Origin: Eledone cirrhosa
Lineage: Eukaryota
DNA: 64,000 nucleotides
Direction: 5' to 3'
Assembly: GCA_964016885.1 (NCBI GenBank)
Contig: OZ024752.1
Coordinates: 24,180,001-24,244,000, forward strand
Shown here: in pieces, positions 1 through 64,000 of the stretch
How the letters are laid out: each line of letters opens with the position of its first letter
Position numbering within the stretch: position 1 is the first letter of the stretch
The notes under the pieces: generated by a model
What the model was told of the DNA's origin: nothing
The model's database searches: none
The model's input: the letters and a program-made list of their open reading frames with translations, nothing else
Program-made: the position numbers and the translations under genes

Positions 1-1257
1 CTTGAATACCTCCTGTTTCTGGTCCTCACGTTGTAAAACATGCTTGAATTTTCTATCCTCTGCTTCCCTCCTAGCTAAGTATACTTGTCGCCTAGCTTCC
101 CTCTTGGTCTCTATGTAATGTACCCTGCTCCCCCCGTTCTTCCATTCTTTCCATGCCTGTCTCTTGGCCTTGACTGCTTCATCTACCTTATTGTTCCACC
201 ACCAAGTCACTCTCCTCCTGCTTGAGGTCTTACTCCAGCCACAAACCTCATCCGTCGCCTCTAGTAAGTTATTTTTTAGGAACTCCCAGTTCTCTTCTAC
301 GTTAAATGTCTCTATCTGTTCTTCTTTACTGTCGTAGGCGTTGAGTAAAATATCTTTAAATCTGTTACTGGTTGAGGGGACTTTCAGCTTCCAGATCTTT
401 CTTCTCCAGGTTGGCCTCTGTTTCAGGGCTCGTCTAGTTCTGACCGTGAGGTCGCTGACAACTAAGCTATGTTGGGATGTACATTCCTCACTAGGGAAGG
501 CTTTTGTGTTTACGACCGTCCATCTGTCACGTCCTCTGATGAGGATAAAATCTAACTGACTAGAGTGCTCCCCTGATCTATAGGTGATCAGGTGGTTGTC
601 GGGTTTTTTAAAGTTTGTGTTACATATCGACATGTCATTGGCGTCGCAGAATTCTAGAAGTCTGAATCCTTCCTCATTCCTTGTGCTAACTCCATGGCCT
701 CCATGTACTCTATTGAAGCCGTCGCAGTGTTTACCTACGTGTCCGTTAAAATCTCCTGCAATGATTAGGAAGTCCTTGTCGTCTGTTAGAGCAGTAGTGT
801 GTATTAGGGACTCGTAAAACCTATCCTTAAGTTCGTCTGGCAGCCCCGATTGGGGTGCGTAAGCTGATATTATTGTGGTAATTGTCTTATTCAGGACTAG
901 TCTGAGTTTAATGATTCTTGCATTTACCCTGTACACTGAGATTACTTTATCTACCCACTTGTCAGCTAATAGTATACCTACACCACCCATCCCATCGTCA
1001 TTTCCCACCCAGAAAAATTTGTAGCACTGGCTTTTTCCTACAAGGACTCTAGCAGACCCTCCTCTCCATCTAGTCTCTTGCACACAGCATACATCAACTT
1101 CCTTTCGCTCTAGCATTTCTACGATTTCTCCTGCTCTTCCTTTCATTGAGCCTACATTGATGGTACCAACTCGGAGTTTTGGGCATTTGTCGACACTCGT
1201 AGGGGAGGGTCTCTGGGTTGGCGCTTCACGTGGGTGCTTGGTAGCTCGCAGATTCAT
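1..1257 (-). mobile_element. RTE-clade LINE, 5' part of ORF (AP endonuclease plus linker); 419-codon frame running off the window start
   Basis: Manual translation from ATG 1257: ...LRVGTINVGSMKG...VCCVQETRW...ISAYAPQ...IAGDFNGHVG...QLDFIL...SQHSLVV...TWWWN...EVFK at position 1. No stop seen, so it is absent from the ORF track. Confidence 0.93.
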
Positions 1258-1326
1258 ATTTCAGATTCATATATAAATATATATACATATATAAATATAT
1301 ATCGACATATATAAATATATATTTTG

Positions 1327-2456
1327 TGGCTTTCCACAAAATACATATAGTTAGCACCCCAAACACTTAAATTGGGTTATACTAACATATAACCTAATGT
1401 TTGTTGAGGGAGATGGTTACCAGTCGGAGTTTAGCGTTAAGCTATCTCTGTTATTGTATTAAATATGTTACTCTTGATTTGGCCAGAGGTACTTATTTCC
1501 AGGTACCTTATAAACATGACTTTCTGTATTTGTTACTGTTGTGAGATATGGAGGTTTTTTGGTTGTCACTTCTCTGTTTTTAGCCTAAGAAAAAATATAT
1601 ATATGCGTGTGTAAATAATTACATGCATACATTTATTTTTTAAATTAATTGATTTCTTAACGCGTGGAATTGATAATAGTTTTAAATAACTAATTAACCC
1701 GCGTGTATTAAATATTTTACTCTTAATTTGGCCAGAGATTTACATTCCCAATCGCCTTTAAAGCGTAACCTTCAGTATTTGCTGCGGTGATGTGATGCGG
1801 TTTGTTATTTTGGTATCACCTCTGTTTTTAGCCTAAGAAAATATCTATATGCGTGTGTAATTAATACACGCATACATTTATTTTTTTAATTTCAATTGAG
1901 TTCTTAACACGTTGGATTGATAATGTTTTTGAAAAAACTAATTAACCCGAGTGTATATTATTTTTTTATTTTCTTGTGTATCGTGGTTGTCTCCCTTTCC
2001 CGCTTCGTGACGCTATGAAACTTCCTCAGTCAAAAGACTGCTGGAATTTCAAATTTGGCGGTCATTCGATGCGTGAGGGAGCAGCTTAGCAGACACGATT
2101 TTTAACTGCGGTAAGAATTTTTTCTTATATCAAAGTTTAATGGGCTTCCACTGAAGATTTATAAGTGCCCACCTAAATATATTCTTACATGAATATATGT
2201 TAGGCTTCTACATAAACTGGAAACATTCTCCCAATTTGTAGAAAACTTATAATGAAACAATTGTTTGGAAAAACAGATATATTTTAACTTTAATTATATC
2301 TCATAAAATAATACAACTGGCTTTCCACAAAATACATGTAGTTAGCACCCAAACACTTAAATTGGGATATACTAACATATAACCTAATATTTGTTGAATG
2401 AGATGGTTACCAGTCGGAGTTTAGCGTTAAGCTATCTCTGTTATAGTATTAAATAT
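1327..2456 (+). mobile_element. Non-coding partial-tandem element (991-bp unit plus 140-bp terminal direct repeat) carrying a hammerhead; retrozyme/PLE-derived
   Basis: 1327-1466 repeats at 2318-2456; internal ~250-bp diverged duplication (~1457-1705 vs ~1706-1955); HHR at 2146-2270; (TA)n on both sides. Confidence 0.7.
2146..2270 (+). ncRNA. Type I hammerhead ribozyme with branched stem II
   Basis: UUCCA-CUGAAGA(2151-57)-stem II (UUAUAAGU/ACUUAUAA closing two hairpins)-GAAA(2254-57)-CAAUUG-UU-UGGAA; helix III is the palindrome ACAAUUGU. Confidence 0.8.
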
Positions 2457-2710
2457 ATATAAATATATATATATATATCCATATATACATATATATAAAT
2501 ATATATATACATATATAAATATATATATATATACTCATATATACATATATATATATATATATATACATATATGTAGATAAATCTACCAAAAATTTACGGT
2601 AGTGTCCAATCCGCATGAAGAACTCAATGTAATCCGGATATCATGAAAAGAGAAGATGCATCCAAAAACTATTTTCGGTGAAAATTAACGGAAAACAGAG
2701 TCAAGATAAA

Positions 2711-2824
2711 TTAATAAAATAATGAATAAACAAAGAAACAGTTCCTTATATTAAAAAAATTTTTTAAATGATGAATTTTTTTAATATAAGGAACTGTTTC
2801 TTTGTTTATTCATTATTTTATTAA
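2711..2824. repeat. Foldback inverted repeat, ~50-bp arms
   Basis: ttaataaaataatgaataaacaaagaaacagttccttatattaaaaaaa followed after a short spacer by its reverse complement. Confidence 0.9.
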
Positions 2825-2866
2825 TGTATATATACATATATACATATATAAATATATATATATATA

Positions 2867-3007
2867 TGTGTTTCTTATTGGCAACATGACCCTCCCAAAG
2901 CATAACAATATATATATATACATATATAAATATATAAATGTATACATATTTATATATGTATATATATATATTGTTATGCTTTGGGAGGGTCATGTTGCCA
3001 ATAAGAA

Positions 3008-3011
<4 letters not shown>
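2867..3011. repeat. Foldback inverted repeat, ~65-bp arms
   Basis: tgtgtttcttattggcaacatgaccctcccaaagcataacaatatat...atatattgttatgctttgggagggtcatgttgccaataagaaacaca. Confidence 0.92.
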
Positions 3012-3063
<52 letters not shown>

Positions 3064-3065
<2 letters not shown>

Positions 3066-3405
3066 GAAGGCACATAGCTTAGTGATTAGAGCATTGGCCT
3101 TGCAATTGAAAGGTTGTGAGTTCAATTCTCAGACTGGGTGATGTGTTGTGTACTTGAGCAAGACACTTTATTTCACATTGCTCCAGTTTACTCAGCTGTA
3201 GAAATGAGATGATAGGGAATGGGGTCCATATTATTCCACTGTAAAGTGGTCGTGGAGGTGCGACGGCAAAAAAGCACCCAGCACTCACTGTAAATGAGGT
3301 TGATGTTAGGAAGGGCATCCAGCTGTAGAAATCAAGCCAGAATCAGTTCCCGTCCCACCCTTGCAAGCAAGGAAAAGCGGACGTAAAATGATGATGATGA
3401 TGATG
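3064..3405 (+). mobile_element. tRNA-derived CORE-type SINE with RTE-derived 3' tail ending in (GAT)n
   Basis: A box tagcttagtgattag, B box gagttcaattc, CORE-like cttgagcaagacacttta; 3236-3405 resembles the RTE 3' UTR at 47046-47302. Confidence 0.8.
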
Positions 3406-3559
3406 ATATATTTATATATGTATATATATTTATAAATGTATATATATTCATACATGTATATATATATATATATATATACATATATAAATATATATACATA
3501 TATAATCATCATTTTACGTCCGCTTCTGCTCTAACCACTAAGCTATGTGCCTCCCACCA

Positions 3560-3939
3560 TATATACATATATATATAAATATATATATACATATATAAAT
3601 ATATATATACATATATTAATATATATATACATATATAAATATATATATAAATATATAAATATATATATACATATATAAATATATATATACATATATAAAT
3701 ATATATATAAATATATAAATATATATATACATATATAAATATATATATACATATATAAATATATATATAAATATATAAATATATATATAAATATATATAT
3801 ACACATATATATATACATATATAAATATATATATACATATATAAATATATATATAAATATATAAATATATATATAAATATATAAATATATATATACACAT
3901 ATATATATACATATATAAATATATATATATACATATATA

Positions 3940-3979
<40 letters not shown>

Positions 3980-4040
3980 CATATATAAATATATAAATAT
4001 ATATATATACATATATAAATATATAAATATATATATATAC

Positions 4041-4071
<31 letters not shown>

Positions 4072-4232
4072 CATATATATATATACATATATAAATATAT
4101 ATATATACATATATAAATATATATATATACATATATAAATATATATATATACATATATAAATATATATATATATATATATAAATTATATATATACATATA
4201 TAAATATATATATATATATATATAAATTATAT

Positions 4233-4269
<37 letters not shown>

Positions 4270-4277
4270 AATTATAT

Positions 4278-4314
<37 letters not shown>

Positions 4315-4317
4315 AAT

Positions 4318-4396
<79 letters not shown>

Positions 4397-4401
4397 CATA
4401 T

Positions 4402-4455
<54 letters not shown>

Positions 4456-4470
4456 CATATATAAATTATA

Positions 4471-4520
<50 letters not shown>

Positions 4521-4525
4521 ATATG

Positions 4526-4590
<65 letters not shown>

Positions 4591-4830
4591 TTATATATAT
4601 ATATATATAATTTATATATATATATATATATATTTATATATGTATATATATAATTTATATATATATATATATATATTTATATATGTATATATATATATTT
4701 ATATATGTATATATATATATTTATATATGTATATCTAAACATTTATATATGTATATCTAAACATTTATATATATATATTTATATATGTATATCTAAACAT
4801 TTATATATGTATATCTAAACATTTTTATCT
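3560..4830. repeat. Degenerate (TA)n microsatellite array
   Basis: Direct reading. Confidence 0.97.
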
Positions 4831-6156
4831 AAACATTCCTCATGAAAAATTAAGCTACCCTAAAAGCCGATGCTCCAAATTTTTTGAATTAACCTTACAC
4901 TAGATAAACTTCTATATTAAATATAGGAACATATGTAGACATTATTGGACATCATAATCTTTTTTGCAATATTCTTTGCTAGATGTGATTTGATAGATAA
5001 TTTTTGGCTTTGTCTTGTAATGAACTTGGCAATATATTGTCAATTAACTTTGAAGGGTTGTTCTTTGTGGTTTATTTTCATTTTTATTTTTATTTTTATT
5101 TTTATTTTTATTTTTATTTTTATCCTTATTCTTTTAGTATTGTAGTATTCTATAATATTTTTATTTTTATTTTATTTTTAATATTTTTATATGTAAATTT
5201 TTAATACGTAATATTTTTTAATACGTATTTTTAATATGCAATATTTTTATTATGTAATATTCTTTCGTAATATCTTTTTAGTTTTCTATTCTATATTTTT
5301 ATATATTTTTACTTATTATTATTATTATTGTTATCTTTGTTTATAATATAATATATATTTTCGATTAGTATATTGAAATCTGCTCTCTATTTCTGCTTGA
5401 TAGATAATCTTGTAGAGTAATCGCAAGAATAATAATATGCTCAAATTTTTATACCACATTGAGAATGTTTTCCGGTAACTTAGAATTTGCGGAGTGAATC
5501 AGTTGGATTCACATTGATGTTTGTAGCTGTCACATAAACATATGAATTTTTTAAAACTAAACATAAGATAATGAATTTTCACACATTGTGAATACTTGTT
5601 TCATTCAGGAATACTGATATTTACAGTATAGTGTAAGTTTTATAAATACTAATACATTAAAACATAGGGTTTTCTACGCCTCGAATATGTCTGGCTATTT
5701 TTAAATTTTTTCTCTCTCTATATCTCTCTATATCTCTCTATATTTCTCCCTTACATTAATACTTGAGCTAAATAAATAAATAAATAAATAAATGTATCAT
5801 TGATACACTTACTCAAAATGACCTCCCACTACCTAATTTTCTATATATATATATGTATCTATCTCTATTTCCTCTCTCTATATATATATATCTCTTTCTG
5901 TCTCTTTACATGAAGCTCTTCGCTTTATCTATTTTTCCATCTCTCTATTTTGTTCCATGCATTTCTTCTTTTTCTTTTTTCTTCTTTTTCTTTTTCTTCC
6001 TTCTCTTCGTTCTGTCTTTCTTTCTTTCTTTTTTCCCTCTTTTCTTTCTCTCTTTCTTTCTCTCTGTATTTTCACTGCTAGCGTAAACCTCTCCAAATGA
6101 AGTTGATGTTTATTACGGTATGTCGAATATATTTATCTATAAAACTGTTTATATTG

Positions 6157-6222
6157 TATTTTGTCTGATGAAGGCATAGCATATTGTTAATATGATATCC
6201 CCGAAATATATATAATGAAATA
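6157..6222 (+). ncRNA. Type I hammerhead ribozyme (family A)
   Basis: UAUUUUGU-CUGAUGA(6165-71)-stem II (CAUAUU/AAUAUG)-GAAA(6203-06)-UAUAUA-UA-AUGAAAUA; helix I 8 bp with two G-U pairs. Confidence 0.75.
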
Positions 6223-6353
6223 AATATGGTTTTATAAATATAGTTTTCCATTTATTTAATATTGTAAATATACTCCAAATATTTGTCGAGTGCTTTTATA
6301 TCAGTTATAAATATTTACTAGTTGTAACCCAACAATTTTAAATATAACTTTAC

Positions 6354-6418
<65 letters not shown>

Positions 6419-6529
6419 CATATACATATATATATACATATATATATATATACATATATATACATATATATATATATACATATATATACATATATATATA
6501 TCTACATATATATACATATATATATATAC

Positions 6530-6560
<31 letters not shown>

Positions 6561-6567
6561 CATATAT
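6354..6567. repeat. (TA)n/TACA microsatellite
   Basis: Direct reading. Confidence 0.95.
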
Positions 6568-6606
6568 AGAAATTACATGAATCAAAGTTCAGTTTAAATC
6601 ATTTAT

Positions 6607-6655
6607 TTGCTTACAATTGTTTCCTCCAAACCGAGGTTTGATTTCTTTGGAGCAA
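6607..6655 (-). ncRNA. Degenerate hammerhead (core reads CCAAAGA instead of CUGAAGA)
   Basis: Minus strand: UUGCU-CCAAAGA-..CAAACC/GGUUUG..-GAAA-CAAUUG-UA-AGCAA; helices I-III retained. Confidence 0.5.
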
Positions 6656-7830
6656 CTATTTAGTGATTTTTACATACTTGACCTCCTTTTCAACACAAGA
6701 GACATATAAAAACATATGTATATATTGACCCACAGTGGGTTGACATCCATCATAATAATATAGCATTGCAATTTACATACAAAGGTTACAGTCATATTAA
6801 AGGACAAAATTAAAGTTAAAATAAAAATAAAAATAAAACATTGGCAGTTTATGAAAATAAAGCAAGAGGGAAGTTTAGAGTAGTCAGTGTATGAAACAGT
6901 CTCACGTGTGGCATGCACGCGTGTCTTATTTATACAGGATTATAGTGCGGCAGATTGTTACATGTAAAACAAGCAGTTAAAGCAGGCAATCAATAGCATC
7001 ATGGGGGCTGTATTGTTAAAGCATTTTTCACACACACCTGTACGATATATAAGCCCGTTTGTAGAGAAACACCAAAAATATCAAAAATATTACAAATGAG
7101 AAGCAAAACAGCACCACTGTCCTCGCACCCACCACCACTCACACAATCCAGGAAACGCAATTTATAGACTACATGTCCATCACACAATCCACGATGATTC
7201 AACATTGTGTGCCTGATGAACCATGTTATAAATCATAGTTTGTCGTTCCTTATTTCGATTCATAGATCAGGTTGTTTTTGTTGTGAGAGATGACATTGTA
7301 TTATATTCCGGAAGTGTGTGTGTGATTAAGGGGAGTTAATGCGTAAGGGGGAGGTAACTAGCTGATTTTCATAGTTAAATATATTATCCTAAAGTACATA
7401 AATGGTGTTTCAAATGAGTCCTTATCATATAAGGTTATAAACAATTTCTAAATTTAAGTATCTTATCTATAAATTACAGTATAGTCTATCAAGAAGTACT
7501 AAAGGTGTTCATATCAGGATGATTACCTTCTATCATGCCACAACAGAACATTCTACAAGAAGAGTCAGACCTCCAAATCAATGATCTATGTAAGTGTAGT
7601 CCACCCGCAGAACCTGGCAGGGTCTTATTACTATATATGACTCCCGGTAAGCTCTGGGTCATTGTATGTCTGAATGCATGGCAAAGTTAAATATCACCAG
7701 GGTGGTCCAGAGATCAATTCTCTCATACAAAGACACTAATCTAGCCATCAAGCCATACATATACTCATAACTCATATATCACCTGTACATAATTCATTGT
7801 ACTCAGCATATAGAATATATAGCCCTTTTA

Positions 7831-7891
<61 letters not shown>

Positions 7892-7894
7892 TAT

Positions 7895-10800
7895 CATCAT
7901 CATCATCATCATCGTTTAACGTCCATGTTCCACGCTTGCATGGGTTTGGACGGGAGTTTTACCACTTAAGGCAAGAGTGGTTGTCTTGCTCGCATAGGAC
8001 TGTCTGGCGGGTTTTCTACAGCTGGATGCCCTTCCTAACACCAACCACATTTACAGTGTGGGGCTGGGAGGTTTTTACCGTGTTGCCTACACGGCCACAT
8101 TACAGCGTGGACTGTCTGATGGCGGGTTTTCTACAGCTGGATGGCATTCCTAACACCAACCACATTTACAGTGTGGGACTGGGAGGTTTTTACCGTGTTG
8201 CCTACACGGCCACATTACAGCATGGAGTGTGTGTTTTTTGTCGTGACACCTACACGATCTCATTTGTTTCGGCCTGGGTGTTGTGGCACCAACATAACTT
8301 TACATTGAAAGGGGCGGTGTGGATGGGGTGGGGGTCGTGTGACGGGGGCGTATTTTGTTAGAGATGCCTACTGACTGTAGTAGGTTTACTTTGTATTTAG
8401 GCAAGGCGGGTCTTCTATATTACTGAGTACCGCCAAAGATCTCGGTCCAGTGACATTGTCTTGGAGAGGTGTAAGAGTGTGAGGTCGGAATTTATCAGGT
8501 CGTCCCAGGTTTTTCTGGGTCTGCCTACTCCGTGGCTACCGTCTATCTTTATTGCCCTGCACTTTTTTATACAGCTGTCGTCTTTCATGCGCATCACGTG
8601 ACCATACCAACGTAGCCTTCACTCGACTAAACAACATCTGATCCCTCTTATTTCTAATTTTTCCCTTAGTTCGTTTATGCTTTGCCGTTCGCGTATATTA
8701 CTATTACACATCCAGCGGAGCATGCAAGCTTCGTTCCTCTCTAGTCTGTGTATATCCTCTGCACACAATGCCCAGGTCTCACTGCCATGCAACATTGCTG
8801 TTCGTATGCAGGCATCATACAGCCTGCCTTTCATTTTTAGGGAGAACCCTTTAGCGGCTAATAGTGGTATAAGCTCTCTGAACTTTTTCCATCCACTTCT
8901 GACTCTAGCTACTGTACTTTCAGAGCACCCTCCCCCACTGCTGATTTTGTCACCCAGGTAACGGAAGCTGTCCACTATTTCTATAGAACCCTCTGCGCAA
9001 TTGAAAGAGCTAGTATTTTGTGGGCACTTGCTGCTACTTATTGCACCAGAGCACAGGCCACATGTAAAATCTATGTTCTTAGTTAGCTTACCTGTGATCC
9101 CACTACATATGTTATGCACCCATACTTTGCATTTGGGACATAAAATGGAGTTTCTACCTACGCCTTTCCTACACACTGAGCATGGCCATTTCCCGGAAGG
9201 GACCGGCGCCTTATTTTCTTTCCTACAAACTAGAACTTTAGTCTTAGCCAGGTTTATTTTAAGGCCTTTTGATTCTAGGCCGTGCTTCGATGTTTGGAAT
9301 TTCTTCTCTAGCTCGGCCATTGATTCAGCTATGAGCGTTAGATCATCTGCGTATAGGAGTTCCCATGGGAAGCCGGTCTTGAACTCCACTGTTATAGCCT
9401 GTAGGGCAATAATAAATAGTAGGGGGCTAAGAACAGAGCCCTGATGAACACCAACTTTTACGCTAAACTCTTCACTATATTCGTTGTTAATTCTAACCTT
9501 GCTGACTGTTTCTTTATACATTGTTTGTATAGCTCTCACAAGCCATTCATCAACACCTAGTTTTCTAAGAGCCCACCAGATAATGGAACGGGGGACTCTG
9601 TCGAAGGCTTTCTCCAAGTCGACAAAAGCTAAGTATAGGGGTTTACTTTTAGCTTGGTACTTCTCCTGTAGTTGTCGTACAATGAAAAGAGCGTCTGTGG
9701 TACTTTTGCCTGACACAAACCCGAACTGCATTTCATCTAGATCAATTCTCTCTCTGATTAGTTGCACCATTACTTTTTCCGTGACCTTCATGACCTGGTC
9801 GATTAATTTAATGCCTCTATAGTTACTCCTATCTAGGGCGTCTCCTTTACCCTTGTAACAGTTAATGATGATGCTGCTACGCCAGTCCTTCGGAACAACT
9901 CCATTCTGTATTACTTGGTTTACTATCCGGGTGACCATGGTGTGTCCCACCGTTCCAGAGGCTTTCAGCATCTCAGCAACTATTTCCGAAGGCCCAGCCG
10001 CCTTACCCGTCTTCATATCTTTGATTGCCTTACTTATTATACTACCTTCAATTAACACTGCTGGTCCCTCTATTGGATCGATCTGGGGGAGACTATCCTT
10101 CTCCCATTTATTCTCCTCATTTAGTAGCCTTTCGTAGTGACACTTCCAAGCTACCTTCTTATCAGCGTCAGTGATGGCAAGTACGCCATCATCATTTAGT
10201 ACACACTTCTCCCCGACAATATCACGGTTTTCCTTGACACATTGCCTAGCAATCCTGAACACCTCACGTTTTTGGTCCTCGCGTTGTAGAACATGCTTGA
10301 ACTTTCTTTCCTCTGCTTCCCTTCTTGCGAAGTACACTTGTCTCCTAGCTTCCCTCCTGGCCACTAGATAGTCTTCTCTACTTCCCCCATCCCGCCATAC
10401 TTTCCAAGCCTGCTTTTTGGCCTTAATCGACTCCTCCACCTTACTGTTCCACCACCATGTTACTCTCCTCCTGCCTATAGGCCTGCTCCGGCCACAGACT
10501 TCGTCTGCCGCCATCAGCAGGTTTGCTTTCAGGAATTCCCACTGTTCCGCTATATTGTACGACTCTAAATGCTCTTCCTTACTGTCGAAAGCATCAAGTA
10601 ATATGCTTTGAAATTTATTTCTGGCTGTGGGGTCCTTTAGCTTCCATATTTTTCTCCTGAGGATAGTCCTCTTCTGCAGTCGGGTACGTCTCGTCCTGAC
10701 TATGAGGTCGCTAATTATCAGTCTATGTTGGGAGGTGCATTCTTCGTGGGGGAGGGATTTAGTGTTTACAACAGACACTCTGTCACGTCTTCTGGTAAGG

Positions 10801-12270
10801 ATATAATCTACCTGGCTGGTATGTTCCCCTGATCTGTAGGTGATCAAGTGATTGTCTCGTTTTTTGAAGTTAGTGTTACAGATTGTTAGGTTATTTGCGT
10901 CACAGAATTCCAGGATTCTGGAGCCTTCCTCATTTCTAGTACCAAAACCATAGCCTCCGTGGATTCCATCCTAGCCGTCACAATGTTGTCCAACATGACC
11001 ATTTAGGTCGCCAGCAATAATTATATAGTCACTGTCGGTTATTTGGGAGGTAGCGAGCATCAGTGTCTCATAGAAAGTGTCTTTTATAGTGCCAGGCAGT
11101 CCAGATTGGGGCGCGTACGCAGATATTATCGTCACAGTAGTTCTATTTAGAACAAGTCTTATTTTAATTATTCTGTCGTTTACTCTATTTACGTATATTA
11201 TCTAATCCACCCATTTTTCTGCTAACATGATTCCTACTCCACCCAGCCCATTGTCATTTCCCACCCAGAAAAGCTTATAGCATCGTTTTTTACCCACAAT
11301 GAATCTAGCCGACCCGCCCCTCCACCTGGTCTCTTGGATACAGCAGACATCAACCTCCTTACGTTCAAGCATTTCTACAACCTCGTTAGAGCGGCCTTTT
11401 AAGGTCCCTACATTCATGGTACCAACTCTGAAGTTTTGGATTGCGTTTGGTGGTGGGGTGCAGGGAGGGGTGAGGTGGATGGGGTTGGGGTTATGTTGGC
11501 CATCCGCGGCCGCAACAAAGAGGGTGGGGCCTTGCCCTTTCGTCCGGCAGCATGAGGTGAATTTGTCGTTATCTTTTGCATTGTCTTCGGGTGTCCAGAT
11601 TCTTCTGACTCTCCAGAAATTCCCTAGTTCATCCATCATATCGAAAAGCAACCAGAAGTGCTAGCATAGGTCGTTTACTTGTGATTGGTCCAAATAATAA
11701 GGTGGAGTGTGTGGGCGGGAGGGATGGATTGTGTGGGCGAGAGGGAGGGGTATGGGCTAGTTTGCGAGGAGCAGACTTATTTTTTAGAACAACAGTGAGA
11801 CAGAATTATAGAAAGACAATTATGAATACGATTTTTTGATTCTGGGGGATTGTAAGATATATAGACGGATGAAACCGAATGTGGAGAGTTGAGAAGAAAA
11901 TGAGATATGTACGTTACATTTCTTAGAAGTAGACTGAACGAGCGAGCATCAATAATAGTTGACAAATTCTGAGTTTAGTCCCCCGTAACAAGACTTATTT
12001 ATATTTGGTTGGCAGAGAGTGAGGGGTAGTGAGAGAGCGGCGTATATGATAGTGAGAGGGTGAGATACGATTTCAGCGAGCCGAGAGAGAGAGGTCATCC
12101 CATCCCTAATAAAACCTGGCAGAATTTTTTTTTTTTTTTTTCGACCAAAATGGTTGCGGGAATATTATTTAGAACAACGTGGAGAAGATTTTTAGAAAGA
12201 CAATTATGAATACGATTTTTGATACTGGGGGATTGTAAGATATATAGATGAATGAACCGAGGAGCAGACT
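7895..12270 (-). mobile_element. Near full-length RTE-clade LINE (APE, RT, PHD-type finger) with three in-frame nonsense codons
   Basis: ORFs 11202-11651, 8619-10847 and 8415-8597 share one frame; stops at 11202, 10971, 8619. RT motifs FVDLEKAFD, GVHQGSVLSP, LLYADD, FRYLG. (GAT)n tail at 7895; duplicated ~110-bp block in the 3' UTR (7998-8222); duplicated block upstream (11776-11870 vs 12166-12260). Confidence 0.95.
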
Positions 12271-12279
12271 TTTTTTTAA

Positions 12280-16252
<3,973 letters not shown>

Positions 16253-16518
16253 AACGGAAAAAATGAAAGGAAATTTCATTTCTCACTCTTAGTACGGCTG
16301 TTACTTAAATATAAGTATGTATATGTACATACATATAAGTATACAGATGTACAGTAGTATGTATATATATATACATACATGCACACATATATATATGTAC
16401 GTATGGATTTACCGAACATTTATTATAATGCTCGGTGTGTTTGTAAACAAACATCCCGAATTAGGCCGTACAGTGTTTAGCAACCATCGTTGCTCTTTTG
16501 TTTAACACTGACAAAGGA

Positions 16519-16561
16519 ACGCTGTACTAGTTTCAAGCTTATGAGCTATCATCAGCAACGT
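16519..16561 (-). ncRNA. Minimal type I hammerhead ribozyme
   Basis: Minus strand: ACGUUG-CUGAUGA-U AGCU CAUA AGCU U-GAAA-CUAG-UA-CAGCGU; helix III palindrome ACUAGU; helix I extends with AAGG/CCUU. Confidence 0.82.
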
Positions 16562-16692
16562 ATACCTTCCTGCCAGATGATTGAACGTCTGAAAGTATAT
16601 ACTTTCCATATGCATATTAACGGCTGAGCAGCCTAATTTGCATATCGCATATTTGCATTAGATAGCTAATAAGCTTACATCATTCTTAAACT

Positions 16693-16757
16693 TATTTTAT
16701 TATATATATTTCAAGGGCGACCAAGCCAATCTAGGTGCGCTTTCATCAGATAAAATA
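16693..16757 (-). ncRNA. Type I hammerhead ribozyme (family A)
   Basis: Minus strand: UAUUUUAU-CUGAUGA-imperfect GC-rich stem II-GAAA-UAUAUA-UA-AUAAAAUA; helix I is a perfect 8 bp. Confidence 0.8.
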
Positions 16758-17099
16758 CAAAATTTGTTTTATAAATAACGACATACCCATGGAAATCAAC
16801 CTTAACGGTCGGAAATTCGCTGGATAGTGGAAACTTATTAGGGGTAATTCAAAGTTATGTATGAATATGCAAATGAATGTATGAAACATTGAAAAAACAA
16901 CCGTTTATTTAAATTATGCTGGGGAAAGATAGGGAAGAAAGAGAAGAAAGAGAGAGAAAAAATTACTGTTATGAGATAGATAGAGAGAAGAAAGAAATTT
17001 ATAGAGGATGAACTCATGTAACGTAAATAAGTATTAAGTTTATATTAATGTTACGTATATTTACTAATTATTGTTAGAATTCTAATATAATACAATATA

Positions 17100-17288
17100 A
17101 TTGTTTCTACTTTTTGGCACAAGGCCAGCAATTACCCAGTGCATTACTGGTACTTTATTTTATGGACCCCGTAAGGATGAAAGGCAAAGTTAACCTTGGC
17201 GGGATTCAAACTCAGAATGGCAAGGGCCGTAACTCTGTGCATCAAAGCATAGCGTCCAACCCTTCTACCGATACTGCCAATCCACTGC
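17100..17288 (-). mobile_element. tRNA-derived SINE (second family)
   Basis: Minus strand tggcagtatcggtag...ctgagtttgaatcccgccaaggttaactttgcctttcatcc...ccttgtgccaaaa; similar to the copies at 35496 and 53808. Confidence 0.8.
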
Positions 17289-18049
17289 ACATATAATATA
17301 ATATAATATAATATGATATTTACTATTATAAGTATATAGAAAAATAGATATATAGAAAAAATAAATATATATAAAGACATATTGAAAAATAAATTGAAAA
17401 TAGATATAAAGTAGAAAATAGGAGAATCAATAGATAGAAAAATAGATATATGAGTGGATAAATGGGTATATCATGTTATAGATAATTGTTTTAATAAGTT
17501 ATGAGGGATACTGGTTTATAGTTAGTGTAAGTAATTAAATTAACTGAGTTAATAAGATTATTTATATGTTTTTAATGTTTTAAATTAGGAAGATACTGAA
17601 AAACCCAGTTTTGTTTATTTATTAGTTAGTATGAGACCATTTTGACGAAGATATAAATGTTGAAAGATATATTTAGCCAGAATTAGTTATTTGTTATAAC
17701 TCTAATATTAAATAATTAAAAAATATTAAAAAATCTAAAAATATTAAAAGTTCTGGAAAAAATTCTGGAAAAAATAAAAAAAAACATTTTTTGAAATCTC
17801 AGAAGATACTCAAAAAACCCTTTTAACAAAATAAAATACTTAAAATACTTAAAAGTACTTAAACTATTTAAAATGTTTAAAAATATTTAAAAAATATTAA
17901 AAAATTTTAAATAATCTTTAAAAAGTAATTTTTTAAAGAAATAAATAATAATTTTTAAAAATAAGTAATTTTTAAATATATGAGATATTTTAGAAGTAAA
18001 ATAAAAAATGGTGTCAAGTCATGTCATCCATTTGACCACTTTGAAGGGT

Positions 18050-19780
18050 GCTTCGGGTCCCTTCAGTCTTGCCACTAGCATAACTACTTTACAGAGTGGG
18101 CTAGGGGCCTTCTGTCATGTCTACCTCACAGGGTGGACTGGGTGCTTAGTTGTCATGTCACCAGCATGACTACCTTGCAGGGAGGGTTAGGTGTTCTTTT
18201 GTCATGTTACCTGCACGACCACCTTACAGAGTGGCCTGAGGGTTTTTAGCCATTTCAGCAGCATTGGAGGAGAACATGTTAAGCTTTCCATACTTGTATT
18301 CATGGGTTTGTCAAGAGAGGTGAATCAGATGTGAAAGTGGGGGTGGGGTTGTGTGTATGTAGGGTGGAGATTGGAGAGGTAGGTCAGGGTGGTGTACTTA
18401 ACTGGTAAGGGGGTGGAGTGTTAAGATGTGGAGAGGAGGAAAATTAGAGCATACTTCAAACCACTAATGTTGTTTCATCCCGTGGACATGGGAATGCAGG
18501 TCTTCTGCAGTAATTTACAACGCCAGAGATTTCAATCCTGTGTCATCACCTTTGAGAGGTACAATGGTGTCAAGTCAATTTTTACCTCATCCCAAGCATT
18601 CCTAGGTCTTCCTCTTCCACCAATTTCAAGCAGTCAACCTTTTATACATCATCTCTAACTTCATACATATCACATGTCCATACCACAGCAATCTCCTCAC
18701 CTGCATACTGTATCTTATCCCTCTCATGCCCAGATTCTCTATCAGTTTATTAACTTTTTGTTCTTCATGTATATTAATATTACACATCCATTGGAGAATT
18801 GAAGCTTCATTTCTATCCAATCTTTGGAGGTCCTCTGCACAGTGCCCAGATCTCACTGAAATGCAACATGTCCATAACACAGCAATCTCCTCTCCTGCAT
18901 ACTGTATCTTATCCCTCTAATGCCCAGGTTCTCTCAGTTTATTTACACTTTCCCCTTCATGTATATTAATATTACACATCCATTGGAGAATTCAAGCTTC
19001 ATTTCTATCCAATCTCCTGAGGTTTTCTACACACACTGCCCAGATCTCACTGCAATGCAGCTTTGCTGTTCATATGCAGACATCAATTTGATGAAACAAC
19101 CTTTTGTAGCCAGCAGCAGTAGTAGCACCCTAAACCTCTGCCATCTTATTCTTACTCTTGTTACTGTACTTTCAGAACACCTACCTCCACTGCTTATTTG
19201 ATACCCCAGGTAACAGAAACTGTCAACTGCTTCTATGGAACCCATTACATATTTGATAGAGCTTGTCTCCTAAAAGTGATTGCTGCTTATTGCTCCAGCG
19301 CAGTGAACCAATGTAACCTACGTTCTTAGCTAACTTACCACGTATGTGTGACCATTGGTTTCTGAGTCCAGTTATGGCACCTCTGTTTATTAGGGGAGGC
19401 ACTTCCAAACAGACCCTTCATTAAGTATGCTGACAAATATATTTTGCAATCTAAGTGAGTTAATTAGCAGTGGAGGGGGCTGCTCTGAAAGATGTATAGC
19501 TAGAATAAGGATAGGATGGAAAAAGTTTAGAGAGCTACTGCAACAGTTGACCACAAAAGGTTTCTCTCTCTGTACAAAAGGACAACTGTATGACACATGT
19601 GGGTGATGAGCAATGATGCATGGTAACGAAACAAGGGCTGTGACTGCAGAGGATATGTAGGCTGTAGGATATGTTATGTAAGTGTGAGAGAAAGGGAGAG
19701 CTTGGACAAGTTCAAGAAGAAGCTGGGTTTAAGAGTGAGCTGAAGTGGTGTGTAAGAAAGAAGACTGTGTTTGTACGGAC
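18050..19780. mobile_element. Decayed RTE 3' fragments in both orientations
   Basis: Minus GSIEAVDSFCYLG...ISSGGRCSES, RLDRNEASILQWMC; plus ISSGGGCSE...RIGWKKFRELL at 19460-19600. Confidence 0.85.
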
Positions 19781-19817
19781 ATAAAATGAAAGGAGAAGAA
19801 TTTCTTAGTAAAACAGG

Positions 19818-19823
19818 TTTATT
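19818..19823 (-). promoter_or_regulatory. Putative poly(A) signal of ZNF paralog 1
   Basis: AATAAA on the minus strand followed by a U-rich stretch; conserved at 61243-61248 in paralog 2. Confidence 0.5.
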
Positions 19824-20266
19824 CAAAATATTAACAACATTGAAGAGAATGATTTACCACAGACATCACAGTGATATAGTACCTCTCCTGTATATGTTAG
19901 TGTCTAATTAAACCACATTTAGAGAAGGATTTATCACAGACATCATAGTGATATGGTTCCTCTCCTGTATGTATATGTTGGTGTCTAGTGAAGCCACAAC
20001 ATTTAGAAAATGATTTATCACAGACATCACAGTGATATAGTTCCTCTCCTGTATAGGTTAGTGTCTAGTGAAGCCACAACATTTAGAGAATGATGTACTA
20101 AATATATCAAAGTGATATGGCTTCCCAGCTGTATGTATATGTTTGTGTGTAGTTAATGTAACATTCAAAGAGAATGATTTCCCTAAGATGTTACAATGAT
20201 ATGTATTTGTATTCTCATTAATTCACAAATTTGAGAGAAATATTTATTTCTGATGTCAATGCGTTA

Positions 20267-22712
<2,446 letters not shown>

Positions 22713-23064
22713 AATGATTTCTTCTTCAACAGAATATATAAATGTTTTCTTTGTAATATTTTTTATATTATATTTCTTATGAAATATTTCTTCTTCTATA
22801 TTTCCCTCAACTGTGATTTCAGTTAATATCTGAAGATAATACAAACTTATGTTTCATCCAAGTATAGTTAAAATACAAAACCATCTCATAGTGATGAAAA
22901 TAAACTTAGTTCTGAAGAAATATTTCACAGTATTTCGACAACAGAATTATATAAAGAGTGTTATATAAGTTCTGTTAAAAAAGTTTTAGTCTTCAAATGA
23001 TGATAAATAGAAGTGATGTATCCAAGATTGAAAATAATAATTTATCCAAATTTCATCTGATATT

Positions 23065-23085
23065 CTGAAATAAGAAAGAAACAGT
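23065..23085 (-). promoter_or_regulatory. Putative splice acceptor upstream of the ZNF exon
   Basis: Minus strand ctgtttctttcttatttcAG|aata; conserved in the paralog (ctgtttctttttcatttcAG|aata at 63608). Confidence 0.6.
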
Positions 23086-23380
23086 ATGAGATAATAGAGA
23101 ATACTGAAGAAGCAGAGATAGATTTAACAGTGGAAATTTTATATTTCTATATTGGTAAACTGTAGATAACTTTCCTGTCCAGAGCAATTCTCCCCAATGT
23201 AAGCAGTGGTATTCCAGCATGCTCTATAAATTATATCCTTCTATCTCTTCAGAGGTCTGCTCTATGGCAGTTTAGCAAAAAATGCATTCTTATAGGACTT
23301 ATAAGAAAGTAACAGTATGAGATAATAGAGAATACTTAAAATATAGAGATAGATTTAACAGTGGAAATTTTACAACTTTA

Positions 23381-23515
23381 CCACATTTCCTAGCGTCGAA
23401 GACGTTACTTTTCCCCTAATATAAGTCTCAAAAATCTACCATACGTCCTGGAGGTCGAAGGTTGCTTATTATTTTTTTTTTTTAAATCGGTCGTCATTGG
23501 CGCCAGTAAGTACGG
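23381..23515. mobile_element. Tc1/mariner-type MITE with TA target duplication
   Basis: TA|CCACATTTCCTAGCGTC...GGCGCCAGTAAGTACGG|TA, imperfect TIRs; interrupts a local duplication whose empty site is at 23081-23166. Confidence 0.6.
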
Positions 23516-24256
23516 TACATTGGTAAACTGTAGAAATATACCTGTGTCATATTTATTTATTCATATAAACCAGTTACACCATCACTATAGTGGGATCATC
23601 TTGTACAGGGCCCCGAAACTGTGGTAACCTCGTGAGATGAGTTTGGAGTAGCTGACTAGCTACCCCTCCTCACAATGGTGCCACCCAGTACCAGGCCCCC
23701 CAAAATTATAGTTCCACTGTGAGATGAGTTCAGTGCAGCCAACTGGCCTGTCCCTCCTCATAACAAAGCCACCCAGTTCCACACTGTAAACATGGTTCAT
23801 GTTAGGAAGGGAATCCAGCCGTAAAATACACGAACAAATTTAGACCTCACCTGAGCAAGGTGCGACACATGGCCAACCCTGGCCAGACTTTCCTCCTGCC
23901 GTCTAACCCATGCAAGAATGGAAAAGTGGACGCTAAATGGAGATGATACATACATATATATACATATATCCCACCCACACAGGACATGTAAAAGACATGG
24001 CAAAACGCACCCGGCCCACACTGTAAAGAGGTGTGTTTTTGATGATGATGATGATGATATATAATAAAATGTTGTAGTTTGTTTGAAGCATTCTATATAA
24101 TATATAACTGTTTCTACTATTGGCACAAGGCCAGTCTATATAATATATAACGTTGAAAGAGATAGAAGGCTAAACAATACAAAATGGACTGTAAGATGTG
24201 GTAAGGAAAAGTACAAGTTACCTGGTTTTTTTTTTTGTTGTTGTTCTTTTATCTGT

Positions 24257-24292
24257 CCAATATTTTGGGACATAAAAGTCCTTTCTTCAGGG
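24257..24292 (-). ncRNA. Degenerate minimal hammerhead (GAAA to AAAA)
   Basis: Minus strand: CC-CUGAAGA-A-AGGAC UUUUAU GUCCC-AAAA-UA-UU-GG; helix I only 2 bp. Confidence 0.4.
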
Positions 24293-24297
24293 TTTAA

Positions 24298-24503
24298 CCC
24301 TTTAGCATTTACATTATTCTATATATACTATTATATTTCTATGGTAAAGTCATTACCTCACATAATATCGAATCTGAGGTTTTGATATTATTTATATTGA
24401 AAACAATACCTTAACATCAGTAAGAGTAGCCAGTTACAGCCAGTTTGAACAGAAAAAGGGGACAGAATTCTGGCCAGTTATGGCCAGTTTAAATGTTAAA
24501 GGG
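24298..24503. mobile_element. piggyBac-type MITE (206 bp)
   Basis: TTAA|CCCTTTAGCATTTA...TAAATGTTAAAGGG|TTAA: 14-bp TIR with one mismatch and TTAA TSD. Confidence 0.85.
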
Positions 24504-24529
24504 TTAAGCAACTTTCAGTGGATAATGTT

Positions 24530-26718
24530 TCAATTTCCTCTCTTTCGGATTGAATTTTGATTTTGATTAAACGCAAAGCACGAGGGCTGCGTTGTCAGAA
24601 GCAAAATACATGCTCTGGGTAACGAGGAAGCCAAAGTTGTTAGCTGGGCCGGGTGACGGAGGCGAAAAGTGGCAACAAGTCCACAATTCGGTCTTTGAAG
24701 GACCAAGACGGACGCGTGATATGTGAGCTGAAGCAGATGTGCGCGGCCTTTCAGCGGCACTTTGGTGCCGGGAGAGACTATGGATTTCGGGCCATACCTC
24801 AACGGCCTGTGGGGCCCTGATCAACTTGGATCAGTCTAAGGCTTTCGATAGGGTTGACCATCGTTACCTGGATGTGGTGCTTGAGGCAGCAGGCTTCGGA
24901 CCCATGTTCGAAGGGCTGGATTGCTGAAATGCACAGCAGCAACATCTGCTCAAGGGCCAAGGTGAACGGCTACCTCTCGGAGCCGTTCCATATCACGCGA
25001 TCCATTCGACAGGGATGCCCTCTCTCCTCCCTTCTGTACGTACTGACTCTCGAGCCACTACTGCGGAACTTGGAGCTATTGCAGGGTATCCTCTGGAACT
25101 GGGACTGCGGAAAGCGAAGTCGGCCTGTGCCGACGACGCATCAGTAATGGTGTCGAGCACCTCGCAAATCGAGGCAGTCGGCACCTTACTGAAGGAATAC
25201 GAAAGGTTCACAGGAGCGAAGCTGAACCGGGATAAGTCCATCGGTTTGCAACTCGGATTGTGGAGAGGCAAACCGATACCTTCCAATGGCGTCATCAGAC
25301 GCTGGACAGAAGAACTGGTAAAGCTGCTCGGGGTCTGGTTTGGTCCAGACCTCCAGGTGGAGAAGAACTGGAACGAGGTGACGGCCAAGGTGTTTGCATT
25401 CACCCAGAAGTGGCCTGAATGCAAACTATCCTTGAAAGGTCGAGCGGAGCTGGCGAACACTTTTATAGCGTCTGTCATCTACTGCCACTTGACCGCCGTG
25501 CCTTCTCCAGCCAAAACGCTCACCAAAATGGAGCGTGCGCTCTTCCAATTCCTTTGGAAGAAGCGGGCTCCTTTGGTGAGAAGATCCATCTGCTGCCAAC
25601 ACATTTCCAATGGAGGGCTGGGGATGCCGTGGCTGACGATGCGCAAACACGTGCTCAGGCTGCAGCATCTCTACGTATTCCTCACCGGACAACCGGTGTG
25701 GCCCCGTTCGTGAGGTGAGCCTTCCCACGACTCGTCTTGCTGACTGAGCTGCAGTCCTGGGTCAAGCAAAGACCGAGGAAACTGGGCGACTGGCACCTCG
25801 AATGTGCTCAGGCGCTCACAGCCCTCTGGCAGGCGGACCCGGCGATCGGTGGAGACTCCACTTCATCATTCTATAAAGGGTTGATCCACAGCAAGTGCGA
25901 CGACGTGCTCGGAGAAACTCTAGCCATAGAGGAAGACGAACTGTTCGGCAGGACCTTCTGCCTGGGACCGATGGACAACTTCCAAAAGTCGCTGGCCTGT
26001 CAGAACTACCGAGGAGCTCTACCAGTTTGAGACAATCTCTACAGACATGGGCGCCCGGGCAGGGACCCTTCGAAAAAGATCTGTCTGAGATGCGTGCGAG
26101 TCGAAGAAACCGTCGCGCACGCATTCATACACTGCTCGGGCATTACCAACTTGTGGGGCTATGTAGAACGACTATTGTCATGGGTGGGACCAATCTGGTT
26201 GACCACCGAGTCCATTGTCATGATCAAACCCCCACCCTCCTTCAAAAACGAAGGAGAGGCGGTTAGCCTTTGTGTGATAGCTATGGCGAAAGAGGTTAAA
26301 GGAGCTGAGGTCAGACGCCTATCTCTTCGGCCAACAACTGATTCTTTTTTTCAAATACCACTTTGGAAGACGAATCAGGATGGAGAGAGAGGTGCTGTAC
26401 CCCACCAAGTTTTATGAAAGGTGTGTGAAAGTGGTGAGAATAGCCCGAGTGAATGGGCCTTCTCTCTATATCAGCCTGTAGGTTGAGGAAAAAGAGGAAG
26501 AGAGGAAAAGGGCACAAACTCTTTGTACTCCTGGAGATGAGGGTTGCACATTTTTTCAGGGGTATTTGTTACCCATATGAAATGTCTCCCGCTATTGGGG
26601 AAAATCGATTAATTTTTAAATTGCATTTGTGATAGGATTTTACACGTTTTTATTGTATGTAAACTTCCCCCTTTGTATTTGTCCCCTTCTATTGTGCCCC
26701 TGTGGCTAATAAAGAAAC
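24530..26718 (+). mobile_element. Tx1/L1-clade LINE, 5'-truncated and frameshifted ORF2 (RT plus C-terminal CCHC)
   Basis: LDQSKAFDRVDH, SIRQGCPLSSLLY..LEPLL, ACADD, KLLGVWF, GGLG, C..C..EETVAHAFIHC; AATAAA near 26708. Confidence 0.9.
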
Positions 26719-26959
26719 ATATATATATATACACTGTGTACAATATATATTATACACTATATATGTTGTCCAAGGGAAAGGCAATGGCTGATACAGCTTG
26801 GCATCAGTCACATCACAACATATATATACACTATATATATATATAGACTGTGTACAATATATATTATACACTATATATGTTGTCCAAGGGAAAGGCAATG
26901 GCTGACACAGCTTGGCACCAGTGACATCACAACATATATATATATAACTTATATCCTAG

Positions 26960-29053
26960 ACATCCATAGACTATTTCTATTCTACAGCTATCTCTCTTCC
27001 CCAATTTCAAAATGTTCTGTTTACATTATTATTATTATCATTCACTTGTTTCCACAACGTATATACTTCGACCTTGTTTTTTATATAAACCATGTTGGAC
27101 ATTCTCTCTTTCTCTACAAACTCATCCCTAACCCCCGCCATCACCTCCCCTTTCTCTCACTCATTCATTTCAGTGTTTACGAAGCTAGGTGACCATCTTC
27201 GAAATTCTTGCATATTTGCCTTGTCTAATATGCCTACTTATATCTGCTTATTTCCCCCGAATCTCCTGTGATGATATATGTCATGATGGCTACCTATCTC
27301 ACAATTTCCCACTCACCTCCATAGGCTATTTGACAAATCAAACCTCAGCAACATGTCTTTACCCATTACCAGCCCCAACCAAATTCTGCCATTACTACTA
27401 CTGTCCTTCTAGACCTTACTAGCCCCAACAAACTCTGTCATTACTATTACAGTCCTTCTAGCCCTTACCAGCCCCAACAAACTCTGCATTGCTACTACTG
27501 TCCTTCTAGCCCTTACCAGCTCCAACAAACTCTGTCATTAACTACTACTGTCCTTCTAGACCTTACCAGCCCCAACAAACTGTCATTACTACTACTGTCC
27601 TTCTAGCCCTGCACCAAAGAATTCTTGTTCACCGTTATGTATGGAGGAGTGAAGGATAAATGGAACAACCCCGAATAAATAAATGAATATGAATCCGCAA
27701 ATTACCAAGCACCCATGCGAAGCTTTAAAACAGAGACAGGAAGCATACACACTCCCCTGCAAAAATTCACCCTCTCCCACAAATGATGGCAAATGTCCAA
27801 AACTCTGAGTTGGCAGCATCAACATAAGCACAATGAAAGGAAGGGAAGGAGAAATTATAGACATGCTAGAGTGGAAGGATATTGACGTATGCTGTGTGCA
27901 AGAGACTAGCTGGAGAGGAGAATCCGCTAGAGTCCTTGTAGGCAAAAGTCAGTACTATAAATTTTTCTGGGTGGGAAATGACAATGGGATGGGTGGTGTA
28001 GGTATACTATTAGCCGACAAATGGGTAGATAAGGTAATAACCACACATATTGTTAACCAGGTAATAGTAGAGGGTGTCATACCAAAGGATTGGTGCAGCA
28101 GCATCATCGTCAACTGCTACAAGGGCAAAGGAGATGCACTAGATAGAAGAAACTATAGAGGTATAAAGCTGATGGACCAGGTCATGAGAGTAACGGAAAG
28201 AGTCATAGCACATTTGATCAGGGACTGGGTAAAACTAAGTGAGATGCAGGTTGGTCTCTACCAGGGCTCTGTTCTTAGCCCTCTCCTGTTTATTACAGTA
28301 TTGCAGGCTATAACAGAGGAGTTTAAGACCAGATGCCCATAGGAACTCTTATATGTGGATGATCTTACACTTATAGCTTAATCTATGGCAGAACTAAAGA
28401 AACAAGCACCACCAAACTCTGGGAGAGGTCCGTAGAACCAATAGACAGCTTTTGCTACTTAGGTGACCGAATGAGCAGTGGAGGTGGGTGTTCTGAAAGT
28501 ACAGTAACCAGGGTAACAACGGGATTAAAGAAGTTCAGGGAGCTACTGCCACTGCTAGCTGCAAAAGGCTTTTCCCTCAAAATGAAAGGCAGACAGTATG
28601 ATGCGTGCATGCAGACAGTATGATGCATACGAACAGCAATGTGACATGGTAGTGAGACCTGGGCACTGTCTGTAGAAGACTTGCGTAGATTAGAAAGAAA
28701 CAAAGCTTGCATGCTCCTATGGATGTGTAATAGTAATATACGCGAACAGCAAAGCATTAACAAATTGAGAGAGACTGAGCATAAGAGGAATCAAATGCTG
28801 TGTGCAGGAGAGGAGGTTGTGTTCGCATGGACATGTGATGTGTATGAAGGATGAAAGCTACATAAAAAGATGCAGAGCACTAGAAGTCGATGGAAGCCAT
28901 GGAGTGGGGAGATCCAAGAAGACCTGGGATGAGCTGATAAAAGCTGACCTTACCCAATTGCACCTCCCAAAGGCGATGACACCAGACCGTGACCTCTGGC
29001 TTCACACAGTAATACAGAAGACCCAACTTCCCATGGGTACAAGCCGAAGCTGA
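26960..29053 (+). mobile_element. Multiply internally deleted RTE copy with a ~40-bp minisatellite in its 5' UTR (27360-27610)
   Basis: APE start fused to RT pieces: KWVDKV|ITTHIVNQ and EMQ|VGLYQGSVLSP; 5' region similar to 43490-44040. Confidence 0.88.
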
Positions 29054-29199
29054 AATATATAGACAACATGCATATATATATATATATACACTATGTATAT
29101 ATTATATATACACTATGTAATATATACATAGTGTATATATTATATATACACTATGTAATATATACATAGTGTATATATTATATATACACTATGTACAGT

Positions 29200-30806
29200 A
29201 TATATACACGATATATATGTCTAAGGGAAAGGTTATGGCCAATACAGCTTGGTACCAGTGACATCACAACATATACTATATATATTATACAGTATATATA
29301 CACTATATATATGTCCAAGGGAAAGGTTATGGCGTATACAGCTTGGCACTAGTGACATCACAACATATATATACTATATATATACACTGTATATATTATA
29401 CAGTAAATATACACTATATATGTCTAAGAGAAAGGCTATGGTTGATACATCTTGGCACCAGTGACATTATAACTCATTTCTACAGCTGAGTAAACTGGAG
29501 CAACGTGAAATAAAGTGTCTTGCTCAAGGATACAACACATCACCCGGTCCGAGACTCAAACTCGCCACCTTTTAATTGTAAGCTCAATGCTCTAACCACT
29601 AAGCCATTATACGTTCCAGAACCAACCGTGATATAGAGAGACCATAAAGACAACCGTTGTTTTCATAGTTTAAGCCTTAAAATACCTCCCATACACGCTT
29701 TAAGTACATATAAACTCATTAAATCACACTTTTGTATTTAAACACTAAAAACAGCCAGTAACGATCGTATAGAAACTACCAGCAACCACCGTACCAAATT
29801 AGATATGTCCCAAAGAAATATCCGCGATGCTGTAGGACCGCGAAAAATGAACCGCGATATAGCGGGGGATTACTGTATATATACACACACAACATATATC
29901 TATCTATATACACTCATAATATTTATTTCGATTTTTTACATTAAAATGTTGACTGAGGGTGCGACAACTGTTTCTTGTTTGAGGTTGTTCCAGTGGTTGA
30001 AATATAGACGGAGGTATTTTAAATAATAAAGACAGTCATAATAACAATATATTTTATATCACATGTAACAGTGGAATCTGGAGATTGAAAAATAACCCAT
30101 CAACATTTCAGTTTGGAAGTTTTTTTTCTATATATAAAAGTGGAGGAAGAAATATATTTTTCCAATGTTATATATATTTTCACTTGTATATAATTACTGG
30201 ATCGTTGTAGGGTTCACATTATTATATTATTTACACACATTAACATAGACATTAAGTAAATCTTTGTCAACTTACCTCCTTCACATATAATCAATGTGTT
30301 GTGTTGTTAGTTTTTACTAAACAAACAAACAAATAATCTCTTCGTTATCAAATTAGAAGTTTCAAAGATGTTATCAGCTTTATTTCACGACATTAACGTT
30401 GGTGTATCTTCTTCAACTTTAGTCATAAATTGATATCTTGTCAGAATGAAGTAGTGAGGCTGACTTTGTGTCTTAAGCTACAGATTTGATAGGAAATATA
30501 TATATATTAGGTTGATATGTGGTCTAAAATATATATATTGTCTATAAATGACTGATAGCAGATGTTCTGGTGAAATAGTAGTTTTACTACTACAGATTGT
30601 AATGGAACTCTTAGTAGACACAATTGTAAAGTAAGAATAGATATGACAGTGTAAGACTGATGTCGGGGAATTAAAATTGTGTGTGTATATATATATATAA
30701 TTAGATTAATTAAAGTTATAATGAAGACAGCAGGTACGCGGTGTCGTCGGCTTGTTTGAACTCTCGTACCGGTGTCATACGTTAAAAGTCCCTGATACGA
30801 TTTAAT
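29200..30806. repeat. Local duplication (second copy ~37480-39481) containing a minus-strand CORE-SINE and one Tigger/pogo-like transposon end
   Basis: Colinear high similarity; SINE at 29472-29619 and 37803-37945; TIR-like gaaccgcgatatagcgggggattactg|TA near 29876 and 38517. Confidence 0.85.
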
Positions 30807-31037
30807 ACCTTCAGACACAGTTCCAATCGTATTTAATTTATTGTGAATCAGAAAGTATCACTCAATAAAATATCGATTATAAATCAATAAGGAAACCTCT
30901 AGAAATAGCAGCGATATTATCCAATACAACTGCTCTCTCTCTCTATATATATATATTTATATATATACACACACATATATGTACGTATGTATGTAAATGT
31001 GTATACAACTCTTATGTGTATGTACATGTATAAACAA

Positions 31038-31570
31038 CTATTTTATGAGGAGTTAGTTAAAGTAAAACGACCTCCACATAAACCAAAAAAGAGGTATAAG
31101 GATTCCTTGAAAGCCTCTTTGAAAGACGCTAACATCTCTGCTGATACATGGGAAAATGTTGCTGCTGATCGTAATAAATGGAGAAAGACTGTACATGCAC
31201 ACGAGAATGTACAGTGGGATGTGAGGCAGGGCATTGCTGTTGCATTTCCAGACGGCGAAGGTCCTCCTATGGTGCTGGCATGCAACATCTGTGCGAGACT
31301 CTACTTTAGCAAAGCTGGACTCGAAAGTCATCTTCATAGTCATAAAGTGAGACCAGTGGTTGACTACCAGGCTGCTGTTGGAGATGCTACATGCTTGCCA
31401 AGCATGTGGTAGAGAATGTAAATCAGCAGGAGGGCTCAAACAACATGCAAAAGTACATGAACTCCAACCACAGCCGGTTATTCCCAGTTAATGTTTTGGT
31501 TGCCAACTCTGTGCAAGACATTTTAGATCGTTGGCTGGCCTAAAAAGCCACATTCGATCGCAGTGCTGTT
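31038..31570 (+). mobile_element. 3' end of a BovB-like RTE LINE with three C-terminal C2H2 fingers
   Basis: LFYEEL...PKKRYKDSLKASLK...TWENVAADRNKWR; CNIC...GLESHLHSH; frameshifted second finger ...CKSAGGLKQHAKVH; CQLCARHFRSLAGLKSHIRS. Confidence 0.75.
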
Positions 31571-31683
31571 AATTGCTATCACGCGCGTGTGTAGATATGT
31601 TTATGTGTGTGTGTGTGTATATATATGTATATTATTATTGTTGTTGTCGTTATTATTATTGTTATTATTATTACGTAAGGTAG

Positions 31684-33027
31684 ACCAATCTGGTCTACCT
31701 TACGTAATAAAAGACAGGTTCTATGAGTCGCTAATGCAGAGTACCTCCCAAATAACCGACAGCGACTACTTAATTATTGCTGGCGACCTAAATGGTCACA
31801 TTGGACAACATAGTGATGACTATGATGGAATCCATGGAGGCTATGAGTTTGGTACTAGAAATAAGGAAGGCTTCAGAATCCTGTGACGCTAATAACCTAT
31901 CTGTAACACAAACTTCAAAAAACGAGACAATCACTTGATCACCGATAGATCAGGGCAACACGCTAGCCAGATAGATTATAACCTTACTAGAAGACGTGAC
32001 AGAGTGTCTGTTGTAAACACTAAGTCCCTCCCCCATGAAGAATGCACCTCCCAACATAGCCTAGTAGTTAGTGACCTCATAGTCAGGACTAGACGTACTC
32101 GACAACAGAGGACTACCTCGAGGAGAAGAATATGGAAGTTGAAAGACCTCACAGCCAGTGACAAATTTAAAAGCTTATTACTTGATGATTTTGACAGTAA
32201 GGAAGAGCAATTAGAGATGTACAATATAGATGAACAGTGGGAATTTATGAAAGTTAACCTGAAGGCAACAGATGAAATCTGTGGCTGGAGCAGACCTATA
32301 GGCAGGAGGAGAGTAACTTGGTGGTGGAACAGTAAGGTGGAGGAGTCAATCAAGGCCAAAAAGCAGGCATGGAAAGCATGGCGGGATGGGGGAAGTAGAG
32401 AACACTATCAAGTGGCCAGGAGGGAAGCTATGAGACAAGTGTACTTTGCAAGAAGGGAAGCAGAGGAAAGAAAATTCAAGCATGTTCTACAACGCGAGGA
32501 CCAGCAACATGAGGTGTTCCGGATTGCAAGACAATGTGTCAAGGAAAACCGTGATATTGTCGGGGAGAAGCGTGTCCGTAATGATGATGGTGTACTTGCC
32601 CTCACTGATGCTGATAAGAAGGTTGCTTGGAAGTGTCACTACGAGAGACTACTTAATGAGGAGAATAAATGGGAAAAAGATAGTCTGCCCCAAATCGATC
32701 CAATAGAAGGACCAGCGGTGCAATCAAAGATATGAAGACAGGAAAGGCAGCTGGGCCTTCGGAGATAGTTGCTGAGATGTTGAAAGCATCTGGAATGATG
32801 GGACATACAATGGTCACCCGGATAGTAAACCAAGTAATACAGAATGGGGTTATACCAAAGGACTGGCGCAGCAGTATCATCGTTAACTGCTCTAGGAAAC
32901 TATAGAGGCATTAAGTTAGTTGACCAGGTCATGAAGGTCACAGAAAGAGTTATAGCACAACTAATCGGACATCGAATTGATCTAGATGAAATACAGTTTG
33001 GGTTTGTGTCAGGTAAAAGTACCACCG
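31684..33027 (+). mobile_element. RTE LINE internal fragment, same subfamily as the 7.9-12.2 kb copy
   Basis: ORF 31935-32735 is nearly identical to the N-terminal part of 8619-10847. Confidence 0.92.
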
Positions 33028-33202
33028 CTAACTCGAAGTAGCTAGTCAGCAAATTGATGTACTGATAATTCCTGTCACAATTTTTATTACTCGATATTCA
33101 ATGTAGCAACAAGTGAATATTGTTATTGTAAAATAAACATCGTCAACATCACAATTCTGGCATTATTCTTTTTATCATTCATCCATAAAAGAATACATTT
33201 AT

Positions 33203-33345
33203 CCACTACATATGCAACAAACAAAAGGGGTCCAAGAACAGATCCCTGTGGTACACCAGATGACATCTCATACAGTGAAGAATGCTGTCCTAGAACCATG
33301 ACTACCTCTCTTCAACTGAGAAGGAAGGATTTCAACCAGTTAAAA
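33203..33345 (-). mobile_element. CR1/L2-like RT fragment
   Basis: Minus strand translation FNWLKSFLLS*REVVMVLGQHSSLYEMSSGVPQGSVLGPLLFVAY. Confidence 0.75.
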
Positions 33346-33533
33346 ACTATACACTATGTACAGTATATATACACTATATATATATTATATATACACTATG
33401 TACAGTATATATTATACACTATATATGATGTTGTCCAGGGTAAAGGCAATGGGTGATACAGCTTGGTACCAGTAACATCACAACATATATACTATATATA
33501 TACACAATGTACAACATATATACACTATATATA

Positions 33534-35207
33534 CTAGCAGTGGTACCCGGCGATGCATGGGATAATGTATTTTGGAACACGGGCACCCAACAGACCTACT
33601 GCATGCCTCGACAATATGTAAAGAAAATAAACCGAATACTCTGATGGCTGGATAATCTTTAAGATTTTCCTCGATGAAGCAGGAAGAATGCAGGTTTTCA
33701 CCTAATGCGGGCCCTAGGGGATCAAGAAAATGAATTTTTTTTATGTGCATAATATGCCTTGAAATTTCGGGAGAATCGGCTAGACATAACGCCTCAAAAA
33801 AGACCTAAAAAGCTGAAAATATGAAGTTTTTCACCTAATGCGAGCCCTAGGCCATAAAAAAGTTGGATTTTCTTTGCTCACGGTATGAAGAAGAGACTGA
33901 CTAATACATAGTTACAATTTCAAAGAAATCAGTCTGACGTAACGCCTCAAAAGAACCCTAAAAACCTGAAGAAACGTAGTTTTTCACCTAATGCGGGCCC
34001 TAGGGATCAAAATGTTGAATTTTTTATGTGCATGAAACACAAGTAATACACATGTAAAGTTTGAAAAAAGTCGGTTGGGTACTTCTCGAGTTTTAGGGAT
34101 TCAAACTCACAGACACACACACAGACAGACATCCTCGGGGAAGTGACGTAATGCAGACAGTCAGGCATACAGACAGATATTATAAGAGCGCGACGTTATA
34201 TGTATATATCTATCTAAAAAGAGAAAGACTAAGAATTATAGAGAGAGATCGCTAAATCGCCTAATGCGGTCCCTAGGGCATTGAAAATTTGAAGATTCTT
34301 TTGCTCAGAACACTCCCTGAAACATAAGTATTACATGTGTAGAGTTTGAAAACAGTCGGTTTGGTGGTTCTCGAGTTTTAGGGATTGAAACTCACACACA
34401 CACAGACAGACATCCTCAGTTTTATATATATAGACTAGCAGAAATCCACCCGGTGGGCGGTTTTCTGCTAGCAAATCTAGTGTATATACTGATATTGTTG
34501 AGATTTGGATGAGAAATGTTTTCGGCACCACATGTTCACCGTCTCTCGGTGTGTCTTTTATGCATGTATAAATATATATGTTATCTATACGGTGAAATCT
34601 TTGAAATAAATAGATGTTAAAACGAAAAAGGAGAAAAAGAGATTAGTGATGGAAATATAAACGTTATGATACATAAACGTTATGATATAACGATGGAAAT
34701 ATATAAACGTTTACGATAAAACGATGGAAATAGAAACGTTTATATATAATGATAAGCCGAAACACTCGTAAGCCGAAACACTCGTAAGTCGAAACACACG
34801 TAAAGCGAAACGTATAAATAAAGATTAATGTAATGAATTTGAAAAGCATAGAGATTTGAAACTGCGTCTATTTGTTTCCTTGGCATTTTTTACAGACGGA
34901 CAGACAGACAAACAAACAGAGAAATGCCCATTATATATTATAAGTAGACTTGGCATGGTGTCAAGTCAGAACCGCCTCGAACTGGTTACTTCTGGCTTGT
35001 GCAAGGTATCTCTATAGCAACCAGCGATTCCCTCGGCCTCAGTGACCAAAGTCAGTGGAGAGGGGAAAGTAATGTTTCTATAGCGACAGTGTTTCTCTTG
35101 GTAGTACCAAAGGGGAGAAAGGAAGGGGAAGGTAATATTTCTGTAGCACCTACATTTGAGTTTTAGGGAAGGACAGACAGACAGACAAACAGAGAAATGC
35201 CCATATA

Positions 35208-35274
<67 letters not shown>

Positions 35275-36006
35275 CACACACAGAAATGTATATATATTTC
35301 TGTGTGTATATATATATATATTACACACACAGAAATGTATATATATTTCTGTGTGTATATATATATATTTCTTAGAACAAAATTATTATTAATGTTTTGC
35401 TGTTCATAACAATTGGAATTGAAAAAATACTTTTGAAATTATCAGTTATTTTACTAATGCTTAGATATGTAAAAATGAAGCAATGTTTCTAATAATTGTT
35501 TCTACTTTTGGCACAAGGCCAGCAATTACCCAGTACATTACTGGTACTTTATTTTATCGATCCCGTGAGGATGAAAGGCAAAGTTAACCTCGGCGGTATT
35601 TGAACTCAGATCGTAAAGGGACGTAACTCCATGCTATGAAGCATGGTGTCCGACTCTCTACAGATTCTGCCAATCCACCGCCCTAATGTCTGTACGTAAT
35701 GAGGGAGAGAAAGAAAGCAGAGGTGAAGTGACGAAGTGACTCTCTCCTCCTCCTCCTCCTCCATCTCCCCATTCGTCACAGCGATAGAGGGGAGGAATGT
35801 TAGTGTGTTACAAAGAGAAAGAGTGAGAGTGAGAGAAACAGACAGACTAAAAGAGGGGGATAGCCGGAGAGAGAGAGAGATAGCAACAGATACAGTACAG
35901 TAGCTAAGGGATGTATATATATATTTCTGTGTGTATATATATATACATTTCTGTGTGTGTAATATATATATATATATATATACACACAGAAATATATATA
36001 CATTTC

Positions 36007-36037
<31 letters not shown>

Positions 36038-36507
36038 TACACACATAGAAATGCATATATATTTCTCTGTGTGTATATATATATATATATATTACACACA
36101 CAGAAATGTATATATATTTCTGTGTGTATATATATATATTTCTGTGTGTGTATATATATATATATTACACACACACAGAAATGTATATATGTTTCTGTAG
36201 CACTCCTCAATTCCCCCCCCCCCTCTCTCTCCCTCCCGCTATCCCCCTCTTGTAGTCTGTCTCTTTCTTTCACTCTCACTCTCTGTCTACGCGTGCGCAA
36301 AAAACATTCGCACGCGCGCACGTGTTTTAGCGTCTATTCACTCTCCCTCTCTCCCCTCTCCCTCCCGCTATCCCCCTCTCGTAGTCTGTCTCTTTCTTTC
36401 ACTCTCACTCTCTGTCTACGCGTGCGCAAAAAACATTCGCACGCGCGCACGTGTTTCCACTGTCGGACAGACAGACAGAGAAATTGCTGGTTATATATAT
36501 AAGTAGA
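33534..36507 (-). mobile_element. Head-to-tail non-autonomous Helitrons (33534-34434, then from 34435 with 5' TC termini at 34948 and 36507), with a SINE at 35496-35683
   Basis: Minus-strand 5'-TCTATATATA/TCTACTTATA starts and hairpin+CTAG 3' ends; direct junction TAGA|CTAG at 34434/34435. Confidence 0.7.
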
Positions 36508-36693
36508 TTATATATACACTATATATATATTATATATACACTATATATATATTATATATACACTATGTACAGTATATATTATACAATATATATGATGTTG
36601 TCCAAGGTAAAGGCAATGGCTGATACAACTTGGCACCAGTTACATCACAACATATTTAATATATATATACACTATGTACAGTATATATAGACT

Positions 36694-37470
36694 GTCACCC
36701 GTCATTTCTGTTCTCCTTGTCATTCTTCCCTACATGTTTCAGTCCTGGGTGTCCTTTTACATCATGGATCACAGGCCTCACGCACCGGGACTGAACAAAG
36801 TCTGATTCACCGCCTTGGGTTCTATTCCCCTCTTGGACTCAACTCACCTCCCCAATTTCTCTAATACTCCGTCCATTGTCACACCCCTAGATTCCTATCA
36901 CTTTCTCTTGATCATTAACATTTTCTCTTCAAACTAATAGAGGCCGACTGCATATACTCACTCCACTTTTCCCTTCACTGCTCTGTATACATACACACCC
37001 TTATATTAAGATACTTTTGCTCATAGCTTCGTACTTACATGCACACACACACTCTTTTACTCACATATACACACACATTTCTCCTTAGCTTCGTACGGAC
37101 GTATAATAACACACACATGCTTACACATGTGCACAAGTGGAGATCTTTTTGCAAAACGGTTTTTTTCCTTTTCAGGTAGACGCGCTCCATCATCTACTTT
37201 TCTAAAAAATAAATCATACACAAAGCGCCAGCACCAACAGTTTGGCAAGAGATGTCAACATGAATGGACCTGTTATTTTATCTAAAGACATTTTTTCCAA
37301 TTCCAACCCGCCCGTCCCCTCAATCTATCTTATTTCTCATTCTTTCTTCTGATGAAGGACTAGCATCTGAAACGTTAAGACCCTCTTTCTCCTATATCAA
37401 GTGTTAACCTAATATATCCCTTCCATATACTGTACCGATTGTGTTGTTATTTCTGTTTACCTTTTACATA
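36694..37470 (+). mobile_element. 3' end of a Penelope-like element: GIY-YIG endonuclease C-terminus plus 3' region with HHR
   Basis: 36694-36864 translates VTRHFCSPCHSSLHVSVLGVLLHHGSQASRTGTEQSLIHRLGFYSPLGLNSPPQFL*, matching the HF...H...R...EQ.LI..LG...P.GLN end of PLE endonucleases; HHR at 37345. Confidence 0.8.
37345..37380 (+). ncRNA. Minimal type I hammerhead in the PLE 3' region
   Basis: UCUU-CUGAUGA-A-GGA CUAGCA UCU-GAAA-CG-UU-AAGA; helix III palindrome AACGUU. Confidence 0.7.
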
Positions 37471-39297
37471 CATATATTATATATAGACTGTGTACAGGAT
37501 ATATTATGCACTATATATAATGTTATCCAAGAGAAAGGCAATGGCTGATACAGCTTGGCACCAGTATCACAACATATATACTATATATATATTATATATA
37601 CACTGTATACAGTATATAATATGCACTATATATGTTGTTGTCCAAGAAAAAGGCTATGGCTGATACAGCTTGGCACCAGTATCACAACATATATACTATA
37701 TATATATTATATACACAGTGTACAGTATATATTATACACTATAAATAATGTTGTCCAAGAGAAAGGCAATGGCTGATACAGCTTGGCACCAGTAACATCA
37801 CAACTTATTTCTACAGCTGAGTAAACAATGTGAAATAAAGTGTCTTGCTCAAGGACACAACACATCACACGGTTCAACAATAGAACTCACAACCATTCGA
37901 TTGCAAGCCCAATGCTCTAGCCACTAAGCCATGATACCTTCCAGAACGAACCGTGATATAGAGAGACCATAAAGACAACCGTTGTTTTCATAGTTTAAAC
38001 CTTAAAATACCTCCCATACACGCTTTAAGTACATATAATCTCATTAAAACACACTTTTGTATTTCAATACCAAAAACAGCCAGTAACGATCGTATAGAAA
38101 CTACCACCAACCATCATACCACTAGTTACCAATGAGGACTATTGCCAGCCACGGTAGCCACTTGGTAATACACTGCACATCTCTCGTCAATCTATGAAGG
38201 GTTTGTAGTAGATTAGAGAAAAACACAATCAGTAAAACAGTAATGGAATGAAAAATAAAAACATTTTTTTATAATTAAAGGCTTAAGGTGTCCCTTCCTT
38301 ACGATATACACTTTAATAACATTGAAACTTATTTAATAAGTTTAAATTTAAACACTTTTTATTCAGACGTACCGCGATAAGTAAATAGATATGTTCTAAC
38401 GAAAATTCCGCGATGTGGCGATGATTACCGCGATAGGAAATTAGATACGTTCCAAAGAAATATCCGCGATGTTGTGGGACCGCGAAAAGTGAACCGCGAT
38501 ATAGCGGGGGATTACTGTATATATACACACACAACATACATCTATCTATATACACTCATAACATTTATTTCGATTTTTGACATTAAAATGTTGACTGAGG
38601 GTGCGACAACTGTTTCTTGTTTGAGGTTGTTCCAGTGGTTGAAATATAGACGGAGGTATTTTAAATAATAAAGACAGACATGATAACAATATATTTTATA
38701 TCACATGTAACAGTGGAATCTACTGATTGAAAAATATCACATCAACATTTCAGTTTGGAAGTTTTTTTTTATATATATAAAAGTGGAGGAAGAAATATAT
38801 TTTTCTAATGTTGTTATATATATTTTCACTTGTATATAATTACTGGATCGTTGTAGGGTTCACATAATTATATTATTTACACACATTAATATAGACATTA
38901 AGTAAATCTTTGTCAACTTACCTCCTTCAGATATAATCAATGTGTTGTGTTGTTAGTTTTTACTAAACAACCAAAGAAATAATCTCTTTGTTATCAAATT
39001 AGAAGTTTCAAAGATGCTATCAGATTTATTTCACGACATTAACGTTGGTGTACTTTCTTCATCTTTAGTCATAAATTGATATCTTGTCAGAATGAAGTAG
39101 TGAGGCTGACTTTATATCTTTAGCTTCAGATTTGATAGGAAATATATATATATATATTAGGTTGATATGTGGTCTAAAATATATATATTGTCTATAAATG
39201 ACTGATAGCAGATGTTCTGGTGAAATAGTAGTTTTACTACTACAGATTGTAATGGAACTCTTATGACATTGTAAGACTGATGTAGGGGAGAGAAAAT

Positions 39298-39368
<71 letters not shown>

Positions 39369-39481
39369 GTTACACAAAATATAATTAGATTAATTAAAGT
39401 TATAATGAAGACATCAGGTACCCGGTGTCGTTGTGAATGTTTCAACTCTCGTACGTTAAAAGTCCCTGATATAATTTAATA

Positions 39482-42124
39482 TGTAGCGCTCTCTAGACTA
39501 AGGGAAGTAGTCAAAATTATTTCCCGTAGAATTTCTATGAGACTCCTTGAACTTCCGTTTCAGAGATTATAAAAGAAGGAGCAAAGGACAATCTATCTCT
39601 TGTCCACCTCTTGGCCGCGTGGCCTTAAGGCCAAGCATAGTTACGCGAAAGGTATACATTCTCTTTCACCAACAGCTCTAGAACTGACCACACCAAGCAC
39701 AGATGCTAAACGTTTTTTAATCCTATCCTATACCTCAGGATTACACATCATCATGGCACGAGGTATGTTTCACTACCAAATTGTAACAAGCTACTTCAAT
39801 AAATGCAAATCGTGACTGCTACACTTTTCCGAAGTATTCGTCATGTTTCAATTACTACATCTTCTAAACAAATTAAATTAGTGGTTGGCAGGTAGTGGTG
39901 TTTACTGGAGTAAATAACCCTATGGCCAATCCAGTAAAATGGTGACCCCGACGTGATACTAAAATGGTGACCCTGACGGAATGAAACACCAACTACTAAA
40001 ATGGTGACCCTAACGTAAAATAACACCAACTGAAGAATGAGGAAAGAAAAAAAGAAAAAAAAAATTTCTATTCCAACATCATGTGGTGACAACGTTCAAA
40101 TGCTTGTAACTTGGCTGTTTATACTTTCGCTACATCTTACTACGAACCATTCATTAAATTGGACTCTTTCATTTTTGAACATGATATTTCTTTTTCTGAA
40201 AATTACACCTCGTGTCTTTCTCGTTCAACCAAGCTTTTTGTTTAAGACCAACAACCAATATGGCGACTGCTGCCTTCCTCTTTCATTTTCGAGCAACCAT
40301 CTTGTCTTCTTCGTTTCGTCATTTTCCCGCGCGGTGGATTTTACCAACACACTCATTGCTATTCATTTCAAAGAATAGTTCGGTCACGAGCTACTTTATT
40401 AATACCAGTAAAAAAATTTGCGACACCTTGCGTCGTAAATTGACGTCACTTGCTGGGCATTTTTATGCACGTTCGTTCTGCGATCAGCTACTTAAAAGAA
40501 ACTTATCTGGGCTCACCCAGACCACTTGTTCCAGATTGCCAGCTAAAGTAGAGGCGATTCAGCAATTAGCACCACCAACATCCTTGAAACAACTACGCCA
40601 TTTCTTGGGATTAATTAACTTTTATCGTCGCTTTATTCCTAACTGTGCGGACAAGTTATTCCCATTGACACAGTTTTTAAGGGCTGCAAAAAAAAAAAAA
40701 TAAAGATGAAAACATTTCACTTTCTGCCGATGCATTGCAGTCTTTTAAATCCGTCAAGTCTGAGCTAGCTAAAGTTTCCTTCCTTGCCCATCCTGTTGCA
40801 AATGCGAGACTTTCCTTATCTGTTGATGCATCTGATCGTGCTATTGGCGCAGTTTTGTATCATGTAATCGATCACCAAGTTCAACCATTGGCATTTTTCT
40901 CTCGCCAATTAAAACCAGCAGAACAGAGATACAGCACCTTTGACAGAGAACTTTTGGCGATTTATCTTGCCGTGAAGCACTTCCACCACCTTTTGGAGGG
41001 GTGGGAGTTCACGATATTCACGGACCACAAACCGTTAACGTTCGTTTTACAATCCAAGTCCCACAAGTACTCTCCGAGAGCGTATAGGCATCTGGATCTC
41101 ATCTCACAGTATACCAGTGACATTCGTCACATAGCTGGAACTTCCAACATACCTGCGGACGCACTATCTCGACTTTCTGTGTGTTCTCTTGTGTCTCCTG
41201 CACTACCTTGGAATCGTTGGACATGAACAGCATCATCATCAACAACAGCTACTGGCAAAACATTTGCCACAACACCAACGGCGATTTCACAGCAACATAA
41301 CAGAAGTGCTAGTTTCATACTTTTACCGCCACCGCCAACAACAACTTTTATAACAATTAATGCAAGAACAGTAACTTTGAAAACATTTTGCACTTTATTT
41401 GTTTTCTATTAGACCTTGGGTGGTCATGTTATAAATAGCAAACAGCCAGTCATTTGACACAGCGGCATACATAACACTGGCCCCTTAGCGCCTCATTCAT
41501 AATTTTCTTCTTGCATTCATTCATTCATTATTTTTATTGATGTGTTCTTTTTCAGCGTTTTCACACTGGTGATGTGTCCGAATTCACCTTTTCTTACTTT
41601 TCACCCTTCTGGTCTAAACAAGGGGTATTGTAGGAAAGCTACTTGCCAGTAGACCGTGCATTCCTCTGCTTAAAACTCTTAATTTTACTTGTTTTGTGCT
41701 TTTCTTTTGTTATTTGCTTCAGTTGAGAGCTTATGTTTTATTCATGCACCTTCTTGTACCTTTGCTTTGCTCCTCATTTCTTACTGGTTCACGCTACAAT
41801 GACCTTCGGCTGGTTATTCGACTTCTCGTCTGAGAGGGGAGTCTTGTAGCGCTCTTTAGAAAAAGGGAAGTAGCCAAAGTTACTTCCCGTAGAATTTCTA
41901 GATTACTCCTTGAACTTCCGTTTCAGAGATTATAAAAGAAGGAGTAAAGGACAATCTATCTCTTTTCCACCTCTTGGCCGTCTGGCCTTAAGGCCAGGCA
42001 TGGTTACGCCAAAGGTATACACTCTCTTTCACCAACGGCTCTAGAACTGACCACACCAAGCACAGATGCTAAGCTTTTTCTAATCCTATCCTATACCTCA
42101 GGATTACACCACATCATGGCACGA
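39482..42124 (+). mobile_element. Internally deleted Ty3/Gypsy LTR retrotransposon
   Basis: LTR1 begins TGTAGCGCTC at 39482; PBS TGGTGACCCCGACGTGAT (39940-57); RT-end/RNase H fragment 40500-41200 (FLGLINFYRRFIP, DASDRAIGAVL, YSTFDRELLA, TDHKPL, NIPADALSR); PPT GAGAGGGGAG; LTR2 from 41845, truncated at 42124. Confidence 0.93.
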
Positions 42125-42138
42125 TATATATCTATATA

Positions 42139-42190
<52 letters not shown>

Positions 42191-42194
42191 TTTA

Positions 42195-43203
42195 TCTCCC
42201 AATTAGCATAATTAACCACACAAAAAATCCTGGTATATATATAAGCATTTCTAACTTTAATTTTATACCTAATTGTGTATGTTGACCGTATATTTAATTA
42301 ATTTCCACGTGCTGTTGAAATGTTGGGTAAATATTCTATAGCGGTTGGCCGCGAAGACGCTGCTATCGTTTATTTATTTACTGTTTGTTCATAGGTGCCT
42401 TTTAATCTTATAGCCTGGTCTAATTGATTTTTTGTGTGGTTAATTATGCTAATTGGGAGAAGAAATGATGTATATATATTATCAAATGATTCTATGGAAA
42501 TGCTTTACTTTATAGTATTTTGCTATGATTATTTAATTTATTAATTCTTCATTGAGCCACATCGTGAATGGTTGCCAAAACACATATATATCTGTGACTT
42601 TGTTTAATTGGTGTATATGTAAATATTTATATTTAATAATCTCCCATAAGGTTGAGATGCAATTTGGGCGATATTGGGCTGCGCTTTCTAGCTACCAACC
42701 CACTCGCCGTAAGCAACCAATCACACTCTTTCTGACTTGACCACTGCCACGTCACAGTTCTCAGCCATTTTGAATTCGTGTTTGGCGGGGGCCACTTCAG
42801 AAAATAATCTGTCCTAGCGAGTTTGTCCCCTGAAGAGTTAGAAACTCAAGATTTATCCTTAATAGGATATCTCAAAATGAGAACGAAACCCATGGGTCGG
42901 GATTTAGGGATTTAATCCTGGTATGTATATAAGCATTTCGAACTTTAATTTTATACCTAATTGTGTATGGTTGACCGTATATTTAATTAATTTCCACGTG
43001 CTGTTGAAATGTTGGGTAAATATTCTATAGCGGTTGGCTGAGAAGACGCTACTATCGTTTATTTATTTACTGTTTCTTCATAGGTGCCTTTTAATCTTAT
43101 AGCCTTGTCTAATTGATTTTTTGTGTGGTTAATTATGCTAATTGGGAGAAGAAATGATGTGTATATATTATCAAATGATTCTATGGACATGCTTTACTTT
43201 ATA

Positions 43204-43207
<4 letters not shown>
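42195..43207 (+). mobile_element. Non-coding partial-tandem element (688-bp unit, 293-bp direct repeat, 35-bp inverted terminal copy) carrying a hammerhead
   Basis: 42226-42518 repeats at 42914-43207; 42195-42229 is the reverse complement of 42426-42460; (TA)n on both sides. Confidence 0.8.
42825..42903 (+). ncRNA. Type I hammerhead ribozyme with long stem II
   Basis: GUCCC-CUGAAGA(42830-36)-GUU..CUCA..UAUCCU UAAU AGGAUA..UGAG AAC-GAAA(42885-88)-CCCAUGGG-UC-GGGAU; GUC cleavage triplet; palindromic helix III. Confidence 0.85.
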
Positions 43208-43259
<52 letters not shown>

Positions 43260-43489
43260 GTATGTATGTATGTATGTGTATATATGGGTATATATGAGTG
43301 TGTTTGCACGTATGTATGGTGTGTATATATGTACATAGGGTTTTGGTATATGTATGTTTGGTGAACATATGTGTATTTACCTGTAGGTATGTGTGAGTAT
43401 GCGTTCTATACGCATTATGCGTGTATGTTTATATATGTATATATAATTATATGTAATCACAAGAGCTGCTTAACAACGTTCCATCCATC

Positions 43490-46400
43490 CATCCATACAA
43501 ATCTTTCAGGTATCCCTCTATTTCCCCAATTGCAAATGTTCTGCTCACAATTATTGCTGTATATATCACTTCGATAGCTTCCACAACACATTTATTTTTT
43601 TACCCTTATTTTCTCTACCATGCTGCCTCTCTATCTGTCTATACTTCCCATCAGATGCTACAGGCCATGACTTGGCTACCTACCTCATATTCGACCAATC
43701 AAACCTCAGCTCCCCCCCCCCACTACCAACCCCAACAAACCCTGCCATTTCTACTACTACCTAACTCTCTCCTCCCCCGTCCCAGCCCAACACACCCTGC
43801 CATTATTACCACCACCACTGTTCTTCTAGCCCTGAATTTTCCTACCGTTATGTATGGATGAGCTGAGAATAAATTGGAGCAACTCTAAATTAATAGATGA
43901 AAATGAATATGAATCCGCCAGCTACCAAGCACCCATGTGAAGCTCCAATTCAGAGACAGGAAGCACACACACACCCCTCCAAAAATCGACCCTTCCCTGC
44001 GAATGTCGACAAATGCCCAAAACTCCGAGTTGGTACCATCAATGAAAGGAAGAGCAGGAGAAATCGTAGAGATGCTAGAGCGAAAGGAAATTGATGTATG
44101 CTGTGTGCAAGAGACTAGATGGAGAGGAGAGTCTGCTAGAGTCCTTGTAGGAAAAAGTCAGTGCTACAAATTTTTCTAGGTGGGAAATGACGATGGGATG
44201 GGTGGTGTAGGTATACTACTAGTTGACAAGTGGGTAGATTAAGTAATCTCAGTGTACAGAGTAAATGAAAGAATCATGAAACTCAGACTAGTGCTGAATA
44301 AAACAATTACCACAATAATATCAGCTTATGCACCCCAATCAGGGTTGCCAGACGAACTTAAGGATAGGTTTTACGAGTCCCTAATGCACACTACTGCTCT
44401 AACAAACGACAATGACTTCCTAATCATCGCAGGAGATTTTAACGGACACGTAGGTAAACACTGTGACGGCTTCAATAGAGTCCATGGAGGCCATGGGGTT
44501 GGCACAAGAAATGAAGAAGGATTCAGACTTCTAGAATTCTGCGACGCCAATGACATGTCGATATGAAACACAAACTTCAAAAAACTCCGCAACCACCTGA
44601 TCACCTATAGATCAGGGGAGCATTCTAGTCGGACAGATTTTATCCTCATCAGAGGACGTGACATATGAACGGTCGTAAACACAAAAGCCTTCCCTAGTGA
44701 CTAATGTACCTCCCAACATAGCTTAGTTGTCAGCGACCTCACGGTCAGAACTAGACGAACCTGGAAACAGAGGCCAACCTGGAGAAGAAAGATCTGGAAG
44801 CTGAAAGACCCCTCAGCCAGTAACAGATTTAAAGATATTTTACTCAACGCCTACGACAGTAAAGAAGAACAGATAGAGACATTCAATGTATAAGAGCACT
44901 GGGAGTTCCTAAAAAATAACTTACTAGAGGCGGCGGATGAGGTCTATGGCTGGAGTAAGACCAAAAGCAGGAGGAGAGTGACTTGGTGGTGGAGCAATAA
45001 GGTAGATGAGGCAGTTAATACCAAGAGACAGGCATGGAAAGAATGGAAGAACGGGGAGAGCAGGGTACATTACATAGAGACCAAGAGGGAAGCTAGGCGA
45101 CAAGTATACTTAGCTAGGAGGGAAGCAGATGATAGAAAATTCAAGCATGTTTTGCAACGTGAGGTGTTCAAGATTGCGAGGCAGTGTGTCAGAGAGAATT
45201 GTGATGTCATTGGAGAGAAGTGTTTTCGGAATGATAAAGGTGAGCTTGCCCTCACAAGTGCTGAAAAGAAAGATGCATGGAAGAGCCATTATGATAGATT
45301 ACTAAATGAGGAGAATGCATGGGAAGAAGAGACCCTACCCCAAGTAGACCCTATAGAGGGGCCATCAGTACAAGTCAGCAGCAGCGTAGTAAGTAAGGCA
45401 ATCAAAGATATGAAGATGGGGAAGGCAACCGGTCCATCGGGTATAGCTGCCGAGATGCTGAAGGCATCGGGGTCTGTAGGTCACACTATAACCACACGTA
45501 TTGTTAACCAGGTAATACTAGAAGGTGTCATACCAAAAGATTGGTGCAGTAGCATCATTGTCAACTGCTACAAAGGTAAAGGCGATGCACTAGATAAAGG
45601 AAACTATAGAGGTATAAAGCTGATGGACCAGGTCATGAAAGTAACAGAAAGATTTATAGCACAGTTGATTAGGGACCGGGTGAAACTAGATGAGATGCAA
45701 TTTGGGTTTGTACCAGGAAGAGGCACCACTGATGCCCTCTTCCTTGTGAGGCAGTTACAGGAAAAGTACCTAGCCAAAAGTAAGCCACTCTACCTAACAT
45801 TCGTCGATCTCGAGAAAGCCTTTGACAGAGTTCCACGTGCTATAATCTGGTGGGCTCTTAGAAAACTAGGAGTAGATGAATTGGCTTGTGAAAGCTGTAC
45901 AAGCCATTTATAGGGGAGCAGTCAGCAAAGTTAGGATTAGCAATGAGTATAGCGAGGAATTTAGCGTACAGGTTGGTGTCCACCAGGGCTCTGTTCTTAG
46001 CCCTCTCCTGTTCATCATAGTCCTGCAGGCAATAACGGAGGACTTTAAGACCGGATGCCCATGGGAACTCTGTATGCAGATGACCTCGCACTTATAGCTG
46101 AATCTATGGTGGAACTAGAGAAGAAATTCCAAACTTGGAAGCAGGGACTAAAAAGAAAGAGTCTCAAAGTCAACATGACAAAGACTAAGGTCCTTGTAAG
46201 TAGACGAGAAACCAGAACCCTTCAGGGAAATGGCCTTGCTCAGTATGTAGGAAAGGTGTAGGTAGGAACTCCATTCTCTGCCCCAAATGAAAACAATGGG
46301 TACACAAGAGATGTAGCGGGATCTCAGGAAGCTTAATTAAGAATGTAGGCTTCACATGTAGCAGCTGTGCTGGGACAGCAAGCAGCAAACAGCAACAGGA

Positions 46401-47302
46401 AAGAAGTACCACCAATCTCTGGGAGGGCTCTGTAGAGACAGTAGACAGCTTCTGCTACCTAGGTGACCGAATTAGCAGCGGAGGTGGGTGTTCAGAAAGT
46501 ACAACAACTAGGGTAAGAACGGGATGGAAGAAGTTCAGGGAACTACTGCCACTGCTAGCTGCAAAATGAAAGGCAGACTGTATGATGCGTGTATCCGAAC
46601 AGCAATGTTATATGGTAGTGAGACCTGGGCACTGAAAGTGGAAGACTTACGTAGATTAGAGAGAAACGAAGCCTGCATGCTCCGATGGATTGTAATAGTA
46701 ATATACGCGAACGGCAAAGCATAAATGAATTGAGAGAGAGACTGAGCATAAGAGGAATCAAATGCTCTGTGCAGAAGAGGCGGTTGCGTTGGTATGGACA
46801 TGTGATGCGTATGAAGGATGACAGCTGCATAAAAAGATGCAGAGCACTATAAGTCAATGGAAACCGCGGAGTGGGGAGACCCAAGAAGACCTGGGATGAG
46901 GTGATAAAAGCCGACCTTACCAAATTACACCTTTCATAGGCGATGACACACGACCGTGACTTCTGCCGTGACGCAGTAATACGGAGTACCCGACCTCCCA
47001 TGGGTACAAGCTAAAGCATATAGACAATATGCCCCCACAACCTCCCACTGCAAAGTGGTCGTGGAGGTGCCACGGCAAAAAAGCACCCAGCCCACACTGT
47101 AAAGTGTAGGCGCCACGGAAAAAAGCACCCAGCACTCACTATAAATGAGGTTGGTGTTAGGAAGGGCATCCAGCTGTAGAAATCAAGCCAAAATCAGTTC
47201 CTGTATGAGCAAGCATGGTCAGCCGACCAGACACTGCCCACAACAGGACAACCCGTCTAACCCATGCTAGAATGGAAGAACGGACGTAAAACGGTGATGA
47301 TG
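43490..47302 (+). mobile_element. Near full-length but decayed RTE LINE, same subfamily as 1-1257
   Basis: Consecutive APE and RT ORF pieces 43937-46900 with many stops and frameshifts; 3' end cggacgtaaaacggtgatgatg. Confidence 0.93.
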
Positions 47303-47503
47303 AATTATATGTATATACACACACACAAACATATATTTATATGTGTATTTGGTGTATACGTTCGTACGTGTGCAGGTATATGTGTCGCGCCGGTTTACGT
47401 CCGTGTGCGCGTGTTTATGTGTACGTGCATGTATATGCATGCATGGCGTGAGTTTTCGCATATGCACGTGTATAAATGTGTGTATGCATATATTTAATTA
47501 TTA

Positions 47504-50500
47504 CTAGCAGCAGGACCCGGCGTTGCGCGGGGTAGGAACCATGAAATAGCAACACGCATATGCAAAGATTGAGGAATGTAGTTGTGTACTTTTTGAATTC
47601 CCTTATTCTCAGGGAATGATTGTTCATCTACTGGAAACGTAGAACACCAGCAGGCAGAATCCAGTAGTAGCGGTGTCAGTGGGCTGATTGCGGAAATCCT
47701 GTATGCGAAAGGAGTAAGTGTTGTGGGGCGATGTATGTTGTAAGTCTGTTCACGAATTACGTCACAGATGGGGAACACACATCAGTCTGAAGGAGCGACG
47801 TAGTCAATTGTGTGAAAACCAAGTAGGGATGTACATTTTAGTAGGGATATTGAGATGACGAAATCAGCGTGGCAACGCAGCTGCTGCAGAAGGGGTTATG
47901 GTGCAATTAGCACAAACACTGGGCGTGCATTTACACAGCAACAAAGGTGCGACAAAAGGGGTCACTGCAGAATTAGCACAACCGCTGTTCAGCGTACTTG
48001 CGCAGAACGTTCATACTGCAGTGTATGTGCAACAAAAGGGGTCTTAGTAGAAGTAGCACAGACGTGAGTTTTATGGTGTCAATAGCACGGCAACAATAGG
48101 GCCCGGATTTGTGCGTGATGAAAGTACGAAAAATCAACAGGGTGCCGACAAATATTTTAAGGTGCTCCTCATTTTCTCAATCCCCCGAAAATGGCCCTGC
48201 TTAAAAGTAAGTAAGTGTTGTGTCCTCTGTTAAATAAACTACATTTTTGAACGAAATATTATACACTACTTACGATGTTTAAGTAGCGTTTATATTGAAA
48301 ATGAAAAAGGCATGTAATGCCCAATGCTAATTAATAAATTTCCTAGAAACCATTAATGGAATCGGAAATATTTTTGTCCACAGTAATGTGAGGGGACTAA
48401 CTAATGTGTGCTGCAAATTCCGAGGAAATCGGTTGGATTATCTTTAAGTAACGCCTCAAAAAAGACTAAAAATGCCTAAAAATGCGGTTTTTCGCCTAAT
48501 GTGGACCCTAGGGCAGAAAAAGTTAACATTTTTTTAGCCCATTGCACTTCAAGAAATATAAGTAACATATGTGTAGAGTTTGAAAAAAGTCGGTTGGGTA
48601 CTTCTCGAGTTTTAGGGATTTACACAGACAGGCAGACATCCTCTGTTTTATATTTATATATATATACTTGCAAATGACCCCCGTCCATTGGACGGTGTCA
48701 GTTCTTGGTAGGGCTGCAATGTTAATGGTCAATTTCCGTGTTGTATGTTTAACTTGGAGGATAATTTTACCTGATCAACTCTTTCAATAAAACAAAATGA
48801 GACGGTATTCAAAAAGAGCCAGTTTTATTTACAGAAATGTGTCATTAAAATGTGAACATAGAGAAATGTATCGTTAGCCGTGTCGGTTGAACAATGTGTA
48901 ATTTTTTTTATTAATAACCGAAAGACAAACAGTAAATGAGACTGGATGTCAAACCATTTTGGATTGCATGTAAAGGTGATAAAAAGATCAGGACGGCCAC
49001 AATGGCGGACATAGGTCAGAGCATCCTGCATGTTTTCATGCATGTAACGGGGGCCTCCAGTGTATGATGATGGGAGAATGACAGAAAGCCCAACATCCGA
49101 AGCATTAGCCTGATCATTTCGGTTTACTTCGTCACGTAGATTGCCGTATTCTTCTGAACGCGGTTCCTTTTGATGATGTCTTATCCATTGGAGGCGTTCA
49201 GTGTCAATCTTAGCAAATATGTCTACACAGTATTGATTGAGGAGCATCCGTGTTCTATGCAGAATGTTGACGTCGTTTTTGCGAAACATAAGTCTAAATG
49301 CATAAAATTCCATTTGTGAAATGGTTTTCCCTGGTGTAAGATGCATTAAACTTACAGGATTACCCTTTTGCAAATCAATGCGGTAGCCATCGTCGCCAAA
49401 GGGGAACAGCAATGGATACTGGAGAGCATCATATGCGGGATGAAGTTCATTTATTTTTTGAAGATGCGAGTCCTGCCATTCAATAACAATATCACGGTTT
49501 GAAGCGCTCTGATTAGGACGTGTTATAATCACCGCAACTTCATCGGTTTGGGGTCTATTAAAGCAACCCTGATGCTGCCCTGGTGGAGCGCGGTCATTTC
49601 GAATGACAACCTTGTATTGATTGTTGTTAGCATCTCTACGTTGTAAAGCAGTTTTGAAAATGGTGATGTACGGGTTTATGGAATGAAGCATATATGGAAG
49701 GGGCTGCAGAAGAGAAGGTGTCGTTCCTTTAGCAACTGAAGCCCTTCGTGCAATTTCTTCAGGTCCGTTGCCCATAAAGTAGATCTGGAGAAAACTGTGT
49801 TCTTTGCCATCTTGTGGAATAAGTGATCCTATTTGATGGTAAATTTGGCTTTGCACTTTAAATGTGGGCATATAATTCCCATCTTTTTATTGTTGTATGA
49901 CCAAAGCTTGTCATTTGGAAAGCCGAATTGTAGGCTCTTATATTTCTGAAAAAGTGTTTAGAATCAGGGTGGTCTCCAAGCAGCAGAGAATTCAAAGGTT
50001 CGGCACCGACTTGTAAATAAGGCAATCTAACCGTTCCATTGGAGCAACATATACCGGTAGATTCCGCTGGCCACCTCATTGCATTACAATGGACGCAAAC
50101 AGTTGATATACTACCAATGATGATATGTGGATGGGATGCGTAGTCCTCTTGGGGGTTGTATTGAAAACCTTCTTGGGGGTTGTATTGAAAACCTTTCTTA
50201 GACCAGTAACAGGAAGAATCCCTCGGAAAGACATAAGTACGCATTTTCCGTTGAGAATCAGCCGCAAGCCTTGTTGCCCTTTGGTCAACAGTCTCTAAAG
50301 CACGGCTATTGGAATTAAAAGCAGCATTGCGAGCACGCCGGAGTTCTGCTTGTTCAGCTTTCTGTAATGCTTTGATGTTCAAAGTAGAGGCAGCATTGTG
50401 AGCACGCTGGAGTTCTGCTTGTTCAGTTGTTTGTAATGCTCTGGCGATCGAGGTAGAAGCAGCATTGCGAGCACGCCGTAGCACACATTGTTCTTCTGTT

Positions 50501-52063
50501 TCGCTTGCGCGCAAAGAACGCAAAGCAAAAGCATTTTTTGTTTTTTTTCCAATGTTACTCTTTCTTTTTCGAGGCATTCTACCGAAAATATGTAATTGAA
50601 TAAAGCTGATACAAATCAATTAAAAGAAATAAATAGTTGTGTACAATGTGTAAATTTTTGTAATAATAAGCAAGACGAAAAAGTATATTTTATCATCTGC
50701 TTTTTCTACACGGGAATTATATATTAGATTTTCATACTTACAAAATAATTTTGCTAATATCGTGTTTAGCAGTGTCGGTTGAGCAATGTTTAAATATTTG
50801 ATTAAAAACCAAAAGACAAACAGTAAATATATTTCAACCTCTGAATAAGTATTAAAGAAATGACGATTTTCACTTTGAAAATATGATTTATGACATCAAA
50901 ACTGCTTTAGAGTTTAATTTTTTGAATAAAAAGTATCGTCTGTTATTTCTTACAATTAACACATTTATACACACACATGCACACACGCACACACATACGC
51001 ACGTACACACACACACAAACACATACACACACAAACATACACACAAACACACACACATACGCACACAATCCCAAGACGTGACGTTGTGGAAAAGGGAGAG
51101 TTAAGAAGTGTAATAAATAAGTTAAAATTATAAACACTGTATTTATCGCTAAAGTATCGTCTGTTATTTCTTACAATTAACACATTTATACACACACACA
51201 CACATGCACACACGCACACACATACGCACGTACACACACACACAAACACATACACACACAAACACATACACATACACACACACACATACGCACACAATCC
51301 CAAGACGTGACGTTGTGGAAAAGGGAGAGTTAAGAAGTGTAATAAATAAGTTAAAATTATAAACACTGTATTTATCGCTAAAGTATCGTCTGTTATTTCT
51401 TACAATTAACACATTTATACACATACACACACACATGCACACACGCACACACATACGCACGTACACACACACACACAAACACACACATACAAACACACAC
51501 ATACACACACAAACACACACACACACACAATCCCAAGACGTGACGTTGTGGAAGGGGGAGAGTTAAGAAGTGTAATAAATAAGTTAAAATTATAAACTCT
51601 GTATTTATCATATTCGCGTCACACACACTCCTCTCTTTCTTTATTTTACTCTCTCTCTCTCACTCCTCTCTTTCTATCTCCCTCTCACACATCCTTCTCT
51701 CTCTGGCCGTTATGGAAATTACACACACACACACACACACAAACACATACACACACATATACACACGCACATACACATACAATCCCATAACGTCGTGTTG
51801 TGGAAGGGGGAGAGTTAAGAACTGTGTAAAAGGAACGCTCTCTCTCTTTAATGGCCGTCATGGAACTTGTTAGTGCAAAAGCCTATAAGATTATAAAATC
51901 GAAGTTTGTGACTTCGAAATTAATCATTATGAAATAATTTTTTCTTTATGTTACAAACCGTAGCCTATTTTGGCTATGTGTTTAATTTGACAGAGATGGA
52001 TGGAATATTTTCCAAGTGAAACTCTTTTACACACACACACAGAACGGGAATTATATATATAGA
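47504..52063 (-). mobile_element. Helitron concatemer including a Rep-fragment-bearing unit
   Basis: A|CTAG plus hairpin (cccggcgttgcgcggg) at 47504; GA|T at 52063; internal termini at ~48667 (hairpin ccgtccattggacgg) and 50728; three ~230-bp CA-rich tandem units 50930-51600. Confidence 0.8.
48935..50577 (-). pseudogene. Helitron RepHel N-terminal fragment, frameshifted near 49880 and truncated after Rep motif 1
   Basis: MPRKRK.., CVHC..CCSNG zinc finger, RNIRAYNSAFQMTSFG, LQYPLLFP.G..GY, ILPSSYTGGPRYM, GRPDLFITFTCNPKW. Confidence 0.92.
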
Positions 52064-52170
52064 TATATACGTCCAACTCTTGCTAGCAGGGAAAGTGGAC
52101 ATTTAAAAGAACAACCTGCAAAATTTTATATAGACTTTAGTCTATTTCCATGCCAGTATGGATGGAATGT

Positions 52171-52219
52171 GTGTCACTGATGAAAGATTAACAAATCTTG
52201 AAACAACACTGTCTAGCAT
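52171..52219 (+). ncRNA. Type I hammerhead ribozyme
   Basis: GUGUCA-CUGAUGA-AAGAUU AACA AAUCUU-GAAA-CA ACAC UG-UC-UAGCAU; one C-A mismatch in helix I. Confidence 0.7.
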
Positions 52220-53025
52220 CCTTGAGTGGACTGGCAACTCTGTTATATATTATTAGAGGAAAATAGAGACAAATAAATTGCTTTGTTACGAAAAAATAAT
52301 TTTCTTTGATAGCAAGTCTACTAAAATGTTTTCATCTGCACCCCTATAATGCTTAACAACGTAAGATAGAAATCTGATTTTATTTTCTTGCTCTATCTCT
52401 CCTCTCTCTCTTACTTGCTGTCGCTCTCTCCCACTTCTACTCAATGAATTCCTATACAAGTTTCTCTTATTCGATTGTTTACTTTCAACTACTCCTAGTA
52501 TGTGAGTGGCCAGAAGTAAATATAACTTTGAGAAACTTGTTGAAACTATAAAACGAATGAAATGATAAAAATGCATTACATAATGGAGTTGTGAAACAAA
52601 AACTATATTTTAAACGACACTTAAAACATTTTAAACATCAAAATATTAAAACTTCATAAATATATTTAATACTCATGAGTATTTCAAAACCACACCATCT
52701 AAACATAATGTGTTGATTAGCTACTTCAGCTTATAAACGGGTTTTCGATTTTTGTGCATTTCTTAGGCATAAAATAGGAGTTTAGATTATATTTAGATCA
52801 GTTGATATTTGAGTATGTATGGTAATGTCTCTATTATGTCTAATTTAGGGAAAAGAGAAAAAAATAGAGAGGATAACAAAATATTATCAAATTCTGGATA
52901 TCACTATATATGATTACCACATTGCTCTAGATTCAGCAACCCTAGAAATAAGAAAAAGAGGTACCATTATATTAATGACTTTCTGTTTCTATTTCAAATG
53001 ACATAAACTCATTAAGCTCGAAATT

Positions 53026-53068
<43 letters not shown>

Positions 53069-53103
53069 AGAAGAAATTAAAAGATGGTTAAAAAAGTTCC
53101 ATA

Positions 53104-53173
53104 TATTTTATTATGCGCATTTCGAAAACAACATCATCCTGGGACAAAAATTGTGTTCTCATCAGATAAAATA
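53104..53173 (-). ncRNA. Type I hammerhead ribozyme (family A)
   Basis: Minus strand: UAUUUUAU-CUGAUGA-GAA.ACAAU...GUUGU.UUC-GAAA-UGCGCA-UA-AUAAAAUA; helix III palindrome AUGCGCAU. Confidence 0.85.
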
Positions 53174-53807
53174 AGGTAACATGATATGAAGCATAAAAAC
53201 ACTTGTCAACAGGAAAGTGCAAAGTCTACATATGACAGACAGAAATATAAGAGTAAGAAAAAGATAGGAAAATAGAAGAAAAGGAAAGAAGAAGTAGAAA
53301 AAGGAAAAAGAAAGTGAAGAGAGGAAAAAAGGAAAAAAGAAAGAAGGAGGAGAGAGAAAGAGAGAGAGAGAGAGACTTTTGATCAGGAACGCTGTCAAAA
53401 TGAAACAAGCTGTAAATAACGGTTAAAAAGTAAATTGATGAGATGTGTGTGCGATAAAATAAAGGGGTCGATGAAATAAAATACCAGTAATGCACTATTA
53501 ATGCTGGCCTTGTGCCAAAACGTAGAAACAATTATAGATGGTATTCAAATATTAGAGGTCTAAAATATAGAAACTGGGTATATTATTTTATATTGGGTTT
53601 AAATACTAAAAATTGGATTAAGAAGTGTAAAGATGTATTAATAAAATAAAAAAATTAAAATTAAATTAAATTAAAATAAGTATAAAAAAGATTTTTATAA
53701 AATAAAATATAATTAAAAAATAAAAATAGTCTATGTCAAAATTAAAATTTTTTATTAAAAATCTATATGTGGGGTATACTATTTAATTATTATTTTATAT
53801 CAACAAG

Positions 53808-53976
53808 GCGGTGGATTGGCAGTATCGGTAGAGGATCGGATGCCATGCTTTGAAGCATCGAGTTACCTCCCTGTATGATCTGAGTTCAAATCCCGCCGAG
53901 GTTAACTTTGCCTTTCATCCTTCCGGGGTCGATAGAATAAAGTACCAGCAATGCACATGGGTTTGATTTAATCTAC
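53808..53976 (+). mobile_element. tRNA-derived SINE with 15-bp target-site duplication
   Basis: ttttatatcaacaag at 53793-53807 and 53977-53991; B box gagttcaaatc. Confidence 0.88.
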
Positions 53977-54230
53977 TTTTATATCAACAAGTAAATAAAG
54001 GAAATTGCTAGAATGATTTATAAACGTAGAAAAACATATGACGTCATAGTTTGTTTACAAAATCTACGAAGGTTTGAACGAAAATCTAAGGCTATCGAAA
54101 AAAGGCCAAAGGCTTAATATATGCTGAGAAACTGAATTAATACATTGTAGAATATATTGAAATATGTGTAAAAAATTAACCGTTATTCGTGGAATATGTT
54201 ATAGGACATTAGCTATATACTTTGTGAAAG

Positions 54231-54263
<33 letters not shown>

Positions 54264-54399
54264 TTAATAAATAAATATATATATATTTATTTATAAAAAT
54301 AACAGATTAAAGTTTAAGCAAAGAATCGCTGTTTAACGGTGAAAGCAGTGATTCTTTGCTTAAACTTTAATCTGCTATTTTAATAAATATTATAGCATC

Positions 54400-55667
54400 T
54401 ATTTATTCTGACAAGAATCGAAATATCTGATCGTCTGCAAGTGGTGGAAATTTGTTAACGTCTGCGCGTTCCATAAAAGGGAAATAACTCGTCTCTCATC
54501 TCTATTTATACATTTGAACTGAAAAATCATTACATTACAAATTCGATTTTTGCACTTGGCGTGGGTCGATTTGAAAATTTTTTTGACCGATGTCTCCACG
54601 GGACCTTCATCTACGAGTATAGCAATTTCACCGAAATTTGAGCGTATGGTTTAAGAGGAGATGTGTGTCGACCGTGTTAGTAGACAGACAGACAACCTCA
54701 GTTTTATATATATAGACAAGCAGAAAACCACCCGGTGGGCGGTTTTCTGCTAGCAAATCTAGTGTATATACTGATATTGTTGAGATTTGGATGAGAAATG
54801 TTTTCGCCACCACATGTTCACCGTCTCTCGGTGTGTCTTTTATGCATGTATAAATATGTATGTTATCTATACGGTGAGATCTTTGAAATAAATATATGTT
54901 AAAACGAAAAAGGAGAAAAAGAGATTAGTGACGGAAATATAAACGTTATGATACATAAACGTTATGATATAACGATGGAAATATATAAACGTTTACGATA
55001 AAACGATGGAAATAGAAACGTTTATACATAATGATAAGCCGAAACACTCGTAAAGCGAAACGTATAAATAAAGATTAATGTAATGAATTTGAAAAGCATA
55101 GAGATTTGAAACCGCGTCTATTTGTTTCCTTGGCATTTTTTACAGACGGACAGACAGACAAACAAACAGAGAAATGCCCATTATATATTATAAGTAGATT
55201 CAATGGCAACCTTCTTCAAATGGTCCTTATTATCAGCAGCAACAACCACAAATTCAATGGCAACCTTCTTCAAATGGTCCTTGGCATGGTGTCAAGTCAG
55301 AACCGCCTCGAACTGGTTACTTCTGGCTTGTGCAAGGTGTCTCTATAGCAACCAGCGATTCCCTCGGCCTCAGTGACCAAAGTCAATGGAGAGGGGAAGG
55401 TAATGTTTCTATAGCGACAGTGTTTCTCTTGGTAGTACCAAAGTGGAGAAAGGAAGGGGCAGGTAATATTTCTGTAGCACGTGTTTTAGCGTCTATTCAT
55501 TCTCTCCCTCCCTCCCGCTATCCCCCTCTCGTAGTCTGTCTCTTTCTTTCACTCTCACTCTCTCTCTACGCGTGTGCAAAAAACATTCGCACGCGCGAAC
55601 GTGTTTCCACTGTCGGACAGACAGACAGACAAACAGAGAAATTGCTGGTTATATATATATAAGTAGA
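54400..55667 (-). mobile_element. Helitron-derived composite homologous to 34400-35150 plus 36320-36507 (left boundary approximate)
   Basis: High similarity to those segments; TCTACTTATA termini on the minus strand. Confidence 0.7.
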
Positions 55668-55964
55668 TTACTTTTATGATTTTAATAACCTCTGTCATTT
55701 TCGTTCAACTAATTTATTTACATTATTCTGAACTCCGAAGCCGAGAATCATTCAGTTTCCTAAATAGTATATTAGTCTACGACTCCATTTATACCATAAA
55801 CATGGTCTTGTCTTTACGTGTAATTGTTGTCACCGCTCCACATAACGACGTATTATCTTCGCTTTTTTTCATTCATTACCAGGGAATGTCTTCATGAACC
55901 CAAAGTATCATATTCCTGTTTTTCGAAATATTTACTTCTGCGTTCATAGATTGATTTTTTTTTT

Positions 55965-56015
55965 AGTTTCAGAAGATCCCGTTAAGGGTGAAAGCAGCGA
56001 TTCTTTGCTTAAACT
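55965..56015 (+). ncRNA. Hammerhead-like motif with a U4A core change (CAGAAGA)
   Basis: AGUUU-CAGAAGA-U CCC GUUAA GGG U-GAAA-GCA(9-nt loop)UGC-UU-AAACU. Confidence 0.55.
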
Positions 56016-56181
56016 TTAATCTGTTATTTTAATATATATATATATATATATATAATTGGTGTTGGATGCTTAAAGTGTCCGTATGTGGTAGGCCATTTGA
56101 GTACTCGATGCTCTCATAGAGCAGAGTATGATATCACAGAAAAAGAGAGAATCGGTGTTGAGACGAATGGAATTTATTGGT

Positions 56182-56267
56182 CATATTACAATCGTTTCTC
56201 TGGCGACCAGCTCGGAGTTCGATCAATGTGATGATCGAACCTGAAAATCGCAAGGTCCTCAGATACG
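56182..56267 (-). ncRNA. Type I hammerhead ribozyme with long stem II
   Basis: Minus strand: CGUAU-CUGAGGA-..GCGAUU..GUUCGAUCA/UGAUCGAAC..GGUCGC..-GAAA-CGAUUG-UA-AUAUG. Confidence 0.7.
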
Positions 56268-57894
56268 TCTTGATTCTACGAGATATATACATCTATCTCA
56301 AGGGCGGTGCCCCAGTATGGCCTCAGCCAGATAGCTGGAACAGGTAAAAGAGTAAAAGAATATAATATGTACGTGTATATTCACATATTGTATTTATCCT
56401 CATCACAATTTAAACTCCAATTTACATGCTAGCATGGGTCAGACGAGTTGTCCTGTTGTGTGAAAACGTAGATCAAATAACCGTGTCTTGCTCATGGAAG
56501 AACCATTTTTGGTTGGGTTCTACGGCTGGATGCCCTTCCTAACTCCAACCACATTTACAGTGTGGACTTGTTGTGTTGCTAACATGACCAACCTACAGGG
56601 TGGACTGGGTGCTTATTTGTCATGTCACCAGCATGACTACCTTGTAGGGAGGGTTAGGTGCTCTTTTGTCATATTACCTAACAGAAAGGACTCGGTGTTC
56701 TTTTGTCATGACACCTGCATGACACCTTACAGGGTTGCCTGAGGGTTTTTAGCCATTTCAGCAGCATTGGAGAACATGTTAAGCTTTCCATACTTGTATA
56801 CATGGGTTGGTCAAGAGAGGTATATCAGATGTGAAAGTGGGGGTGGGGTTATGTATGTGTAGGGTGGGGATTGGAGAGGTAGGTCAGGGTGGTGTACTTA
56901 GTAGGTAAGAGAGTGGAGTCTTAAAATGTGGAGAGGAGGAAAACTGGAACATACTTCAAACCACTAAATGTTGCTTCATCCCATGCACATGGGAATGCAG
57001 GTCTCCTGCAGTACTGTATAACGCCAGAGATTTCAATCTTGTGTCATCACCTTTGAGAGGTGCAATGGTGTCAGGTCAGTTTTTACCTCCTCATACCGAG
57101 CTTTCCTATGTCTTCCTGTTCTATCAATTTCAAGAGGTCAACCTTTTATTCAGTATCTCTACCTTCATACACATCACATGTCCATACCACAGCAATCTAC
57201 ACTCCTGTATACTGTATCTTATCCCTCTCATGCCCAGGTTCTCTCTCAGTTTATTAACATTTTGTTCTTCATGTATTTTAATATTACCCATCCATCAGAG
57301 AATTCAAGCTTCATTTCTATCCAATCTTCGGAGGTCCTCTGCCCAGTGCTCACATCTCACTACAACGCAGCATTGCTGCTCATATGCACACATCAATTTG
57401 ATGAAACAACCTTTTGTAGCTAGCAGCAGTAGTAGTACCCTAAACCTTTGCCATCTTGTTCTTACTCTGGTTTCTGTACTTTCAGAACACCTACCTCCAC
57501 TGCTAATTTGGTCATCCTGGTAACAGAAACTGTCAACTGCTTCTATGGAACCCTTTAAATATTTGATAGAGCCCATGTGAAACATACTTTCTTAGCTACC
57601 TTACCTTATATCCCACTAAATCTATAGTGTACCCATAGTCTATTTAGTGTAAATAATATTTCATACACATAACATGTAAGTGTGACCACTGGTTTCCGAG
57701 TCCACTTATGGTCACCACTGTTTATTGGGGTGAGGAACTTCCGAACAGACCCTTCATTGGGCATGCTGACAAATATATTAAAAGGAAGTTCTTTCCTCCA
57801 ACAATTTTCACCCCAAACAGACGAGGGTTTCATATTGTAAAAAAGGGAGGTAAATCTTTAGTGGTGGAATTGTCAGGCTTAATTATATATGTAA

Positions 57895-60380
57895 CTAGCA
57901 GAAGTACCCGGCGTTGCCCGGGTGTAAGTCGACCTTTGGTCTGTTAGAATGTGTGAAAGTTACTTCCCGCGCATCACAGGTTCAAAACTTCGAACTTCAA
58001 TGGAAAAAAGTAGGTTAGTAGACACAGATGTGTAATTTATTAATTGTAGTTACACAGTGTATCGTTGAAATTGTTCTCTGCACGACTGACGGAAGTCAAA
58101 ATCGCTTGATATTGAATGTTCAGTTAATTTAAAGCAGGGTGAAAATGTCGATTACTTTCAGGTTTTTTTTTTTTTACAATTTTTGCGATCACATGTGCAG
58201 AACAAGAATTAAAAGGGCCTTTATCTTAACCGCGGCATAATGGCGAGTCTTTTGTGACAGTTTTCAAGAATATAGGACGTTCCTGTAAAAAGTTTTCCCA
58301 TGTGTAACTTTGCCTTGTTTTTTTTACATCAATGCGTGATCTCTGAAGTAGATTTGAGTAGCTAAAAACCTGTCCCGGTAAATTTGCTATAGGTGAAAAA
58401 AAGTTGATCAAAATTGTATCTAGGGTTATTGCTCTTTGCCACAGCCTCAAGCCTCGTCTGACGGGATGTTGGTGATTCCTCCGTCAGCGCTTGTTGGCGA
58501 CGAAGGCGAACATCAGCAAGCCTTGTCGTACGTGATGTTGGTGACTCAACCAGCCGGGAAAGACGTCTATCAGCGAGTCGAGATTCGCGCTCAGCAGGTG
58601 TTTCCTAGAGAAAATTAATTAATTCTACTGGTTAGCTAAGCCAATGGCAGTGTCAATAGTAAATGAGAAAAGTCTAACATGAACAAAAGGGAATCAAGGT
58701 AAGACAATAAATTTAATATAACTACGATTAGAATGTTGTAGTTGCTTAAAAGTGGTGACAGTTAGGATAAACGCAGTACTTGCTAACATTAAGGGAGAAT
58801 ATTGCATAAAGGATTAATAAATTGTGAATGAACTCATACCTGAGAACGCCTAATCCGTTGTCTCAAAGCAATAGCTGTACCTTTTTGGGAGGTAAGTCTT
58901 GAACGTTTCCGTGTGGTAAGTCTTGAACGTTTCCGTGTGGGCATAACGACGTGTAAACGAAGCTGTTAGGTTAGAGAGAGGTGATTAAATACAGAGAGAG
59001 ATGACACCAGGTTCGTTAGCATGGTTACTGGTGAATGGGAAGGTTTGGAAATATGATAACTTACCAAATTTTCCCGTCTATAAATTGCACTTAAAATAAT
59101 TAAATTTAATCAAAAAACAGCTCTGCGCTTTATACTCCGGTGAGCCTTATCTATAAATAATACAATGGTAATCAATCACGGCTCTAACAGAAGTAATAGA
59201 TCTAGACTAAAAGTAAAGAAGATAGCATTTTCTGGTTGGCCTTACACGCCGTTGCGCGGACCTGATTTTAAATGATACGCCTTATATCCTGGTGAGCCTT
59301 ATAGAGCGGAAAATATCTATTGGAAAAGAATACGAATTCATGACCAAGGTGTGACAAAATAGGCGTCTATACAGCGCCTGAAACAAACTTGTCCAAAACC
59401 CTAGGATTTTTCTCGTTAAGTATCCACCCAAAAGGAACCGTTTTTTAGTTACAAAAAATAACCAAAGTGTATAGTAGCTATATTTCTGACATATCATGCC
59501 AAAAAGAACAATATATTCAAAAAATGTTCTAAAGTACATTCAATCTCTCTTTTTGACCGATATCTTAATAAGCAAGTTATCGATTTTTTATTGGCTGTGA
59601 GTGTCTATCTGCATGCAGGTGTGCACGTGTGCGCAATTAATTGCAAATACGCTCATAACATTTAGTCGTAAGCAGAACAAAAAATGCCATTAGAGGTGGG
59701 CTAATAATGAAGACACAAACCCTGGTGAACTTACGTTTAAACACCCGAAAAGTTACTCACTTCCTGTGCAAAAGACTGTATTATAAATTAAGTAATTTTT
59801 TAGAATCTTTTGTTTAAAAAAGGAAAATATTGGTACAACGTAAATTTTTTTACTTGTATTGTATGTGTACAACACAACTTGGTCAAGGTATTATTTAGTA
59901 ATTTTTTTTTCAAAAAGCATGATTATTTAAGACTGTTTGAAAATTTACTCACAGCTTTTAGGTTCACAAAAGACACCATTAAATTTGGTTCCCTTTTCAG
60001 ATAGGGATAATACTGTATTTCCACTTGAATAAGGTGGAATATGAAAAGAAACTCTTTCATGGTCGGTCGTTTACTGAGACAGCTGGCCGTCCAATCAATA
60101 GCGCACGTCCTTATATGGGCATATGAAATTTATTTTTATTGCGCCAGATGTAAACTAAGAGTTCGAATTCTTGTGTTCGAATTCACATAAAATTTCATTG
60201 GAATCGAAAAACATTCTGTCATAGGGCCCGATTATCGATTTTTCGAAAATTTCAAGTAGCCTATTCCACTCTACGCGTTGAGTTTTATATATGTGTGAGG
60301 TTTCATGAAAATTGGATGAACGGTCTAGCAGGCAAGTTCGGTACACTAAACAATGTCCATCTTCCCTTTATATATATAGA
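57895..60380 (-). mobile_element. Non-autonomous Helitron, 2486 bp
   Basis: Inserted between A and T; minus-strand 5'-TCTATATATATAAAGGG and 3' hairpin acccgggcaacgccgggt followed by CTAG; absent from duplication copy 1. Confidence 0.85.
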
Positions 60381-61661
60381 TTAGACATACATAGAAGTGG
60401 TTGATAGCTTTTGCAATTGAGGTGACTTAATTAGCAGTGGAGGAAGCTGCTCTGAAAGATGAATAGCTAAAATAAGGATAGGAAAAAGTTTAGAGAGCTA
60501 CTGCAACAGTTGACCACAAAAGGTTTCTCTCTTGGTACAAAAGGATAACTGTATAACACATGTGGGTGATGTGCAATGATGCATGGTAACGAAACAATGG
60601 CTGTGACTGCAGAGGATATGTAGACGGGAGAGGAATGAAGCAACCATGGTTTGTAGGATATGTTATGTAAGTGTAAGAGAAAGGTAGAGCTTGGACAAGT
60701 TCAAGAAGAAGCTGGGTTTAAGAGTGATCTGAAGTGGTGTGTAAGAGAGAAGACTGTTTATACGGTCATGGAATGCACATGGATAATGACCGCTGGGTGA
60801 TGAAGTGCCAGGAAATCCCAGTAGAAGGGAGCCATAGTAGAGGTAGACCAAGAAAGAGCTGGACAGAGGCTGTGTGAACTGACTTTAAATCACTGACTCT
60901 CACAGAGGAGATGACAAAGGAACATGAGTGGAAAGATGCCATGTTGAGAAGGACCTGTCCAACCCAAGGAAGCATGGAAAAACAGACTTAAAAACAGTGA
61001 TGATATTGATGGAGATGACGTACATATACACACATACATACACAAATAAATCAAATACAGATATGCACATACTTATATATAAACACATATACAAATATAT
61101 AAATGGACACAAATTTCTACACACATACATTCACATATATATAACGTATGTAAATTCTGAACAATACAGTTTTGTCAGCACAAGTCTTGGTTAGAACTTC
61201 TACAAATAAAATGAAAGGAGAAGAATTTCTTATTAAAACAGTTTTATTCAAAATATTAACAACATTGGTGGCACTATTTTAGGTGAGTGATATGGTTTTT
61301 ATCTTCTCCGATTGTGTTGCACTAAGTAATCTTTACAAGAGAATAATTTATCACAGACATCAGTGATATGGTTCCTCTCCTGTAGATGTTAGTGTCTAGT
61401 GAAGCTACAACATTTAGAGAAGGATTTACCAAATATATCAAAGTGATATGGCTTCCCACATGTATGTTTATGTTTGTGTGTAGTTATTGTAGCATTGAAA
61501 GAGAATGATTTCCCTCGGATGTCACAAAGATATGTATTTGCATTCTCATTAATTCACAAATTGGAGAGAATGATTTCTCACTGATATCAATGCGTTATGA
61601 TTTCTCTTCTACGTGTGTAAGTTTGTGAGTAGTTAGGCTACTTTTCAAAGAGAATGATTTA

Positions 61662-61883
<222 letters not shown>

Positions 61884-61913
61884 CTACTATCAGAGAATGA
61901 TTTCCCACAGATA

Positions 61914-63278
61914 TCAGTGATATGGTTTATCTCCTGTATGTATACGTTGGTGTCTAGTTAAGGTACTACTTTGAGAGAATGATTTACCACAGATGTCACA
62001 GTGATATGGCTTGTCGCCTGTATGTATACGTTGGTGTCTAGTTAAGGTACTACTTTGAGAGAATGATTTACCACAGATCTCACAATGAAATGGCTCATCT
62101 CCTGTATGTCTACGTTTGTGAGAAGTTAAAGTATAACTACGAGAAAATGATTCACCACAGATATCACAGTGATATGGTTTATCCCCTGTATGTATACGTT
62201 TGTGGGTAGTTAAGTTACAACTATTAGAGAATGATTTACCACAGATATCACAGTGGTATGGTTTGTCTCCAGTATGTATACGTTTGTGGGAAGTTAAGTG
62301 AGTACTATCAGAGAATGATTTCCCACAGATATCACAGTGATATGGCTTGTCTCCTGTATGTGTACGTTTGTGGCTAGTTATGTGACTACTTTGAGAGAAT
62401 GATTTACCACAGATATCACAGTGATATGGTTTGTCTCCTGTATGTGTACGTTTGTGGCTAGTCTTGTGACCACTTTCAGAGAATGATTTACCACAGATAT
62501 CACAGTGATATGGCTTGTCTCCTGTATGTATACGTTTGTGAGTAGTTAAGTTACTACTTATAAAAAATGATTTACCACAGATATCACAGTGGTATGGCTT
62601 GTCTCCTGTATGTATACGTTTGTGAGAAGTTAAGTGACTACTATCAGAGAATGATTTCCCACAGAAATCACAGTGGTATGGTTTGTCCCCTGTATGTATA
62701 CGTTTATGAGAAGTTAAGGTACTACTTTGAGAGAATGATTTACCACAGATATCACAGTGATATGGTTTGTCTCCTGTATGTATATGTATGTGTCTAGTTA
62801 AGGTACTACTTTGAGAGAATGTTTTACCACAGATCGCACAAAGATATGGCTTCTCTCCTGTATGTCTACTTTTGTGAGTAGTTAAGTTACTACTTTGAGA
62901 GAATGATTTATCACAGATATCACAGTGATATGGTTTGTCTCCTGTATGTATATGTTTGTGCTTAATTAAGCAACTACTTTCATAGAATGATTTACCACAG
63001 ATCTCACAATGATATGGCTCATCTCCTGTATGTATACGTTTGTGAGTAGTTATGGCACTACTTACAGAGAATGATTTACCACAGATATCATAGTGATATG
63101 TCCTCTCTCCTGTATGTATGCGTTTGTGGCTGGTTAAGGTACTACTTACAGAGAATGATTTATCACAGATATCACATTTATAGGGATTCTCTTCTCTAAC
63201 CTTTGTCATCTCACCAGGAATATTAAACACTTTAGATTGTGTTTCGCATTTAATCTTCTCATCCAATTTATTTTCCAT
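61914..63278 (-). CDS. Tandem C2H2 zinc-finger protein, paralog 2: 14 intact fingers plus 1 degenerate
   Basis: Same 28-aa repeats; probable ATG 63278 ([16 protein letters not shown]); terminated by a 2-nt deletion (YH*); decayed fingers continue to ~61280. Confidence 0.88.
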
Positions 63279-64000
63279 AATGATTTTTTTCTTCAACAGA
63301 ATATAAAGATGTTTTTCTTGGAATATTTTTAATATTACATTCCATATTTCCCTCAACTGTGATTTGAGTTAATATCTGAAGATAATACAAACTTTTTCAT
63401 CCAAGTTTAGTAAAAATACAAAATCATCTCATAGTGAAGAAAATAAACTCAGTTTTGAGGAAATATTTCACAGTAATTGAACTATAGATTTATATAAACT
63501 GTGTTATATGAGTTCTGTATAAAACATTTTTGTCTTCAAATGATGGTAGATAGAGCTGATGTATCCAACATTGAAAATAATAATTTATCCGAATGTCATC
63601 TGTTATTCTGAAATGAAAAAGAAACAGTATGAGATAATAGAGAATACTTTAGAAGCAGAGATAGATTTAACAGTGGAAATTTTATATTTTTATATTGATA
63701 AACTGTAGATATCAACTTTCCTGTCCAGAGCAATTCTCCCCAATGTAAATTATATCTTTCTATCTCTTGGGAGGTCTGCTTCATGGCAGTTTAGCGAAAA
63801 ATTTATTTTTATAGGACTTTCTAACATAGCTAACATCTCTCCTGGTGACATGTCAACACTGGTTTAACATATACATATATATATACACAGACGGACGCTC
63901 AGCGACAATGCCAAAGATAAAGACAAATTCACCTCGTGGACGAGAATGCGAGCACTCCTCTTTATTTCGACCGCGGACGGCTAACATAACCCCATCTTCC

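Follow-up and report, generated by a model that had tools for sequence, protein, structure and literature searches.

The segment at 1327–2456 of the DNA analysed here (64,000 nt from Eledone cirrhosa, hereafter the window) raises the question of whether a hammerhead ribozyme (HHR) of an animal retroelement can carry a long, branched stem II, and to which kind of element such a ribozyme belongs. Published descriptors restrict this part of the molecule. For example, a core-only spacer of 7–17 nt was used in the search for hammerheads of Penelope-like elements (PLEs; Craig, 2021, PMC8557442), and the minimal HHR descriptor in the supplement of PMC4209133 admits a stem II of 3–7 bp and a loop 2 of 3–10 nt. 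The element is likely to be a non-autonomous Penelope-like retroelement, or animal non-LTR retrozyme, most like those of the Hydra clade, and to carry a type I hammerhead in which stem II has developed into a three-way junction.

Organization of the Element and Its Surroundings

The element is delimited by a direct repeat. Its left copy (1327..1466, plus strand) and right copy (2318..2456, plus strand) are identical at 133 of 140 positions (95%, one gap) at an offset of 991, which equals the unit length; the 991-nt unit and 140-bp repeat proposed by the first-pass annotation were thereby recovered. The left repeat resembles a pseudo-LTR, that is, a 5′-truncated second round without the ribozyme. 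The right repeat starts about 53 nt past the predicted cleavage site (cleavage after 2265, repeat at 2318), again as first proposed, and its 3′ end lies 191 nt downstream of that site. At the 5′ junction, 1320..1329 (minus strand) is a fold-back inverted copy of 1334–1343, with 10 exact pairs (z −5.70); seven of its letters lie beyond the repeat boundary, and the fold-back is not present ahead of the right repeat. Microsatellites of (TA)n type, with no strand assigned, border the element on both sides (1273..1319, 91% A+T, and 2457..2570, 93% A+T), and two contig ends of the family adjoin (TA)n too.

The 991-nt unit has a GC content of 32%. Self-comparison and a joint fold define two internal modules on the plus strand, the hairpin-rich module A of about 250 nt (1455..1703) and module B (1704..1964), which shares 79% identity with module A. 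All 34 pairs are retained when both are folded jointly, 27 of them unchanged, six with a change on one side and one with changes on both. A possible 63-nt spliceosomal intron (2073..2135, plus strand; a low-confidence consensus match) ends 11 nt upstream of helix I and is reminiscent of the Drosophila virilis Penelope intron; the joints listed for the family include none produced by splicing, in runs of which none is recorded as RNA. Directly past the cleavage site there is a further hairpin (2274..2302, plus strand), which gains one pair when position 2274 carries the letter most frequent in the family. The longest frame inside the element has 57 aa, and the longest stop-to-stop frame overlapping it has 63 aa and consists largely of flanking microsatellite. 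A tRNA-derived SINE was considered and ruled out, given 0 tRNA genes and no likeness to the LINE copies in the window.

The 64-kb window is rich in (TA)n microsatellites and also contains fragments of LINEs, arrays of C2H2 zinc fingers, a Helitron-like fragment and an LTR-type one. To the left, a LINE fragment with an endonuclease domain (1–1272, minus strand), 93.6% identical to a copy at 43988–45164, closes on its 5′ side in an 11-nt duplication by the microsatellite, head to head with the element. The downstream microsatellites hold long inverted repeats at 2706–2829 (120 nt, 92.5%) and 2868–3011 (40 nt, 100%), and a SINE-like repeat with an (ATG)n end lies at 3064–3390, with partial copies at 29473–29607, 37801–37943, and 47095–47204. 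Single-exon C2H2 zinc-finger arrays at 20412–22853 and 61914–63368 (minus) are about 80% alike, the first having been confirmed in Pfam, and an N-terminal fragment of a Helitron-like helicase is found at 48825–50619 (minus).

A Hammerhead with a Branched Stem II

Pattern scan, fold model and shuffles place a type I hammerhead motif at 2146..2270 (plus strand). The core elements CUGANGA (2151–2157), GAAA (2254–2257) and NUH (2263–2265) are all present, according to the core definition in which H is A, C or U (Perreault, 2011, PMC3088659); the last of them reads GUU, and the cut is predicted after 2265. The core is flanked by helices I, II, and III of 5, 8, and 2–3 bp, and helix I (2146–2150/2266–2270) is the open one, as in type I. 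Helix III is an 8-nt perfect palindrome (2257..2264) with a self-duplex energy of −6.4 kcal/mol and suits cleavage of a dimer. Below helix II, at 10.1–11.1, a U·U takes the place of a standard pair. It would be rejected by the strict filter set out in Perreault (2011, PMC3088659); it also occurs in active or catalogued hammerheads, so that it represents a known variant and no defining loss.

Stem II extends over 96 nt (2158..2253, plus strand) and comprises the U·U pair, a base helix of 8 bp (2159–2166/2245–2252), a 5-nt junction and two hairpins, IIa (2172–2204, z −4.31) and IIb (2206–2243, z −2.61). When it is folded alone, the minimum-energy (MFE) and centroid structures are both a three-way junction (−24.2 kcal/mol, z −5.57) that is equalled by none of 200 shuffles, in agreement with the 8-bp helix and two hairpins first annotated. 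In this model, stem II has become a three-way junction within a hammerhead that is predicted to self-cleave.

The motif at 2146–2270 is not a chance arrangement. When the unit was shuffled 160,537 times with its dinucleotides preserved, a helix I of at least 5 bp together with a helix II of at least 8 bp arose once, and never when a palindromic helix III was added; a loose motif with helices of 4+4 bp arose in 139. Public loci with both core boxes at the same spacing, retrieved with a relaxed pattern (at least 119 metagenome loci in 4 of 64 parts and at least 120 genome loci in 31 of 64 parts), served for comparison, and none of the 239 reaches helices of 3+3 bp. Because these loci have neither the helices nor blastn similarity, they are usable as a control only. 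The strict hammerhead pattern had 0 matches in metagenome contigs and 0 in genome contigs. In the window, a scan of both strands permitting a long stem II gave two candidates under tight settings, one being 2146–2270, and eight under loose settings, including the motif at 42.8 kb. Further hammerhead-like motifs of the loose scan lie at 16555, 16749, and 53165, all on the minus strand; in that at 16555, stem II has 14 nt and helix I has 6 bp. Rfam returned no hammerhead at the gathering score in the window nor at E ≤ 10 in the element. The suspicion that standard searches would miss this HHR was therefore justified, the published maximum for loop 2 being 10 nt. Weak Rfam miRNA matches in the element are AT hairpins far under the gathering score and were discarded.

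Outside the motif, a complementarity scan detected that the five bases 5′ of helix I (2141..2145, plus strand) match five junction bases 3′ of helix II (2167–2171), with which they could form a pseudoknot or an inhibitory helix. Such a 5-bp match occurs at 5 of 55,616 background places, or at 29 with 3 nt of slack. With the flanking sequence included, nested folding does not favour the hammerhead: the structure of lowest energy hides the core and is more stable than the hammerhead fold by 4.4 kcal/mol. The hammerhead is predicted to account for a share of 7e-4 with the tail and of 0.02–0.03 without it, a drop of about 30–50-fold, and these values may mislead as a measure of a brake since they come from ViennaRNA without pseudoknot scoring. 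On the other side, the tail–junction helix would be compatible with the hammerhead as a pseudoknot, although in this case it would connect the 5-bp helix I without a linker to a helix II of nine steps. Contacts of this type between stems I and II are described as common activating pseudoknots, and the pseudoknotted HHRs of Perreault (2011, PMC3088659) and that of sCYDV-RPV indicate that Watson–Crick helices can link both stems. The lower hammerhead share, the linker-less geometry and the core-hiding fold taken together make us lean toward a brake. If the element is a PLE, modelling suggests that the long stem II may act mainly as a brake, at something less than an even chance; an activating role of the tail–junction helix as a pseudoknot is a tentative option, and a stem II that is a tolerated insertion is tentative to the same degree. 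Large insertions outside the core have been reported to be tolerated in hammerheads, and U10.1·U11.1 to be the best-tolerated mismatch.

A Dispersed Multi-Copy Family

The element at 1327–2456 is real: it belongs to a dispersed, non-coding, multi-copy family that is also present in a second organism. Part of it was detected in 7 of 10 listed runs, spanning three studies. Four runs (X1, X5, X7, and X8) were aligned to 1467–2456 at 80% likeness, and X2–X4, X6, X9, and X10 were left out. X1, which may be the same source as the window, yielded 1240 contigs, with 343, 428, 334, and 135 of them at ≥99, 95–99, 90–95, and <90% identity, respectively. In X5, from the second organism and a second study, 33 contigs match the element, and in X8, raw reduced-representation reads from another study, 3430 reads do so. 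Three of the four X7 records are matches of 35–52 nt within unrelated records and were set aside; the remaining one (2291–2451, depth 3) stops near the 3′ end of the element, outside the ribozyme.

Several contigs run through stem II. One from X5 covers 2136–2249 with 3 differences and no gap, another from X5 covers 2142–2248 with 15 differences and 3 gaps, and a contig from X1 covers 2168–2271 with 7 differences. The long stem II is thus a trait of the family and not an insertion private to this copy. The variants considered are those of 40 substitution rows (of 203) and 12 indel rows (of 32), together with 20 of the 1281 pieces, each of these pieces covering the ribozyme in part. Those within 2141–2270 are found at 2155 (N7, the one free position of the core), in a bulge (2199), in loops (2190 and 2235), and at 2200, a paired place beside the bulge at which one listed indel lies. 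Four of the five places are accordingly unpaired, as compared with 38 of 130 free places in the model of this segment, and minor variants of the core or helices may exist besides. Most copies depart from the window at N7, which differs in 570 of 726 X8 reads and in six X5 contigs. By eye, an X5 contig end carries a variant of hairpin IIa that keeps 12 of 13 pairs (one double change, one wobble change and one mismatch, with a bulge), and loose contig ends vary in the loop of IIb and retain the 3′ strand of its stem. A sub-hairpin was lost alone in none of the eight listed joints; two deletions, each in a single X1 contig, begin upstream and run from 2066 to 2202 and from 2067 to 2142.

The AATT at the centre of the helix III palindrome was cut in 203 of 250 X8 molecules, from which we infer, the library being a restriction library, that the palindrome is mostly kept. 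Pile-ups of X8 read ends, including one at 2262 near the cleavage site, represent restriction ends, 6 of the 7 listed lying at AATT. At the X8 joints the letters are a blend of the beginnings of both modules, and module A of the 1455–1964 duplication is covered at low depth. Many members of the family may have a single module, with a unit of about 740 nt.

A Similarly Arranged Element at 42 kb

Another non-coding PLE-like element is found at 42195–43207 of the window. It has a 688-nt unit with a 294-nt repeat at 96.6% identity, a 5′ inversion of 35 nt, (TA)n flanks and a repeat that starts 16 nt past the cleavage site. Its type I hammerhead (42825–42903), also missed by Rfam, carries a 48-nt stem II and a 10-nt palindromic helix III, and a 6-bp tail–junction match falls in the same place as in the first element (background 19 of 55,769, or 186 with slack). 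A single GTRAG donor lies 121 nt upstream of its core. As to homology between both elements, the best blastn match has an E of 0.039, and three targeted local alignments were equalled by 2301, 203, and 252 of 3000 shuffles. Two readings of the first-pass annotation hold at this level: the elements share a layout, to which the (TA)n flanks and the inversion can now be added, with no obvious likeness in sequence, and the 1327–2456 element, with family contigs of its own and no significant match to the one at 42 kb, represents an independent family. An AT-rich word identical at 13 of 14 letters occurs in the post-cleavage hairpin loops of both (2285–2298 and 42941–42954); it was equalled in 203 of 3000 shuffles and is not significant.

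Relationship to Penelope-Like Elements and Retrozymes

Partial tandems, an inverted piece at the 5′ end and microsatellite targeting are hallmarks of PLEs (Craig, 2021, PMC8557442). The marks tested here, namely a pseudo-LTR partial tandem, a 5′ inversion, a (TA)n site and a non-coding multi-copy family, are all present, the 10-bp inversion being a weaker mark than the 35 nt of the 42-kb element. The placement is probably Hydra-like, a link drawn only from ribozyme features and target, as the element encodes no protein. Our count for the 25 Hydra-clade families in File S2 of the same source gives 14 with U·U at 10.1/11.1 and 10 with a U at the cleavage position; their hammerheads have a helix III of 3–4 bp and loops of 3–10 nt, (TA)n is the target of nearly all of these families, and Octopus is the host of one (PMC8557442). 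The element shares with them the type I hammerhead near the 3′ end, the U·U, the U at the cleavage site and the (TA)n target, and differs in having no ORF and a branched stem II of 96 nt in place of loops of 3–10 nt. The U·U is not exclusive to Hydra, since it occurs in the axolotl HHR_Amex2 and may occur in one row from D. willistoni. When short exact words of the element were compared with the Naiad, Chlamys, and Hydra consensi as published, in which line breaks can mask matches, nothing meaningful matched. As for an autonomous partner, no GIY-YIG PLE ORF was seen among the window ORFs of at least 120 aa (by eye, with four checked in Pfam).

Animal non-LTR retrozymes have been argued to be non-autonomous derivatives of PLEs (Li, 2026, 10.64898/2026.07.22.740005). 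As described there and in PMC7229834, they share with the present family a non-coding, low-GC unit of less than 1 kb, a type I hammerhead and a multi-copy state. In contrast to them, the copy studied here is a partial tandem inserted in (TA)n with a 5′ inversion and a far longer stem II, and it holds one ribozyme, two HHRs being the criterion for an active retrozyme (Li, 2026). In the same work, nine predicted retrozyme dimers were assayed in vitro and one of them cleaved. The axolotl ribozyme HHR_Amex2, which has a U·U at the base of stem II, was reported to reach 22% cleavage as a monomer and to cleave more efficiently as a dimer.

The minimal hammerheads of metazoan PLEs (PMC4209133) resemble this one in a helix II of 7–8 bp, a helix I of 4–5 bp, a palindromic loop III and a common U17; their stem II is closed by G–C and their loop 2 has at most 10 nt, as against the U·U and the 78-nt branched insert found here. 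Longer loops are those of the spike-moss PLE-X1_sMoe and PLE-X1_sTam (35 and 29 nt), which are drawn unbranched and have less than half the size of the present one. In the discontinuous Clec2 HHR, the large insert is in helix I and not in stem II. The mainly open-access full texts searched describe neither this family nor any hammerhead of an animal retroelement with a branched stem II; Repbase and Dfam, outside that scope, may include either. The novelty is confined to the long branched stem II with its tail–junction helix, the remaining ribozyme and the layout being those of known PLEs.

Alternative Explanations

A circular template is the first alternative to a PLE. If tandem masters released a unit RNA that was circularised, more than one round of reverse transcription would also leave a unit plus 140 nt. 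Size and composition (991 nt, 32% GC) fit animal retrozymes, whose consensus values are 51–972 bp and a GC below 45%, and the unit folds extensively as a circle in a calculation without shuffle control. Moreover, 107 X8 reads at three joints, with two to three starts each, pass from the repeat end into the body; these joints fit the left repeats of other partial tandems equally. The single ribozyme of this copy is at odds with an active retrozyme as defined above, and stops short of the cleavage site would be unexpected from a seamless circle. Since both elements (units of 991 and 688 nt) halt 53 and 16 nt before that site, a linear template is preferred to a circle, on the strength of just two cases. 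A circular origin is rather unlikely, and would be compatible with a PLE explanation, because the helper would be common to both. It is unlikely, too, that the ribozyme no longer cuts and that its branched RNA is either kept for protein binding or packaging or is drifting. The minimum-energy fold that hides the core and the helix I of just 5 bp would agree with a loss of cleavage, as would the anole PLE, whose insertion in vitro was unaffected by ribozyme mutants (PMC11167929). However, the family variation listed concentrates at N7, the bulge and the loops, the AATT of the palindrome is mostly retained (203 of 250 X8 molecules, judged from the restriction library), and the U·U and U17 are found in many published PLE hammerheads.

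An origin from Naiad PLEs, in which case the reported absence of canonical hammerheads in Naiads would be an artefact of short descriptors, is very unlikely. It is true that (TA)n is the target of Naiads too, that they are present in Octopus, and that eight of them, including Naiad_Ovul, are marked 'HHR_half_core', with the second half 35–50 nt away (PMC8557442). Nevertheless, the 3′ ends of Naiad_Ovul and Naiad_Obim have the boxes in reversed order and, by eye, no likeness to the element, and cephalopod Naiads are described as long-inactivated remnants (PMC8557442), whereas the present family has contigs at ≥99% identity. Least credible of all is that the element is a duplication, satellite-like or segmental, in which a hammerhead-like pattern arose by chance. 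AT-rich DNA folds readily, and the loose 4+4-bp motif does appear in shuffles (139 of 160,537); the observed helix lengths were reached only once, or not at all with the palindrome, and by 0 of 239 control loci, and a second element of the same layout in the window and the multi-copy contigs also speak against it.

By eye, the two Naiad 3′ ends just mentioned have a cleavage-site block, GAAA and CUGAUGA, with a 6-bp helix I, a 5-bp helix III and a weak helix II. In this order the boxes match the permuted hammerhead of type SGC (Eckert, 2023). If the half-core motif is real, some Naiads do have a hammerhead.

A Possible Cycle and Its Implications

For a non-autonomous PLE, a cycle may be proposed in which a tandem or partial-tandem master would be transcribed and the upstream hammerhead would cut, probably after dimerization via its helix III palindrome, setting the 5′ end of the RNA and leaving the downstream hammerhead uncut. 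The protein of an autonomous PLE would then nick (TA)n DNA, and reverse transcription would start about 190 nt beyond the uncut ribozyme, by analogy with PLE biochemistry. Copying would proceed through one unit and 140 nt of the next and would halt 53 nt from the 5′ end left by the cut, where a short fold-back would form. What is seen of this cycle is its DNA product (the partial tandem with fold-back), the (TA)n flanks, the predicted fold and the family. In the anole PLE, uncut RNA is the main substrate, cleavage is protein-assisted (Frangieh, 2024, PMC11167929), and target-primed reverse transcription proceeds from an internal start (PMC11167929). A brake could act here in a comparable setting: the tail–junction helix would form first during transcription, and the uncut template would be favoured until a protein or a partner RNA refolded the ribozyme.

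Animal hammerhead counts, and statements that a clade lacks HHRs, rest on descriptors with a short loop II, and a family-wide branched stem II of 96 nt therefore exposes a blind spot in them. The tail–junction helix offers a handle on the weakness of PLE hammerheads, and bears on how a single template can combine a 5′ end made by cleavage with an internal ribozyme left uncut. It would be a natural counterpart, by analogy, to engineered stem II aptazymes. More speculatively, and with a low probability, cephalopod-type genomes could hold a class of non-autonomous Hydra-like PLEs in which branched-stem-II hammerheads work as a folding switch, the tail–junction pairing being an off-state or a tertiary contact until a helper protein or partner RNA binds. 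The design recurs in both families of the window, despite their lack of relationship in sequence. If such a class exists, it would mean widespread ribozymes unseen by descriptors and by Rfam, and would explain some of the PLEs that have been reported as hammerhead-less.
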